Source: Blastocatellia bacterium
GTDB taxonomy: Bacteria > Acidobacteriota > Blastocatellia > UBA7656
DNA: 63,384 bases
Direction: 5' to 3'
NCBI GenBank assembly: GCA_036505875.1
Contig: DASXSR010000288.1
Location: 1 to 63,384, forward strand
In this document: one piece after another, positions 1-63,384 of the stretch
Position numbering within the stretch: position 1 is the stretch's first letter
How the letters are laid out: every line of letters starts with the position of its first letter
Position numbers and translations under genes: made by a program
The notes under the pieces: generated by a model
The model's input: the letters and a program-made list of their open reading frames with translations, nothing else
The model's database searches: none
What the model was told of the DNA's origin: nothing

Positions 1-329
1 TCGACTGCGAGAGTGCCGATCACAACTCGCGAAACACCAAGCTCGATCACTGCTTTGACATCTTCGATGCTTCGAAGACCGCCGCCGAACTGCACTGGAA
101 CACCGATCGTCTGAATGATTCTGGTGAGAGCCTGTCGATTGCGTGAGTTGGGGTCCGAAAACGCGCCATCGAGATCAACTACGTGAAGCATCTGCGCTCC
201 CGCTTGTTCAAACCTCTTTGCAACGGCAACCGGTTCGCTGTCGTAGATGGTCGCTGCGTCCTTGCGCCCTTGCGTAAGCCGAACGCATTGGCCGTTGCGG
301 AGATCGATTGCGGGGATGATCAACATCAT
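1..329 (-). CDS. hisA: HisA (ProFAR isomerase). The N-terminal part is present; the C-terminus lies beyond the window edge.
   Basis: Reverse-strand translation from the ATG at 329 reads [30 protein letters not shown]..., a canonical HisA N-terminus. Its start makes an ATGA overlap with the hisIE stop (326-328). It is absent from the ORF track because it runs off the window. Confidence 0.85.
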
Positions 330-967
330 TCGCCGCCTCGTTCGGATCTGCGAACCGTCAACTCGTCGCGTACTTCCTCCAGCGTCACTCCGCGTTCAAC
401 CAGAACAACGATCAGATGATAGAGAAGATCAGAAGTTTCCTTAACCAGCGCGCTCCGGTCCTCGTTCTTTGCGGCGATGATCGTCTCGCTCGACTCCTCA
501 CCGAGTTTCTTGAGAATCTTGTCCAGCCCCTGATCAAACAAATAAGTTGTGTAAGAACCTGCGGGTCTCTGCTGCTTTCGCGATTCGACGATGGCATACA
601 AGCTATCGAGCACCTCACCAAGGTTGGAGTCCGGAAGGGAATTCTCTTCAATCTCACGATCAAAGCATGAGGTCTTGCCGGTGTGACAAGCCGGACCTTC
701 AGGCTCAACCGTCAACAGAATAGTGTCGCTATCGCAGTCCAGACGCGCTTCAATCACCCGCTGCGTGTTCCCTGATGTCTCGCCCTTGTGCCACAAGCTC
801 GAACGAGATCGAGACCAGAACCAGGTTTCTTGTGTCTCAAGCGTTCGGCGCAGGCTCTCGGCATTCATGTAAGCGACCATCAGCACCTGCCGCGTCCGAG
901 CGTCCTGCACAATTGCCGGAACAAGTCCGCGCTCGTCGAATTTCACGTCTTCAACTTTGATATTCAT
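326..967 (-). CDS. hisI: Bifunctional phosphoribosyl-AMP cyclohydrolase / phosphoribosyl-ATP pyrophosphatase (HisIE)
   Basis: 213-aa ORF. The HisI region reads LVPAIVQD...[23 protein letters not shown]...GPACHTG. The C-terminal HisE-like helical part reads [17 protein letters not shown]. It lies within the his operon. Confidence 0.92.
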
Positions 968-1731
968 CTCACAACGACCCCACGCCCTCGCAGATAGTCC
1001 TTCACCTCGGTGATCTTGTATTCCCCGTAATGAAACAACGACGCCGCCAGCACCGCGCTTGCTCCGCCTTCGGTCAGCGCTTCGTAGAAGTGTTCTAGCT
1101 TTCCGGCGCCGCCCGACGCGATGACAGGTATGCGCACCGCCGAGCTGATAGCGCGCGTAAGCTCCAGATCGTATCCGTCTCGCGTGCCGTCGCGGTCCAT
1201 GCTGGTCAACAGGATCTCGCCCGCGCCAAGCCGTTCAGCCTCGCTCGCCCACTCGACCGCATCAAGCCTGGTGTTCCGACGCCCTCCGTGTGTGAAGACT
1301 TCCCAGCCCTTGCTGGCGCGAGCCGGTTCTCTTCGGCGGGCGTCGATCGCCAATACAATACACTGACTCCCAAATGTTTCCGCGCCTTTGCTAATCAATA
1401 CCGGTCGGTTTACTGCGGCTGTGTTCACGGAGACTTTGTCAGCGCCCGCTCGCAAGACCGCGCGAATGTCTTCGATCGAGCCGAGGCCGCCGCCGACCGT
1501 TAAGGGTATGAAGACCTCATCGGCTACGCGGCGCACGAGATCGATAATGATCGCGCGGTTGTCGGATGACGCGGTGATGTCGAGGAACGTCAACTCATCC
1601 GCACCTTCCGCGTCGTAAGCGCGCGCTTGCTCGACCGGATCGCCCGCATCGCTGAGCGAGACGAAGCGGACTCCCTTGACAACCCGACCGCGGTCGATGT
1701 CCAAACATGGAATGATTCGTTTGGCTAACAT
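964..1731 (-). CDS. hisF: Imidazole glycerol phosphate synthase, cyclase subunit HisF
   Basis: 255-aa ORF starting [18 protein letters not shown], with later [13 protein letters not shown] and [17 protein letters not shown]. It overlaps hisIE by 4 nt. Confidence 0.95.
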
Positions 1732-1766
1732 GAAAAATACATTGCGCCACGAAGGCTCGAAGACGC

Positions 1767-2414
1767 CTAAGTGCCTTTATGCAGCTTCGTGTCTTGGTGA
1801 CTTTGTGGCGGAAACTCGGCGAAATTGCTAAGAAGCGTTAGCCCTGCCGCCTGGCTCTTCTCGGGATGAAACTGCACCCCGCAGATGTTCTCGTGCGCGA
1901 CCACTGAGACGTAATCTTTGCCGTAACCGGTCTCGCCGATCACATCTTCGGCCTCCGCGGCTTCGCAATAATAAGAATGAACGAAGTAGAAGAACGCGCG
2001 GTCCTCGATTCCACTCAGAAGCGGATGCGGCGATCTCACATGCACCTGATTCCAGCCGACTTGCGGCACGAGCAGATCATCATCGAACCTGCGAACTCTT
2101 CCACGCAGTAGTCCTAAGCCCTTGCTCGGGCCAAACTCATCGGATGACTCGAAAAGCATTTGCATTCCCACGCAGATTCCGAGGATCGGCGTGCCCTCTT
2201 CTGCTCGCTCGAGCACAAGCCGGTCGAAGCCGCGCGAAGAGAGGGCTTCCATGCAAGCTCGAAACGCGCCGACTCCCGGCAAGACCAACCGCTCGGCTTC
2301 GCGCAAGATTCGCTCGTCGGAGCTGATCGACGCGTTGTGCCCAGTGGCGAGGAATGCCTTCTCAACCGAGCGCAGGTTGCCAACTCCATAATCGATGATT
2401 GCGATGCGTGGCAT
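1767..2414 (-). CDS. hisH: Imidazole glycerol phosphate synthase, glutamine amidotransferase subunit HisH
   Basis: 215-aa ORF with [28 protein letters not shown] and FHPEKS, the class I GATase triad context. Confidence 0.93.
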
Positions 2415-2417
2415 TTC

Positions 2418-3023
2418 TTACAGCTCTCCCTTTGTGCTCAGCACTCCCTGGATCCTCGGGTCGCGTTCGACAGCGTGCCGCATCGCGCGAGCCGTCGCTT
2501 TGAAGGTTGACTCGAGGATGTGATGAGTGTTCCGTCCGCGGATTAGATCGATGTGGAGATTGCAGCGCAGGCTTGTCGCAAACGAACGCCAGAAGTGCTC
2601 GGCCATCTCGACCGAAAAGTTTCCGATCTTCTGCCGTTTGGTCCTCACCTGGTACGCCAGGTAGAAGCGCCCGGACAAATCGACCGCGGCTCCGCACAGC
2701 GCCTCATCCATCGGAATGATCGCCGAGCCGTAGCGATTGACGCCGGACTTGTCTCCCAGGGCTTCCGAGAAAGCCTGGCCGAGACATATCGCTATGTCTT
2801 CGACCGAGTGATGATCGTCCACGTCCAGATCGCCGCGACATTTCAATTCGAGATCGAACAGACCGTGCTTCGCGAACAACTCGAGCATGTGATTGAGAAA
2901 CGGCATGCCGGTTTCGACCAGCGCGGCGCCCGTTCCATCGAGGCGTAGCGAAACGGTGACGTCGGTCTCTTTTGTCTTTCGTCGGCATTCCGCCGATCGT
3001 GTCCGTTTTGTTTTCATAACCAT
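2418..3023 (-). CDS. hisB: Imidazoleglycerol-phosphate dehydratase HisB (monofunctional)
   Basis: 201-aa ORF with RKTKETDV.V.L.LDG, DDHH.VED and HHI.ES.FKA motifs. There is no N-terminal phosphatase domain. Confidence 0.93.
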   Translation of the reverse strand: MVMKTKRTRSAECRRKTKETDVTVSLRLDGTGAALVETGMPFLNHMLELFAKHGLFDLELKCRGDLDVDDHHSVEDIAICLGQAFSEALGDKSGVNRYGSAIIPMDEALCGAAVDLSGRFYLAYQVRTKRQKIGNFSVEMAEHFWRSFATSLRCNLHIDLIRGRNTHHILESTFKATARAMRHAVERDPRIQGVLSTKGEL

Positions 3024-4120
3024 TTCACTTCTACGGAGTGACTCGCAGAACCCTCAAAGATTTCTCGCAGCTCCCAGACCAACAGCTCATTCTCCTCGGG
3101 TGTCCCCACGCCGACGCGAAAGTAGTCCTCAAGCATCGGGTAGCCGCTCACATCGCGAATCAGAATATCTCGTTTTAGAAGCTCATCGAAAACGAGTCTC
3201 GGCTTGATCGAAGACCGCACCAGGATGAAGTTTGCCCGCGTCGGCACCGGGGCGAGGCCGGGAATTGTGCGCAGCTGAGAATAAAGCCGATCGCGTTGGC
3301 CATTTATCCGCTCGACCAGCGGCTCAAGCTTTGAGCCATACATTTCCAGCGCCACCTCAGCCGCGGTCTGCGAGAAACGATTCAGGTTGTAAGGCAACAA
3401 CGCTTTCGAGATCTCTTGCGCCAGCGCCGGCGACGTTAAGAGATATCCCACGCGCAACGCGGCCATCGCCATTGCCTTTGAAAACGTACGCAGCACCACT
3501 AGATTCTGATGATGCTTCAGGAGCGTGACCGCGGTTTCGCCCGCGAACTCGTGATAAGCTTCATCCACGACAACCAGACCATCCGACACCCCAAGAATCG
3601 ATGCCAGGTCGCGCTCGTCCATCGCGCAGCCGGTCGGATTGTTGGGTGAACAGATGATGGTCACATCCGGCCTGAGCGATTGGATCGCATCCGTCAGCGC
3701 TCTCACGTCGTAGTTCAATTCTGCGGTCAGAGGCACGCTGATCACTTCACCGCCAAGCACGGTTGCAACCTGTCGATACAGAGTGAAAGTCGGCTCGCTT
3801 ATCAAAACGCGCTTTCCTTCCGTCACGATAACCATCAGCACTGCTTGAATCAGTTCGTTGGACCCGTTCCCGACGAGAATTCCGTCCGAAGGCCAGCCGC
3901 TGAACTCACTCAGCCGTTCGATCAGACTCGCAGGCACGAATTCCGGATAACGTGACCATTCGCGCTCTTCAATGCGTCTGAGTGTCTCCGCCTTGATTTC
4001 GGCGGGAATGTCCCACGGGTTCTCGTTCTGGTTGAGCTTGACGCGGGCGGGCTCGAAGCGCAGCGAGTAGGCTCGCAGTTTGCGCACCTGAGATTTTATG
4101 TTGTCCAGCGCATCCCGCAT
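3014..4120 (-). CDS. hisC: Histidinol-phosphate aminotransferase HisC
   Basis: 368-aa ORF with LNQNENP, SPNNPTG and TFSKA (PLP lysine context). It lies within the his operon. Confidence 0.92.
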   Translation of the reverse strand: MRDALDNIKSQVRKLRAYSLRFEPARVKLNQNENPWDIPAEIKAETLRRIEEREWSRYPEFVPASLIERLSEFSGWPSDGILVGNGSNELIQAVLMVIVTEGKRVLISEPTFTLYRQVATVLGGEVISVPLTAELNYDVRALTDAIQSLRPDVTIICSPNNPTGCAMDERDLASILGVSDGLVVVDEAYHEFAGETAVTLLKHHQNLVVLRTFSKAMAMAALRVGYLLTSPALAQEISKALLPYNLNRFSQTAAEVALEMYGSKLEPLVERINGQRDRLYSQLRTIPGLAPVPTRANFILVRSSIKPRLVFDELLKRDILIRDVSGYPMLEDYFRVGVGTPEENELLVWELREIFEGSASHSVEVKWL

Positions 4121-4122
4121 TA

Positions 4123-5421
4123 TCAGTCCTCCTCCAGCCGAATCAGAGCCGAGTGCGCGTGCGCGTCCAAACCTTCGGCGTTTGCCAATGCCGCGATCAA
4201 CGGGGCCGTTCGATCAAGCTCGGCAGCCGTGAACTTCAAGATGCTCGTCCGCTTCAGAAAATCATTCACGCTCAGCGCCGATGAGAATCGCGCGGCGCCT
4301 GCGGTTGGCAAGACGTGATTTGGTCCGGCCAGGTAATCGCCGGCTGCAACCGGAGTGTGTGAACCAAAGAAGATCGCGCCTGCGTTGTAGATTCGCGAGG
4401 CGACCGCCTCTTCGTCGCGCGCGATTATCTCCAGATGCTCAGGGGCAAGGTCGCTCGCCAGTGCGCACGCCTCTTCCATTTGATCAACGACGATGATCGC
4501 TCCGTAGTTTTCAAGCGATGTGGTGAAAACATCGCTGCGTTGCAGCTTGCGAGCCTGCTTCGCAACCTCGACGGCGACTTCACGAGCAAGCGTTTCACTA
4601 GTAGTAATCAAAATTGCCGAAGCGTCGTCGCCGTGCTCAGCTTGTGCAAGCAGATCACTAGCTACAAATGACGCGCGAGCGTTGTCGTCCGCGACGACAA
4701 CGACTTCGCTGGGCCCGGCGATCGAATCAATGCCCACCACGCCAAATACCAGCTTCTTTGCCGCCGCAACGTAGCGGTTTCCTGGTCCAGTGATCTTATC
4801 TACGCGAGGAACAGTCTCCGTGCCGAACGCTAACGCGGCGATTGCTTGCGCCCCGCCAATGGCGTAGGCCTCAGTGACGCCGAGTTCGACAACGGCCGCT
4901 GCCACCGCTGGACTCTCTTGAAGCGTCTGCGGAGGGGTAGCTATCACAATGCGGTCGACGCCCGCGACTTGTGCAGGCACGACGTTCATCACAACCGACG
5001 ACGGATAGCTCGCGAGCCCCCCAGGCACATACAACCCCGCCCGTTGGACGGGCGTCAGTCGCTGGCCCAACCGCACGCCGCTTTCGGTTTCGACTTCCCA
5101 CGAATCCTGACGCTCTGATTCGTGAAAAGCCCGCACCCTGCGAATTGCCTCGCGCAGGGCCTCCAGCACCTGGCCATCGACTCGCGCTGCCGAACGTTGC
5201 AATGTCTCCTCGCTCACGCGAAGCTCAGCGGCGCTCATTACACAACCGTCAAACCGCGCGCTGTATTCGATGAGCGCGGCGTCACCCCGGTCTCGCACGT
5301 CCTGGATGATTGAGCCGACCCGGTTCATGAGATCAGCATCCAGCGCAACGCTTCGTTCGCGGATGCGCGCCAGCTTTGCACCCAGTCGCTCGGTTTCTCG
5401 GCTGTGAATGATCTCAATCAT
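4123..5421 (-). CDS. hisD: Histidinol dehydrogenase HisD
   Basis: 432-aa ORF with YVPGG.A.YPSSV.M, GPGN.YV..AK and AQAEHD-like AQAEHGDD motifs. Confidence 0.94.
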   Translation of the reverse strand: MIEIIHSRETERLGAKLARIRERSVALDADLMNRVGSIIQDVRDRGDAALIEYSARFDGCVMSAAELRVSEETLQRSAARVDGQVLEALREAIRRVRAFHESERQDSWEVETESGVRLGQRLTPVQRAGLYVPGGLASYPSSVVMNVVPAQVAGVDRIVIATPPQTLQESPAVAAAVVELGVTEAYAIGGAQAIAALAFGTETVPRVDKITGPGNRYVAAAKKLVFGVVGIDSIAGPSEVVVVADDNARASFVASDLLAQAEHGDDASAILITTSETLAREVAVEVAKQARKLQRSDVFTTSLENYGAIIVVDQMEEACALASDLAPEHLEIIARDEEAVASRIYNAGAIFFGSHTPVAAGDYLAGPNHVLPTAGAARFSSALSVNDFLKRTSILKFTAAELDRTAPLIAALANAEGLDAHAHSALIRLEED

Positions 5422-5440
5422 ATGACTTTTCTTTCAGCGG

Positions 5441-5533
5441 AGTTTCGTAGTACCGCATTTATGCGGAAGTTTGTTGGCGTAATATTCTCGTCTCAACCCT
5501 ACGAACTTCCGCATAAATGCGGTACTACGAACC
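5441..5533. repeat. Long inverted repeat with a nested palindrome, lying between hisG and hisD
   Basis: Arms TTCGTAGTACCGCATTTATGCGGAAGTT (5443-5470) and AACTTCCGCATAAATGCGGTACTACGAA (about 5503-5530) are perfectly complementary over 28 bp, separated by a ~30-nt loop. Each arm carries its own palindrome, CCGCAT-TT-ATGCGG. The right arm overlaps the hisG stop codon. Confidence 0.9.
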
Positions 5534-6145
5534 TTTCAGAGAATTGATCAGCTCGCCGATAGCAGCCGCCTTCAGTTGGTAGCTTGCGCGGTTGACGATC
5601 AGACGCGCGGTTGATTCGGTGATAACTTCGAGCATCGCGAGTCCATTCTCACTGAGGGTCCTGCCGGTTTCCACCAGGTCAACGATGCAGTCGGCGAGTC
5701 CCAGAAGCGGCGCAAGCTCGACTGATCCGGACAGCTCGATCAGCTCGACCGGGATACCGCGAGCGCCAAAATGCTCGGCGGCGATTCGCGGATACTTTGT
5801 AGCTACCCTAACCACGCCCAGCCCATCCAGTGAGATGCCCGCCCGCGCGGCTACCGCGACGCGACAGCGGCCTATCTCGAGGGCGAGCGGCTGCAATACG
5901 TCGGCCTCGCTTTCGAGCAGCACGTCACGGCCTACTATTCCGCAATCTGCAATCCCATGCTCTACATACACCGGCACGTCCGACGGTTTAACGGGGATGA
6001 ACCGGCAACAGCCCGCCTCGTCTTCGAGAATCAGACGCCGCGACGAGAGCGCATCGCTCGACACTCGAAGCCCTGCGTGGGCAAGCAGCTCGAACGCTTC
6101 AGCCTGCAATCTTCCCTTAGCGATTGCGATCGTGAGGTCTGTCAA
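5525..6145 (-). CDS. hisG: ATP phosphoribosyltransferase, short form HisG. A TTG start at 6145 is preferred; the ORF is open up to 6238.
   Basis: The ORF contains LTIAIAKGRL, IPVKPSDVPVYVE.G.AD.GIVG.D and VATKYP. GAGGAG lies about 8 nt upstream of the TTG at 6145. The short length and the adjacent hisZ fit the HisG(S)/HisZ system. Confidence 0.85.
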   Translation of the reverse strand: MTDLTIAIAKGRLQAEAFELLAHAGLRVSSDALSSRRLILEDEAGCCRFIPVKPSDVPVYVEHGIADCGIVGRDVLLESEADVLQPLALEIGRCRVAVAARAGISLDGLGVVRVATKYPRIAAEHFGARGIPVELIELSGSVELAPLLGLADCIVDLVETGRTLSENGLAMLEVITESTARLIVNRASYQLKAAAIGELINSLKGS

Positions 6146-6228
6146 CTTTTCATCTCCTCGTCCGGATTGGCCGCCCCTGTCAGCATTGGAACTCGCTCCA
6201 TAATTGAACGGCGGGCACAGGGGCCGCC

Positions 6229-7344
6229 CTACAGGCACACTCGAATCCGCGCATCCTCAGCGCGGCGATTCATTGCCTCTTGAAAGAGCAGCGCAGGGTC
6301 GTCGTTCGAGAGTCGGGACGCTTCCCGTTGCGGCGCGCGAGTCGAGCCTAGGTCTCGTTTGCGCGCCACCAGCAAATCCGCCAGCGCTTCAAGATCAAGT
6401 ACAAAGCCTATCGCCGGCTCAGCCTTGCCGAACTTTGCAGTCAGGGCATCATACCGACCGCCGCTGCCGATCCTCGCGCCGGCCCCGGCAACATAGACTT
6501 TGAAAGTCAGACCGGTGTAATAGTCGAGCCTGGAAACGTCTCCAAGATCGATCTCAAAATGATCGGCGAGACCAAGCGACTCTATAACGCGCCACAAGCT
6601 TTCAAGATGATCCAAACCGTTGACCGAGCGCGGATTTGTAATAACTCTACGAGCTTTGTCCAGCGTGTCGCGTTTTCCGGCGAGTTGCGTCAACCGCACG
6701 AAGGCGCGGCGGTCACCGGCGGAAGCGTGAGGAGTCAGAAAGCGTTCGAGTTCCACGGCGTCGCGAGCATCGATCAGCTGCCGCATTTCATCTCGAGCTG
6801 ACGCATCGAGTGCGAGATTCGCCGCAACGCCGTTAAAGATCTCGACGTCGTTGAGCGTGATCACAAAGTCTTGGCCGAGACCCAGACGATCGAGGATCTC
6901 CGAAGCAATTACCAATAACTCGACGTCTGCCGCGAGCGAGTTTGCGCCGGTAAGCTCGCAGCCGATCTGTGTCAACTCTCTACGCCATTCCGCGCGCGTT
7001 CGCGGCTGTTGGCGGAACACCGACGCAGCGTAGCATAGACGCAAGGGCCTTTCGCTGGACGCAAACAGCGTTGCCGCCGCGCGCGCCACTGCCGAGGTGA
7101 CGTCGGGCCTCAAAGCCAGGAGCCGCCCGTCTGTGTCGGTGAACCTGAACGCGTGATGAGATTCCGAGTGGCCCATCGCTCGATCAAACAACGAATAGTA
7201 GTCCACTGTCGGCGTCGCGATCTCTTCGTAGGACCAGCCGTCAAGCACCGACATCGCGGTGTCTTCGATGCTGCGTCTCAGCCGTGCTTCGCGCCCGAAG
7301 TAATAACGAAGGCCGCCGGGAATTTGAGAGAGTGCCTCGGACAT
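6229..7344 (-). CDS. hisZ: ATP phosphoribosyltransferase regulatory subunit HisZ (HisRS paralogue). The ATG at 7344 is preferred; an alternative TTG lies at 7362.
   Basis: The ORF shows class II aaRS-like motifs (P.G.RYYF, LR.D.T..VAR, FR.E.PQ-like, GGRYD.L) but has no anticodon-binding domain. It is the first gene of the his operon. Confidence 0.85.
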   Translation of the reverse strand: MSEALSQIPGGLRYYFGREARLRRSIEDTAMSVLDGWSYEEIATPTVDYYSLFDRAMGHSESHHAFRFTDTDGRLLALRPDVTSAVARAAATLFASSERPLRLCYAASVFRQQPRTRAEWRRELTQIGCELTGANSLAADVELLVIASEILDRLGLGQDFVITLNDVEIFNGVAANLALDASARDEMRQLIDARDAVELERFLTPHASAGDRRAFVRLTQLAGKRDTLDKARRVITNPRSVNGLDHLESLWRVIESLGLADHFEIDLGDVSRLDYYTGLTFKVYVAGAGARIGSGGRYDALTAKFGKAEPAIGFVLDLEALADLLVARKRDLGSTRAPQREASRLSNDDPALLFQEAMNRRAEDARIRVCL

Positions 7345-7360
7345 AAAACTCCGATCTGTC

Positions 7361-7404
7361 AAAACGAAAACCCGCTGTCTGCGTTCGCGCTGGACAGCGG
7401 GTTT
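7361..7404 (-). terminator. Intrinsic terminator (attenuator) between the His leader ORF and hisZ
   Basis: The minus-strand RNA reads AAACCCGCUGUC-(13-nt loop)-GACAGCGGGUUU followed by UCGUUUUG. The 12-bp stem uses 7393-7404 and 7368-7379. It ends about 16 nt before the hisZ ATG. Confidence 0.75.
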
Positions 7405-7428
7405 CTGGTTTCCAGTTGTGACTTTGCT

Positions 7429-7530
7429 TTACTCTTCGCGCATGCGCATCACAACCGCCAACACGCTGTCAGGATGCCAATGGTGATTGGCATGATGGTG
7501 ATGGGTATGATGGCTCTTGTTCATTGTCAT
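7429..7530 (-). CDS. His-rich leader peptide (33 aa) of the his operon
   Basis: The minus-strand ORF reads ATG ACA ATG AAC AAG AGC CAT CAT ACC CAT CAC CAT CAT GCC AAT CAC CAT TGG CAT ... TAA, which translates to MTMNKSHHTHHHHANHHWHPDSVLAVVMRMREE. Nine of 13 consecutive codons are His. It sits immediately upstream of the terminator and hisZ and is too short for the ORF track. Confidence 0.7.
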   Translation of the reverse strand: MTMNKSHHTHHHHANHHWHPDSVLAVVMRMREE

Positions 7531-7614
7531 TCTTAATCGAAAAGAATTTTTACCTGACCGGCTGTGCTGCTGTCAACTGATTGCTGCCTTTTCGCATTGG
7601 TTACGTCAAACGCG

Positions 7615-8280
7615 TCAACCAGCGAATATCTGAGCGGGAGTGATTGTCAGGAACTCGAGCCGGGGAGCGGGCAGCTTGCGACGTCCTTTGTACTGCGCTC
7701 GGCGAGTGTATTTCCCATCCTCCGGCGCAGTGTGTACCCAGACGCTTTGGTCACGCCGGTCTACCACCCAGTAAGCGGGGATCTCCAGAGTAGCATAAAT
7801 GTCGGGCTTGTCGATCAAATCGCGATCAATCGCGCTGCGGCTGGAGACCGAGAGCACTTCGACCACCAGCAACGCCGGCGGACGGCGATTGGTCCTCTTG
7901 TAGTCACGGTAACAGACCGAGGCATCGGGGCAAACGTGGTCGGGACCCTCGACTCCGGCTTCAACCCACATTATTTTGAGTTCTTTTGGCACGGCGTACC
8001 ACGCATTGGAACCCACAACGCGACAACCGAGTTTCTCAATCTCGCTCACCTGCTTCGCTAGCAGATGCTCGATATTTATTGTTTGCTCGATATGAACATC
8101 ATCAGGTGGCGGGCTCATAATGATCTCTCCATTGATTAGCTCCAACTGATCATCTGGGAATAGATTCACCATTTCCTCAAACTCTTCAAGCGTGAAGCGG
8201 CGAACCAGTGGCCCGGCAAACAGATCCCTCTCGCGTGATGTTTCTTTCGGCCGAGCAGCCTCTTTCGGCAGTGCTGCCAT
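7615..8280 (-). CDS. Uma2-family (DUF820) putative restriction-like endonuclease
   Basis: 221-aa ORF. Residues ELINGEIIMSPPP, CPDASVC, LVVEVLS.S and the Y.. .IPAYWVVD pattern are typical of the Uma2 family. Confidence 0.7.
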   Translation of the reverse strand: MAALPKEAARPKETSRERDLFAGPLVRRFTLEEFEEMVNLFPDDQLELINGEIIMSPPPDDVHIEQTINIEHLLAKQVSEIEKLGCRVVGSNAWYAVPKELKIMWVEAGVEGPDHVCPDASVCYRDYKRTNRRPPALLVVEVLSVSSRSAIDRDLIDKPDIYATLEIPAYWVVDRRDQSVWVHTAPEDGKYTRRAQYKGRRKLPAPRLEFLTITPAQIFAG

Positions 8281-8386
8281 AAGTCACCTCCGTCGGACGA
8301 ATTATACGCCTTCCCGCTTTGGCAGGGTAAACTTCCCCCGGGCCGATTACTGGTCGGGGATGCGCAGGTCGCGGTTCAATCCCAAC

Positions 8387-9355
8387 TCACGAGCGCCGCG
8401 ATGGACCGCCAACTGACGTTTCGTAGATGACACGCGAAATGTCAGCAATCAACTTATGCGCTCGTTTCTCGTCTTCAATCCCGCGAGTCAGAATAACAAG
8501 CACGTAAGGTTTCCGGCCTTTCAAGTAAACAATCGCCGCGTCGTGATTGATCCTGGTGATCGACCCTGTCTTGTGTGATACCCGCGCGTCTTTCGGCAAA
8601 CCCGCGGGGATCCCTTCGTTGAATTTTTGATCGAGCATGATTTTGATCATCTCATCGGACGCCTTGGCCGAGACCGCGCGTCGCTCCGCTATTAGTTGCA
8701 TTATGATCATCAGGTCCCGCGCAGTAGTCGTGTTGTTCAAGCCTTTCTGGAAAGCCTTTCCGTCTTCAACGCCACGCAGCACGTGCATGTTGTCTGCCCC
8801 TATCGTGCGCATCAGCTCCATCACGCGTTCAGGCGTAACTCGCTCCATCAACAAGTTTGTCGCCAGATTGCTGCTGACGGTTATCATCAGCCGAACCAGC
8901 TCGCGAATTGTCTGGGGCTGCCCGATCCGTTTGTAGAGGGACTGCTCGGAATCGCTTTCGCCAGAAAGGGAATAATGACTACCGTCGGCGAGGCTCGCGA
9001 AATCGTTCTTGATCGGGATGCGTTGATCGAATTTGAGCTTGCGCGCCGCAGCCTGACGATAGACTTCCATCATCACAGGCACTTTCATAGTACTTGCCGC
9101 GTGAAAGCTGACGTCGGGATTGATCAATAATTCGCGACCGGTATCGAGGTCGTGATAAGCGACGGCGACCGTTTCGGCGCCGCTCGACCGGATTAGCTCA
9201 TCGATTAGCTTTTCTAGATCGGGGGACGCGCAAACAGCGACTGAACACGAGCCTTGACAAGAGAAGCTCAACGTCAGGATTCCAAGGACGAGAAGCCGAA
9301 TCGGGGGAAGAAGCCTCCTGCGTAAAGATTGCCGGAGCGCGTAGTGCGTTCGCAT
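8387..9355 (-). CDS. Secreted class A beta-lactamase-like serine hydrolase
   Basis: 322-aa ORF with an N-terminal signal/TM segment, an S-x-x-K motif (ASTMKV), SSN (SxN) and HKTGS (KTG). Confidence 0.75.
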   Translation of the reverse strand: MRTHYALRQSLRRRLLPPIRLLVLGILTLSFSCQGSCSVAVCASPDLEKLIDELIRSSGAETVAVAYHDLDTGRELLINPDVSFHAASTMKVPVMMEVYRQAAARKLKFDQRIPIKNDFASLADGSHYSLSGESDSEQSLYKRIGQPQTIRELVRLMITVSSNLATNLLMERVTPERVMELMRTIGADNMHVLRGVEDGKAFQKGLNNTTTARDLMIIMQLIAERRAVSAKASDEMIKIMLDQKFNEGIPAGLPKDARVSHKTGSITRINHDAAIVYLKGRKPYVLVILTRGIEDEKRAHKLIADISRVIYETSVGGPSRRS

Positions 9356-9397
9356 CTGTGAGGAGTTTTAGCACCGCGCGTCAAAGTCGTCAATTGA

Positions 9398-9502
9398 GCG
9401 TGATTCGTGAAGCGTGACCCGAGATTCGTGATTGAGCACGTAGTAACGAATTCATTCGTTCTGTCGACAACAAACGAATGAATTCGTTACTACGTGCTCA
9501 AT
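9398..9502. repeat. Heptamer tract fused to a nested-palindrome inverted repeat
   Basis: Positions 9398-9436 have 7-nt periodicity: CGTGATT CGTGAAG CGTGACC CGAGATT CGTGATT. After that, ATTGAGCACGTAGTAACGAATTCATTCGTT (9431-9460) is perfectly complementary over 30 bp to 9473-9502. The inner palindrome is ACGAAT-TC-ATTCGT and the loop is cTGTCGACAaca. Confidence 0.9.
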
Positions 9503-9516
9503 CGTCCGCAACATTC

Positions 9517-10260
9517 TTACGGGTGACGCAAACTGAGGCTGCCTGACACCGTCGACATCTTCAGGTGTCGCGAGCCCTCGCCCAGCTTGCCTCGCGCCGA
9601 AGTATGAATGCCGTGTCGGTCCTTCTGAACCTCGACCGGGAAGTCAGTGTTTATCGAGCCGCTGAGGCTGGAAATGTCAACCTCGGCGTCGAGAGTGGCT
9701 GGCGCCGTCACGCTCACGTCGCCGCTCACGCTTGAGAACTTCATGTCGTCGGAGCCTTCCAGCCGGGCGATCTCGACCTTCACGCCGCCGCTCACGGATG
9801 AGGCGCTTACTGAGCCGGATACTTCCTTGATATGAACGTCGCCGCTCACGGACGAGGCGCGCAAACGTCCCAAAACTCCGGTCACCTGGACCTCGCCGCT
9901 CACCGAGCTGATGCGATCGTAGTCGTAGTTCACCGAACGTGGCGCTTGCACTTCGAAACGAACGCTCGCGTCGCAGTTGCAATTCTTGGGATAGCGCACT
10001 CCTACGTCGACATTGGCGGGGCCGCTGCGATCTTCGATCTCGATCACTTCCTGGTCGCGACCGCTCTTGGTGGCCTTGACGATGATCGCATCACCGTCGT
10101 AGCCGGTGACAATCACGTCACCCGAGATGTTGCTGATTCGCACTTGGCCTCCTGTGCCGATGCGGTAACTCTTCTGAAAATCCTGCGCCGCGGCGGTTGC
10201 GGCGAGAGCGAATCCGAACAGCGCCGTGGCGACAACAATTCGAGGCAGACTTGCTTTCAT
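9517..10260 (-). CDS. DUF4097-family beta-strand repeat protein (putative adhesin), secreted
   Basis: 247-aa ORF with a signal peptide and repeated (V/I)SGDV.V / SVSG.V motifs. Confidence 0.7.
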   Translation of the reverse strand: MKASLPRIVVATALFGFALAATAAAQDFQKSYRIGTGGQVRISNISGDVIVTGYDGDAIIVKATKSGRDQEVIEIEDRSGPANVDVGVRYPKNCNCDASVRFEVQAPRSVNYDYDRISSVSGEVQVTGVLGRLRASSVSGDVHIKEVSGSVSASSVSGGVKVEIARLEGSDDMKFSSVSGDVSVTAPATLDAEVDISSLSGSINTDFPVEVQKDRHGIHTSARGKLGEGSRHLKMSTVSGSLSLRHP

Positions 10261-10365
10261 TTGGCGGCACTCCTTTTTAAGTTTTCAAAGCCTGGTACGC
10301 TCGTGAGTGACAAAGCGGCTGGAAAGGTTTCAACACTTGGATTCAGAACCTCTCACGCGACGGTG

Positions 10366-10394
10366 TTGACTCACGACGTGTCGAATTACAGAAT
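10366..10394 (+). promoter_or_regulatory. Candidate sigma-70 promoter for the PDO-like gene
   Basis: TTGACT (10366-10371), a 17-nt spacer, then CAGAAT (10389-10394). GGAGGA at 10403-10408 precedes the ATG at 10420. This is pattern match only. Confidence 0.3.
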
Positions 10395-10419
10395 AATAGA
10401 ACGGAGGAGTGAGAGACCG

Positions 10420-11115
10420 ATGGGACTAATATCAGAAAACGACCAGGAAACAATCCGAAAACTCTTTGACGAAAACCTCGCAGGCGATGTCGATATCGTC
10501 ATGTTCACCGAGCGCCAGTCGCCCATCATCATTCCAGGGAAGCAGCCTTGCGAGTTGTGCGATCAAACGCAAGAATTGCTCGAAGAAGTTGCGTCGCTGT
10601 CTGACAAGCTGAAGCTGACCGTGCACGAAATCTCGAAGGCAAAGGAAGAGGCCTTCGCGCTGGGGATCAATCGCGTGCCGGCCTTCGTGTGCACCGGAGC
10701 GGCGCGCGGTCGAGTGCGTTTCTTCGGAATCCCATCAGGCTATGAGTTCTCTGCCATGCTCGCCGATCTTGTCGATGTGTCGAAAGGGACGACTGAACTT
10801 TCAGACGAGACGCGCGAATATCTCGGCACGCTGACCGAGGATGTGAACATCAAGGTCTTCACGACACCCACCTGACCGTATTGTCCATCAGCGGCCAGGT
10901 TGGCCCATCAGATGGCAGTCGAGAGCGAGCACGTAACGGCGGATGTTATCGAGGCCCAGGAATTCCCCGATCTCGCGCGACGATACGGCGTGCGCGGCGT
11001 GCCCAAGATAATCATCAACGAGACTACGGAGTTTGTGGGTGCGCTGCCCGAATCACAATATCTCGCGCAGCTTCGCGCCGCGGTCGAGAGTAACGGAGGA
11101 ACTGGCGTACAGTAG
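10420..11115 (+). CDS. Protein disulfide oxidoreductase / glutaredoxin-like two-domain protein (PDO, GlrX_arch-like) with an in-frame TGA at 10873-10875, read here as selenocysteine (U-P-Y-C)
   Basis: The track ORFs ending at 10875 and starting at 10900 are in the same frame. The joined product (231 codons) has an N-terminal unit with a CELC motif. Its C-terminal unit reads ...NIKVFTTPT-[TGA]-PYCPSAARLAHQMAVESEHVTADVIEAQEFPDLARRYGVRGVPKIIIN. This fits the pattern of the CPYC Trx-fold unit of PDO-type proteins, as recalled, with TGA exactly at the first Cys. A good SD precedes the ATG at 10420. Confidence 0.6.
10880..10919 (+). promoter_or_regulatory. Candidate bacterial SECIS hairpin
   Basis: The hairpin starts 5 nt after the TGA. 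Lower stem: 10880-10883 pairs with 10916-10919. Middle stem: CCAUC (10885-10889) pairs with GAUGG (10911-10915). An internal loop follows, then the upper stem GGCC(A) pairs with (U)GGCC. The apical loop A-GGU-U places GGU about 25 nt after the U of UGA. Confidence 0.45.
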
Positions 11116-11116
11116 C

Positions 11117-11671
11117 TTATTTCCAACTCACTCGATAGCGGCAGAATTCGCCGCCTTTGGCCCGGCACGTTTCTTCTACAATCTCGACGTCCGTTGCGCC
11201 GCACATCCCAAGAGCCCGCTTATACCAGCCGATGACCGTCAGGCAATCGGTAGCAGAGTAAGTCTCTGCCTCGTATGTAGTCATCACGCCTGAAGTTGGG
11301 CCGGTAGGTTTGTAATCGCGCCAACCCTTGTCGTAATACACGTGATATATCAACGGCGCGCGCAACATGAAGCCCTGTGGATTGCCGGGATCAAGATAAA
11401 ACTTCTGCACGCCGCTCAGGTTTTGCTCGGCCGAGGCAGCGCCCATTTCTTCAAACAATCGCGGATCGCCCTTGCCGATCACCCGAGCGATAGCTTCGTC
11501 CAGTCGCTGGCCGGTTTCAAAATGATACCAACCGGCGCTGTTGATCGGGTTGCGCAGAATAGCCTGGTCCGACGCGGAGAGATCTGACAGCACTTGTTCT
11601 ACCGCCTCGGTTCCAAAGCGCTCCTTTATGAACTCAAGCCGAGACTGCAAAATACCGCCTTTGATTTCCAT
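11117..11671 (-). CDS. DUF2378/V4R-like (heme-NO-binding-like) small-ligand-binding family protein. The ATG at 11671 is preferred; the ORF is open to 11713.
   Basis: The product begins MEIKGGILQSRLEFIKERFG and has WYHFE in the middle. It ends ...CRAKGGEFCRYRVSWK, which resembles the C..G...C.F...W signature of V4R/DUF2378 proteins. Confidence 0.5.
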   Translation of the reverse strand: MEIKGGILQSRLEFIKERFGTEAVEQVLSDLSASDQAILRNPINSAGWYHFETGQRLDEAIARVIGKGDPRLFEEMGAASAEQNLSGVQKFYLDPGNPQGFMLRAPLIYHVYYDKGWRDYKPTGPTSGVMTTYEAETYSATDCLTVIGWYKRALGMCGATDVEIVEETCRAKGGEFCRYRVSWK

Positions 11672-11800
11672 CTGATGAGCCTGTGTTTTTGTTGGGACTG
11701 GTCCTGCGGGCATTCGAATACTACAAGATGGACTCGCCGCACGTCCAGGACAGTGAAAGGGATTATTTGAGAGAGTCGCTACTTTCAGTCGCGCTTCGTC

Positions 11801-12691
11801 TTACAGTTCTTGCGCGAATCTTCCGGAACGAAGGTCCGAAAGTGTTTGCTCGATTTCCTCTCTGGTATTCATCACGAAAGGACCGTATCGCGCGATCGGT
11901 TCCTTCAGCGGCTTGCCGGAGACCATCAGAAATCGGACTGGACTTTCACCGGTGAACACCTTCACAAAATCGCCGTCGCCGAACACGACGAGCCTCGTGT
12001 GAGAGGTCGTCTCGTCTCTATCAAACCAGGCTTCGCCTTCGAAGACGTAAGCGAACGCCGTGTGACCACGACTGATCGGATGCGTGAAGGAAGATCCCGC
12101 AGGAATGGAGACGTCGAGATAAGTCGGATCCGCGGCGATCTCGCTAACCGGTCCTTTGACGCCGACGACTTCTCCGGTAATGACGCGAACGCGCGCGCCA
12201 CCGTCGATGTCGATTTCGGGAATCGCGCTCGATCTGATGTCTTGGTATCGCGGCTTGGTCATCTTGAGCTTTGCCGGGAGGTTGACCCAAAGCTGAAATC
12301 CGTCGATTCCTTCAGGAGTCACGCGCGGCATCTCTTCGTGCATGATTCCGCCGCCCGCAGTCATCCATTGAACGTCCCCCGGTCCGATACTCCCGGAGTT
12401 GCCCAGGCTATCGCGATGATCGACGAAACCTCGCAACACGTAGGTGACGGTTTCGATGCCTCGATGAGGGTGTCTCGGAAAACCCGCTTCGTAATCCTCA
12501 CGCTTGCTGTCCTTGAAATGATCGAGCAACAGAAATGGATCGAGATAATCGAGCGTCCCAGTGCCGATGCTTCGCTTGAGCTTGACCCCCGCGCCTTCGA
12601 CGACCGGTTGCGGCTCGATGATCTTCTCGACTTTTCTTTGAACTGAATTCACGGGTCTCTCCTCATTTGCGCCGCTATGATTAGCACCCAC
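11801..12691 (-). CDS. Pirin-family protein (bicupin)
   Basis: 296-aa ORF with F..HPHRGIETVTYVL.G...H.DS.GN and G.VQWMTAG.GI.H.E motifs. Confidence 0.9.
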   Translation of the reverse strand: MGANHSGANEERPVNSVQRKVEKIIEPQPVVEGAGVKLKRSIGTGTLDYLDPFLLLDHFKDSKREDYEAGFPRHPHRGIETVTYVLRGFVDHRDSLGNSGSIGPGDVQWMTAGGGIMHEEMPRVTPEGIDGFQLWVNLPAKLKMTKPRYQDIRSSAIPEIDIDGGARVRVITGEVVGVKGPVSEIAADPTYLDVSIPAGSSFTHPISRGHTAFAYVFEGEAWFDRDETTSHTRLVVFGDGDFVKVFTGESPVRFLMVSGKPLKEPIARYGPFVMNTREEIEQTLSDLRSGRFAQEL

Positions 12692-12739
12692 GGTTTATTA
12701 AGAATAGCGCATTTGCGCCGATCGCGGAATCGGGACGGA

Positions 12740-13198
12740 CTACAAGCCTTCAAACTCGCTGACGCGTTTGCGGAGGAGATCAGGCACAGGTGTTGACTTT
12801 AAAGTCTTCGGGTCAACGCATACATAGAGCGAAGTCGCCGAACCGATTAGCCGGTCCTCGTTTTGAGGGTAGATCTCGAACTCGAATGTGAGGCTTGTGT
12901 TTCCCAGTCTGGACACGCGGGTGTGAACTTCAAGAATCTCATCGAACTTGGCCGGCGATTTGAAGTCCATCGTCGTTCTCGCCAGCACCGTGTCGACCCC
13001 CAGCGCCAGCAGATCGCTCCACGTTAAGCCAACGGTGCGGAAGTACTCAGTCCACGCCACGTCGTAGTAGGTAAGGTAGTTTCCGTTAAAGACGATGCCT
13101 TGCAGGTCCGTGTCGGCGAAACGGACTCGAATGTCGTGATGGAAGTGAAAATTCGATTTCACGCGCCGTATGATGTCAGAAAGCTTTTTGGTTATCAA
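12740..13198 (-). CDS. Acyl-CoA thioesterase, 4HBT/YbgC family (hotdog fold)
   Basis: 152-aa ORF containing VRFADTDLQGIVFNGNYLTYYDVAWTEYF, the typical N-terminal catalytic Asp context. Confidence 0.85.
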   Translation of the reverse strand: MITKKLSDIIRRVKSNFHFHHDIRVRFADTDLQGIVFNGNYLTYYDVAWTEYFRTVGLTWSDLLALGVDTVLARTTMDFKSPAKFDEILEVHTRVSRLGNTSLTFEFEIYPQNEDRLIGSATSLYVCVDPKTLKSTPVPDLLRKRVSEFEGL

Positions 13199-13364
13199 CG
13201 CCGGTTCAGGACGGTAGCCGTGAGTTGGGCACTTCGGACTCCAGCGGGGAAGCGCTCGCAGTACCCAAACTGGACGCTGGATAAGCTATTGAGCCCGTCG
13301 CGAGCTAGTAGTAATATACTGTTGTGAGTTCCGAGCGCCTACCTTAATCAGCAGTTTTCACGTT

Positions 13365-14135
13365 ATGACGGACCTCTACGGGATTCTCGGACTGACGCCG
13401 CGCGCAACGGCCGGTGAAATTAAGTCGGCCTACCGCCGGCTCGCGCGCAAATACCATCCTGACGTTTCAGCTTCTCCCGACGCCAGCGCCCGGTTCGTTC
13501 AAATCAATCGCGCTTACCAGATTCTGAGCGACACGCGGCGGCGGGCAGCGTACGACAGCGGTCAATACAATGACTCGAAGCGGACTTTCTACGCTTCGCG
13601 TCAAGCTGAAGTGGTCGCGATGCAGCGCCACTTCGATCGCATAGTCGACGAGTGGATGGCTCGCGACCGGCAGGAGGCGGCTGCGCGAGCGCATGCTGTC
13701 CTGATCGTCGTGCCGCTATTTCTCTCGGCGTTTTATGTGATGGTATCCCAGCCTACAATCATCGAGGAGTCGCGGCTGATTGGCCGAATCGCGATCCTCG
13801 CTCTGGCGCTTTACGGATTGATCTACCTGGTGAAGAACCTCACCATCGTGTTTTCACGTTACACTTATCACGTCCCTGGCCATCTGACCTCGGTGTTTCG
13901 AGAACAGCAAGTGCCGATTGATAAATCGATCAGCCGAAGAGCAGGCCTGATCTTCCTGATTTGCGGCTATCTGGTCTCGATCGGCTTGGGCTACGTCGTT
14001 AGCAAGTTTGTGCCGGGACGTTATAGCGCGGCGCTGAGCTTCAGCACGCTCCTGGGCGCGCTCGTGTACCCACCAATTGCCGTTCTGATCATAGGAGGCA
14101 TACGCCGAGTCGCCGGCATTATTGATCGCTTGTAA
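13365..14135 (+). CDS. J-domain membrane protein
   Basis: N-terminal DLYGILGL....A...IK.AYR.LA.KYHPD (HPD motif). It is followed by several hydrophobic helices. Confidence 0.8.
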   Translation: MTDLYGILGLTPRATAGEIKSAYRRLARKYHPDVSASPDASARFVQINRAYQILSDTRRRAAYDSGQYNDSKRTFYASRQAEVVAMQRHFDRIVDEWMARDRQEAAARAHAVLIVVPLFLSAFYVMVSQPTIIEESRLIGRIAILALALYGLIYLVKNLTIVFSRYTYHVPGHLTSVFREQQVPIDKSISRRAGLIFLICGYLVSIGLGYVVSKFVPGRYSAALSFSTLLGALVYPPIAVLIIGGIRRVAGIIDRL

Positions 14136-14142
14136 GAGGACA

Positions 14143-14661
14143 ATGCGGTACGTTGAATTGCCAATTGGAGATCGCGCGCCTGAGGTGTTCAACGTCGTGG
14201 TGGAAATACCAAAGGGCAGCGTCAACAAGTACGAGTACGACGCCAAGCTAAACGTTTTCCGGCTGGACCGAACTCTGTATTCGCCGATTCATTATCCAGG
14301 CGACTATGGGTTCGTCCCTTCGACCGTTGCGCGCGATGGCGATCCGCTGGACGCGCTGGTGCTGGTCGAGAGCGCGTCATTTTCGGGCTGCGTCATCGAG
14401 GCGCGAGCTCTGGGTTTGCTTGCGATGGTCGATCAGGGCGTTGAAGACCTGAAACTGCTTTGTGTGCCAACCGAGGATCCGCGGCAGGAGACTGTTCAGA
14501 ATTTCAGCGACATCGAGCCTCACCGACTCCGTGAAATAGAATACTTCTTTGGGATCTACAAAGAACTGGAGGGAAAGGAGACGGAAACTCGTGGCTGGCG
14601 CAGCGCCGAAGAAGCAAGAAAAGCGATCGAGCTGGCGAGCGCGCAATTCAAGAAGAAATGA
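14143..14661 (+). CDS. ppa: Inorganic pyrophosphatase (family I). The start at 14143 is preferred.
   Basis: The product has VVVEIPKGS.NKYEYD, Y.P..YGF.P.T...DGDPLD.LV and DEG..D.K-like motifs. Confidence 0.92.
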   Translation: MRYVELPIGDRAPEVFNVVVEIPKGSVNKYEYDAKLNVFRLDRTLYSPIHYPGDYGFVPSTVARDGDPLDALVLVESASFSGCVIEARALGLLAMVDQGVEDLKLLCVPTEDPRQETVQNFSDIEPHRLREIEYFFGIYKELEGKETETRGWRSAEEARKAIELASAQFKKK

Positions 14662-14719
14662 TTCGTGATTCGTGATTCGTTATTCGTTCACAAATCACGT
14701 ATCACGTATCACGAATCAC
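14661..14719. repeat. Heptamer-built hairpin (CGTGATT type) between the convergent ppa and DUF4388-J-TPR genes
   Basis: GTGATTCGTGAT (14665-14676) is perfectly complementary to ATCACGAATCAC (14708-14719). The inner part continues with 7-nt periodicity (TTCGTTA TTCGT / ACGTATC ACGTATC) and has periodic mismatches. Confidence 0.85.
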
Positions 14720-14722
14720 TTC

Positions 14723-16357
14723 TCACTTCTTAAAAATCTTTTTCGCGATCGAGCCGACGTCGGATTTCCAAATGCTGGCTTGAGCGAGATCGGTTTTGAG
14801 GCCGCCGCCGTTGGTTTCTCGCCGCGCCACGCGGTTGTCGGGATCGAGTTGAAGCGCCTCGTGAAAATAATGCTCAGCCCTCTTGAGCAATCCAGCTTGC
14901 TTGTATAACAGCCCAAGCTTAGCTCGAATCTGCGCGTTGTAAGGCTCGAGCTCGGCCGCCTTTGACAAGTGCCCCTCTGCTTCACGGCGAGTGCGAGGGT
15001 TTCGGATCAGGGCTATGCCCAGATGAAAGTGATAGGCCGCGCGCGTTGAATCCAACTTGATCGCTTCTCGAAGCAGGTGAACTGCTGCGTGATATTCCTT
15101 TCTCTCAAATCGCGCGCGCCCTTGATTGTAGTAAAGCTCGGCCATCTGCGCGGGCGGGAGATGAGGCTCAGTCTTGCGCGCGAGAGGGATTGCTTCGACT
15201 GCCGGCGCTGCAGCGGCGGCCGTCGTCGCCTCGACGACTTCTCCTTGTGTTTCTGCGTTGAGGTCGCCGCTCGGCATTCGCAGATCATCATATGACTTGG
15301 ACTCGCTCCCCGACCCGGTCGGCACTCTCGATTGATCCTTTGCTCTAATTTTTTCGTCGTACGCCGCGCGTGCCGCAGGGTGGTTTAGAGTGTCGTATGC
15401 CTGAGTCATCAACGCAAACAGCGCCTCAAGCATGTTACGCAAATCACCCACGTCACGACGGCCGTATCGGTCCGGATGATATTTCTTGGCGAGATGATAG
15501 TAGGCTGCCTTTACCTCTGCCATTGTGGACTGACGCGTCACTTCCAACACGTCGTAATAATCGCCAGTCGTGCTGAAATGCAGCTTGCGAGCAACGTCCT
15601 CGCGCAAGTGCTCTAACGACTCTTCATCCTGGCCGTCAGCTTCATCGTGCAGGTCTCCGTTGCGACCGGCGAGCTTCAGGAACCCGGCAGCGATCAACGC
15701 GCAAACCGCGCGATGCGCGTCGGCTTCTCCAAGCCCGCTCAACGGTCCCACCTCGCTGACCGGGGTGGGCGATTCGATCCGCGACAAGATATAGCTCTCT
15801 GTTGGAATCAGCTTGCCCGAGTCGGCGCCGAGACCGTTGGTCGTCGCTCGAATCACAACTCCGTCGCGGGGCGCAAGCGCTTCAGCCGCCCGCTCGACCT
15901 CCGCCGCACGACGCGCTCCTTCCAATAGCACCTCGGCCGCGGTCATCTTCAGCATCACATCGTGAGCAGTTCGGATCCGCGGGTCAAACGCGTAATCGCC
16001 CTCAGTCCATTCGAACAGTGACAGTATAATGCCCATCGCCTGAGAGCGAACCAACTCCTGCATCTGCTCGTCTTCCAGGAGACCCATCTCGACCAGCACA
16101 GGGCCGAGCCGGTTGGTCTTCCCCCCGCGCTGCTTGGCCTGCTCGATCACCTCGAAAGAGAGCAGTCCTTCCTTTACGAGTTTGTGATCGAGCTGCTCGG
16201 TTGTAATGTTGCTGATTGCGAAGGTAGGCGCGCCGTCCTCGAAGAAAATCGCCTTGATTACTTTGCCGCGCGACAACCGCAGCAGGCCGCTTGAGTTCTG
16301 TTGAGCTAACTCTCGAATGAGATTCGGGAGAAGTTTTTCGCCGAGCTGTCCCTGCAC
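14723..16357 (-). CDS. DUF4388 (PATAN-like) + J-domain + TPR protein
   Basis: The N-terminus reads L.NLIRELAQQNSSGLLRL..G...KAIFFEDG, which is DUF4388-like. The central region DYYDVLEV......EVKAAYY.LAKKYHPDR is a J domain. The C-terminus has TPR-like helices (YYNQGRA...Y..A...L.EA..LD). Confidence 0.75.
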   Translation of the reverse strand: MQGQLGEKLLPNLIRELAQQNSSGLLRLSRGKVIKAIFFEDGAPTFAISNITTEQLDHKLVKEGLLSFEVIEQAKQRGGKTNRLGPVLVEMGLLEDEQMQELVRSQAMGIILSLFEWTEGDYAFDPRIRTAHDVMLKMTAAEVLLEGARRAAEVERAAEALAPRDGVVIRATTNGLGADSGKLIPTESYILSRIESPTPVSEVGPLSGLGEADAHRAVCALIAAGFLKLAGRNGDLHDEADGQDEESLEHLREDVARKLHFSTTGDYYDVLEVTRQSTMAEVKAAYYHLAKKYHPDRYGRRDVGDLRNMLEALFALMTQAYDTLNHPAARAAYDEKIRAKDQSRVPTGSGSESKSYDDLRMPSGDLNAETQGEVVEATTAAAAAPAVEAIPLARKTEPHLPPAQMAELYYNQGRARFERKEYHAAVHLLREAIKLDSTRAAYHFHLGIALIRNPRTRREAEGHLSKAAELEPYNAQIRAKLGLLYKQAGLLKRAEHYFHEALQLDPDNRVARRETNGGGLKTDLAQASIWKSDVGSIAKKIFKK

Positions 16358-16541
16358 TGGAGCTTCCTGTGAGGCAGTGGGCTACTGGAGGGGTAGCCAC
16401 GGTACATAGGGCTTCGGGGGCCGTACAGCGATATTCTAGATTGAAAGCAGGCCGGGTTCAATAGTCTTGCAATGACGTTGACGGTCCAGTCTCTTGACGC
16501 TCAACGTGGGCGTTTGCTCTAATCGAAACGGATACAAGCCG

Positions 16542-17759
16542 ATGGATAAAGGTGAGTTGATTTACGATTGGAACCGAGTCGATGCCGCAGAAATTCCGAT
16601 TCGACCACTGGAACTGGACGACGAGACGCTGCGCGACGGGCTGCAGTCCCCGTCGGTAATCGATCCCCCAATAAACAAGAAAATCGAGATTCTTCATCTG
16701 ATGGACTCACTGGGCATTGACAGCGCCGACATAGGTTTGCCGGGCGCCGGGCCGCGGGCCGTGGCCGATGTCACCCGCCTCGCAAAAGAGATCGCGGATT
16801 GTAAGCTCGACATCCAGCCGAATTGCGCCGCGCGAACTGTAAGAGCTGACATACAACCGGTGATCGATATTTCCGAAAAGGTGGGAATGCCTATCGAAGT
16901 CGGGACGTTCATCGGTTCGAGTCCAATCCGCCAATACGCCGAAGACTGGTCGCTGGAGATGATGCTCACGGCAACTGAAGACGCGGTGAAGTTCGCAGTG
17001 TCGCATGGCCTGCCCGTTATGTATGTGACCGAAGACACGACGCGCGCCAGGCCTGAAACTATACGCGCGCTTTACCAAGCTGCCATCGAAGCGGGCGCCA
17101 AACGGATTTGCGTTTGCGACACCGTGGGCCACGCCACGCCTGACGGAGTGCGAACGCTGATCTGCTTCATCAAATCTGTGGTCGCAGAGATGGGTCTGAC
17201 CGATGAAATCAAGATCGACTGGCACGGTCATCAGGACCGAGGGCTCGGCGTGATCAACTCGATTGCGGCCTACGAAGCGGGAGCTGACCGGCTGCACGGC
17301 ACCGGCCTCGGGATCGGCGAGCGCGTCGGCAACACTCCGATGGACCAGCTGTTGGTGAATCTTCAGCTCATGGGCTACGCCGAGCGCGATCTTTCAAATC
17401 TAACCCGCTATTGCGAGACTGTGAGCGAGGCTACCGGCGTGCCGATACCTGTTTCGTATCCCGGCGTTGGCCGCGACGCTTTTCGAACCGCGACCGGAGT
17501 TCACGCGGCGGCGGTGATCAAGGCCTTCCGCAAGTCCGACGATTGGCTCGCGGACGCGGTCTATTCCGGCGTGCCGGCCAAGATGCTGGGCCGCGAGCAA
17601 GTGATCGAGATCGGACCAATGAGCGGAAAATCAAACGTCATCTTTTGGCTCGAGCGCCGCGGCATCGAGCCCGAAGCCGAGCGTGTCGAGCGAATATTCA
17701 GCCGAGCCAAGCAGAGCGAGCAAGTGCTTACCGACGAAGAACTTATGAGATTGGTTTAG
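16542..17759 (+). CDS. HMGL-like (DRE-TIM) enzyme, 2-isopropylmalate/homocitrate synthase family, without a LeuA regulatory domain
   Basis: The product contains LDDETLRDGLQSP, then C.R.., then D.VGHATP and HGHQDRGLG..N..AA..AGA. The start at 16542 (MDKGEL) is preferred over 16494. Confidence 0.7.
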   Translation: MDKGELIYDWNRVDAAEIPIRPLELDDETLRDGLQSPSVIDPPINKKIEILHLMDSLGIDSADIGLPGAGPRAVADVTRLAKEIADCKLDIQPNCAARTVRADIQPVIDISEKVGMPIEVGTFIGSSPIRQYAEDWSLEMMLTATEDAVKFAVSHGLPVMYVTEDTTRARPETIRALYQAAIEAGAKRICVCDTVGHATPDGVRTLICFIKSVVAEMGLTDEIKIDWHGHQDRGLGVINSIAAYEAGADRLHGTGLGIGERVGNTPMDQLLVNLQLMGYAERDLSNLTRYCETVSEATGVPIPVSYPGVGRDAFRTATGVHAAAVIKAFRKSDDWLADAVYSGVPAKMLGREQVIEIGPMSGKSNVIFWLERRGIEPEAERVERIFSRAKQSEQVLTDEELMRLV

Positions 17760-17775
17760 CCGCCACCCATACGGA

Positions 17776-19005
17776 ATGCAAAACTACGCGCCCCGCAAAG
17801 ATGAACGTCTTTCGATCTCAAGCCTGCTCGGTTCTCCTCTGATTCAGCGTGCATTCGAATTCATAAATGATGCGCGCCAGGAACTTGACGAGGAGCTTGT
17901 CCGCATTTGCGAAACGCCTGCTCCTCCCTTTAAGGAACGGGCACGGGCGCGGCTTGTCGCGAGACGGTTTCAACAGATCGGCCTTGGCCGCGTGCGATCG
18001 GACGAAGAAGGAAATGTGATCGCCGAGCGTCCGGGCATTTCCTCGAAGCCGCGAATAGTTGTCTCCGCCCATCTCGATACGGTCTTCCCCGAAGGAACCG
18101 ACGTGAGCGTCAGGCGCGAAGGACTGCGGTTCTACGCGCCGGGGATCAGCGACAACGCCTGCGGGATTGTGAGCCTCATCACGCTGGCGCTTGCGCTCGA
18201 CGCGGGCGATATCTCGACGGAGGGAACTGTTTATTTCGTCGCTACGGTTGGCGAAGAAGGCGGGGGAAATCTTCGCGGCGTGCGACATCTGTTCACGCGA
18301 GGCGACCTCAAATCCGGGGTTGACGTGTTTATTTCACTGGACGGGCCAGGGCTCGAACGCATAACTCATAAGGCGCTCGGGTCACGTCGTTACCAGGTGA
18401 CGGTGAGAGGCCCGGGAGGCCACTCCTGGGGTGATTTCGGAATAGTGAACCCTGTGCACGCTCTCGGGCGGGCAATCTCGCGCTTCGCGTCGTATCCCGC
18501 GCCGCTTGCGCCGCGCACTTCTTACAACGTGGGGATAATCGAAGGGGGCAGTTCGGTCAACGCGATTCCCGAACGCGCGTCCATGGTCGTGGATGTGCGT
18601 TCCATCTCAAGCGTCGAGATCGATAAGCTCGAAGCTTACCTCAGGCGCGTAGTTGAAATCGCCGTTCGCGAAGAGAACTCCCAGCGCGCGATGAGCGGAA
18701 CCACTCTCACATTCGACCTCGAGCAGGTAGGGGACCGGCCATCGGGCGAGACTCCTGTCGATTCGACCATCGTGAGAGCTGCAATCGAAAGCTCGCGAGT
18801 GCTGGGCGTCGAGCCGCGGCTAGATTGCTCTTCAACAGACTCGAACATTCCCATTTCGCTCGGCGTTCCGGCGGTAACGTTAGGAGTGGGGGGCGTGTCG
18901 GGCAACTGCCATAGCCTGGCGGAATGGTACGAGCCGGTGGGCCGCGAACTCGGATTGAAGAGGCTGCTGTTGCTGACGCTCGCGTTGGCCAGGCTTGCTA
19001 ATTGA
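17776..19005 (+). CDS. M20-family metallopeptidase (peptidase T / ArgE-DapE-like)
   Basis: 409-aa ORF with SAHLDTVFP, PGISDNACG and TVGEEGGGNLRG metal-ligand contexts. Confidence 0.8.
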   Translation: MQNYAPRKDERLSISSLLGSPLIQRAFEFINDARQELDEELVRICETPAPPFKERARARLVARRFQQIGLGRVRSDEEGNVIAERPGISSKPRIVVSAHLDTVFPEGTDVSVRREGLRFYAPGISDNACGIVSLITLALALDAGDISTEGTVYFVATVGEEGGGNLRGVRHLFTRGDLKSGVDVFISLDGPGLERITHKALGSRRYQVTVRGPGGHSWGDFGIVNPVHALGRAISRFASYPAPLAPRTSYNVGIIEGGSSVNAIPERASMVVDVRSISSVEIDKLEAYLRRVVEIAVREENSQRAMSGTTLTFDLEQVGDRPSGETPVDSTIVRAAIESSRVLGVEPRLDCSSTDSNIPISLGVPAVTLGVGGVSGNCHSLAEWYEPVGRELGLKRLLLLTLALARLAN

Positions 19006-19015
19006 AGTCACGAAT

Positions 19016-21214
19016 CTATGCCTTCGCGACGCGGCGGGCCAGGTTTGCCACCGCCGACGCGAGCGTGGCAGGTTCGATTGGCTTGGCGAGGTGACGCTCG
19101 AATCCCGCTTCGAGTACTCGCCTTCGGTCCTCGGTCGTAGCATATGCAGTGAGCGCGATGGCGGGGATCTTACCTCCGTGCTGCGGCGCCAATGCTCGGA
19201 CTCGTCTGATTAAGTCAAATCCATCCTCGATGGGCATGCCGATGTCGCTCACCAGCACATCGGGCATTGAGCCATTAATCGGGCCGGCGAGCGCCGCCAG
19301 CGCTTCTGACACCGAGGCTGCCGCGACAACCGATGCGCCACGCTGCTCGAGCATCGCGACAAGCAGCTCCCGGGCGTCGCTTTCGTCGTCGACGATCATG
19401 ACTCTCAACCCGGCGAGCTGTTTCGAATCATCCTTCAGGCGCTCGGGCACGCGGAGCGCCTTTAATGAACCGGTCGACACGGCAACGAGCGGAAATGACA
19501 CGGTGAAAGTAGCGCCCTTTCCGCGTCCCGCGCTTTCCGCTCGCACCTCGCCTCCGTGCATCTCGACAAGATGCCGCACGATCGCGAGTCCAAGGCCAAG
19601 CCCGCCGTGCATTCGAGCAAAGGTGCTGTCCGCTTGCCTGAAGCGGTCGAAGACGTAAGGCAAGAACTCCTCGGCGATGCCTTCACCGTTATCAGTCACC
19701 ATTATGCTGGCGGTTGATGGGTCCCTCTCGAGACTTACGGCGACCTCGCCCCCCGTGGGGGTAAACTTAATCGCATTAGAAAGCAGGTTCCAAGCCACTT
19801 GCTGCAAGCGATTTGGATCGCCGGACACGCGCGCCGAGCGATCGACTGATACGCGCAGCCTGATGTTCTTTGCATCGGCAGCGGGGCGTATCGCATCCAG
19901 AGCGGCTTCGATCACCGGCGCAAGCTCGATTGGTCTCGCCTCGAGCCTGAGCTTCCCCGATATTATTCGCGACACGTCCAACAGATCCTCGATGATCTGA
20001 GCCAGCGATTTCGTATTCCGTTCAATCGTATCCAGAGCCCGCGCGGAGCTTTGACTGTCCAGAGTATTTGTGCGCATCAGCTGGGCCCAGCCGAGTATCG
20101 AGTTCAAGGGTGTGCGCAATTCGTGCGAGACTGTGGCTAAGAACTCATCTTTGAGACGGTTGGCTGCCTCAGCTTCAGCCCGCGCCTGTTTCTCCCTGAG
20201 CAGCAAATCAGAACTGAGCCTGTGCGCTTGTTCAGCTTCGAGTCGGGCAGCTTTCTCGCTGAGCAGCAGCTTCTCCTTCTCCTCCTGGGCTTGCTTTCGC
20301 TCGGTCACTTCTACAAGCAAGTCGGAAGCGTGACGCCGCGCGTCGGCGTACAACCTTGCGTTCTCGTAAGCGGCCGCCAGTTGCCCGGTCAAAGTCATCG
20401 CCAGACGTTCGTCCGCTTCACTGAACTCGCCGCCCTCGAGCTTGTCGATAAGACACAACCAGCCGGCTGTCCTTTCCGGCAAAGCAATCGGAGCAGCGAG
20501 AGCCGATCTCCCGTCAACCGCTTCAGCAGCCGAAATACGAATCGGCTGATCTTCCGAGCGAGTAGCATCAAAGATTGGTTCGTAGCTCCCGCGGAACTTC
20601 CTGCCAGACGCAGCCTCGAGGCCGTCGATTCGTACGCGTGTGCTTCGAGCACCGAGAATGTCGCAGGCCGAGTCACAGAAGAGCTTCAGAAGAGCTTGCG
20701 GGTCGCGCTCAGCGGTCATCCGCTGTCCAAGCTCGACCAGCTTGCCCAGTCGCTGGAAATTTGCGTTCTCCAACGCAATGTTCTTTTCGTGCAGCAGCGC
20801 CGCCTGCTGTTTCACCTGCTCCGTCTTCTTGAAAAGCTCGACGAACACCGCCACCTTCGATTTCAAGGCGTCCGGGTCGAAAGGCTTGACTATGTAGTCG
20901 ACGGCCCCGAGCGAATAACCTCTCCAAAGGTCTTGTTTGTCGGCGCTGTCATATGCGGTCAGAAAAATAATAGGCACATCGCGAGTTTTCTTTCGCCCGC
21001 GAATCAACTCGGCCGTCTCGAGCCCGCTAATGCCCGGCATTCGGACGTCTAGCAGAACGACGGCCACGTCGTTGTGCAACAAGTAAAGCAAAGCCTCTTC
21101 GCCGGACGCAGCTCGAACCAGGTTGCGATCTTCGCCCTTAAGAATGGTCTCCAAGGCGAGCAGATTGCCCTTGTTGTCGTCGACCAGCAGAATATTTACA
21201 TTCGTACAATCCAT
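19016..21214 (-). CDS. Hybrid sensor histidine kinase: REC-GAF-coiled coil-HisKA-HATPase-REC
   Basis: The N-terminal REC reads ILLVDD...LDV.MP..SG and the H-box reads [16 protein letters not shown] boxes (LLSNAIKFT, DNGEGI, GGLGLGLAIV) and a C-terminal REC (VMIVDDE...SDIGMP) follow. The ATG at 21214 lies 5 nt after the cheR stop; an alternative TTG lies at 21226. Confidence 0.9.
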   Translation of the reverse strand: MDCTNVNILLVDDNKGNLLALETILKGEDRNLVRAASGEEALLYLLHNDVAVVLLDVRMPGISGLETAELIRGRKKTRDVPIIFLTAYDSADKQDLWRGYSLGAVDYIVKPFDPDALKSKVAVFVELFKKTEQVKQQAALLHEKNIALENANFQRLGKLVELGQRMTAERDPQALLKLFCDSACDILGARSTRVRIDGLEAASGRKFRGSYEPIFDATRSEDQPIRISAAEAVDGRSALAAPIALPERTAGWLCLIDKLEGGEFSEADERLAMTLTGQLAAAYENARLYADARRHASDLLVEVTERKQAQEEKEKLLLSEKAARLEAEQAHRLSSDLLLREKQARAEAEAANRLKDEFLATVSHELRTPLNSILGWAQLMRTNTLDSQSSARALDTIERNTKSLAQIIEDLLDVSRIISGKLRLEARPIELAPVIEAALDAIRPAADAKNIRLRVSVDRSARVSGDPNRLQQVAWNLLSNAIKFTPTGGEVAVSLERDPSTASIMVTDNGEGIAEEFLPYVFDRFRQADSTFARMHGGLGLGLAIVRHLVEMHGGEVRAESAGRGKGATFTVSFPLVAVSTGSLKALRVPERLKDDSKQLAGLRVMIVDDESDARELLVAMLEQRGASVVAAASVSEALAALAGPINGSMPDVLVSDIGMPIEDGFDLIRRVRALAPQHGGKIPAIALTAYATTEDRRRVLEAGFERHLAKPIEPATLASAVANLARRVAKA

Positions 21215-21219
21215 AACAT

Positions 21220-22083
21220 TTACCAATTTGATGCGGCCGCGCCTGGCATTCCTCGCTTTTGATAAAGACAGCTTTCCGTGTCAAGCGGGGCATAGCAATC
21301 TTCATGCGGCATCGACTCGATTGATTCAGCGGGACCCAGCGCGAGCACCCCAAAGCGGCTGAGGCTTTCGTAAATCAGTTTGTCGACCCGCTCCTTCAGT
21401 CTCTGATTGAAACTGCCGAGAATGCCTCGGCAAACGACAACTTGAAACTCGTTGAACGAGCCGTCAGTCGCAAGATTGTGTTCGGAAAAGACGATGTTCT
21501 TCTTGAGCGCCGGATCGATCAGCGCGCGTTTGCCTTTCTTACTGAAGTACTGCGATAACGACCACTTTCCGCCCGAGCTCCGGTAATTAGCGGCACACTT
21601 ATCGGGAAGCGAGAGCGAAAAGCTTCCGACACGCGCCTGACCTATCGCGCGGGTGCTCATATCAGTGGCGTAGATGCGTGACCGCTCATACAGGCCCTCT
21701 TCCTTGAGCAGAATCGCCATCGAGTAAACGTCCTCACCCGTCGAGCAGCCTGCGTGCCAGATGCGGACGAAAGGATAAGTCCTCAACTGCGGAACGACCT
21801 TCGTTCTGAAGGTATTGTAAAACGCGGGATCCGAGAACATCGAAAGATCGCGCAGAGAGAAGGCGCCCAGCAACCGCTCCAACAAAGCAGGCTCGCGAAG
21901 CACCTTCTCTTGAAAACGCGATATGGTCGGGATACGGCCCGCCAGCATGCGCTCGCGGATTCGGAGTCTCACCGCCCCGCGATCGTAATCCCGGAGATCG
22001 TAGCCGTAATAACGAAATACGGCTTCGAGCAACAAGTCGATTTCCAGTTCTTCCAGATTGTCGTTCGTCACGTTGTCACTCAT
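21220..22083 (-). CDS. cheR: CheR-type protein-glutamate O-methyltransferase
   Basis: The product has an N-terminal helical CheR domain ([20 protein letters not shown]), an SAM-binding motif ([18 protein letters not shown]) and IYATD. The start at 22083 (MSDNV) makes an ATGA overlap with the upstream kinase stop. Confidence 0.85.
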
Positions 22084-25000
22084 GCCCGCGCTGCTTTGCT
22101 GCCGTAGAGCCAGACCCGCAACATCGACAGCAGTTGGTCGATGTCCAGCGGTTTGGAAATGTAATCTGACGCTCCCGCCTCGATGCACTTGTCGCGGTCC
22201 GCTTTCATCGCCTTGGCCGTCAATGCGATGATCGGCAGCTCGGCGAGGCTCTCTATCTTGCGGATCGCCTGCATTGTCTCGTAGCCGTCCAACTCCGGCA
22301 TCATGATGTCCATCAACACTACGTCGATGCCTGGAATTTGCTGCAACAACTTTATGCCTTCGCGCCCGTCCTCCGCATAGAAGACTTCCATCTGATAGCT
22401 TTCCAGGGTGCTGGACAGCGCGAATATGTTGCGGACGTCGTCGTCCACAATCAGAACTTTCTTGCCCGCAAGCACCGGGTCTTGCCGCATCACCTCTTGA
22501 ATCATCCGGCGTTTGGGTTCCGGCATGTTGGCTTCCACGCGATGCAGGAAGAGTGCTGTTTCAGCAAGCAGTCTCTCGGGCGAATTGACCTCCTTTACCA
22601 CTATCGCGTCGGCGACTTGCCTCAACTGGCTCTCTTCCTTTTCGGTGAGGTCCTTGCCGGTGTACACGATTATTGGAAGGTCGTTTTGACCAAGCTCCCT
22701 CTGAATCTTATCGATCAATTCGAAGCCGCTGATGTCAGGCAATCTTAGATCCAGAACCATGCAATCGAATTGCTGGGCCTTGAGCGCTTCGAGTGCCTCG
22801 GACGCCGTAGCAACGCCGACCGTATCAACGTCTCCGCCGCCGATCAGCTCGATGATGCTCATCCGTTGGGCGTCATCGTCCTCCACAACAAGCAGCCGCT
22901 TCACGTCTCGCTGTGAAAACGCGGCGATCTGATCGAACGCTTCTGCGAGTTGCTCCCGAGAGACCGGCTTTTGCAAGTGCATAAACGCGCCGAACGCGCG
23001 AGGATGACGCGCCTGCTCGTACGCGGTAATCACGTGCACCGGAATGTGGCTCGTTTGCGGATCGTGCTTTAAACGATCGAGCACAGTCCAGCCCTCCTGA
23101 TCCGGCAGTTTGATATCCAGCGTTATCGCATCGGGCTTGTACTTGCGCGCGAGCGTCAACGCGACATCACCGCGCGCCGCAACCAGCCCTTTGAAACCCT
23201 TCTCGTGCGCGAGATCGAGGAGGATCTGCGCGAACAAGGCATCATCTTCTACGATCAGCACGATTCGCTCTCCGGGCGCGATGTTAGCGCGATCGTCGGC
23301 GATCTCTATTACTTCGCTGTATTCGGCAACCGGAAACGGACTGACGCTCGGAGCATTCCGCGCAAGTACAGCGGCAAGGCCATAGCTCGCTTGCGATGAG
23401 ACCCGCCCCGAGGTCTTGTGGGCGCGCGGCAAATAGAGGGTGAACGTGCTGCCTTCTCCGGCCGCGCTGGCGACTCGGATCTCGCCTCCGAGCAGTCGCG
23501 CAATTTCACGGCTGATCGACAGTCCCAGCCCTGTGCCGCCGTACTTGCGACTGGTCGTGCCATCGGCCTGCTGGAACGGTTCGAAGATTATCTGCTGCTT
23601 GTCTGCCGGAATCCCGATCCCGGTATCCGTCACCGAGAAGGCCACAACCAGGTCTGCCAGGTTGAGACTGTCCATTGCGAAGTGGCCGCGTTTTTCGACC
23701 GTCTTTATTTGAAGCGAGACTCGCCCGCGGTCGGTGAACTTGAAGGCGTTTGACAGCAGATTTTTGAGGACCTGTTGCAACCGCTTCTGGTCCGTCGAGA
23801 GCGTTGCAGGCATGTTGGGCTCCATTTCAATTGCGAAGTCCAATCCCTTGTCCTGCGCAATCTGATGGAAGCTGCGATTCATCTGTTCCATTACATCGAT
23901 GAATGGAACATCGGCAGTTTCGATCGCCAACATCCCCGACTCGATCTTCGACAGATCCAGAATGTCGTTGATCAGTGAAAGCAGATCGTTGCCCGAAGAG
24001 TGAATCGTCTCAGCGAACTGGACCTGTTTCGGCGTTAGCGTAGACTCCGTGTTCTCCGCGAGCTGACGTGACAGGATCAACATGCTGTTGAGCGGAGTCC
24101 TCAACTCGTGAGACATGTTGGCGAGGAATTCAGACTTGTATTTCGAAGTGAGCGCGAGCTGTTCGGCTTTTTCTTCCATCGCCCAGCGCGCCTCCTCGAC
24201 CTCGCGGTTCTTGGCTTCGACTTCCGACTTTTGCTGAGCGAGAAGCGTTGCTTTCTCCTTCAGCTCTTCGTTTGTGTTTTGCAGCTCTTCCTGTTGGCTG
24301 CGCAGTCGCTCCTCCGACTCGCGGAGGCTCAGGGCTTGCTGTTCGAGCCGCTCGTTGGTCTTCTTCAGCTCATCCTGTTGGCTCTGCAGTTCTGTGGCCA
24401 GCGACTGTGACTGGATCAACAGCCGCTCGGTTCGCGTGTTCGCCTCAATCGTGTTCAGCACGATTCCGATGCTTTCGGTCAGCGTATCCAGGAAGGTTAC
24501 GTGAACCTCACTGAAACGATTGAAGGAAGCGAGTTCGATGACCGCCTTTACTTCCTCCTCGAACAACACCGGCAAGACGATGATGTTGAGCGGCGGGGCC
24601 TCGCCCAACCCCGAGCTGACAAAGATGTAATCGTTGGGGACGTTGGTCAGCATTATGCGCTTCTTCTCCAACACGCACTGTCCGACGATCCCCTCTCCGG
24701 TCCTAAACTCGTTCGAGAGGTTCTTGCGATTCGAGTAAGCATAACCGCCGAGCAGCCTCATCAGCGTTTGCCCTTCCGCCTCGGGCTGGTTTACATAGAA
24801 CACGCCTTGTTGCGCATCGACCAGGGGCGCCAGTTCCGAAAGGATCATGTTGGCGACCGTTGTCATGTCGCGCTGGCCTTGAAGCATTCCTGTGAACCGC
24901 GCGAGGTTGGTCTTGAGCCAATCTTGCTCGGTGTTCTTCTGGGTGGTGTCTTTGAGGTTGCGGATCATCTCGTTGATGTTGTCTTTGAGGGCCGCGACCT

Positions 25001-28000
25001 CGCCTTGCGCCTCGACTGCAATCGAGCGGGTGAGGTCCCCCTGCGTGACCGCCGTCGCGACCTCGGCGATGGCTCGCACCTGGTTTGTAAGGTTCGCTGC
25101 GAGCTGGTTCACGTTGTCGGTCAAGTCTCTCCAGGTGCCGTAAGCACCCGGCACGTTCGCTTGCCCGCCGAGCTTGCCTTCGACGCCGACCTCGCGCGCC
25201 ACGGTCGTCACCTGATCTGCGAAAGTCGCCAGGGTGTCGGTCATGGCGTTGATTGTGTTGGCCAACTCGGCGATCTCGCCTTTCGATTCGATGGTCAGCT
25301 TACGGTTCAATTCACCGTTTGCGACTGCCGTCACGACGCGGGCGATGCCGCGCACCTGGCCGGTTAAGTTGCCGGCCATGAAGTTGACGTTGTCGGTCAG
25401 GTCCTTCCAGGTGCCGGCGACGCCCTTCACGTCAGCCTGTCCGCCAAGCTTGCCTTCGGTTCCAACTTCGCGCGCCACGCGCGTCACTTCAGACGCAAAC
25501 GAGTTGAGCTGGTCGACCATAACGTTGATCGTGTTCTTCAGTTCGAGAATCTCTCCCTTAACGTCGACGGTTATCTTCTTCGACAGGTCGCCGTTGGCGA
25601 CGGCCGTGGTCACCTCGGCGATGTTACGAACCTGCGCGGTCAGGTTGCTGGCCATGAAATTCACGTTGTCGGTCAGGTCCTTCCACGTGCCGGCGACGCC
25701 GCGCACGTCGGCCTGTCCGCCGAGCTTGCCTTCGGTGCCGACCTCGCGCGCCACGCGAGTGACTTCCGACGCGAACGCGTTGAGCTGGTCGACCATGACG
25801 TTGATCACTTCTTTGATCTGAAGAATCTCGCCGCGCACGTCTACGGTAATCTTCTGCGTTAGGTCGCCGTTTGCAATGGCGGTTGCAACCTTAGACATAT
25901 CGCGAAGCTGAACAGTGAGGTTGCCGGCCATCAGATTCACGTTGTCAGTCAAGTCCTTCCATGTGCCGGCGACGCCCGCGACCTGCGCCTGCCCACCGAG
26001 TTTGCCTTCGGTTCCGACTTCGCGCGCCACACGAGTGACTTCGGAAGCGAACGCGTTAAGCTGGTCCACCATTCGGTTGATCGTGTTCTTCAACTCAAGA
26101 ATTTCGCCCTTAACATCGACGGTGATCTTCTTCGACAGATCGCCGTTGGCGACCGCCGTTGTGACCTCTGCGATGTTTCTCACCTGAGCGGTAAGGTTGC
26201 CGGCCATGAAGTTCACGCTGTCGGTCAGGTCCTTCCACGTGCCGGCGACTCCGGGCACTTGAGCTTGCCCGCCGAGCTTGCCTTCAGTTCCAACCTCGCG
26301 CGCCACGCGCGTCACTTCGGATGCAAACGAGTTGAGCTGATCGACCATTCGATTGATCGTGTTCTTTAGTTCTAGAATCTCACCCTTTACGTCGACTGTG
26401 ATTTTCTTCGAAAGGTCGCCGTTAGCCACAGCGGTTGTGACCTCGGCGATGTTGCGGACCTGTCCGGTTAAGTTGCCGGCCATCGAGTTGACGCTGTCGG
26501 TCAGGTCCTTCCAGGTTCCGCCCACACCGCGCACGTCGGCCTGGCCGCCAAGCTTGCCCTCAGTTCCGACCTCTCTCGCCACGCGTGTTACTTCGGAAGC
26601 GAACGAGTTGAGCTGATCAACCATTCGATTGATTGTGTTCTTGAGCTCAAGAATCTCGCCCTTAACGTCTACGGTTATTTTCTTCGACAGGTCGCCGTTG
26701 GCGACGGCCGTTGTCACTTCGGCGATGTTTCTCACTTGGCCTGTCAGGTTCCCGGCCATCGAGTTAACGTTATCGGTCAAGTCTTTCCACGTACCTGCGA
26801 CATCAGGCACGATAGCTTGACCGCCGAGCTTGCCTTCCGTTCCTACTTCCCTCGCAACGCGTGTTACTTCCGACGCGAACGCGTTAAGCTGGTCGACCAT
26901 GACGTTGATGGTGTTCTTCAATTCAAGAATCTCGCCTTTCACGTCGACGGTGATTTTCTTAGAAAGGTCGCCTTTGGCCACCGCGGTAGTCACATCAGCG
27001 ATGTTGCGCACTTGAGCGGTAAGGTTCCCGGCCATCGAGTTGACGCTGTCGGTCAGATCCTTCCACGTGCCACCCAACCCACGCACGTCGGCTTGGCCGC
27101 CGAGCTTCCCTTCGGTCCCGACCTCACGAGCGACGCGGGTGACCTCGGAAGCGAACGAGTTAAGCTGATCGACCATAACGTTGATCGTGTTCTTCAGCTC
27201 GAGGATTTCGCCTCTCACGTCAACGGTAATCTTCTTTGAAAGGTCGCCCTTTGCGACTGCGGTTGTCACCTCGGCGATGTTTCTCACCTGAGCCGTCAGG
27301 TTGCCGGCCATGAAGTTGACGTTGTCGGTCAGGTCTTTCCAAGTGCCGGCGACTCCGGGCACTTCCGCTTGCCCGCCGAGCTTGCCTTCGGTTCCGACTT
27401 CTCTCGCAACGCGCGTAACTTCCGACGCAAACGAGTTGAGCTGATCGACCATCCGGTTGATCGTGTTCTTCAGCTCAAGAATCTCGCCCTTCACGTCGAC
27501 CGTGATCTTCTTTGAGAGGTCGCCATTAGCCACGGCGGTCGTGACCTCGGCAATGTTTCTCACCTGCCCGGTCAAGTTTCCGGCCATCGAGTTAACGTTA
27601 TCGGTGAGATCTTTCCAGGTTCCTGCGACTCCACGAACTTGAGCCTGTCCGCCGAGCTTGCCTTCGGTACCGACTTCTCTGGCGACGCGCGTCACCTCCG
27701 AAGCGAATGAGTTGAGCTGGTCGACCATTCGATTGATCGTGTTCTTCAGCTCGAGGATTTCGCCCTTCACGTCGACCGTGATTTTCTTCGACAGGTCGCC
27801 GTTGGCCACGGCGGTCGTGACTTCGGCGATGTTCCTCACTTGCCCGGTGAGGTTGCCGGCCATCGAGTTCACGTTGTCAGTCAGGTCCTTCCACGTGCCG
27901 GCAACATCCGGCACAACGGCTTGGCCGCCGAGCTTGCCTTCAGTTCCCACTTCTCTTGCGACGCGAGTGACTTCGGAAGCGAACGCGTTGAGCTGGTCAA

Positions 28001-29039
28001 CCATCGTGTTGATTGTGTTCTTGAGCTCGAGGATTTCACCTCGCACGTCGACGGTGACCTTCTTCGACAGGTCGCCGCGGGCTACCGCGGTTGTCACTTC
28101 TGCGATGTTGCGCACTTGAGCAGTCAGGTTGCCGGCCATCGAGTTGACGCTGTCGGTCAGGTCCTTCCAACTGCCCGCGACGCCTTTCACTTTCGCCTCG
28201 CCGCCCAACTTGCCTTCGGTTCCAACTTCTCTAGCAACGCGCGTGACCTCCGAGGCGAACGACCCAAGCTGTCCGACCATAGCATTGACCAGCTTGACCG
28301 ATCGCAGGAAATCACCTCTCAGCGGTCTGCCGTCTACTTCCAACGCCATGGTCTGAGAGAGATCCCCGTTTGCAACCGCGCCAATCACGCGGGCCATCTC
28401 GGTCGTCGGTCGAACCATATCGTCAATGAGAGTGTTGACCGAGTCGATCAAGCTTCGCCACGAGCCGTCAGCCGAGGGCAGCATCGCCCGCTGAGCGATC
28501 TTGCCTTCTTTGCCGACCACTCGGCTCACGCGTTCGAGTTCTCTCGTCAGCCTGTCATTACGGCCGATCACTTCATTAAGAGTGTCGGCAATCTTGCCGG
28601 GAATACCGACCCAATCGTCAGGCAGGCGCACCGAGAAGTCCCCCTTCTTAAGGGCGACCACAGTCTTCAGCAATTCTCTGTCGTTAGGCGATTTGGTGAC
28701 CGCGCCGTCAGCCGCTTGTTTAGCTTTGGGCCTGGCCATGATATCGACGATAGAATTGATTGACTTGAATGATTTCGCCCAGGAACCCTTCGCGGCCGGC
28801 AGCTTCCCGTTTCTTGTGATCTTTTGATCCTTACTTGCGGCTTTGCTTACGCGGTCAAGCTCGCTCGCAAGCTTTGAGTTGAGAGTCGCTACATCATTAA
28901 AGGCTCTCGCGATCTCGCGCTCGACGCCGGTGGACTTCTCAGAAAGCCGCGCGGAGAAGTCGCCTTTCTTTAAAGCCGTCAGCGCCTGCAGCAATTGGCT
29001 GCTGTCTATAGTATTGGTGATCGCTTCCGGATTTGGCAT
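22080..29039 (-). CDS. Giant soluble poly-HAMP hybrid sensor kinase: N-terminal HAMP-like units, about 12 x 92-aa HAMP repeats, GAF, coiled coil, HisKA-HATPase and 3 x REC
   Basis: The ORF has no N-terminal TM segment. The repeated unit is [19 protein letters not shown]...[58 protein letters not shown]. An H-box ([14 protein letters not shown]), N/G boxes and three D-containing REC domains follow. The start at 29039 (MPNPE, preceded by AAGGGGG) is preferred over 29072. Confidence 0.9.
24950..28250. repeat. Tandem 276-bp (92-codon) coding repeat, about 12 copies, inside the poly-HAMP kinase gene
   Basis: I counted 92 aa from one EVTRVAREV to the next. The first unit starts at about aa 275 of the ORF (about nt 28250). 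The twelfth, most divergent unit ends near nt 24950. Confidence 0.85.
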
Positions 29040-29209
29040 TGAACCCCCTTTTGGTATCTCACGACACACCACACCTCTTCGGCTGGCGAATGAATCGCGG
29101 GCCGTCCAGTTCGATAAGGTCTATGCGAACGGTCTTTCGGTGGCAAGAGACGAAACTACCGCTTAAGTAAGGACTGGTAGAAATTTGCGACACCGCTAAG
29201 GGTATCGAG

Positions 29210-29253
29210 CCGCACTGGGGAGCGCCGAGTGGCGCTGTTGACTCGCGGTGCGG
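29210..29253 (-). terminator. Nested stem-loop downstream of recA (a possible terminator without a U-tract)
   Basis: The outer stem pairs CCGCAC with GTGCGG (29210-29215 / 29248-29253). The inner stem pairs AGCGCC with GGCGCT (29221-29226 / 29231-29236). No clear U-run follows on the minus strand. Confidence 0.3.
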
Positions 29254-29313
29254 TTCAAGCGTCCGCCAGCATAATAGTTAAGAGGCACAGCAGTTGTCAA
29301 CGGTTGTTTAATG

Positions 29314-30390
29314 TCATTCCTTCGGCGCGACCTTTCTTGATGACCCGCCGATTGCGCCGCCCGCGCCGGCTACTAACTCCTCAGGTTGGACGGTCGAAAG
29401 CCCGAGCGCCTTTCGTACTTCAGTTTCGACGCGGGTCGCCATCTCGCGGTCAGACTTGAGCGTGCCCTTGGCGTTCTCGCGCCCTTGACCGAGACGTTCG
29501 CCTTTGAAACTGAACCACGCGCCGCTCTTTTCAATGATTTTGTTCTCGACTGCGATATCCAACAAATCGCCCACTTGCGAAATGCCTTCGCCGTACATTA
29601 TGTCGAACTCGGCTTCTTTGAACGGCGGCGCGACCTTGTTCTTAACCACCTTGACTTTTGTGCGATTGCCGACTGTTGAATCGCCATCTTTGATCGAGCT
29701 GGTCCGGCGAATCTCGAGTCTGACCGACGAGTAGAACTTGAGCGCGCGGCCTCCCGTCGTGGTTTCGGGATTGCCGAACATCACTCCGATCTTTTCGCGA
29801 ATCTGGTTGATGAAGATCAAGCAAGTGTTTGATCGCGACACTACCGCGGTCAATTTTCTGAGCGCCTGAGACATCAGTCGTGCCTGGAGTCCCGGAAGAG
29901 AATCTCCCATCTCGCCCTCAAGCTCGGCTCTCGGCACCAGCGCCGCGACCGAATCGATCACCAAAACGTCTACGCCTCCCGAACGGACTAACGCTTCCGC
30001 GATTTCCAGCGCCTGTTCGCCTGAATCAGGCTGTGAAATGAACAGGTCATTCACGTTGACTCCCAGCTTTTCAGCATACTTCGCGTCCATCGCGTGCTCG
30101 GCGTCGATGTAGGCCGCCACGCCGCCCGCCTCCTGCGCCTGGGCGACGATGTGAAGCGCGAGTGTTGTTTTGCCGCCCGATTCAGGGCCGTAGATTTCAA
30201 CGATTCGTCCGCGAGGCACGCCTCCAATTCCGATTGCGGCGTCCAGGCTCAAACACGACGTGGAGATGGCGGGCACATCCACAACCTTGCGCTCGCCAAG
30301 CCGCATAATTGAGCCTTTGCCGAATTGCTTTTCTATGTTGGCAATTGCAATATCTATGGCGCGATTGCGCTCAGTTCTGTCGTCTGCCAT
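29314..30390 (-). CDS. recA: Recombinase RecA
   Basis: The product from the ATG at 30390 reads [32 protein letters not shown]. Later motifs include [16 protein letters not shown] (Walker A) and ...[31 protein letters not shown]. Confidence 0.97.
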
Positions 30391-30457
30391 TTCGTTGTTC
30401 CTTTCGTTTCGGATCTGGAGCGAAGAACGCCCACTATACCACAATAAGCAACAAACT

Positions 30458-30712
30458 TTACAAATCGTTTTTGCGTGTCTTGTTGTGATCTTCCGTTAGT
30501 TTCCGATAAAGCTCTTCGGGCCTGGTTGAGGCGGGCATGGTCTCGACAAGCATATAGTCTGGAATCTGAATGTAGATCGTGTCGCCAAGCGAGTTGCGGC
30601 GTGGAATTTCCCACACAATGCCGTTCCAGGTTGCCAGATCGAACGACTCCGGGTCGTCCGGCGCTCCGCGAATCCTGATCCATGCCTGATGCCCTTTTAG
30701 CGTCACGATCAA
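30458..30712 (-). CDS. Hypothetical small protein (84 aa)
   Basis: This ORF lies between the REC gene and recA on the same strand. I recognise no motif, and the codon usage is unremarkable. Confidence 0.4.
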
Positions 30713-30844
30713 ACCGCGCCCTTGCCCAGTAACTCACTCGCATCGATTTGTGAATGAGGCTGACGGAGCCAGTTACAAACTGCCACAGGTGCGCCAGGGT
30801 TTTCAAGAGCAGGGAATGTCCTGATCTTTTTGTTGGTGGTGTTT

Positions 30845-31228
30845 CTAATGTTCGTCCTGGTGGGATTCGATCAACAACTCTCGCACGTCTTCGGAGAGTT
30901 CATCGAACAATACGGGCTTGCTCACAGCCCGATTTGCTCCGGCTTTGATTGCCCTATCCATAAAGTCTCTTCCGAGCGCGCTCAGAATCAAAATTGGAAT
31001 ATGTTTCAGATCCGCATCCGCCTTCAGTTGCTTTGTCATTTTGAGTCCGTCCATTCCCGGCATGTTCAAGTCGGTTATTATCAGGTCCGGATGTTCGACA
31101 GAGGTCAGGTACAAGCCTTCCTGCCCGTTCGCCGCAACTATGACGGTATATCCCTCTCTGAGTAGGTGAAGATGAATCAGTTCGCGAGTATCAACCGTGT
31201 CTTCTACGACCAGGATCTTCTTTGGCAA
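30845..31228 (-). CDS. Single-domain response regulator (CheY-like REC)
   Basis: 127-aa ORF with KILVVEDT, D...DLNMPGMDG and the K context ILILSA...AIKAGA. Confidence 0.88.
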   Translation of the reverse strand: MPKKILVVEDTVDTRELIHLHLLREGYTVIVAANGQEGLYLTSVEHPDLIITDLNMPGMDGLKMTKQLKADADLKHIPILILSALGRDFMDRAIKAGANRAVSKPVLFDELSEDVRELLIESHQDEH

Positions 31229-31313
31229 GGCTCATTCTTCCATTCTTCCACATAAATTGTTGTACGCCGAACGGTGAGAGTTTGCAAGTTCCTGGCGAGC
31301 GACGGAGATTTCG

Positions 31314-32138
31314 TCAGATAACAGTCGTGACGATCTCTCTAATACTTCGCTGCAGCTCAAGGTCGTCGGTGATCGGGCTGCTTATGGCCACTTCGCAAGC
31401 CAGATGAGGATGAATGCCGCTGCTCACGAGCTGCGCAGCGTAGACCAGCAATCGGGTCGATACCCCCTCTTCCAGGCCGTGGCCTTTGAGGTTGCGAACC
31501 TTCTGGCCGATGAGCACAAGATCGCGCGCGGTTTGCTCGTCAACCTTTCCCTCGTGGATCAAGACTGCGGCTTCCAAATGCGCCGGAGGATACTCGAACT
31601 CGAGTCCGACAAATCGTTGGCGCGTGGACTGCTTCAAATCCTTGAGAACGCTCTGGTAACCTGGATTATACGAGACGACGAGCATAAACTCGTCGGGCGC
31701 TTGAAGAATCGTGCCGCGCTTTTCGACAGGCAAGATCCTGCGGTCGTCGGTCAGAGGATGAATCAGGACAATCGTGTCTTTGCGGGCCTCGACTACTTCG
31801 TCGAGGTAGCAGATCGCGCCGCTTTTGACGGCTGTTGTGAGGGGGCCGTCGTGCCAGACGGTCTCATCGCCTTCCAACAGAAAACGTCCGACAAGATCGG
31901 TCGCCGATAAGTCTTCGTGACAAGCGACGGTTATCAGAGGACGATTCAAACGCCACGCCATGTACTCGATGAAACGGGTCTTGCCGCAACCCGTCGGCCC
32001 TTTCAACATGACCGGCAGCTTCCCACGATGGGCCGCTTCAAACAGACCGACCTCTTCGCCCACCGGCAGATAAAATGGCTCTCGCACGATCGCGTGTTTC
32101 TCGATTGCTTGTTCGACTGTCGCCTGTTCTGCGGTCAT
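31314..32138 (-). CDS. CbbQ/NirQ/NorQ/GvpN-family (MoxR-like) AAA+ ATPase
   Basis: Walker A reads [12 protein letters not shown] and Walker B reads ICYLDEV. The remaining motifs are typical of CbbQ/NorQ ([19 protein letters not shown]). The start at 32138 (MTAEQ) is preferred, because the upstream extension to 32183 only translates the heptamer hairpin. Confidence 0.8.
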
Positions 32139-32143
32139 ATCAG

Positions 32144-32205
32144 TCGTGATTCGTGAAGCGTGATCCGTGATCTGCCGTTTCACGCATCACGGTTCACGCA
32201 TCACC
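32144..32205. repeat. Heptamer-built hairpin (CGTGATT type) in the divergent norQ-like/mnmA intergenic region
   Basis: The left arm GTGATTCGTGAAGCGTGATCCGTGA was compared with the reverse complement of the right arm, GTGATGCGTGAACCGTGATGCGTGA. They match in 6-bp blocks interrupted by a mismatch at every 7th position. The loop is about TCTGCCGTT. Confidence 0.85.
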
Positions 32206-32221
32206 CTTCCTTGTGTATAAT
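32193..32221 (+). promoter_or_regulatory. Candidate sigma-70 promoter of mnmA
   Basis: TTCACG (32193-32198), a 17-nt spacer, then a perfect TATAAT (32216-32221), about 65 nt upstream of the mnmA ATG. The -35 element lies inside the right arm of the heptamer hairpin. Confidence 0.4.
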
Positions 32222-32285
32222 TTCAGATTACTGAACGACCGGAAATCATAGCATCGCGCTGAGGCGCGGGCAAAGACGGCGAGCA

Positions 32286-33380
32286 ATGAATATAGCAGTA
32301 GCGATGAGCGGCGGTGTCGATAGCTCGGTCGCCGCCGCAATACTGAAGCGTCAGGGGCACGAGGTCGTCGGCTTCACGATGCAGTTGTGGAACCAGCGGC
32401 GAAGACTCGCGCCCAACGAAGAGCCGCAGCCCTCGCGCTGTTGCTCGCTGGACGACGTTTACGACGCGCGATGCGTGGCTGAGGATCTGGGCATTCCGTT
32501 CTATGTCCTTAACCTTGAAGACGAATTCGAGCGCGGCGTGGTCCGTCCTTTTGTTGAAGACTATCTCTCCGGCCGGACGCCGATTCCCTGTGTATCCTGC
32601 AACACCAAGCTGAAGTTCGCACGGCTGGTAAAAGTCGCGCGCGAGGTCGGCGCCGAGCGAGTCGCGACCGGGCATTACGCTCGGGTGGAATATGACGAAG
32701 AGACCCGTCGATTCAGGCTTAAGAAGGGTCGTGATCTCTCAAAAGATCAGTCGTACTTCTTGTTCGAGATGACGCAGAAACAGCTTGCGCGCGCGGAGTT
32801 TCCGCTGGGCGAGATGACCAAGAGCGAAGTACGTGACATCGCGCGAGAGCTTGGACTTGAAACCGCCGACAAGCCCGAGAGCCAGGAGATATGCTTCGTG
32901 CCCGACGGCGACTATGCTCGGTTTGTTGAGAATTACGGGCGGCACGAGATGGGCGACTTGAGAATCAGCGGCGGCGAGATCGCGACGGCGGACGGAAGGG
33001 TCATCGGCGAGCACGCGGGTTTGCATCGCTATACCATAGGTCAGCGCCGCGGCATCGGAGTGGCTGCCGGTGAGCCGCTGTACGTGCTGAAGATTGACGT
33101 GCCTCGCAACCAGCTGGTCGTCGGGAAGCGAAGCGAGTTGTATGGAAAATGTCTGACGGCGAGCGGCGTAAACTGGGTGGCGATCGATGATCCCGACGAG
33201 CCGGTGCGAGCGAACGTGCGAATACGCTATCGAGCGAACGAAGCACCGGCGACGATAGCTCCTATCGAAACCAATCGCGTCCGAGTCGAATTTGATGAGC
33301 CTCAGCCTGCGATCAGCCCGGGCCAGGCAGCGGTCTTCTATGACGGCGACGTGCTCGTAGGAGGGGGATGGATAGAGTGA
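32286..33380 (+). CDS. mnmA: tRNA-specific 2-thiouridylase MnmA
   Basis: The product begins [15 protein letters not shown] (PP-loop). It also has CCS..D, NPC..CN...KF and GHYAR motifs. Confidence 0.95.
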
Positions 33381-33397
33381 ATAGTAAAAGCATTGAT

Positions 33398-33482
<85 letters not shown>

Positions 33483-33995
33483 CATCCCTGCTCTTGGTTT
33501 TGGCTGTTTGCCTTTTTAGTTGCTGTGCCTCAAGCCGAGGAGGTGCGTTTCCGGCGGGCGCGGCATTCGGGTCTTGCCCGGTTTGCCATATGAGAGTCAA
33601 AGCGGCTGACGATTGGACGTCGGAAATCTACTATCGCGATGGGACAAAGCTGATGTTCGAGTCGCCGGCGGATATGATGGCGTTTTACACAGAACCGCGT
33701 CGCTATGACGTCGATGCGAGTCATAAGGATTTGAGCAGGGTTGAGAAGGTGACGGTGAAGGATTACCAATCCAGGCGAGTGATCGATGCCGGGGAGGCGA
33801 GCTTCGTCTATAACAGTAACGTCGACGGACCGATGGGGCCGGACTTCATTCCGTTCGGCAGCAGCGAAGCGGCGGAAGCCTTTCTTGCGGCGAACAGCGG
33901 AACGTTGACCTCATTCGGCGATGTAACCGGGGACATGGTTCGAGAGGTGCGAAAGTAAGGGGTAGTCGGAACGATACTTGAGGAACAAGGCTCCG

Positions 33996-36383
33996 ATGGC
34001 AAGAGAAAAAGTTCTTTTCAAAGTTGTCGCCACATTGTTTGCGGTGTTGCTCGCAACGTCCCTCGCGGTTGCCCAGGGGAGCGAGCGTGTAGTTAAGGCG
34101 AAGGGCTACGCATCAGTGGACGGCGTGCGCCCAGGCGATAAATTCAAAATAGCAGTCGCGCTTGAGATCGGGGAAGGCTACCACATCAACGCGCACCATC
34201 CCTCGCTCGACTTCCTGATCCCAACGTCGGTCAAGTTTGAATCGGCGCCGGGAATCAACATCGCCGAGGAAAAATACCCCGCGCCGAAACACCGTCGGTT
34301 CGAGTTCGCCCCCGACACCGAACTCGCAGTCAACGAAGGAACTTTGCTGATAACCGCCGACGCTGAGGCAGACAAGACGCTGAAGCCAGGAACAGCAACC
34401 ATTCGCGCGTTCGTGACCGTACAGGCGTGCAATGATTCCCAGTGCCTCGAGCCAACTGATTTGCCTGTCGAGATACCGATCAAGCTCGTGACGGCGAAGC
34501 AGGGAGTTAAGCCGGCGAATGCTGAGTTGTTCGCACAATCAGCGGCGACGCCAACTGAAACTGACCCGACCGCTGTTCAAGTATCCAGCGCGCTTTTGCA
34601 GTATCGAGGAAGTTCACCATCGCCTAATAAGATCGCCGAATTGATTTCCACACAGGGCCTTGCGCTCACCCTTTTGTTTGTCTTTTTGTCGGGTCTATTG
34701 CTCAACACGACGCCGTGCGTGTATCCCATCATTCCGATCACGATCGGCTTCTTCGTCAATCAGAGCGCGTCGCAACAAGGCAAGCCAAGCCTCAGCCGCA
34801 CGTTTTCAATGTCGTCGATGTATGTGTTGGGCATGGCAATAACTTACTCGATGCTGGGCGTGATAGCGGCGAAGTCGGGGAGCTTGTTCGGCGCCGCGTT
34901 GCAGAACCCGTTCGTGCTGGTCGGGATTGCAGCGCTGATGCTCGCGTTGGCGCTGTCGATGTTTGGCGTTTACGAGTTCAAATTGCCCGACGCGTTGAAT
35001 CGGTTCGCCACAAGCAGTACTCAATCGACGGGCGGGATTGTCGGGTCGCTCGTCATGGGGCTTACGATGGGCATCGTCGCCGCGCCGTGCATTGGGCCGT
35101 TTGTTCTTGCTTTGCTGGTGTTTGTTGGCGAGAAAGGCGACGCGGTTTACGGCTTCTTCATGTTCTTCGTGCTGGCGCTTGGGCTGGGGCTCCCTTATCT
35201 GGTTTTGGGAACGTTTTCGGGTGCGATCAAATCGCTTCCGCGATCCGGGTTGTGGATGGTCACGGTGCGTAAACTGTTCGGGTTGGTGCTGATCGGCATG
35301 GCGCTGTATTTCCTGATGCCGCTGATGGGAAGGTACGCAACCTACGTGTTCGTCACGTTCTTCGCTTTGTCGGCGCTGTACCTGATCTTGTGGGAATCAG
35401 GAAGGGCCAAGCCAAAACAGTTCGCGTGGGTGCTCCGCGCGGTCGGGGTCGGCGCCGCTGTTGTTGCGGTGATGATGTCGATGCCGAAGAAGATCGAAAC
35501 TCAAATCCCCTGGCAACCGTACGGCGAGCAAGCCTTAGTCGAAGCCAAGCAGCAAGGCAAAGGCGTCATCATCGATACTTTCGCTGACTGGTGTATCCCG
35601 TGCAAGGAGCTCGACAACTTGACTTTCACGGACGCGCCGGTGAAAAAGGAAGCCGAGAGATTCATCACGCTCAAACTCAATCTGACGAGCAACGACCCCA
35701 ACTCGGAGGCTGGCCGTGCGAGACAACGATTTGCGATACGCGGTGTGCCGACAGTGCTGTTCCTCGACGCCACCGGCCGCGAGCTTTCGGACTTGCGGCT
35801 AGAAGGATTCGAGAAGCCTTCTGCGTTTCTCGATAGAATGAAGCGAGTCGAGACTCCGGCAGCCGCCGGCGCGATGCTGGCGAAGAACATCCCCGCCGGC
35901 AAGTCACCGATTGCAGACGCGACTGCGGGCGGAAGTACCGCAAGCGTCAGCGAGCGCGAGGGGTCAGAACCGGCGCCGGCAGTCAGCTTGAGCCTGCTGA
36001 GCGGCGGAGCACTCAAGCTCGAATCGCTTCGAGGCAGAGTTGTGTTGATAGACTTCTGGGCGACGTGGTGTTTGCCGTGCATCTCCGAGATTCCGATGTT
36101 CAACCAGTTGAAGAAGGACTACCAGGCACGTGGGCTTGAAGTGATGGCGATTTCGCTTGACGAAGAAGGCGCAGCTAAGGTGAAGCCGTTCTTGAAAGCG
36201 TACCCGATGGACTACACTCAAGTCATTGGGGATCAGAGCACTGCGGCCTCATTCAAGGTCTCCGACTCATCGCTGCCGGTAACCCTCCTGATCGATAAGC
36301 AGGGTCGAATCCGTTTTCGGCATGTCGGCATCACGACGAAAGAAGCGCTCGATACGCAGGTAAGTCAGTTATTCAACGAGTGA
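33996..36383 (+). CDS. dsbD: DsbD-family thiol:disulfide interchange protein with two C-terminal thioredoxin-fold domains
   Basis: The product has a signal peptide and a DsbD-alpha-like domain (VQACNDSQCLEP). The CcdA-type membrane core carries TPCVYP and APCIGP. A Trx domain (WCIPCK) and an additional TlpA/ResA-like domain (FWATWCLPC) follow. Confidence 0.85.
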   Translation: MAREKVLFKVVATLFAVLLATSLAVAQGSERVVKAKGYASVDGVRPGDKFKIAVALEIGEGYHINAHHPSLDFLIPTSVKFESAPGINIAEEKYPAPKHRRFEFAPDTELAVNEGTLLITADAEADKTLKPGTATIRAFVTVQACNDSQCLEPTDLPVEIPIKLVTAKQGVKPANAELFAQSAATPTETDPTAVQVSSALLQYRGSSPSPNKIAELISTQGLALTLLFVFLSGLLLNTTPCVYPIIPITIGFFVNQSASQQGKPSLSRTFSMSSMYVLGMAITYSMLGVIAAKSGSLFGAALQNPFVLVGIAALMLALALSMFGVYEFKLPDALNRFATSSTQSTGGIVGSLVMGLTMGIVAAPCIGPFVLALLVFVGEKGDAVYGFFMFFVLALGLGLPYLVLGTFSGAIKSLPRSGLWMVTVRKLFGLVLIGMALYFLMPLMGRYATYVFVTFFALSALYLILWESGRAKPKQFAWVLRAVGVGAAVVAVMMSMPKKIETQIPWQPYGEQALVEAKQQGKGVIIDTFADWCIPCKELDNLTFTDAPVKKEAERFITLKLNLTSNDPNSEAGRARQRFAIRGVPTVLFLDATGRELSDLRLEGFEKPSAFLDRMKRVETPAAAGAMLAKNIPAGKSPIADATAGGSTASVSEREGSEPAPAVSLSLLSGGALKLESLRGRVVLIDFWATWCLPCISEIPMFNQLKKDYQARGLEVMAISLDEEGAAKVKPFLKAYPMDYTQVIGDQSTAASFKVSDSSLPVTLLIDKQGRIRFRHVGITTKEALDTQVSQLFNE

Positions 36384-36489
36384 CAGTGGCTGGTCAGTGA
36401 GAAAAGGCTTCTGGCGTGTCGGCTTTGGTCCCAAGCAAGGTTGCCAGAGAATGTATTCTGAGTAGATAGATTCTTGAGGAGGCGACGGA

Positions 36490-36903
36490 GTGAAAGCCGT
36501 GATGGATACGAACGTCCTGATTGCGGCTCTCCGTTCCAGACAGGGCGCTTCTTTTGAGATTCTCCGCCGTTTGCGCTTCGGCGAATGGACGGCTGTGTTG
36601 AGCAACCACCTGCTGTACGAATACGAAGAGATCGTGAAGCGGCAAGCGCCAGAGCTTAGGCTGACCTTCGATGATGTGGATCAACTGCTGAACGCTATTT
36701 GTGCTCGTGGGGAAGAGTGCCTCTTGTCACATGGCTGGCAACCGATTCTAAGCGATCCCGACGATGAGCCACTCGTCCAACTTGCAATCGAATCCGATGC
36801 GCTTCGAATCGTCAGCCATAATGTGCGTCACCTGCGGCCTGCGGTGCGGTTGGGAGTTGAACTCTTGCGTCCTCGCGAGTTTCTTGACAAACTGAGATTA
36901 TGA
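36490..36903 (+). CDS. PIN-domain toxin (PIN_3/TIGR00305-like)
   Basis: GTG start preceded by GAGGAGG. The N-terminus reads AVMDTNVLIAAL. Acidic residues lie further along (DPDDEPL..LA). Confidence 0.75.
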   Translation: MKAVMDTNVLIAALRSRQGASFEILRRLRFGEWTAVLSNHLLYEYEEIVKRQAPELRLTFDDVDQLLNAICARGEECLLSHGWQPILSDPDDEPLVQLAIESDALRIVSHNVRHLRPAVRLGVELLRPREFLDKLRL

Positions 36904-37136
36904 AAACGTTACAAGCGCAGGTGCCCGACATCTTGGTCGAGGAAGTTAAGGAGCTGGCTGCAAAGCAAAACGCCAGCATCGACCAAATCGTGTCTCTTGC
37001 GTTGGCCGCCCAGGTTTCTGCTTGGCGCACGCGGGAGAGCATCGCCTCTCGCGCCAACCGTGTAGACTGGCAAAGGGTAGACCAAATTCTCGCCCGCGTA
37101 CCGGACGCACCCCCGCAGCCAGGTGATGAACTCTGA
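36900..37136 (+). CDS. Ribbon-helix-helix-type antitoxin (Arc/CopG/HicB-C-like)
   Basis: 78-aa ORF with an ATGA overlap with the PIN gene. The N-terminus MKTLQAQVPDILVEEVKELAAKQNASIDQIVSLAL has a beta-strand/helix/helix RHH pattern. Confidence 0.6.
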   Translation: MKTLQAQVPDILVEEVKELAAKQNASIDQIVSLALAAQVSAWRTRESIASRANRVDWQRVDQILARVPDAPPQPGDEL

Positions 37137-37185
37137 GCATTCCGTCATGGGCTTCGAGATGGAGATTACGATAGTTAGTTGATGA

Positions 37186-37428
37186 CTGCGTGATGCGAGC
37201 CGCTCAGAAAGTGGCGGAAGGAAGTACGGCGCCGTGGGAGCAGATGAAAAAGAATTGGAGCGTTTAACACTCGCGCATTCACCGCACTTTCAAGCACTGT
37301 TGGAGAAGTCTCGGCGAACTATCAGGCAAGGCAAAGGGCTGTCGCACGAAGAGTTTTGGAAAACTGTTTCCGCGCGCCGCCCCAAACGCAGTAGCTTGAG
37401 TCGAGAGAAGTGTAATGCCTATAAGTAA
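37186..37428 (+). pseudogene. Possible remnant of an antitoxin-like gene (C-terminal tail only)
   Basis: The open frame has no credible start. Its DEKELERLTLAHSPHFQALLEKSRRTIRQGKGLSHEEFWK resembles C-terminal extensions seen on some Phd/YefM-type antitoxins. No N-terminal domain is present. Confidence 0.25.
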
Positions 37429-37468
37429 TCTCAACGATAAACTCGGGGAACACCTCATAGCCGATTTT

Positions 37469-38449
37469 TCATGTCTTCGGAGCCCAGTAGCCCTTGCGAG
37501 TTCGAATTGTCAATTCTTGCCGAGATGTTCCAACAGCGAGCTTTCGCCAGCGGCCGTCGCGTTTCTGATTGGTTGAATAATAAGTCAGCGTGTATTGATT
37601 CCTCAGTTCATCAACAATGCCGGTGAACGCTTCTTCGAGCTTGTCGCCCTGAGGTGAATGAACATATCGCCCGCCGGTCTGAGATGCGAATTGTTGCATC
37701 TCACCCTCCCCGCGTCTCAACTCCAACGCTTCGCTGCCGCTTCCCATCCGCGCGGTGTCGTCGATCAGGTCGATTGAGTAGATCGTGATCCCGTCAGCAA
37801 GGGCCTTCTTCATCACTGAACCGAAAGATGCTTTCGAGCTGGTAGTGTCACAGCCATCCGAGATCAACACGATCGCCTTGCGTTTCTCGGCGCGTTTCTC
37901 CAGCGCGATTATTGCTTCGTCCGCGCAGTCGTAGAGTCGAGTCGTATCTTCCGCCTTGGCGTCCCAAACGTATTCGGAGATGTCGTGTAGGTCTGAAAAA
38001 TCCTGAAAGAGTTTTATCTTGTTGTTGAATCCGTAAACTGCGACCTGATCGTTGTCTCGAATGTGATCGACGAAGGAAGCAGCTGCAGCTCGCACCAGGC
38101 TGAATTTGTACTGCATGCTGCCGCTCATATCGATCAGGATCGCGGCGGCGAAGGGGTCTTCTTCGGTTATTAAAGAGTTGATCCGCTGCGCAGCGCCATC
38201 CTCAAGAACCAGGAAGTCTTTGGGGCTCAATCCATGCAAGTACTGGCCTTTTGCATCGGTGACCACGAGATTGACGACCACCAAATCAGAGTGCAGCTTC
38301 AGTGAATCGTCTTCCTCGCGCTGCGGTTGTTGAGTGGCTTTCGGTTTCTTGTCCTGACGAGCGTCCGCGACGGGCGCAATCAAACTAAGCATGAGTCCGA
38401 CCGCAAGCCAGCCGATCGTCAATTTGCTCCTTGAATTGGTCCTCGACAT
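37469..38449 (-). CDS. Secreted VWA-domain protein, acidobacterial VWFA-related family (TIGR03436-like), paralogue 1
   Basis: Signal peptide. The N-terminal module reads L.SDLVVVNLVVTDAKGQY...L...DF.VLEDG..Q.I. A VWA MIDAS context (IDMSGSM) follows. The C-terminal signature reads ELRNQYTLTYYS.N...DG.WRKL.V......L.IRTRKGYWA. Confidence 0.8.
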   Translation of the reverse strand: MSRTNSRSKLTIGWLAVGLMLSLIAPVADARQDKKPKATQQPQREEDDSLKLHSDLVVVNLVVTDAKGQYLHGLSPKDFLVLEDGAAQRINSLITEEDPFAAAILIDMSGSMQYKFSLVRAAAASFVDHIRDNDQVAVYGFNNKIKLFQDFSDLHDISEYVWDAKAEDTTRLYDCADEAIIALEKRAEKRKAIVLISDGCDTTSSKASFGSVMKKALADGITIYSIDLIDDTARMGSGSEALELRRGEGEMQQFASQTGGRYVHSPQGDKLEEAFTGIVDELRNQYTLTYYSTNQKRDGRWRKLAVGTSRQELTIRTRKGYWAPKT

Positions 38450-38997
38450 TAGTCCACTTTCGGGGCGTGTCGTATGTAGCGGGAAAGGTGAATCACCTGG
38501 TTAGAGTTTGCGATCACGGTCGCGGAAACCACGAAGCGGGTCTCGGCCTTCATGTCCTTCTTTATCGTTTCGGCGGCCGCGTTGAGCTTGTTGATCGCCT
38601 CGCTCGTCTGCATATGATCGGCGGCGGATTTGTCGTCGACCTCCTCGCCTCCGGCGCTGTTCAATACGTGCTTGGCAAGTTTCTCAATCGTGCCCAGCCT
38701 TTTCATGTCGTCCGCCGAGAGCTGCTTGTGTTCGGCGTACCCTTTCGCGATCTCGCCGCAGAGGTCGCTCATCTTCTCGACGTCTTCGAGCAATTTCTTG
38801 TGATCGCTCTCGGCGCGCGCGATTGCCATCTTGACCCGCATTTCTTCGGGAAGACTCACTTCCTGGTCATGATCGCGAGGACGGACCTCCCCAGTTTTCG
38901 GATCCGGCAGCCTGTCGGCAGGTCGCGGCGTTTGCGCAAGCACGCTCATCGCTGAAAGAAAGATGAAGCTTGCGATCGGCAACAGGGTCCTGAGCAT
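38449..38997 (-). CDS. Secreted alpha-helical hypothetical protein (182 aa)
   Basis: Signal peptide MLRTLLPIASFIFLSAMSVLAQ. Its stop overlaps the start of the downstream VWA gene. I recognise no motif. Confidence 0.55.
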   Translation of the reverse strand: MLRTLLPIASFIFLSAMSVLAQTPRPADRLPDPKTGEVRPRDHDQEVSLPEEMRVKMAIARAESDHKKLLEDVEKMSDLCGEIAKGYAEHKQLSADDMKRLGTIEKLAKHVLNSAGGEEVDDKSAADHMQTSEAINKLNAAAETIKKDMKAETRFVVSATVIANSNQVIHLSRYIRHAPKVD

Positions 38998-39127
38998 GAA
39001 CTCCCTCCCGGTCCTGCGTTGAACTCAGTTATTACTCTTTTAGCACAACAGAAATGACAACTCAATCTCGCTGGATTTCTTTTTCTTTAGGCTGCAATAA
39101 TTCTACAAGGACGCGTTCAGCAATCAG

Positions 39128-40351
39128 ATGCGCTCGACGTCAATGATGAAACACCAGGGAATGTTTGGGGAGCGTCGCTGGATCATGGCGGCGCCCCTTC
39201 TCTTATGTTTTGTCAACGTCATCGTCACAACCGCCGCTGGGCTTTCGCCGCAAGACAAACAGAAGCGCAGCGACGACGATTCGGTTCGGCTGAACGCCAC
39301 ACTTGTGCAGGTTCCTGCTGTAGTCACCGATCGCGCAGGCAAGTTCGTAACCGACCTCTCAAAGGACGACTTCACGATTTCCGAGGACGGTAAGCGGCAG
39401 GACATTTCGCTTTTTGCAGCCGTCAAGCAACCCTTCAGCGCGGTATTGCTCATCGACACCTCGAACAGCACAGAGGATCGGCTCAAGGCGATCCAGACTG
39501 CGGCGGTCGAGTTCACCGGTCAGCTCAGACCTGGCGATCGGATCATGGTTGTCTCCTTCGACAACGAGGTTCGAGAACTCACCGGGTTCAGCGAGGACCG
39601 CGCGGAAGTCGAGCGTGCTATAAAAGGAACCGAATCCGGGTTCGGGAAGCTGCTCTACGAAGGCGTGACTCGCGCGCTCGATCAACTCAAAGACGTCGAA
39701 GGGCGCCGCGCGGTGGTTCTGTTCAGCGATGGCGTTGATATGCGCAGCATCGAAGCCACTGCCGAAAGCGCTACTCGAATGGCCGAAGAGATCGGCGCTG
39801 TGATCTACGTCGTAAGATTCGACACGCGCTGGTGGATCGAAGCAGAGGCGCGACGTCAGGAGATCGAGCATCCCAAGCGCAAGACACCATTCGAGGTTGA
39901 TGGACGAATCCCGCTCCCGCCGGATTTTGGCGGGCCTGATCCCACTCCGACCGGCATTCCAAAGCCTAACGCGCCTCGAATCGAGATTGGCGAGCGGCCT
40001 CGGCCCCCTGTAGTTTACGATCCCGACGGAACTAACACGCGAACGCAAAGAATGCCGAATGACCAACCTGGCGATGAGATAACAACTACGCTGACCAAGC
40101 TCTATGGAGAGGCAGATTTATTCCTGAAAGAGATAACCTTGCGCACCGGCGGCCGAGTCTACGCGGCGGACAACTTCGGCGATATGCGGTCGGCCTTCAA
40201 GGCGATCGCCGAGGAACTGCGGAATCAATACCTGATCGGGTACTACTCGAGCGCCAGTCGGAGCGACGCCAAGTATCATAAGATCAAATTGGAGTCGTCC
40301 CGCAAGGACGCCCGCGTCCGCTCGAGACCCGGCTATAGAGCGCCGGGCTAA
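39128..40351 (+). CDS. Secreted VWA-domain protein, acidobacterial VWFA-related family, paralogue 2
   Basis: The N-terminal module VRLNATLVQVPAVVTDRAGKFVTDLSKDDFTISEDGKRQDISLF matches paralogues 1 and 3. IDTSNST follows. The C-terminus reads ELRNQYLIGYYS......KYHKIKLE......RVRSRPGYRAP. The start codon is uncertain among several Met codons. Confidence 0.8.
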   Translation: MRSTSMMKHQGMFGERRWIMAAPLLLCFVNVIVTTAAGLSPQDKQKRSDDDSVRLNATLVQVPAVVTDRAGKFVTDLSKDDFTISEDGKRQDISLFAAVKQPFSAVLLIDTSNSTEDRLKAIQTAAVEFTGQLRPGDRIMVVSFDNEVRELTGFSEDRAEVERAIKGTESGFGKLLYEGVTRALDQLKDVEGRRAVVLFSDGVDMRSIEATAESATRMAEEIGAVIYVVRFDTRWWIEAEARRQEIEHPKRKTPFEVDGRIPLPPDFGGPDPTPTGIPKPNAPRIEIGERPRPPVVYDPDGTNTRTQRMPNDQPGDEITTTLTKLYGEADLFLKEITLRTGGRVYAADNFGDMRSAFKAIAEELRNQYLIGYYSSASRSDAKYHKIKLESSRKDARVRSRPGYRAPG

Positions 40352-40553
40352 ACGCCTCGTTGACCCGATTCCTACCGTAATCAAACGACCGGCATACTAA
40401 TTGGTGTATGTCGCACCGATCCCCTAACTCGTTTTGCCACCCGTTATCCATTGCTTTGAACAAATTGCGATACCACATATGATTGGCCGCTTCGGGCACG
40501 ACGATTGCCCCCGGAAGTCGCGAGTTCGAGAGGTCTTTTGAAAGGAACCGCTT

Positions 40554-42560
40554 ATGAACCGCAATCTCCCCATTCTCGTCATGCTCTTGCTGCTGCTGGT
40601 TTTCGGGTACGGCGTAGCATCCGCCCAAACAATTGATCCAATGGCCGACGAGGCGTCCGACACGGATGATGCAGCTCCGGTTCAGCGGGTCGCGCGGCTG
40701 AGCTTTATCGAAGGCGACGTTTCTTTCCTTCGCGCGGGCGTGACCGAGTGGGCCCCCGCAGTCGAGAACTTGCCGCTCCTCGCAGGTGATCAGATTTACA
40801 CAGAGCGCGGCGCGCGGGCTGAGATTCAACTCGGTCGCGGCGAGTTTATCAGGATCTCAGAAAATACCGAGCTGACGATCTCTGAGCTTGCGGCTGACGC
40901 TGCGCAATTTGAAATCACCGAAGGCACAGCCATCATTCGCCTCGAGCGCCTCTCGTCAGCCTTCGGTCGATTCGAGGTGGACACGCCAAACTCTGCGATT
41001 GTGCTCCGGCAGGATGGGGTGTATCGGATCGACGTCCGCGGAGAAAGAGATTCGGAGTTGATCGTTCGGCGCGGTCAAGCCGACGTCTCAACCGACGAAG
41101 GAAGCTTCCGAGTGCGAGAGGGCAATAGACTGTTTGTGGACACTTCAGTTGGAGGAAGGCTCGAACTCGCAGCCGACACGACGCGAGATGACTGGGACAG
41201 ATGGAGTTACGATCGCGACTCGACGATCGATCGGGTAAGCGCGAGCGCCGCCCCTGACTATGTCGTAAACTACGAGACAACCTACAACGACTTCTACGGC
41301 GCAAGCGATCTTTCAAGCTATGGCACGTGGACCAGTTATCCTTCTTACGGTCAATGCTGGGTACCGCGGGTTGCCGCTGATTGGGCGCCGTATCGATCGG
41401 GTCAGTGGCTTTGGATACCTTCCGCCGGTTGGACCTGGCTTGCAAGCGAGCGCTGGGGATGGGCGCCTTACCACTATGGTCGATGGGCGTTGTTGCCGGG
41501 ACTCGGATGGGCATGGGTGCCCGGCTTCGGTTCAAGTTACGGCGGATATGGTTACAGAGATTACCATTGGAGGCCTGGGCTGGTTTCCTTCTTCAACGGC
41601 TCGACATCGCGCGGTAGCTATGTTGGTTGGTATCCGCTTGCGCCGGGCGAGCGTTGGCACAGATTTGATCGTTGGCGATCTCCTGGGTATGGGTGGCGGG
41701 ACGGCAGATTGGCTATAACGCCATACCGCCACGGAATGACGATCCTGCCGTATGAGGGTTTTATTAGAAGAGATCGCGCGCTTAAGCCGAGCGCTCCCAG
41801 TCGCGACCTGGCGGACTCGATAATCAAGGGTGGGCGACATGGCTTGCCCGACATCAGACCGACTCCTGTTGCCTCCGCACCGGAGCTTGCCGACGGCGAC
41901 CGCAGAAAGTTCCGTCGCATCGCGACGCCTCCCGCGGACGTTGATCGACGAGGTGTCGTTACGCGTAATCCAAATGCCGATTCGGGGTCGCTGCTTGGCG
42001 GTCATCGCGAGCGCCGAGCGATCTCGGATAACCGAGCCCCAGCTTTTGAAGGAAACGACCAGGCGGGTCAAGAGCGACAAAGAGAAAAAGCACAACGCCG
42101 GGAACAACAGAGACAGGAGCGTCAGCAGCAACAACAGCAAGGCGGGTCCGATTCCGGCGGTGAACGTCACTCACAAAAAATTCGAGTGCCGCTACAGAGC
42201 TCATCGGAAGGTCTCAACGTTGACGGCGGCGGACGCGATCGCAAACGAAACCGCGATGAGGATCGCTCAACAGAAAACGACGCGGCTCGACAGCGCTATC
42301 GAGCAGAAGAGCGCGCAATACCGCGTGATACCGGCGCTTCGACTTCCAGCGGCCAGCAGAACGACCAGGCGCGTCAAGATCGGCACCAGGAAAAACAGGA
42401 ACGCCGCGAGCAACAGCGGCAAGAGCGGCGCCAGGAACAGCAACGGCAACAGCAGCAACAGCCTGAGCATCATCAGGAACGTCAGCAGCAGGCACAACAG
42501 CCTGAGCATCATCACCATCAGGAACAGCAGCAGCAGGAACAACGCAAGAAGAACAATTGA
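40554..42560 (+). CDS. Secreted FecR-domain protein with a W/G/Y-rich domain and a long Q/R/E/H low-complexity tail
   Basis: Signal peptide, then a FecR-like segment (VARLSFIEGDVSF.....W.PA..N.PL..GD.IYT....AEIQL). A Trp-rich block follows (WVPRVAADWAPYRSGQWLWIPSAGWTWLASERWGWAPYHYGRWA). The C-terminal ~190 aa are dominated by Q, R, E and H. Confidence 0.7.
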   Translation: MNRNLPILVMLLLLLVFGYGVASAQTIDPMADEASDTDDAAPVQRVARLSFIEGDVSFLRAGVTEWAPAVENLPLLAGDQIYTERGARAEIQLGRGEFIRISENTELTISELAADAAQFEITEGTAIIRLERLSSAFGRFEVDTPNSAIVLRQDGVYRIDVRGERDSELIVRRGQADVSTDEGSFRVREGNRLFVDTSVGGRLELAADTTRDDWDRWSYDRDSTIDRVSASAAPDYVVNYETTYNDFYGASDLSSYGTWTSYPSYGQCWVPRVAADWAPYRSGQWLWIPSAGWTWLASERWGWAPYHYGRWALLPGLGWAWVPGFGSSYGGYGYRDYHWRPGLVSFFNGSTSRGSYVGWYPLAPGERWHRFDRWRSPGYGWRDGRLAITPYRHGMTILPYEGFIRRDRALKPSAPSRDLADSIIKGGRHGLPDIRPTPVASAPELADGDRRKFRRIATPPADVDRRGVVTRNPNADSGSLLGGHRERRAISDNRAPAFEGNDQAGQERQREKAQRREQQRQERQQQQQQGGSDSGGERHSQKIRVPLQSSSEGLNVDGGGRDRKRNRDEDRSTENDAARQRYRAEERAIPRDTGASTSSGQQNDQARQDRHQEKQERREQQRQERRQEQQRQQQQQPEHHQERQQQAQQPEHHHHQEQQQQEQRKKNN

Positions 42561-42619
42561 TTCGTGGTTCGTGATGCGTGATTCGTGACCGGAAAACCCT
42601 TTCACGCATCACGCATCAC
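42559..42619. repeat. Heptamer-built hairpin (CGTGATT type) downstream of the FecR-domain gene
   Basis: The left arm is GATTCGTGGTTCGTGATGCGTGATTCGTGA, the loop is about CCGGAAAACCCTT and the right arm is TCACGCATCACGCATCAC. The arms are complementary with one mismatch over about 18 bp. Confidence 0.85.
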
Positions 42620-42767
42620 TCTCGGTGGCGCGGACTGGGCGGACGAAAAAAGCGAAACTCAGTATTAGGACACCCCATCTGCTTCATCCTCCTTCGCTCC
42701 TTCCTCCGCCTGGTCGGCGCCACCGCAGACTCTGCACCCGGCGTCGACCGCTCACTCGTTATTTCAC

Positions 42768-43889
42768 ATGACTGCCTTCAAGGAGCCGCCTATGAACCCT
42801 CACCGAATAGTCGTACACTTGATCGCCATCGTCACGACCCTGGCTGCATTGCTCACAGTTTCCGCGCAATCGCCAAACAGCTCTCGCCCGCGCGGCAAGA
42901 ACGACAGCACTCAAAGCTTCGAGCAGAAGCCTCAAGCCCCGCAGTCATTTCCGGACCGTCCTGTTCAAGATGGCAACGGCGACGATATCAAACTCAACGT
43001 CGACCTGGTAGTGCTGGACGCGCTGGTTATCCAGCAAAAAAACGGGCGCGTGGTCGGGAATCTGAAAAAGGAAGATTTCGCGCTCTCGGAAGATGGAGCG
43101 AGACAGCAAATAACCCACTTCAGTCAGGACACGCTGCCGCTGTCCGTAGTCCTGCTGGTTGACAGAGGAGGATGTCTCGATCCGTTCAGCGAAAAGGTGC
43201 GACACGCGACTGTTGAAGCGCTTTCGAGGCTTAGACCTCAGGATGAAGTGGCCCTGATGTCTTTCGCCAATACCACAGAATTAATTGTAGGCTTCGGGAG
43301 CGGCAAGGACAGAATCCTCGCGGGTTTAAACCGGCTGCCTCCTCACGATGAAGATGCCGACCACTGTTTCAATCGCGCGTTTTACGAGGCGGCGCAGTAC
43401 ATGAGCAGGGCAGGGAATCCGGATGGTCGTCGCGTGATCATTATGATTACCGGCATAACGACTTATTTCGACTGTGCGGGACCATCGCCTGAAGAGTCGC
43501 GCATGGCGGTGCTCGAATCAGGAAGCGTGGTTTGTGGGATCATACCCAAGACTGCAGGTCAGCGGATCGAGAACGGAATCATGATCGCGGCAGCCGGCGT
43601 GGGCGGCTTGTTCAAAGCGAAGAGCTCCAACTTGAAGCAGCTCGCGGACGAAACAGGGGGCGAGGTGCTCAGCGACAAGCCTGAGAATCTGGATCATACG
43701 TTCAACGACTTGATCGACCATCTTCGAACGCGCTACACACTTGGGTTTGTGTCAACCAACAGAAAGCGTGACGGGAGCTTCCGCAAGCTTAAGCTCGAGC
43801 TTGCGCCGGGCGTTCAGCGCGGCGACGAAAGATTGGTGGTTAAAACGAAGCGCGGCTACGTCGCAGCGAAAGATTCAGGTCGGAAGTAA
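42768..43889 (+). CDS. Secreted VWA-domain protein, acidobacterial VWFA-related family, paralogue 3
   Basis: The N-terminal module IKLNVDLVVLDALVIQQKNGRVVGNLKKEDFALSEDGARQQITHF and the C-terminus LRTRYTLGFVSTNRKRDGSFRKLKLEL....VVKTKRGYVA match the other two paralogues. Confidence 0.8.
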   Translation: MTAFKEPPMNPHRIVVHLIAIVTTLAALLTVSAQSPNSSRPRGKNDSTQSFEQKPQAPQSFPDRPVQDGNGDDIKLNVDLVVLDALVIQQKNGRVVGNLKKEDFALSEDGARQQITHFSQDTLPLSVVLLVDRGGCLDPFSEKVRHATVEALSRLRPQDEVALMSFANTTELIVGFGSGKDRILAGLNRLPPHDEDADHCFNRAFYEAAQYMSRAGNPDGRRVIIMITGITTYFDCAGPSPEESRMAVLESGSVVCGIIPKTAGQRIENGIMIAAAGVGGLFKAKSSNLKQLADETGGEVLSDKPENLDHTFNDLIDHLRTRYTLGFVSTNRKRDGSFRKLKLELAPGVQRGDERLVVKTKRGYVAAKDSGRK

Positions 43890-43899
43890 GAGTTGCTTT

Positions 43900-44295
43900 C
43901 TAGAATTCGACAAACTCTTCGGGGTAATTCGACAGGTCGAGTTTTTCTTGGTCAGGTATCGGCCTGATACCCCATTGTTGCATTGCCAGCGCTCCAAACA
44001 AGATTTCGATCTGAGTTCCATTTTCGTCCTTGCCGATTTCATCCACGACGAGAGCATAGGTGGAAATCGCATGACCCTCAATATCCGCGTGAAGAACTGT
44101 TTCGAGATCAGTCTCCTTCACTTCGCCGCCAAGCGCGGTGCGAAAGGTCCGGGGTGTTGGTGTGGTTTGTAAGTACTGCGCGACTGATAGCGTCACGTAG
44201 GTGTTAGGAGCTCCTGCGTCGAACAGGGTCCAAAATTTCTGACCATCAACCGAGATCATCTGTCGGATTCTTCCCATGCAAGAAAATCTAGACAT
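43900..44295 (-). CDS. Retropepsin-like (clan AA) aspartic protease-fold protein
   Basis: 131-aa ORF with LFDAGAPNTYV at the position of the DTG/DSG active-site loop, and ILG-like ILFGALAMQ near the C-terminus. The local GC is lower than in the flanks, by eye. Confidence 0.5.
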   Translation of the reverse strand: MSRFSCMGRIRQMISVDGQKFWTLFDAGAPNTYVTLSVAQYLQTTPTPRTFRTALGGEVKETDLETVLHADIEGHAISTYALVVDEIGKDENGTQIEILFGALAMQQWGIRPIPDQEKLDLSNYPEEFVEF

Positions 44296-44341
44296 CTTGT
44301 GCGACGCCGGTCAAGCAAGGTATCGCCCAACGGAACTCACT

Positions 44342-45040
44342 TCATTCGGGTTCTTCGGTTGTTTCTTGTGACCAACTCGCTTTGGTGACTCCTGGATTGC
44401 CCACCAGTTTCTGCGCCAGCGCGTTCATTTCACTGGCTCGAAGCTCTGACAACCCGAAAGAGGCTTCCAGAGCCGATTCCGAGCCGTCAGCCCGTGATTC
44501 GCAGTAATTGATTACCGAAACGCCGCTGCGCCCCGCGAACTCCGACCACGCGGCACGAACTGCGTCGGCCGAATCTGGATGGAAGCTTATGCGCAGATGA
44601 TAAGTGACAAGCGGGCTGATCAGGCCCGAGCGTTTGTTGATCGCAGACGACAACGGCCGCAATGCGACCTGAATGATCACGATGGTGACCAGCAACGCGG
44701 GCGCAAGCTGATAATAACCCGCTCCAATGGCCAGCCCCATGCTTCCCGCCGCCCACAGAGTCGCCGCCGTGTTGATTCCTTGAACGCTTCCGCCTCGGCG
44801 CATGATTACGCCCGCGCCAATGAAGCCAATGCCGGTAACAACGCCGGCCGCCACCGCCGCAGGATTGTTGGTCGGTCCGAAGCCACGCAAGGAGATTAGC
44901 GCGAAAGCAGTGGAGCCTACCGAGACAAGGGTGTTCGTTTTTATGCCGGCGTTCTTGTGGTGCCACTGACGTTCTATCCCAACGATCAACCCGAACACCA
45001 GCGACATTGCGAGCCGGCCGATTATTTCCAGTTCGGTCAT
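44342..45040 (-). CDS. MgtC/SapB-family membrane protein
   Basis: 232-aa ORF with the N-terminal membrane domain GLIVGIERQ...KNAGI.T..LV..GS and a C-terminal ACT-like soluble domain. Confidence 0.85.
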   Translation of the reverse strand: MTELEIIGRLAMSLVFGLIVGIERQWHHKNAGIKTNTLVSVGSTAFALISLRGFGPTNNPAAVAAGVVTGIGFIGAGVIMRRGGSVQGINTAATLWAAGSMGLAIGAGYYQLAPALLVTIVIIQVALRPLSSAINKRSGLISPLVTYHLRISFHPDSADAVRAAWSEFAGRSGVSVINYCESRADGSESALEASFGLSELRASEMNALAQKLVGNPGVTKASWSQETTEEPE

Positions 45041-45170
45041 AGACTTCTTAAGCTGTAACTAGTTTCACGGGGCTTGCCAGATTCTAGCACAAACGGTGGC
45101 GGGCGAGTGTATGGTCCCTCATAAGGCCGTGACTAGCCCGGCCCGACACAGAGGCGGCGTTGGTGACCTC

Positions 45171-46256
45171 CTAATTGTTCCCGCCGTTGCGAGACTCCTC
45201 GGGAATGACGCTGAGTTTCACTCTCTGCGTACCTCTTATAACCTCGAGGGACGAATTGTACCCGATGCGCTCCTCTGTCAGGAGCTTATGAAGATCATCT
45301 ATGCTTTTTGTAGGCTGCTCATCAAAGCCAATGATGATGTCTCCTTCGCGAACTCCGCCTCTCCGTGCCGGACTATTCTCTTCGAATGACACAACGAGAA
45401 TTCCACTCTCAAACGGCAGATCGTAGTAGCGCACGATGCGACGGGGAAGTGGAACGTTTTGTCCTGCGAGCCCGATGTAGCTGCGACTGACTTTGCCGTC
45501 GCGAATCAAACGGCTGGCAACAAACTTTGCGGTATCGATCGAAGTAGCAAAACAGATTCCCTGCGCCGGCAGAATCATCGCCGTGTTAACGCCGATCACT
45601 TCCCCTCGAGAGTTGACCAGCGGGCCGCCGGAATTGCCGGGATTGAGTGCGGCATCGGTTTGGATCACGGCGTCCATCAATCGGCCCGATTGGGATCGCA
45701 GCGAGCGCCCCAGCGCACTTACGACGCCGGCTGTGACGCTGTATTGAAAGCCGTAAGGGTTGCCGATCGCCAACACCAATTGGCCCACGCGAATCTGTTG
45801 AGCGTCACCGAGATGAGCCGGGACCAGATTGGGCGCGTTGATTCTAATCACCGCGAGATCGGTTTCCGGATCGTCTCCAATCAAATCCGCCTGGTACTTA
45901 TGCCCATCCAGAACGGTTACCTCAATTCGCTTGGCGCTGTGAACGACGTGACTGTTCGTCAGAATGAAACCATCGGGAGTGAAGATGAAACCCGAGCCGG
46001 TGCCGCGCACTTCGCGCGGGAGAGTGGCAGGATCTCTTCTCCTGCTCCTGAAAGCATGCTCGACTTCGATGTAAACAACCGACGGGCTGACTCGTTCCGC
46101 CGCTGCAATAACCGCGCGCGAGTACGCGTCGAGAAGTTCTTCGTCCTGTTGTGAACTCGCCGAACGATCTTTACTGGTTAACGCATTCTCAGATTCCGAT
46201 CGGTCGTCTCTCAGTAGTTCAAGTTCTTGAAGCAAGTCGTACCTCCATTCATTCAA
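45171..46256 (-). CDS. HtrA/DegP-family trypsin-like serine protease with a PDZ domain
   Basis: The catalytic contexts are TNSHVV, DLAVI and GNSGGPL. The C-terminal PDZ region reads GD.I..FDEQP..SIDDL. Confidence 0.88.
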   Translation of the reverse strand: MNEWRYDLLQELELLRDDRSESENALTSKDRSASSQQDEELLDAYSRAVIAAAERVSPSVVYIEVEHAFRSRRRDPATLPREVRGTGSGFIFTPDGFILTNSHVVHSAKRIEVTVLDGHKYQADLIGDDPETDLAVIRINAPNLVPAHLGDAQQIRVGQLVLAIGNPYGFQYSVTAGVVSALGRSLRSQSGRLMDAVIQTDAALNPGNSGGPLVNSRGEVIGVNTAMILPAQGICFATSIDTAKFVASRLIRDGKVSRSYIGLAGQNVPLPRRIVRYYDLPFESGILVVSFEENSPARRGGVREGDIIIGFDEQPTKSIDDLHKLLTEERIGYNSSLEVIRGTQRVKLSVIPEESRNGGNN

Positions 46257-46737
46257 GTACTAACACAGGCCTGTCTTTGGCGGCTTTACGGAAAGACGGC
46301 AATCGCGCAAGCGCGAAGCGTCCGGGACCGGCGAGGGCGATCATCAAAAGATTTGCAATCGCCAACAGGTGATATTCGAAACCTTCTCCCGCCTGATTGC
46401 CCGCCCAATTCATGAAGAAACCGACCTTGGCGTGAACCGTTGCGATCGCGCCAAGCATGATTAAGATGATCGATGCGGCAGAAAAGCGGGACAAGAAACC
46501 AACGACGAGTCCCAGGCCGCCAAAGAACTCACCGATGCTCACCAGGTAACCCAACGGGCCCATCACCTTGACGATTGACGTCAGCCCAGACCCCCCGAAA
46601 GCTCCAAAGAGCTTTTGCGCGCCATGGGCCATAAACACCACGCCAACGATGAGACGCGCAATCAACAACGCCCAATCGACGGCCAACCGATCTCGCACTT
46701 TAGTCTCTTCTGCCATTTCCCTCTCCTTCGCCAACAT
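46249..46737 (-). CDS. DoxX-family membrane protein
   Basis: 162-aa ORF with four hydrophobic helices and ..RL.VG..F..HG.QKLFG.FGG.G. An alternative start lies at 46716. Confidence 0.8.
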   Translation of the reverse strand: MLAKEREMAEETKVRDRLAVDWALLIARLIVGVVFMAHGAQKLFGAFGGSGLTSIVKVMGPLGYLVSIGEFFGGLGLVVGFLSRFSAASIILIMLGAIATVHAKVGFFMNWAGNQAGEGFEYHLLAIANLLMIALAGPGRFALARLPSFRKAAKDRPVLVLE

Positions 46738-46829
46738 TGCATAGCCAACCTACTTTTGGTAAGCTTCGCTTGATGATAAAGCGAACGGCTACAATAGTCA
46801 AGTAAGCAACGAAAGGTAAGTACCCAGGA

Positions 46830-47219
46830 ATGGCGGCGCTAAAAAGGACTATAAAAGTAAACAGGAAGCGTCCAGCCTCCAAATTCTCTCGACGCGCCGA
46901 TGAAGCTGAGTCTAAGGTCTGTGCGCGCTTTCACCACGCCGTCGAATTAATTGGGCGAAGGTGGACCGGCGCGATCATCAGCGTGATGATGAGGGGGCCA
47001 ACGGGATTCAACGAGATGTTGACCGCCGTACCCGGTCTTTCCGACCGGCTGCTCACCGAGCGATTACGCGAACTCGAGTCGGAGGGGCTCGTCCGCCGCA
47101 CGGTCCTGCCGGGTCCGCCCGTTCGCGTGAGTTACCAACTCACTGAAGCCGGAAAAGGCTTAAAGCCGGTGATCGACTGTCTCGGCCGCTGGGCCGATCA
47201 ATGGGTAAAGGCCAACTAG
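46830..47219 (+). CDS. HxlR-family winged-helix transcriptional regulator
   Basis: The product has C....A.ELIG.RW...I....GP..F.E....PG.S...L..RL.ELE..GLV.R. It is divergent from the DoxX gene, a common pairing. Confidence 0.85.
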   Translation: MAALKRTIKVNRKRPASKFSRRADEAESKVCARFHHAVELIGRRWTGAIISVMMRGPTGFNEMLTAVPGLSDRLLTERLRELESEGLVRRTVLPGPPVRVSYQLTEAGKGLKPVIDCLGRWADQWVKAN

Positions 47220-47325
47220 CAAGACCGCTGAAGAGGTACTGTTGCAAATTCCTCGGGCGGACTCGCGCCCCACTGACGACGAGCGGGGGCGTGAGGAAAC
47301 AAGGCGCGCCAGCCAGTTAGGCGCG

Positions 47326-47772
47326 CTAATCTGGAATCTCGGCCTCGACAAGTTTCGCTAAAAGAATGAGCGATTCCTGCCAACCGAGGTAGCACGCCTC
47401 GGCTGGAATTGCAGATGGCACGCCTTCTTGCACCACGGTAACTTCAGTCCCGGGAAACACTTCTTTTAAGGACACCGTCGTCTGCATTTCTCCGGGCAAG
47501 TTCGGGTCGTCGAATACGTCTGTGTGACGAATACGTTCGTGCGGAACGAGTTCAAGATATTTTCCGCCAAACGAGTGGCTGTGGCCCGTAGTGAAATTTG
47601 TGAACGACATCTTGTAGGTGCCGCCGACTTTGGCATCTAGCTGATGAACTCTACCGGTGAATCCGTTCGGTGGAAGCCATTTGACCATTGCATCGGGATC
47701 GAGGAATGCCCGATAGACTCTTTCAGGCGTTGCGCGCAGCACGCGATGGAGCCGGATTGTATTTGTGGACAC
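47326..47772 (-). CDS. SRPBCC-superfamily protein (AHSA1/START-like)
   Basis: 148-aa ORF with R.L.A.PERVYRAFLDPDAM.KWL.P and GG.Y.M.F motifs. Confidence 0.8.
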   Translation of the reverse strand: MSTNTIRLHRVLRATPERVYRAFLDPDAMVKWLPPNGFTGRVHQLDAKVGGTYKMSFTNFTTGHSHSFGGKYLELVPHERIRHTDVFDDPNLPGEMQTTVSLKEVFPGTEVTVVQEGVPSAIPAEACYLGWQESLILLAKLVEAEIPD

Positions 47773-47919
47773 GATCAGTTTCTCCTTTCAATGAATTGTG
47801 TTGCTGACCGCCGCAGCGGGCGCATGAGCGCGCGGGAATCCATGAGGAATTCGAGCGCGACCACCGCTGGATGCCCTTGTTACGCGGCACTGTGGGTTTA
47901 TCCTTAGATCAAGAGCTGT

Positions 47920-48411
47920 TCACATTTCCCTCTCATAGACTCGTTTTTCACCGGTCTGGCAATCAATTTCTTCTAACTCGGTTGCCTCGCAAGTGTGAAA
48001 TGAGACAACTACCATATTCTCCTTTTCTGGAAAGAATTCATGAGGAACGCCTTCACTTATTACGAGCCATTTGTCTGCTAGTGAACCGTTCGATGATCCA
48101 AACGGGACGATTCTTTTATGCTCCCCTGCTACTTTCGACATCCCCTGTCCTTTGATCGTAATCATATGCTGGATACTATTAGGATGATAATGGCAACCAG
48201 ATGGGACATCCTTCTTTAAAACGAAAATCCAACTTGACCGGATATCTTCAGGCAGTTCACGCCCATGGGAACTTAGGTCTATTACAGACCAGACGAAAGC
48301 TTCTTGCGAATGACTGATCTCTTGACTCAAATGCTCAATTGTGTCCAAGAAAGACTTTCGATTGACGAGAAATTCAACAGCGGCATTTAATTTTTCGAGA
48401 TCGACATTCAT
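47920..48411 (-). CDS. Hypothetical cupin-like protein
   Basis: 163-aa ORF in a lower-GC stretch. GCHYHPNSIQHM...G and ...VPHEF resemble cupin metal-site motifs. Confidence 0.45.
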   Translation of the reverse strand: MNVDLEKLNAAVEFLVNRKSFLDTIEHLSQEISHSQEAFVWSVIDLSSHGRELPEDIRSSWIFVLKKDVPSGCHYHPNSIQHMITIKGQGMSKVAGEHKRIVPFGSSNGSLADKWLVISEGVPHEFFPEKENMVVVSFHTCEATELEEIDCQTGEKRVYEREM

Positions 48412-48708
48412 TTTGATGATTCCTTCGAGAAGCTATTTTACCTTGACCGGGCTGCGCCGTCACAAGCCGCCTAACAGGGAGGATTGCATACTTGACAAGC
48501 AAGTCAGTTATCTAAAGGAGTGGATCGGTTGTAGAAACTGTCGGATAGATAGAAAATCTGATGGTCGATGTCGATCTGGAAGATTTCATCCGTCGTAAGA
48601 TTGAAAGCGGACGTTGGTATCGCGAGCGGTAGCGAGCGTGCAGCACGGCTGAATTCGCAATATCGCTCGCGGGACCCAACCCAATACAACTCAGAAGAGG
48701 AGAAAGAA

Positions 48709-49074
48709 ATGAAATACTTGTTGCTGATTTATGATGCAGAACAGAGTTGGAACTCGCTTAGCGAGTCAGAACGGCAGCAAATCTACGGCGAATATCGACA
48801 GTTGAGAGAGCAGCTTCAGTCCAAAGGACAATTCCTCGGCGGCTCTCAGTTGCAGCCTGTTACGACTGCCACCAGCATCCGTGTTCGCGACGGCAAGGCG
48901 CTCGTGACTGACGGGCCGTTTGCAGAAACTCACGAGCAGCTCGGCGGATATTTCCTGATTGAGGCCAAGGATCTCGATGAGGCCAACGGCATCGCCGCAA
49001 GGATTCCTTCAGCGCGAATGGGCACCGTAGAGGTCCGACCGCTCGTCGAGAGGCCGGCGGAGGCGACGGCTTGA
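48709..49074 (+). CDS. YciI-family (DGPF/COG3795-like) protein
   Basis: The product begins MKYLLLIY. Later regions read L.P...A..VR...G...VTDGPFAE.KE.LGGYF.IEA.DLDEA..IA..P. The SD GAGGAG lies upstream of the ATG at 48709. Confidence 0.85.
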   Translation: MKYLLLIYDAEQSWNSLSESERQQIYGEYRQLREQLQSKGQFLGGSQLQPVTTATSIRVRDGKALVTDGPFAETHEQLGGYFLIEAKDLDEANGIAARIPSARMGTVEVRPLVERPAEATA

Positions 49075-49242
49075 TGCTGTGAGTTCAAACTTTGGTTTGC
49101 TGCTCGACGTCGGCAAGCTGAACCTTCGACTCCAGACACGTTCAGAGTTCATTCTTTTGATTGCCGCTGGATGTCGGCAAGCTGAAGCTTGAACTCTGAA
49201 CACCAAATTGCGCAGCCCGCCAGAATGTGCGACGCTCGCCGT

Positions 49243-50490
49243 ATGCCGCGAGCGAGCGACACACTCGAGCAAGTCTTCCGCGAAGAGTACGGTCGAATCA
49301 TTGCAACATTGATCCGCATCTCAGGATCGTTCGATCTCGCCGAAGAAGCTTTGCAGGAGGCCTTTACTTCCGCAGTCGCAAATTGGGAGCGAAACGGCCC
49401 GCCCGGAAATTCAGGCGCATGGTTGACAACAGTAGCCCATCGGAAGCTGCTTGACGCCGTGCGTCGCGAGAAAACAAAAACAGATAAGCAACCGGAACTC
49501 GAATATGAAGTGGAGCGATTGCAGCCTTATGACGAGTCAGCGTTGCTCGATGAGACGGTGGAATATCCGGATGACCGGTTGCGCTTGATCTTCACCTGCT
49601 GTCATCCGGCGCTCAGTCGCGAGGCGCAGGTCGCCCTAACGCTGCGGACGCTGGGCGGACTCACTACGGCTGAGATTGCTCGTGCTTTCTTGTTGCCCGA
49701 ACCGACTCTGGCCCAACGATTGGTGCGGGCGAAAAACAAAATTCGGCTCGCGCGCATTCCTTATGAAGTTCCATCGCTCGAATTGCTTGGAGAGCGTCTG
49801 GTCGCGGTTCAAGCAGTCATCTATCTGATCTTCAATGAAGGCTATGCCGCGACCGCCGGTGATAGCCTTGTCAGAAAAGATCTTTGCGCGGAAGCGATTC
49901 GTTTGGGACGTGTGCTTCGCCAACTGTTGCCCGACGAACCTGAGAACTCTGGTCTGCTGGCGTTGATGCTATTGCAGGACTCGCGCCGAGAGGGTCGCAT
50001 CAACGCGCAGGGCGAGCTGGTGACTTTGGAAGAGCAAGATCGCTCGATTTGGGATGGGAAGGAAATCGAGGAGGGCTTGCGACTGGTCGAGACAGCTCTT
50101 TCGCAGGGTCGCGTCGGCAACTATCAACTCCAAGCTGCCACCGCAGCGGTACACGCTGAAGCGAAGACGGCTGACGAAACCGATTGGCCGCAAATCGTTG
50201 CGCTCTATAGAGAGCTGATGCGAATAAATTCATCGCCGGTGGTTGCACTGAATCATGCGGCGGCAGTCGCGATGAGCGAGGGGTTGGAAGAGGGCTTGGC
50301 TTTAATCGAAGAAGTCGGCGCGGCTGGAAAACTGGGAAACTATTACTTGTATCACGCCGCCCGAGGGGATGTGTTGCGAAGGCTCAACCGCCCAACAGAA
50401 GCAGCGGCGGCCTACACGCGCGCGCTTTCGCTCACAGGCAACAATGTGGAGCAGCAATACATACGCAGGCGACTTAATGAAGTGACCTGA
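49243..50490 (+). CDS. ECF-type sigma-70 family factor with a long C-terminal TPR-like extension (COG4941 type)
   Basis: Region 2 reads VFREEYGRIIATLIR..G.FDLAEEALQEAF..A...W. Region 4 reads LTLRTLGGLTTAEIARAFL..E.TLAQRLVRAK.KI. The ~230-aa C-terminal extension and the partnership with YciI are typical. The start at 49243 is preferred. Confidence 0.8.
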   Translation: MPRASDTLEQVFREEYGRIIATLIRISGSFDLAEEALQEAFTSAVANWERNGPPGNSGAWLTTVAHRKLLDAVRREKTKTDKQPELEYEVERLQPYDESALLDETVEYPDDRLRLIFTCCHPALSREAQVALTLRTLGGLTTAEIARAFLLPEPTLAQRLVRAKNKIRLARIPYEVPSLELLGERLVAVQAVIYLIFNEGYAATAGDSLVRKDLCAEAIRLGRVLRQLLPDEPENSGLLALMLLQDSRREGRINAQGELVTLEEQDRSIWDGKEIEEGLRLVETALSQGRVGNYQLQAATAAVHAEAKTADETDWPQIVALYRELMRINSSPVVALNHAAAVAMSEGLEEGLALIEEVGAAGKLGNYYLYHAARGDVLRRLNRPTEAAAAYTRALSLTGNNVEQQYIRRRLNEVT

Positions 50491-50627
50491 TGAATGCGCG
50501 ACGTTCAAGACTGCGGCTGCATACCCTGAAAATATCGGCACCCACAGAAAAACCGCGATGCTCGGAAGACTTAACTTTGGTAGAGTGAGAGTTGGGCTTT
50601 TGTGATTCTTTGTGTTAGGAGGTCATC

Positions 50628-51137
50628 TTGAAAACAACCGAATTGTTCCTGGCTCAACTTGAAGCTGAAGCCGACCGCACCCGCCGCGCGCTCGAGCGTG
50701 TGCCGGAAGGACGAGATGATTGGCAGCCGCACGAGAAATCGATGCCGCTTGGCCGCCTGGCCATGCTCATCGCCAGGATGCCGTCATGGTTGTCGCTGAT
50801 TGTTAATCGTGACGAGTTGGATATTAACCCGCCTGAGGGGTCGAATGTGGACCAACGTCCACTCCAAACCGCGGCCGAACTAGTTGAGGCGTTTGACGAG
50901 AGCGTCACGGAAGCGCGCAAAGCGCTCGAAAGTACCAACGAGGAGCATCTTCAGAAACCGTGGAAGCTGCTCGTGTCGGGCCGCGTTGTCAGTGAGGAGC
51001 GGCGCGACAACGTGCTGCGCGATACGTTCATGCACCTGTCACATCATCGAGGACAACTGACGGTTTACTTGCGGTTGAATGAGGTGCCGGTCCCGGCGAT
51101 TTATGGTCCATCCGCTGACGACGCGAGGTTTGATTAG
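50628..51137 (+). CDS. DinB-family protein
   Basis: TTG start preceded by AGGAGG. The product has a four-helix DinB-like pattern, with H......HL.HHRGQL near the C-terminus. Confidence 0.75.
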   Translation: MKTTELFLAQLEAEADRTRRALERVPEGRDDWQPHEKSMPLGRLAMLIARMPSWLSLIVNRDELDINPPEGSNVDQRPLQTAAELVEAFDESVTEARKALESTNEEHLQKPWKLLVSGRVVSEERRDNVLRDTFMHLSHHRGQLTVYLRLNEVPVPAIYGPSADDARFD

Positions 51138-51162
51138 CGCCGTCAAGGCAGTGACTCGGAGA

Positions 51163-51195
51163 CCGCCCGGACTTTATTAACCGCGATCCGGGCGG
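51163..51195. terminator. Stem-loop between the convergent DinB and TonB-receptor genes
   Basis: CCGCCCGGA (51163-51171) pairs with TCCGGGCGG (51187-51195) around a 15-nt AT-rich loop. There is no long U-tract on either strand. Confidence 0.4.
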
Positions 51196-51212
51196 CCTCA
51201 CGTCGGTTTGAC

Positions 51213-54200
51213 TCAGAAGTTAATTCGAACCGCAAATTGAATCTGCCGGCTTGTGCCCAGCCCGACTGTCCTTCCCACGGTCGAGTTCAACACTCCGAAG
51301 TTGCCGGCGGCCGCGCGTGTGAACGGCTGGCCGGGCTGTATTTGATTTGTCCCGGTGCCGAGCGCGTTCGGAAGCGTCGCCGGAGGATTTGCGAAGTTCG
51401 TGTGATTGAAAATGTTGAAGAACTCCGCTTTGAACTCGACGTTAGACGATTCGGTCATTGTGAAGCGTTTGTTCATCACGAAATCTGCCTGCCAGAAGTT
51501 CGGGCCGTGAAGCGAATTGCGCACGAGGTTGCCGAACGTTCCCGGCGCCGGAATTGCGAACGCCGCGGGGTTGAGGAACTGGCGATCGCTCCCAAGGAAA
51601 GGATTGACGCCGGGAATCAAATCCGGCCGCCGGACGTTGCGCGATGAGCCGCCGCCCGGCGTGTTGATGACGAATGTGCATCCGGTCCCGCCGACGATGC
51701 CAGACGAAGTAACGCACACCGTATCAGGTCGAGTCACCCGAACATCAATCGGCAATCCGCTTCGGGCGTTGACGATCGTGCCAACCTCCCAGCCGCCGAG
51801 GATCGCGTTGCCAAATCCGCTCAGGTTGCTCATGTACAAGCGACCTTTTCCGATCGGCAGCGCATAAATCGCGCTCACGTTGAACGAGTGCCGCACGTCG
51901 AAGTTGTTGTAGCCTCTGTCATAATCGAAGCTGGTAGCGCGGCCGCCCGAAGGCGCCTCACTCGGGCGACGAGCAGCATTGCCGGCGGTGAGTGCATCGT
52001 TCGAGCCGCTAGTCGTGCCGTAGCTCTTCGAGAATGTGTATTGCGAATTCAGGGTCAAGCCGGAGCTGAACCGACGGGCGAGCTGCAGCTGCAAGGCGTT
52101 GTAGCTGTCCTCGCCTCCGCTGGTCTTGAAGTCTACCTCGGCGAACGGCCGGAGTATCGTGCTCCCTTGCACGATGTCGAACTCGCGAGTAACGGTTCCC
52201 GTTGGGCTGACGCTTACGATTTGATTGGCGACGCTGCGCAGGAACAGGTTGCGCCCCTGACTTCCCACGTAGCCCGCCGTGAACACCATCTTGTAGAACA
52301 GCTCCTGCTGGACGGAGAACCCGTACTGATAGATTCGCTCCGGGATTTGATAAAGCGGTGAGTAAGCGCGAGGCTGGTACGAACGATTCAGCGGATTGTT
52401 GATGAAGTTCGCACGCAGCGCTGAAACATCCACCGGAAAGGCGCCGCCGTTTTGCGTGATGCGAATCACGTCGCTTTCGATCGGTTGAATCTGGTCTTCC
52501 GTCTGACCAGGGCCGTAATAGATGCCGAACCCGCCGCGCAGCAGCGTGCGCCCGCCTCCGAAAAAGCCGGAACCGGAGTAATTGGGTGACCACGTCACTG
52601 CGATTCGCGGCCCGAAGTTTGTCTTGCTTGACCTGAAAGCGCTGTTCCTGGGATCGCGCAACTGTCCATTGGTGATGTCGAAGAGCACCTGAGCGTCGTG
52701 CGCTTCTCGTAATGGGCTGTAGTACTCGTAACGCAGTCCGTAGCTCAGCGTGAGATTCGGCCTGACCTTCCACTCATCCTGAGCGAAGCCGATGTAGTAC
52801 TCCTGCTTGGCTTGTCGCGTCCCAAAAACTCCGGTGAACGGGCTTGGGTCGCTTAGGTCCCCGGCGAACTGCACTGATTGCAGGGTGTTCGCAAGAAAGT
52901 TGTTGAGGTTGGAGTAGGTGTAAGTCGTTCCGCCGAGCCGGTCGGTGTAGAGGCGAATAAAGCGAATCTCACCGCCGAATTTCATTGCGTGAGCGCCCCT
53001 TATCCAGCTCAGGTTGTCGATGGCCGAAAGCGAGTAAGGCGTGTAAGGCGCGCCGCGGCCGTTGGTCGCGCTGTTGGCGCGCACCAGTCCCCCGGGCACC
53101 GCAATGCCTGACGTGTTGCCCTGTCCCTGAATGCCGGTGTTTGCGACGCTGCCGGAGATGTTCAGCGTGATGCGCGAAAGGTCTATGCCGTTGACAATGG
53201 GGGCTAAGCCGTTGACGCGCGTGAGGGCTTCGTTGAATCCGAATTTTGCTTCGTTGATTACTGTTGATGTCAGGAGTGATTGAAGACCAAGCACACCATT
53301 CTGCGGCCACGCGATGATTTGCACCTGTCGCCCGGTCACGCCTTCGGGCGCGAGGTTCTCGCCCTGGTCGCGGTAGTAGCGCGCATAAAGCGAGTGCTTG
53401 GGCGTCATCTTGTAATCGAAGCGTATGCCGCCGGAGTTTTCGTCGACGCGACTTATCGAGTTCAACTGGATGATGTCGAAGTCGGGGTTTGTCGAAGCGC
53501 CGGCCAGCGTGACCGCACCGGGACCTCGGAACGCGTCGATCAAAGGCCTGACAGCCGGTACGGCTCGAGCAGCTGCCACCGCGCTCGGGACTGCTTCGAT
53601 GAAGTTGATACCTGAACGCAAACGGTAGCCTTCATAACTCGCAAAGAAGAAGAATTTGTTCTTGATGATCGGTCCGCCAAGACTTGCCCCGAACTGGTTG
53701 AGGCGCAGCGGAGAGACATTCTTCAGGTCGAAGAAGTTGCGCGCGTCGAGAGCATCGTTGCGGAGGTACTCGAACAGCGATCCGTGGAAATGGTTACCGC
53801 CCGACTTGCCAATGACGCTCACCTGTCCACCTGTGCCAGTGCCCAGCTCAGCCGGGTAGTTGTTCGAGTCGACTCGAAACTCCTGAACGTTTTCGAGGCT
53901 TGTCTGCAAACGGAAGGGCGAAGCCAATTCGCCGTTGAGGTTTCCGGGTGCGGCATCGATGATCGCCGAGGCCTCGACCCCATCGTAACGAAACGCATTC
54001 TGTTCGTTCGAGCGTCCGCTGAAGCGTATGTCCTGAAAAGTTCCCGTCGAGGTGTTGACCGATCCCGGCGCTTGCAGCGACAACTGCGAGAGCGAGCGGC
54101 CGTTGAGCGGCAGATCCTGAAGCTCGCGCTGGTTGACGTTGGCGCCGAGCCTTGCGGAGCTTGCGTCGATCGCCGCGTCTTCGCTGCCAGCGACGGATAT

Positions 54201-54599
54201 GCTTTCCGATGTTCCAGCGGGTTTAAGCTCGATGTCGAGCGTCAGCTCCTGACCGACAGACACTTGGACATTGATATATTGCGCCGTTGCGAATCCGGCC
54301 GCCTTGGCGCCGACGGTGTAGAACGCCGGCTTGAGCGCCGTTACGAGGTACTGCCCCTGGTCGGTCGTGTTGATGTTGCGCGCTTCGCTGGTGCGCTCGT
54401 TTATTACCGTAACGGTTGCACCTGGCACGACAGCTTTACTCTGATCGCGCACGGTGCCGATGATTCGACCTTGATCGGTCTGAGCGCACACCGGAGCTTG
54501 TAAGAAAAGTTGAGCGACGAGGGCGAGCATTATCGTCGCGTGGAGTGAGCGGAATCGGTGGGTAGTTCTTGGGTTCATCAATCTATGCCTCCTGCTCAT
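51213..54599 (-). CDS. TonB-dependent outer-membrane receptor with an N-terminal carboxypeptidase-regulatory-like domain
   Basis: The 1128-aa product has a signal peptide, then G.I.GTV.D.S.AV.PGATVTV.N. A plug region follows (L.. PG. ... R..G). The C-terminus is beta-barrel-like and ends ...RQIQFAVRINF, with a terminal aromatic residue. Confidence 0.85.
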   Translation of the reverse strand: MSRRHRLMNPRTTHRFRSLHATIMLALVAQLFLQAPVCAQTDQGRIIGTVRDQSKAVVPGATVTVINERTSEARNINTTDQGQYLVTALKPAFYTVGAKAAGFATAQYINVQVSVGQELTLDIELKPAGTSESISVAGSEDAAIDASSARLGANVNQRELQDLPLNGRSLSQLSLQAPGSVNTSTGTFQDIRFSGRSNEQNAFRYDGVEASAIIDAAPGNLNGELASPFRLQTSLENVQEFRVDSNNYPAELGTGTGGQVSVIGKSGGNHFHGSLFEYLRNDALDARNFFDLKNVSPLRLNQFGASLGGPIIKNKFFFFASYEGYRLRSGINFIEAVPSAVAAARAVPAVRPLIDAFRGPGAVTLAGASTNPDFDIIQLNSISRVDENSGGIRFDYKMTPKHSLYARYYRDQGENLAPEGVTGRQVQIIAWPQNGVLGLQSLLTSTVINEAKFGFNEALTRVNGLAPIVNGIDLSRITLNISGSVANTGIQGQGNTSGIAVPGGLVRANSATNGRGAPYTPYSLSAIDNLSWIRGAHAMKFGGEIRFIRLYTDRLGGTTYTYSNLNNFLANTLQSVQFAGDLSDPSPFTGVFGTRQAKQEYYIGFAQDEWKVRPNLTLSYGLRYEYYSPLREAHDAQVLFDITNGQLRDPRNSAFRSSKTNFGPRIAVTWSPNYSGSGFFGGGRTLLRGGFGIYYGPGQTEDQIQPIESDVIRITQNGGAFPVDVSALRANFINNPLNRSYQPRAYSPLYQIPERIYQYGFSVQQELFYKMVFTAGYVGSQGRNLFLRSVANQIVSVSPTGTVTREFDIVQGSTILRPFAEVDFKTSGGEDSYNALQLQLARRFSSGLTLNSQYTFSKSYGTTSGSNDALTAGNAARRPSEAPSGGRATSFDYDRGYNNFDVRHSFNVSAIYALPIGKGRLYMSNLSGFGNAILGGWEVGTIVNARSGLPIDVRVTRPDTVCVTSSGIVGGTGCTFVINTPGGGSSRNVRRPDLIPGVNPFLGSDRQFLNPAAFAIPAPGTFGNLVRNSLHGPNFWQADFVMNKRFTMTESSNVEFKAEFFNIFNHTNFANPPATLPNALGTGTNQIQPGQPFTRAAAGNFGVLNSTVGRTVGLGTSRQIQFAVRINF

Positions 54600-54765
54600 T
54601 ATTGGTTGCTGCTAAATCGGTTAGTCGACACGAGTCGCGAAATCGACGCGACTCAGGTTGAGAGTTTGAAGCGAAACGCGGGGATTCTGTGCGTCATTCG
54701 AAGTTCGGAGTCTAGCACGGCTGGGTTACTCATTTGTGAAAGCGAAATTAAATCGGTGTAAAAAA

Positions 54766-55167
54766 TTAGAGGGACGCTCGAGTGGCCTCTCGAGGAAGGG
54801 TCCAAAGGTGACTGAGATCTACATGGACTTTGCCGTCAATAAGGATTAAACGTTCAACCAACGAGTCAACCTCCGAAGGGGAAATCAAAGTTATGCGGAT
54901 CTCCGGGTGATGGCGACGCAGAAGAAGGACGCATCGATTCTTTTCCGCAAACCGGGATTCAGGCGACGCAAGCTCGACGTACTGGCCGTATTCCGGCAGG
55001 TAAAAATCGGGCGTCAAAGAGTCAACAAAATTACCATCGTCGTCCCACTCGATCGCAAAAGTTCGCGGTTTGTAATGCCACGCGATTTGATATGAGTCCA
55101 GGGTACCCGCGAAGTCGGCTTGAGTTGAATTAGCGAACTCGTGCTCCTGTGCGCATGAAGTGTTCAT
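54766..55167 (-). CDS. Hypothetical protein (133 aa)
   Basis: Orphan ORF in a lower-GC intergenic island. PDFYLP....YVEL is weakly reminiscent of a degenerate PD-(D/E)xK nuclease core, but the Lys is absent. Confidence 0.35.
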   Translation of the reverse strand: MNTSCAQEHEFANSTQADFAGTLDSYQIAWHYKPRTFAIEWDDDGNFVDSLTPDFYLPEYGQYVELASPESRFAEKNRCVLLLRRHHPEIRITLISPSEVDSLVERLILIDGKVHVDLSHLWTLPREATRASL

Positions 55168-55330
55168 TCACGCCTCCTTCGTCCTGCCCGCGCAGCGGCC
55201 CATTAGGTTCGGCTCCGCTGCTCACAAAGGGCGCATATTGAAAATAACAGTAGGGCGTTAGGACCGTGTTACTCGATTCTTAAATCTGTGGGAATTTTGA
55301 GGAGGTGCCGCGCCGAAGACCGAATTGCGA

Positions 55331-56743
55331 CTAGCGCTGGCCTACGGATTCCGCAACTTGTGCCGAGGCCGGGATGGTGAAGGTGAACCGCGAGCCGCGG
55401 CCAAGATCGCTAGTGACCGAAACCTGACCGCCATGGGCGCGCACCAGGTGCTTCACGATAGCTAGCCCAAGGCCCGTACCTTCGGTCTTGCTCGAGCGAG
55501 ATTTGTCGCCACGGTACAGACGCTCGAACACACGCGGCAGGTCGGACGCCGCGATCCCAATGCCCGTGTCTGCGACGCTGATCACGACATCGCCACCTTC
55601 GGTTTCGGCCGTAAGGTTGATTAAGCCACCGGGCCGGTTGAACTTCATCGCATTGTCGATCAAGTTGTAAAGAATCTGTTCGAGCCTCATGCGATCTGCC
55701 AACACGAACAAGCCGTCTGAGATTGATGTGGTGAAGGATATATTCGAATCCGTTTTGCGTGATTCAAGTGTTGCGATGACCTCGGCGACAAGTCGATCAA
55801 GCCTTACCGGCTCGAGGCTGAGCTTGACCTGTCCTGATTCAATGGCCGACAAATCTGAAATATCCGAGATCAAGTCGTTCATGCGCTCGGCGTGTTTGTG
55901 GAGCGCTTTGAGAAACCTGTTCCTGTCCTTCGTGTCGTTGATCGCGCCGGCAAGCAAAGTTTCTGAACACGCCAGCATCGCGGTCAATGGAGTTCGTAGC
56001 TCGTGCGAAAGATTCGCGAAGAACTCTCGCCGCACGCGTTCTAGTTTTTCCAATTGAGTGATATCGAAGAACACTCCCACTGCGAGATCGCTGCCCAAAG
56101 GCGCAACACTCAACTGAAAGCTGCGGCGCTCGCGCTCGGCGATCTCCACGCGCAATTCAAACCGCGCCCTCTCTTCAAGTGCCTGTTTGAACGCGCTGTT
56201 AATCGCGGGGTCGCGAGTTGCGTCGGTCAAGCGATAGCTGTGCGCCGGTTCAACATCGCTAGATTCTGCGCTCAGGAACTCTCCTCGCGACAGCGCTGTC
56301 TCCGATTTGCGCGCACCAGGCGTCCCGGCATCGGCGGCGGGCAAATTGAACACTCGCGCAGCGGCTTCGTTGTAGAGCGCGATGCGCATATGAGAATCTA
56401 CGATGATCACGGCCTCGCGCATCGTCGCCAGCACGCCGGCCAACAACCGGTTCGTTTCTTCAGTGATCGCTGTCTGGCGCTGTATCTCAACGAGAGCCTG
56501 ACTGTAGCGGCCGAGTGCATAGCGCGAAACAAAAAACGTCATCACGGCGACTACGATCACAGTAATGACGTGCGAGTTGATGATAGAGATGTGTGGGAAT
56601 AGAACCGTCTTGACGATCTCGTAGGCCACGAAGATCAACAGCGCTGACAGGGTCGCCAGCCAGACTCTTCGCTCAAGTGCTTTCATAACCAATAGTCCGC
56701 AGTCCTTGGTCCGTAGTTTGGGGCTACGGGCCAAGAGCCACAA
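55331..56743 (-). CDS. phoR: Phosphate-regulon-type sensor histidine kinase (PhoR-like): TM, PAS, HisKA, HATPase
   Basis: The H-box reads [14 protein letters not shown]. The N/G boxes read [15 protein letters not shown] and [11 protein letters not shown]. It lies adjacent to phoB/phoU/pst. An alternative start at 56686 (MKALERR) would avoid the overlap with phoB. Confidence 0.8.
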
Positions 56744-57434
56744 GTCGATATCCTATCCCAGTCACCGTTTCTATCGTGGAGGCGTCGCCCAGCTTTTGCC
56801 GGAGCCGCCGAATATGCACGTCGAGCGTGCGCGAATCTCCGTAGTAGGTGGCGCCCCAAACTCTGTCCAGCAGCACCTCGCGCGTCAAAACTCTTCCCTG
56901 GTTGCGCGCGAGCTCGGACAGCAATGCAAACTCCTTTCGCGTCATTTTAACCTTCCGTCCCTGATAGCTGACTGTAAAAGTCGAGGGTTCGATCCTCAAC
57001 ACTCCATCGTCAAAGACCGGAGCTTCAACTTCTGAGCCCTCCGAGCGACGCAGCGCGGCATTGATTCGCGCCACAAGCTCGCGCATCCCGAAAGGCTTCG
57101 TTACATAATCGTCGGCGCCCATGTTCAAGCCCAATACCTTGTCTGTTTCATCGGCGCGAGCGGTCAGCATCAGGATTGGCACACGCGCGGTCGTCGCCTC
57201 GGCGCGCAACCGACGGCACAACTCGAACCCGCTCATGTAGGGTAGATTCAGATCGAGCAGGATCAAATTTGGCGGACGTTCGAGGATAAGATTGAGCGCG
57301 TCTTCGCCCGTGGCGGCGGTGCGTACGCGAAAGCCCTCACGCTCCAGGTTGTAGCGTATCGAGTCCGCAATGTCTTCGTCATCTTCAACGATGATGATGC
57401 TGCGGACGCGCGTCCCATTAACTCCCGTTGTCAT
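56724..57434 (-). CDS. phoB: OmpR/PhoB-family response regulator
   Basis: The REC domain reads IIVEDDEDI...LDLNLP..SGF. The winged-helix output domain reads LT.KEF.LL..LA.N.GRV.TRE.LL..VWG....GD.RT.DVHI.RLR.KL. Confidence 0.85.
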
Positions 57435-57457
57435 AACTTATACCGCATCTATGCCAT

Positions 57458-59131
57458 TCAAAACGTGAACAACAATTGTTCCTGAAAACGATACTGGCGC
57501 GGCGTGAACGCGCCAAGGGGCACAAAGAAGTTGGGGAACTGACCGCTGTTGCGCAATTCGCGCTGAACGAAGAGCAGACTTTGAAGCGTTATGTTCTTTG
57601 CGAGGCCGAGCTCCCATCGAATGTAGTGCGTGCGAAGGTTGACTCCGGTCACCGTTCCGAGATCGTCGTCGGTAAGCTGTGAGATGAGCGAGTTCGCGCC
57701 CTTGATCGAAAACACGTACAAGAAAGACATGTCGCCAAACTTCGCGGGTTTCCCGACTTGTATCGACGCTAACATCGCGTCGCGCTCTTTCGCGCTTGTG
57801 CCGAAGTTGCGACCCACTTGCGCATTAAACGCGATCGGGTAAGCGTGCTCGCCTGCTTTGAATCCGACGTGATCAAGCCGATAAGTAAGGCGCGCGACGT
57901 GAAAGTTCTCTGCGGTGTAGATTGCGCCGCCGGGCGTAGTTGTTGCATTGCCTGTCCCCGTCATCGGGCCTGACAGAACAAGTCCCAGACCAGGCTGCAC
58001 AATAAGGACTACTCCGTTTGCGGTCGAGGCGAGCTGAATCTGGTTCGGTTCGCGGAACACTTGAATATCTCCACCCAGCTGGTGTGTCCAATCCTCGCCA
58101 GACTTGAGGGTCAGCATCAAGCCTTGATGAAACAGATTCGACGAACGGCCTATCTTTCCAATCTCATCGCCCGCAACCGCAAGCGGGCTGCCCGCTGTGA
58201 TGACTGCAACATTTGGATTGCTGAACCAATACTGACCGGCGCGCAATTCGATTTTCGAAGCACTCTTGTTGCCGAACGGCAGGATGAATTTCTCGTTAAA
58301 GCCGTTGAAACGCAAGTCATCATCGAACAAGAAGCGCGAGTTGTCGGCGAAGATCTCTTGAACGCGTCCGCCCTGAAGCACGACGTTCTTGTTGGGGTGG
58401 TAATCGATCCACGCTTCGTTTATGAAAAACGGATGATGCGCGACGGTCGAGGTGAATTCTTGATCCAGAGTGAGCGGATTGTTGATAGGACCCGTCGAGA
58501 GCTGGCCGTGAAAACTGATTGACTTATTGAGTTCAGAATCTAGATTGAGACGCAGGCGGTACCTCAACCGGACATTCTGCAGGTGCTGAAGGGGCGGATC
58601 AGGCGGCCTGGTAGCCTCTCGTAGAGTTCCGTCCAGACGAAGACGAAAATCGCCGCTGAGATGAATCGGCCCAAGCCTGGTGACGCGCTCCTCGACTTTC
58701 TTGACGCGCTCTTCGAGCGTCGGCGGCTGACTCTGCTGAACAAGCTCTGGCGCTGCGGTCGCCGTCTCCTTTGCAGGGGCGGCATCGGTCACAGCAGACA
58801 CGGACGCCGGTGAACCTGCGTTGAGCAGTAGTATCATCCGACGCTGTTCTTCAATTACCTTTTGCATCGCGTTGAGCTTGTCGTCCTGGCGCTGCAAGGC
58901 TTCCTCGAGCGCGCGAATCCGTTCAGCTTCAGTTGGTGTCGCGGAAGCCGGCTTTGACGGCGCGGTTGCCGGCTGATCGCTCGATCCTCCCGTGACGTTC
59001 ATCGGAGCTGCCACGCCTTTGGCAGTATCTTTGCCTGTTTGCGTTGCAGACGCCTTCGCGACGCCCGCAAAAAAGCCGAGGAATAACGCAAGGAAAAACC
59101 ACAGAGTTGTTGTGGCTGACTTATTGTGCAT
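57458..59131 (-). CDS. Outer-membrane porin-like beta-barrel with an N-terminal coiled coil (possible phosphate/anion porin)
   Basis: The product has a signal peptide and heptad-like segments (RIRALEEALQRQDDKLNAMQKVIEEQ; LEERVKKVEERVTRL). An alternating beta-strand pattern follows, ending ...QEQLLFTF. It is embedded in the Pho cluster. Confidence 0.6.
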   Translation of the reverse strand: MHNKSATTTLWFFLALFLGFFAGVAKASATQTGKDTAKGVAAPMNVTGGSSDQPATAPSKPASATPTEAERIRALEEALQRQDDKLNAMQKVIEEQRRMILLLNAGSPASVSAVTDAAPAKETATAAPELVQQSQPPTLEERVKKVEERVTRLGPIHLSGDFRLRLDGTLREATRPPDPPLQHLQNVRLRYRLRLNLDSELNKSISFHGQLSTGPINNPLTLDQEFTSTVAHHPFFINEAWIDYHPNKNVVLQGGRVQEIFADNSRFLFDDDLRFNGFNEKFILPFGNKSASKIELRAGQYWFSNPNVAVITAGSPLAVAGDEIGKIGRSSNLFHQGLMLTLKSGEDWTHQLGGDIQVFREPNQIQLASTANGVVLIVQPGLGLVLSGPMTGTGNATTTPGGAIYTAENFHVARLTYRLDHVGFKAGEHAYPIAFNAQVGRNFGTSAKERDAMLASIQVGKPAKFGDMSFLYVFSIKGANSLISQLTDDDLGTVTGVNLRTHYIRWELGLAKNITLQSLLFVQRELRNSGQFPNFFVPLGAFTPRQYRFQEQLLFTF

Positions 59132-59164
59132 TTTTTGCTCCTTGTGAGTGATGAGCTATTGCCG

Positions 59165-59824
59165 CTACCACACCGAGTGCTTGATGACCTGACCGCGCGA
59201 CATGTAAATGATCTGCTCGCAAATGTTGGTAACATAATCTGCAATGCGTTCGAGATGCTTGATTACAAAAAGCCACTGCGCACCGCGCCCGACCACTGAT
59301 GGATCACGCTCCATTGCCGAGATTATTTCCGAGTAGAACAGATCGTAGAGTGAATCGACCTCATCATCGCGCTCGATTGTGGCGCGTGCTTTGTCCGGGT
59401 CGCCCGAAGTGAAAGCATCGAGTCCGTCTATCAGCATTCCCTGGACGGCGTTGGACATCTTTGTAAGCTCCAATCCAACCTCAAACTGGGGCTCGTTGTT
59501 CAGCGCGAGCGCGTGCTTGGCTATGTTGACCGCGTGGTCTGCGATGCGCTCGACGATTGGAGCCGTGCGCGCCACGGAAACCACAAATCGCAGATCTGAC
59601 GCGGCCGGCTGTTTGAGCACCAGCACATCAACGCACATCTGATCCAGCTCTAGCTCCATGCGGTCGATGGCATCATCTTCGCGGATCACTCGGTCAGCCA
59701 GATTCGAGTCGCGTTCCTCCAAGGCGCGCATTGACAGCATTATGGCTTTCTCAGCCGCGCCGCCCATCACGAGCAGTTTGTCGCGCATCTGGTTCAGATT
59801 CTCTTCAATCAGTCGTTTGTGCAT
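59165..59824 (-). CDS. phoU: Phosphate signalling complex protein PhoU
   Basis: 219-aa ORF with the duplicated PhoU motifs E..ID and (ERI.DHA.NIA / LERIADY.TNI). Confidence 0.92.
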   Translation of the reverse strand: MHKRLIEENLNQMRDKLLVMGGAAEKAIMLSMRALEERDSNLADRVIREDDAIDRMELELDQMCVDVLVLKQPAASDLRFVVSVARTAPIVERIADHAVNIAKHALALNNEPQFEVGLELTKMSNAVQGMLIDGLDAFTSGDPDKARATIERDDEVDSLYDLFYSEIISAMERDPSVVGRGAQWLFVIKHLERIADYVTNICEQIIYMSRGQVIKHSVW

Positions 59825-59829
59825 GATTT

Positions 59830-59887
59830 GTCAGTAGTCAGTAGTCCGTAGTCCGTAGCTACTGACTACGGACTACGGACTACGGAC
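59830..59887. repeat. Heptamer-built near-palindrome (GTAGTCC type) between pstB and phoU
   Basis: GTCAGTA GTCAGTA GTCCGTA GTCCGTA G | C TACTGAC TACGGAC TACGGAC TACGGAC. The centre of symmetry lies at 59858/59859, there is no loop and about 3 positions mismatch. Confidence 0.9.
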
Positions 59888-59893
59888 AAGTGT

Positions 59894-60802
59894 TTATCCA
59901 AATCTTCCAGTCACGTAATCCTCGGTCATTTGCTGATCAGGTTTCGTGAACATCTTCTCCGTAGTGTTGAACTCGATCAGCTCCCCGAGCCAGAAAAACG
60001 CCGTGTAATCTGACACACGAGCTGCCTGTTGCATGTTGTGGGTCACGATTACCAGAGTGTACTTCTCTGTAAGGTCGGTGATCAGCTCTTCAATCTTCTG
60101 AGTCGCTATTGGATCAAGCGCCGAAGTTGGCTCGTCCATCAAGACGACTTCGGGCTCAACCGCGAGCGCTCGCGCGATGCAAACGCGTTGCTGCTGTCCG
60201 CCTGACAAGCCGAACGCCGACTCCTTCAAACGGTCCTTGACCTCGTCCCACAAAGCTGCCGCGCGCAGGCTCGCCTCGACTCGGTCGTGAAGCTCGCTGC
60301 GTGATCGAGTCATACCGTTGATCTTGAGTCCATAGGCGACGTTGTCGTATATGGAGCGCGGAAAGGGATTCGCCTTCTGGAAAACCATACCAACACGTCG
60401 GCGCAAAGAGACGATGTCGGTTCCCGGCGCGTATATGTTTTCTCCATCAAGCTCGACTCGGCCCACGACGCGAGTGCCCGGTATCACGTCGTTCATTCGG
60501 TTCAACGTACGAATCAGCGTCGATTTGCCGCAGCCCGATGGCCCGATCAAAGCGGTGATCTGCTTCGGAGGAATCGCAAGGGTAATGTTCTTCAGCGCGC
60601 GAGTCCGCCCGTAGTAAAAATCAAGCTCCTGGACGCTGATCTTGGGTACCAGCGCCTGCTCGGCGGGCTGCTGATTCGTCTCGGGTCGTTCGTTGATCAC
60701 GGTATTGTCCATAACGGGTGCGCGCGCAATAGCATTGGCGTTGATGCTTCCTTCAGTTCCGCCAACAGCGTTCTCAGAGATTCTCTCGCGCTCAGTTACC
60801 AT
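59894..60802 (-). CDS. pstB: Phosphate ABC transporter ATP-binding protein PstB
   Basis: Walker A reads GPSGCGKST, the signature reads LSGGQQQR and Walker B reads [11 protein letters not shown]. The product ends ...[10 protein letters not shown], typical of PstB. The ~50-aa N-terminal extension means a later start (about 60712) is possible. Confidence 0.93.
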
Positions 60803-60817
60803 TATTCTCTGCTAAAT

Positions 60818-61246
60818 TCACGCGGCGAGGAAATGACGAATGTTGCCGGCAATTTCTTCTCGCACGCGACGAAACGTGGCGAGCCGTTCGTTTTCTGGTC
60901 CGACCGCCTCCGCCGGGTCTTCAAAGCTCCAGTGAAGCTGCTTCGCGGCCCCCGGAAATACCGGACACGCCTCGCGAGCGCTGTCGCAAACGGTGATGAC
61001 ATAATCGAATGGTTGGCCGGCCATTTCTTCAACTGGCTTCGAGCGTTGCCCGCTGATGTCGATCGCTATTTCCGCCATCACTCGGACCGTCAGCGGATTG
61101 ACGCCGGTCGGATTCACGCCCGCGCTCTGGACATCAAACCGATCGCTGGCTATATCCCGGAGTAGCCCTTCAGCCATCTGGCTGCGGCACGAATTGCCTG
61201 TGCACAAGAACAGCACGCGCTCTTTGTTCGTTGCTTCAGTCGCCAT
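60818..61246 (-). CDS. arsC: Arsenate reductase, thioredoxin-coupled LMW-PTP type (ArsC)
   Basis: 142-aa ORF with the P-loop LCTGNSCRSQMAEG (CX5R). The second Cys pair, VCD....ACP, has the 7-residue spacing of the Bacillus/Staphylococcus ArsC type. Confidence 0.8.
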   Translation of the reverse strand: MATEATNKERVLFLCTGNSCRSQMAEGLLRDIASDRFDVQSAGVNPTGVNPLTVRVMAEIAIDISGQRSKPVEEMAGQPFDYVITVCDSAREACPVFPGAAKQLHWSFEDPAEAVGPENERLATFRRVREEIAGNIRHFLAA

Positions 61247-61257
61247 CTGCTAATCAG

Positions 61258-61503
61258 TCATGTGCGGGGCGCCGCACCGCTTCGGCCATGGTACAACAGT
61301 TTGCTGAGCAGCGTCACAGCGGTTGCCGCAATTGCAAGGTACAGGGTGATCTTATGCAAGCCTGTTATTATTAAAGCGCCGAGTGCCATAGCCGCCAGAG
61401 ACATCTGCAAATAGCCAAGGAGCAGCCGAAGCCAGCCCCACACAAATCTCTCGCGCCAATCCTGCCCCATAGACATTGATTCGATTTTCCGAGTCAGTTG
61501 CAC
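61258..61503 (-). CDS. Small hypothetical membrane protein (81 aa, two predicted TM helices)
   Basis: This ORF lies between pstA and arsC on the same strand. It has two hydrophobic stretches (WGWLRLLLGYLQMSLAAMALGALIITGL; ITLYLAIAATAVTLLSKLL). Confidence 0.5.
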   Translation of the reverse strand: MQLTRKIESMSMGQDWRERFVWGWLRLLLGYLQMSLAAMALGALIITGLHKITLYLAIAATAVTLLSKLLYHGRSGAAPRT

Positions 61504-61536
61504 TATTCGAACTTGCCCTCGTCCATAGATTCAATG

Positions 61537-62379
61537 TCAGACTTGGTGATGACGCTGCCTCGCAAGAAGTCTCACCGCAATATTGATCGTCAATATCATT
61601 CCGACCAGAACCAGCGTTGCTGCCCACGCCATCGCGTGCCACTGCTCGTAAGGAGAACCCGCGTAGTAATAGATCTGATACGTAAGGGAGGCAATCGGCT
61701 GGTTGATGTCCGTACTTATGTAGTTGTAGCTGAGCGCGGTGAACAACAGCGGCGCGGTCTCGCCTGCGATTCGCGCTATTGCAAGGATTGCGCCCGTTGC
61801 GACGCCGCCCGCTGCTGCCCGAAGGACAACTCCCAGGCTCATTCGCCAAACCGGAGCGCCAAGCGCCAGCGCCGCCTCGCGCATGCTGTGTGGCACCAGC
61901 CGTATCATTTCTTCAGTCGTGCGCGCGACTATCGGCATCATTATGATCGCAAGCGAAACTCCTCCAGCCAGCGCGGAGAAGTGACCCATTGGGCGAACCA
62001 TCATGCCCCAAACAAAAACTCCCACGACTATTGACGGAATCCCCGTCAGCGTATCGATCAGGAATCTCATCGCGGTGCCGAAACGATTAGACCCGAACTC
62101 GGCTAGATAAAGGCCTCCGAGTATTCCAACCGGCAGGCCAATCACCGAGGCGATCGCGATGAGAATCGTAGTGCCGATGATCGCGTTGGCGATCCCGCTG
62201 CCAAGTTCGCCGACCGGTTTCGGCTCGTTGATCAGAAAGCTCAGGTTGAGCTCGCGCACGCCAGTCATGGCGATATAGCCGAGGATAACGATGAGCGCAG
62301 CGATGGCCAGCAAAGCAAACAGTCCGGTCAATAAAGTCATTGCGCGACTCAATGCTTTTCGGCTTTGGATGCTAGACAT
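61537..62379 (-). CDS. pstA: Phosphate ABC transporter permease PstA
   Basis: 280-aa ORF with six TM segments. The EAA-loop context REAALALGA..W and ....GETAPLL are typical of PstA. It overlaps pstC by 8 nt. Confidence 0.9.
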   Translation of the reverse strand: MSSIQSRKALSRAMTLLTGLFALLAIAALIVILGYIAMTGVRELNLSFLINEPKPVGELGSGIANAIIGTTILIAIASVIGLPVGILGGLYLAEFGSNRFGTAMRFLIDTLTGIPSIVVGVFVWGMMVRPMGHFSALAGGVSLAIIMMPIVARTTEEMIRLVPHSMREAALALGAPVWRMSLGVVLRAAAGGVATGAILAIARIAGETAPLLFTALSYNYISTDINQPIASLTYQIYYYAGSPYEQWHAMAWAATLVLVGMILTINIAVRLLARQRHHQV

Positions 62380-63367
62380 GCACGACCTTTCCGTGTCCTC
62401 GCGTTACGCTCCAAACGAGCAGCCTCGCCAGCGCGTTGATCACGAATGTAATAACGAACAAAATCAACCCCAACTCGACGAGTGCGTGACGATATGTTTC
62501 GGTCGTCGCTTCGGTGAACTCGTTCGCTATCGCCGATGCGATGGTGAACGAGGGATCGAACAATGAGGCGGAAATCTGGGGGCGATTGCCTATCACCATT
62601 GTCACGGCCATCGTCTCTCCGACCGCGCGGCCCAGCCCAAGTATCACCGCGCCCGTTATGCCCGATCTGGCATTTTGAATCACGATGCGGGTCGCTTCCC
62701 ATTTCGTGGCGCCCAGCGCAAGCGCGGCTTCAGGTTGCGCGCGCGGAACAGCTCGCATAACGTCGGTCGTGACAGCGCTGACGATCGGCACGATCATTAT
62801 GGAAAGGATTATTCCGGCTGTCAGCAGGCCAAGTCCGCTCGGAGTGCCGCGAAACAACGGCAGGAAGCCCAGCGCGGATTGGAGGCGAGGGTAAACTGAA
62901 TCGCGGAGCAGGGGAGCGAGCACGAAGATTCCCCAGAGGCCATAGACCACTGACGGAATCGCGGCGAGCAATTGCACGAGGAACGAGACTGTGGTCGAAA
63001 GCGCTCGCGGCGCGTGCTCTACCAGAAATACGGCAATGCCAATGCTCACGGGGACTGCGATCAACAAACCTATTAAAGACGAAACGGTGGTGCCGTAGAT
63101 GAACGGCAGCGCCCCAAAGTCCTCGCGCACCGGGTCCCAAACTTCACGCCAGATGAAAACAAGGCCGAATTTCTTGAACGTCAGCGTTGAATTATTGGCC
63201 ATCTCGATGAGTATCAAGACGACCAATCCGGCGATTGCCAAAGCAAATACCAGCGTCGTCAGCTTGAAGAGCTGGTCTGCAAGCCGGCCTGAGTTGCGCA
63301 CTAATGCCACCAACGCGGCAAAAGGTGAGACGGCCGATTGAGTTGGAGGCTCGACATTTGCGCTCAA
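62372..63367 (-). CDS. pstC: Phosphate ABC transporter permease PstC
   Basis: 331-aa ORF with an EAA loop (EAALALGATKWE), GRA.GETMAVTMV.GN and multiple TM helices. Confidence 0.9.
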   Translation of the reverse strand: MSANVEPPTQSAVSPFAALVALVRNSGRLADQLFKLTTLVFALAIAGLVVLILIEMANNSTLTFKKFGLVFIWREVWDPVREDFGALPFIYGTTVSSLIGLLIAVPVSIGIAVFLVEHAPRALSTTVSFLVQLLAAIPSVVYGLWGIFVLAPLLRDSVYPRLQSALGFLPLFRGTPSGLGLLTAGIILSIMIVPIVSAVTTDVMRAVPRAQPEAALALGATKWEATRIVIQNARSGITGAVILGLGRAVGETMAVTMVIGNRPQISASLFDPSFTIASAIANEFTEATTETYRHALVELGLILFVITFVINALARLLVWSVTRGHGKVVHV

Positions 63368-63384
63368 GGTTCCTGCCCAATCCC

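Follow-up and report, generated by a model that had tools for sequence, protein, structure and literature searches.

The AskA-type poly-HAMP kinases are a described family, with crystal structures (PDB 9TRK and 9TRJ) and with a defined D1 head, Pro kink and linker insertion (PMC13446029). In Myxococcus xanthus, AskA has 21 HAMPs and AskB has 31, and hundreds of similar soluble kinases are known (PMC13446029, PMC7643160). The near-identical di-HAMP modules of the family have been considered consistent with intragenic amplification (PMC13446029). Fungal group III kinases are grouped with the bacterial kinase arrays, whereas Aer2-like multi-HAMP arrays are related to the chemoreceptor-type arrays, which are considered to have an origin independent of the kinase type (PMC13446029). 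Persi, Wolf and Koonin (2016) described a biphasic rule of protein-repeat evolution (PMC5120217).

The window analyzed here is a 63,384-nucleotide stretch of DNA from a soil-dwelling Blastocatellia bacterium (contig DASXSR010000288.1). It carries a gene whose product is, judged by homology, an AskA-type kinase-associated poly-HAMP array and a member of the described family. A phmmer search aligned the protein to 9TRK with E = 1.5e-147, and its units hardly differ in sequence from those of AskA in 9TRK and 9TRJ. The features of the gene and its neighbors are as follows.

22080..29039, minus strand: gene for the poly-HAMP hybrid histidine kinase (ORF list with translation, Pfam).
28737..29039, minus strand: extra N-terminal di-HAMP, aa 12-112, 43% identical to aa 131-222, followed by a Lys/Ala/Pro-rich linker, aa 113-130.
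28170..28682, minus strand: AskA-like head, aa 131-301 (collinear phmmer alignment to PDB 9TRK residues 23-221, E = 2e-92).
25410..28169, minus strand: core array U1-U10, ten di-HAMP units of 276 bp (92 aa) each (unit coordinates, identity and dN/dS matrices, Tandem Repeats Finder).
25686-25961, minus strand: U9, a divergent core unit with 76-79% protein identity to the others (identity matrix).
25134..25409, minus strand: U11, a di-HAMP with position-specific divergence that shares 61-73% identity with the core units.
24948..25133, minus strand: U12, the last non-canonical helix and last canonical HAMP, running into the GAF linker.
24456..24872, minus strand: GAF domain, aa 1401-1539 (Pfam GAF_2, E = 2.9e-17).
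23421..24452, minus strand: coiled-coil stalk, DHp (HisKA, aa 1646-1713) and catalytic ATPase domain (aa 1760-1884) (Pfam HisKA, HATPase_c).
22083..23267, minus strand: three receiver domains, aa 1936-2330 (three Pfam Response_reg stretches).
21220..22188, minus strand: gene for a CheR-type methyltransferase, directly downstream of the kinase (Pfam CheR, CheR_N).
19016..21226, minus strand: gene for a second hybrid kinase, REC-GAF-HisKA-HATPase-REC, a downstream partner (Pfam).

The open reading frame has 2330 codons (22080-29072, minus strand) and begins with a GTG at 29072. The true start is likely the ATG at 29039, codon 12, giving a protein of 2319 aa; this ATG follows an AGGGGG sequence, and the alignment of homologues has its first invariant column here. 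Pfam finds about 25 HAMP or HAMP_2 stretches (12 HAMP and 13 HAMP_2), GAF_2, HisKA, HATPase_c and three Response_reg stretches. The extra N-terminal di-HAMP is a duplicate of the head module and has no match in the crystallized AskA constructs. In an 83% relative (P0101) the N-terminal part is about 100 aa shorter, with the first in-phase anchor at aa 202 versus aa 302 here. The head consists of HAMP1 (D1 type), a non-canonical HAMP2, and a HAMP3 with a Pro kink (RPTTEM) and a 5-residue linker insertion (EVDGRPLRG); aa 122-301 are collinear with AskA residues 52-221, including both of these motifs.

With the degenerate N-terminal modules included, there are about 29 HAMPs in the chain, 15 of them canonical and 14 non-canonical, and G[ST]W is present at 14 of 14 HAMP junctions. 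Pfam identified no other N-terminal domain that could be an upstream sensor. The protein had been proposed to be soluble, and a Kyte-Doolittle scan agrees: it found no transmembrane-like segment, the sole 19-residue window at or above 1.6 being a beta strand of a receiver domain. Open reading frames are also present antisense to the array, one of them at 24501-25367 (plus strand); they are regarded as by-products of the GC-rich repeated frame.

The cheR gene is probably in the same operon as the kinase. This arrangement recurs in L001, L003 and 17 of 83 related loci, and the second hybrid kinase gene also follows in L001 and L002. We searched the kinase for an MCP-type methylation motif as a candidate target of CheR and found none.

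Tandem Repeats Finder reports a single array at 25341-28262 with a period of 276 bp, 10.6 copies and 80% matches. The anchor W[KR]DLTD occurs at aa 302, 394 and so on to 1314, with a spacing of exactly 92 aa. The earlier note had described about 12 tandem 92-aa units alike in protein and diverged in DNA; we find 11 full units (U1-U11, 25134-28169) and a twelfth, the second half of which degenerates into the GAF linker. The core units share 88-98% protein identity versus 78-86% DNA identity. Among U2, U3, U6 and U7, which the note had singled out for long identical stretches, the values are 96-98% and 82-86%; the 84-aa string that it quoted is the same in U2, U3 and U6, with a single residue changed in U7. 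The by-eye estimate that adjacent units differ at about one position in five, mostly at third codon positions, was also accurate. The pair 26341-26616 and 26617-26892 is 79.7% identical, and over all 55 unit pairs 615, 421 and 2362 differences fall at codon positions 1, 2 and 3, respectively, so that about 70% are at the third position.

The note had further proposed a comparison of the units by dN/dS and nucleotide identity, with a dS near zero as the result that would speak against it. Nei-Gojobori dS over the 55 pairs ranges from 0.83 to 2.32 with a mean of 1.28, and dN is 0.01-0.09 for pairs among U1-U8 and U10. Two identical runs, U4-U11 (36 nt) and U1-U7 (42 nt), reached a nominal p of about 0.001 in a column shuffle. 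We rejected them as gene-conversion tracts, because this null ignores the clustering of conserved codons and about 1-3 such runs are expected at a same-codon fraction of 0.54.

The units pair one-to-one with those of relatives that are 89-91% identical. All 12 pair with P0016, and in P0018 and P0027 11 of 12 pair uniquely while the twelfth is tied. Orthologous units of this gene and L001 have a dS of 0.9-2.0. For the array as a whole, the comparison with L001 gives a dN of 0.013 and a dN/dS of 0.010; dN elsewhere is 0.064 from GAF to CA, 0.054 in the receivers and 0.142 in the N-terminus. No part of the protein evolves more slowly than the HAMP array, the catalytic and receiver domains included. 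The same is seen against distant relatives, to which the array is 82-89% identical and the other domains 50-79%. U11 has a counterpart at the equivalent array position in these relatives.

Across 682 units from 84 loci in many phyla, conservation reaches 98% or more in 47 of the 92 columns of the unit and 90% or more in 68. The former include W1, both glycines of unit positions 81-82 (GG) and G91; G88 is conserved to at least 90%. The variable columns 10, 17, 24 and 31 are heptad-spaced. In a comparison of TCN/AGY family switches, considered as a mark of extreme age, the conserved Ser columns of this array all use TCN, which speaks neither for nor against such an age.

Based on these observations, it is highly probable that this is an old array in an AskA-type soluble poly-HAMP hybrid kinase, with each unit under very strong purifying selection. 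This was one of the readings in the earlier note, and the one-to-one orthology of the units and the array dN/dS of about 0.01 bear it out. The last homogenizing events predate the split from the 89-91% relatives, the silent sites being by now saturated; since dS is saturated, the age of these events has a lower bound only. Purifying selection has since acted on every unit, more strongly than on the catalytic domains, and the silent sites have drifted close to the codon-usage ceiling. We suggest that the constraint arises because, at most helix positions, a residue has to suit two alternative core packings in addition to tight domain-to-domain contacts.

The roughly 29 HAMPs alternate between canonical and non-canonical types. 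The 92-aa unit represents one di-HAMP module, and the modules are arranged head-to-tail before the GAF domain, the kinase core and the three receivers. By analogy with the crystal structures and models of AskA, the protein is likely a dimer with one continuous four-helix coiled coil, in which neighboring HAMPs would be in opposite helix-rotation states. A conformational change may thereby travel down the rod to the kinase, or be tuned on its way.

The earlier note had proposed checking whether unit number is conserved in orthologues, with wildly variable counts as a result that would speak against it. The outcome is mixed: close relatives have a constant 12 units, an 83% relative has 11, and counts over the family run from 6 to 17. 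The array is constrained yet not frozen, and slow unit turnover occurs. L002 has 11 units with a dS of 0.3-1.0, L003 has 17 units with a dS of 0.2-0.9 and DNA identity of up to 95%, and single unit pairs in L021 and L061 reach 96-98% DNA identity. Core units in 83 loci, isolate and complete genomes included, share 82-95% protein and 74-89% DNA identity. These loci span Cyanobacteria, Acidobacteriota, Proteobacteria, Bacteroidota, Bacillota, Planctomycetota, Myxococcota and others. It should be noted that the survey is biased to diverged arrays, because metagenome assemblies under-represent arrays with DNA-identical units; isolate genomes give the same pattern. We also looked for unit-count polymorphism in contigs from soil metagenomes and metatranscriptomes; there, short multi-mapping unitigs give the array 100-300 times the depth of the flank, and the joint sides are all 20-28 nt. 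In the longer term, units are occasionally duplicated, lost or converted, which gives rise to shared lineage-specific residues along arrays and to the family-wide range of 6-17 units.

Such shared residues could also be read in another way. The rod may work as a cooperative series of equivalent switches, in which selection holds the units similar to one another and not just to an ancestral optimum, so that a change in one unit favors the same change in the others. Despite saturated silent sites, lineage-specific residues are common to most units: G13 and R/V55 in the clade of this gene, S61 and K87 in P0012/P0052, and G62 in P0117/P0075. That G13 and R55 are so shared shows that purely independent conservation is not the whole story. 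Units are also more alike within a protein than between lineages, the gap in identity being as large as about 10 points (mostly 2-6), and in 48 dereplicated proteins the divergent U11 co-varies with the internal units at its columns 7-17. However, old duplication or conversion followed by silent-site decay gives the same pattern, intermediate stages are seen in L002 and L003, and the shared residues are single-nucleotide neighbors (GGC/AGC, AAC/AGC). The signal in U11 is limited to roughly its first 17 columns (weaker at 31 and 43), which are probably still part of the preceding regular module, and the permutation test ignores phylogeny. We discarded this co-variation as evidence for uniformity, since the module boundary explains it best. 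Selection for uniformity is unlikely. A bolder version is equally unlikely: an Ising-like rod under such selection in which lineage-specific substitutions sweep all units at the protein level with no DNA homogenization, and in which CheR modifies the rod or the kinase in a chemoreceptor-independent adaptation.

The earlier note had also raised selection against nucleotide identity as a guard against recombinational collapse. Silent differences would then be favored since they block RecA- or slippage-mediated collapse of the array. The low DNA identity of units (78-86%) and the longest exact repeat of 42 nt in the 3.3-kb array are in line with this, and divergence of such size would in fact reduce recombination. 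However, identical residues use the same codon in a fraction of 0.543 (54%) of cases, which is above the codon-usage expectation of 0.37-0.46 and also above the 0.487 (49%) found between non-orthologous units of two genomes. It follows from this last excess that some residual common ancestry or column-specific codon preference remains among the units. In register, the longest identical stretches have a mean length of 21.3 nt, compared with 19.4 nt when the same differences are placed at random, so the differences are not over-dispersed. With a fraction of 0.54 per codon and some 4400 windows, runs of about 36-42 nt are to be expected. Both tests, the one of codon identity and the permutation test of run length, were negative for the proposal. 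Furthermore, the relatives L003, L021, L061 and L079 keep units that are 92-98% identical in DNA, and orthologous units of this gene and L001 are equally diverged, so drift by itself is enough for the observed divergence. There is no sign of selection on the DNA differences as such. With saturated silent sites and ordinary drift sufficient, selection for recombination avoidance need not be invoked, and we regard it as very unlikely.

Least likely of all is that the units are near-identical through recent intragenic amplification or gene conversion, which the published view of the modules (PMC13446029), the differing unit numbers of lineages, and younger units elsewhere (dS of 0.2-0.4 in L003 and L002, and the single pairs in L021 and L061) would favor, but which the dS values already refute for this gene: no unit pair falls below 0.83, the units are one-to-one orthologous with those of relatives whose silent sites are saturated relative to this gene, and amplification accounts for the origin of the array, not for its current near-identity. 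The note had likewise argued against recent homogenization.

The near-identity of the units in this gene is kept by purifying selection and not by recent amplification, which is modestly new. The case is one of ordinary, if extreme, purifying selection in an already described protein family. In the AskA-type family it is the poly-HAMP rod, not the catalytic core, that evolves slowest, and half of the unit positions are essentially invariant across phyla. Together with the identity kept by selection, this makes it unlikely that the rod is a mere spacer of adjustable length. In our view, every di-HAMP module is tuned for its function at the level of single residues, in keeping with a bistable relay that has two packings to satisfy. 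For studies of repeats, the near-identity of units within a protein is no valid sign of recent amplification, and drift at saturated silent sites suffices to produce repeats that are identical in protein and diverged in DNA.

Like AskA and AskB, the kinase is soluble and lacks an upstream sensor, and it has the D1 head, the third HAMP with Pro kink and linker insertion, the 92-aa modules of a non-canonical and a canonical HAMP with conserved junction Trp and Gly, and the GAF, DHp, CA and receiver domains after the array. Its roughly 29 HAMPs compare with 21 in AskA (MXAN_0712) and 31 in AskB. With these two and hundreds of similar kinases described, the array, which the earlier note took to be much longer than those of the fungal kinases and Aer2, is neither unusual in length nor new. 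Peculiar to this locus are the extra N-terminal duplicated D1-C pair with its basic linker, the three receivers, and the genes for CheR and the REC-GAF-kinase directly downstream.

The fungal group III kinases (Nik1/Os-1/TcsC/Bos1) are also soluble hybrid kinases with N-terminal alternating HAMPs in modules of about 92 aa. These eukaryotic proteins have short arrays of about 5-7 HAMPs with more divergent units, are not known to carry a GAF domain, and have a single receiver. The fungal arrays are shorter, frequently with more than 5 HAMPs (PMC7643160), and the poly-HAMP region of AskA and AskB is extended relative to Nik1. Compared by description, the present kinase falls outside the fungal group, having bacterial neighbors (recA, cheR, mnmA), 29 HAMPs, a GAF domain and three receivers.

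Aer2 of Pseudomonas aeruginosa is likewise soluble, with concatenated HAMPs, alternating conformations and tight Gly-mediated junctions (PMC13446029). It differs in having five dissimilar HAMPs interrupted by a PAS-heme domain, and an MCP signaling output. The kinase has no Pfam match to PAS or MCPsignal and its output is a histidine kinase, which places it outside the Aer2 type.

As under the biphasic rule (PMC5120217), the vertical dN/dS of the array, about 0.01, is lower than the horizontal median of about 0.06 between paralogous units. The locus departs from that pattern in its horizontal divergence, which is exceptionally low for repeats with saturated silent sites.

The poly-HAMP kinase ORF opens with a GTG at 29072, from which amino acids are numbered here. 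The true start is probably not this GTG but the ATG at 29039, since AGGGGG lies six bases 5' of it and the homologue alignments begin there, with the ATG as the first invariant column. Pfam finds 12 HAMP and 13 HAMP_2 stretches in the kinase. Its main features are:

22080-29072, minus strand: poly-HAMP kinase (ORF list and translation)
28737-29039, minus strand (aa 12-130): extra N-terminal di-HAMP (43% identical to aa 131-222, the AskA-like head), then a Lys/Ala/Pro-rich linker
25134-28169, minus strand: eleven full units, U1-U11 (recurrence of a 92-residue motif)
aa 1401-1539, minus strand: GAF_2 (Pfam)
aa 1646-1713, minus strand: HisKA (Pfam)
aa 1760-1884, minus strand: HATPase_c (Pfam)
C-terminal to HATPase_c, minus strand: three receiver domains (Pfam)

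Tandem Repeats Finder reports a repeat at 25341-28262 with a period of 276 bp, 10.6 copies and 80% matches, and between aa 302 and aa 1314 the motif W[KR]DLTD recurs at a spacing of exactly 92 residues. About 12 units of 92 residues had been counted in the earlier note; the period stands, while only eleven units are full and the twelfth, U12, is degenerate and decays into the GAF linker. Three further degenerate modules precede U1. In total the kinase has about 29 HAMP domains, 15 with the canonical signature G-D-[LF]-S and 14 with the non-canonical G-[ST]-W. No transmembrane segment was found in it, as the earlier description of a soluble protein had it. The extra N-terminal di-HAMP is a feature of the window clade and has no counterpart in the crystallised constructs of AskA, a soluble hybrid kinase of Myxococcus xanthus. 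It is probably missing from the 83% relative P0101, as the N-terminal part of that protein is about 100 aa shorter. Plus-strand AT skew falls to about -0.23 over the array (24000-28000), whereas most other intervals lie at roughly 0 to -0.1 and one at +0.19; we read this as the codons of the repeated unit showing in the base composition. The array also has several antisense ORFs of 150-300 aa, e.g. 24501-25367 (plus strand), which are probably by-products.

Units U1-U8 and U10 are 88-98% identical in protein and 78-86% in DNA, confirming the contrast reported from the sequence. A stretch of 84 residues is the same in U2, U3 and U6 and differs by one residue in U7, units already singled out for their long identical stretches. 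The by-eye estimate of one difference in five positions, mostly at third codon positions, was accurate: 26341-26616 and 26617-26892 are 79.7% identical, and unit differences at codon positions 1, 2 and 3 number 615, 421 and 2362. By the Nei-Gojobori method dN is 0.01-0.09 among U1-U8 and U10, and dS between units is 0.83-2.32 (mean 1.28), far from zero. On all these points the observation made from the sequence holds up well.

No other part of the kinase is as constrained as the HAMP rod. Between the window and the related locus L001, dN is 0.013 and dN/dS 0.010 for the array, compared with 0.064 and 0.042 from GAF to CA, 0.054 and 0.015 for the receiver domains and 0.142 and 0.089 for the N-terminus. 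In comparisons with distant relatives, identity is 82-89% in the array and 50-79% in the GAF, DHp, CA and REC domains. As repeats generally do (Persi et al. 2016, PMC5120217), the units have a horizontal dN/dS (median about 0.06) above the vertical value; in absolute terms it is very low.

The unit arrangement is also old. All 12 window units are best matched by the same-position unit in the homologues P0016, P0018 and P0027 (89-91% overall identity; one unit is tied in P0018 and P0027), with which they have unit-specific idiosyncratic substitutions in common, and dS between orthologous units of these relatives and the window is already 0.9-2.0. Judged from these one-to-one matches and saturated values, the present arrangement predates a divergence deep enough for silent sites to be saturated, and saturated dS between paralogous units is what drift produces. 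The suggestion of an old array with strong purifying selection on every unit is thus borne out. The modest new point is that selection, acting more strongly here than on the catalytic domains, keeps the units nearly identical, and that recent amplification does not.

At E <= 1e-50 the query has more than 8000 matches among database proteins. The best 120 of these have the architecture of the window kinase and, almost without exception, a period of 92 aa; the closest among the matches listed (89-91% identity) are from Blastocatellia-type Acidobacteriota. A scan of species-representative genomes gave 80 loci, in Cyanobacteria, Acidobacteriota, Bacteroidota, Bacillota, Planctomycetota, Verrucomicrobiota, Myxococcota, Gemmatimonadota, Eremiobacterota and Alpha-, Beta- and Gammaproteobacteria. 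Across phyla, consensus units have 87-93% identity to that of the window. The core units compared column by column number 682, from 84 loci; conservation reaches at least 98% in 47 of the 92 columns and at least 90% in 68, and only 14 vary freely, four of them (10, 17, 24, 31) exactly heptad-spaced. In a survey of 83 loci and the window, core-unit identity is 0.82-0.95 in protein and 0.74-0.89 in DNA, and median pS is 0.21-0.73; the window, at 0.62, is typical though towards the top of this range. Short-read assemblies must contain too few of the arrays whose units are DNA-identical, but the pattern is also seen in isolate and complete genomes (Bradyrhizobium, Calothrix, Chitinophaga, Paenibacillus, Nannocystis), so assembly bias is not its only cause. 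P0117 (Variovorax, a betaproteobacterium) and P0075 (Aquisphaera, a planctomycete) have idiosyncratic substitutions in common in units 1, 2, 6, 11 and 12, and these shared positions point to a putative horizontal transfer of the whole gene between phyla.

Unit number, taken earlier as a gauge of constraint, is steady in part: it is mostly 12-14 in the best 120 matches, but 11 in P0101 (locus L002) and 6-17 (in phase) across the survey. Compared with P0101, only the divergent U9, U11 and U12 keep clear counterparts, and its units are younger (dS 0.3-1.0). In L003 (Acidobacteriota, 17 units) dS is 0.2-0.9 and DNA identity reaches 95%. Unit pairs 95-98% identical in DNA occur in L061, L021, L079, L064, L077 and L003; these are recent duplications or conversions, hence units are still turning over in some branches of the family.

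Some residues are common to most units of one lineage: G13 and R/V55 in the window clade, S61 and K87 in the homologues P0012 and P0052, and G62 in the Variovorax and Aquisphaera proteins. In most comparisons within-protein unit identity exceeds between-lineage identity by a few points. Selection keeping units alike to one another could produce such lineage-specific sharing, but we consider it quite improbable, as the sharing can also be read as slow duplication, loss or conversion. The simplest reading is that such events happen occasionally, on a scale slower than the saturation of silent sites; L002 and L003 would then represent younger stages. The divergent U11 co-varies with internal units in its first 17 or so columns and more weakly at 31 and 43, in a test that ignores kinship; the first 17 or so are probably still part of the regular module before it.

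Selection against nucleotide identity, the other cause offered earlier, finds no support in codons, run lengths or related arrays. Window units use the same codon at identical residues in 54.3% of cases, against 37-46% expected from codon usage and, for window versus L001, 48.7% between non-orthologous units (52.2% between orthologous ones); their resemblance is thus a little above, and not below, what saturation would give. The longest in-register identical runs average 21.3 nt against 19.4 nt with the same differences placed at random. No exact repeat in the array is longer than 42 nt; with a chance of 0.54 per codon, about one or two runs of 12-14 identical codons would be expected from the comparisons made. 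Far more similar units persist in other lineages.

The kinase gene has the following neighbours:

21220-22188, minus strand: CheR-type methyltransferase gene, directly downstream
19016-21226, minus strand: REC-GAF-HisKA-HATPase-REC kinase gene, downstream after the CheR gene
29314-30444, minus strand: recA, immediately upstream on the same strand

CheR adjoins the related kinase in 17 of 83 loci, and in L003 CheB does too. No chemoreceptor gene was found among the neighbouring ORFs scanned, nor an MCP-type methylation motif in either kinase. The adjacency of recA is probably a coincidence; L001 and L002 have other genes in its place. A few genes away, an ORF (14723-16357, minus strand) combines DUF4388, a DnaJ J-domain and TPR repeats. 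The window sequence is present in soil metagenomes and, with flank depths of about 7-13 (about 7-10 among runs X1-X4), in runs labelled metagenomic RNA-Seq. In the soil metagenome contigs (runs X1-X4) the array (25200-28200) has 100-300x the flank depth and consists of short unitigs fitting several places. It is unassembled there, so short-read metagenomes under-sample or fragment such genes.

By analogy with the AskA structures and models (PMC13446029), the kinase would form a dimeric, continuous four-helix coiled coil in which canonical and non-canonical HAMPs alternate in opposite rotation states (x-da or knobs-into-holes versus da-x), with junctions packed tightly via conserved Trp and Gly. 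A conformational signal may be relayed or tuned along this rod to the GAF and kinase core, and then passed on as a phosphorelay through the receivers. We infer that two alternative core packings and the inter-domain contacts leave only the outermost heptad stripe variable, which fits the heptad-spaced variable columns.

A two-unit query matches PDB 9TRK and 9TRJ (E = 1.5e-147), which are annotated as a histidine kinase fused to GCN4; in the alignment their units have nearly the same sequence as those of the window. These are 6-HAMP and 4-HAMP segments of AskA (Coles et al. 2026, PMC13446029). Residues 122-301 are collinear with AskA HAMP1-3, including the proline kink and linker insertion that are the hallmark of the third HAMP (PMC13446029). 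The same paper describes "kinase-associated poly-HAMP arrays", a soluble family with di-HAMP modules (non-canonical C and canonical D2) before GAF, DHp, CA and REC; a text search of it finds neither "synonymous" nor "nucleotide". The window kinase has every defining feature of this family that can be read from a sequence and, on that basis, adds a new member to a family that has already been described and whose structure is known. AskA and AskB are tied to ambruticin sensing and development (PMC7643160). The array was earlier set apart from those of fungal group III kinases and Aer2 as much longer and as part of a soluble protein; neither length nor solubility is new to the family, in which AskB has 31 HAMPs against about 29 here.
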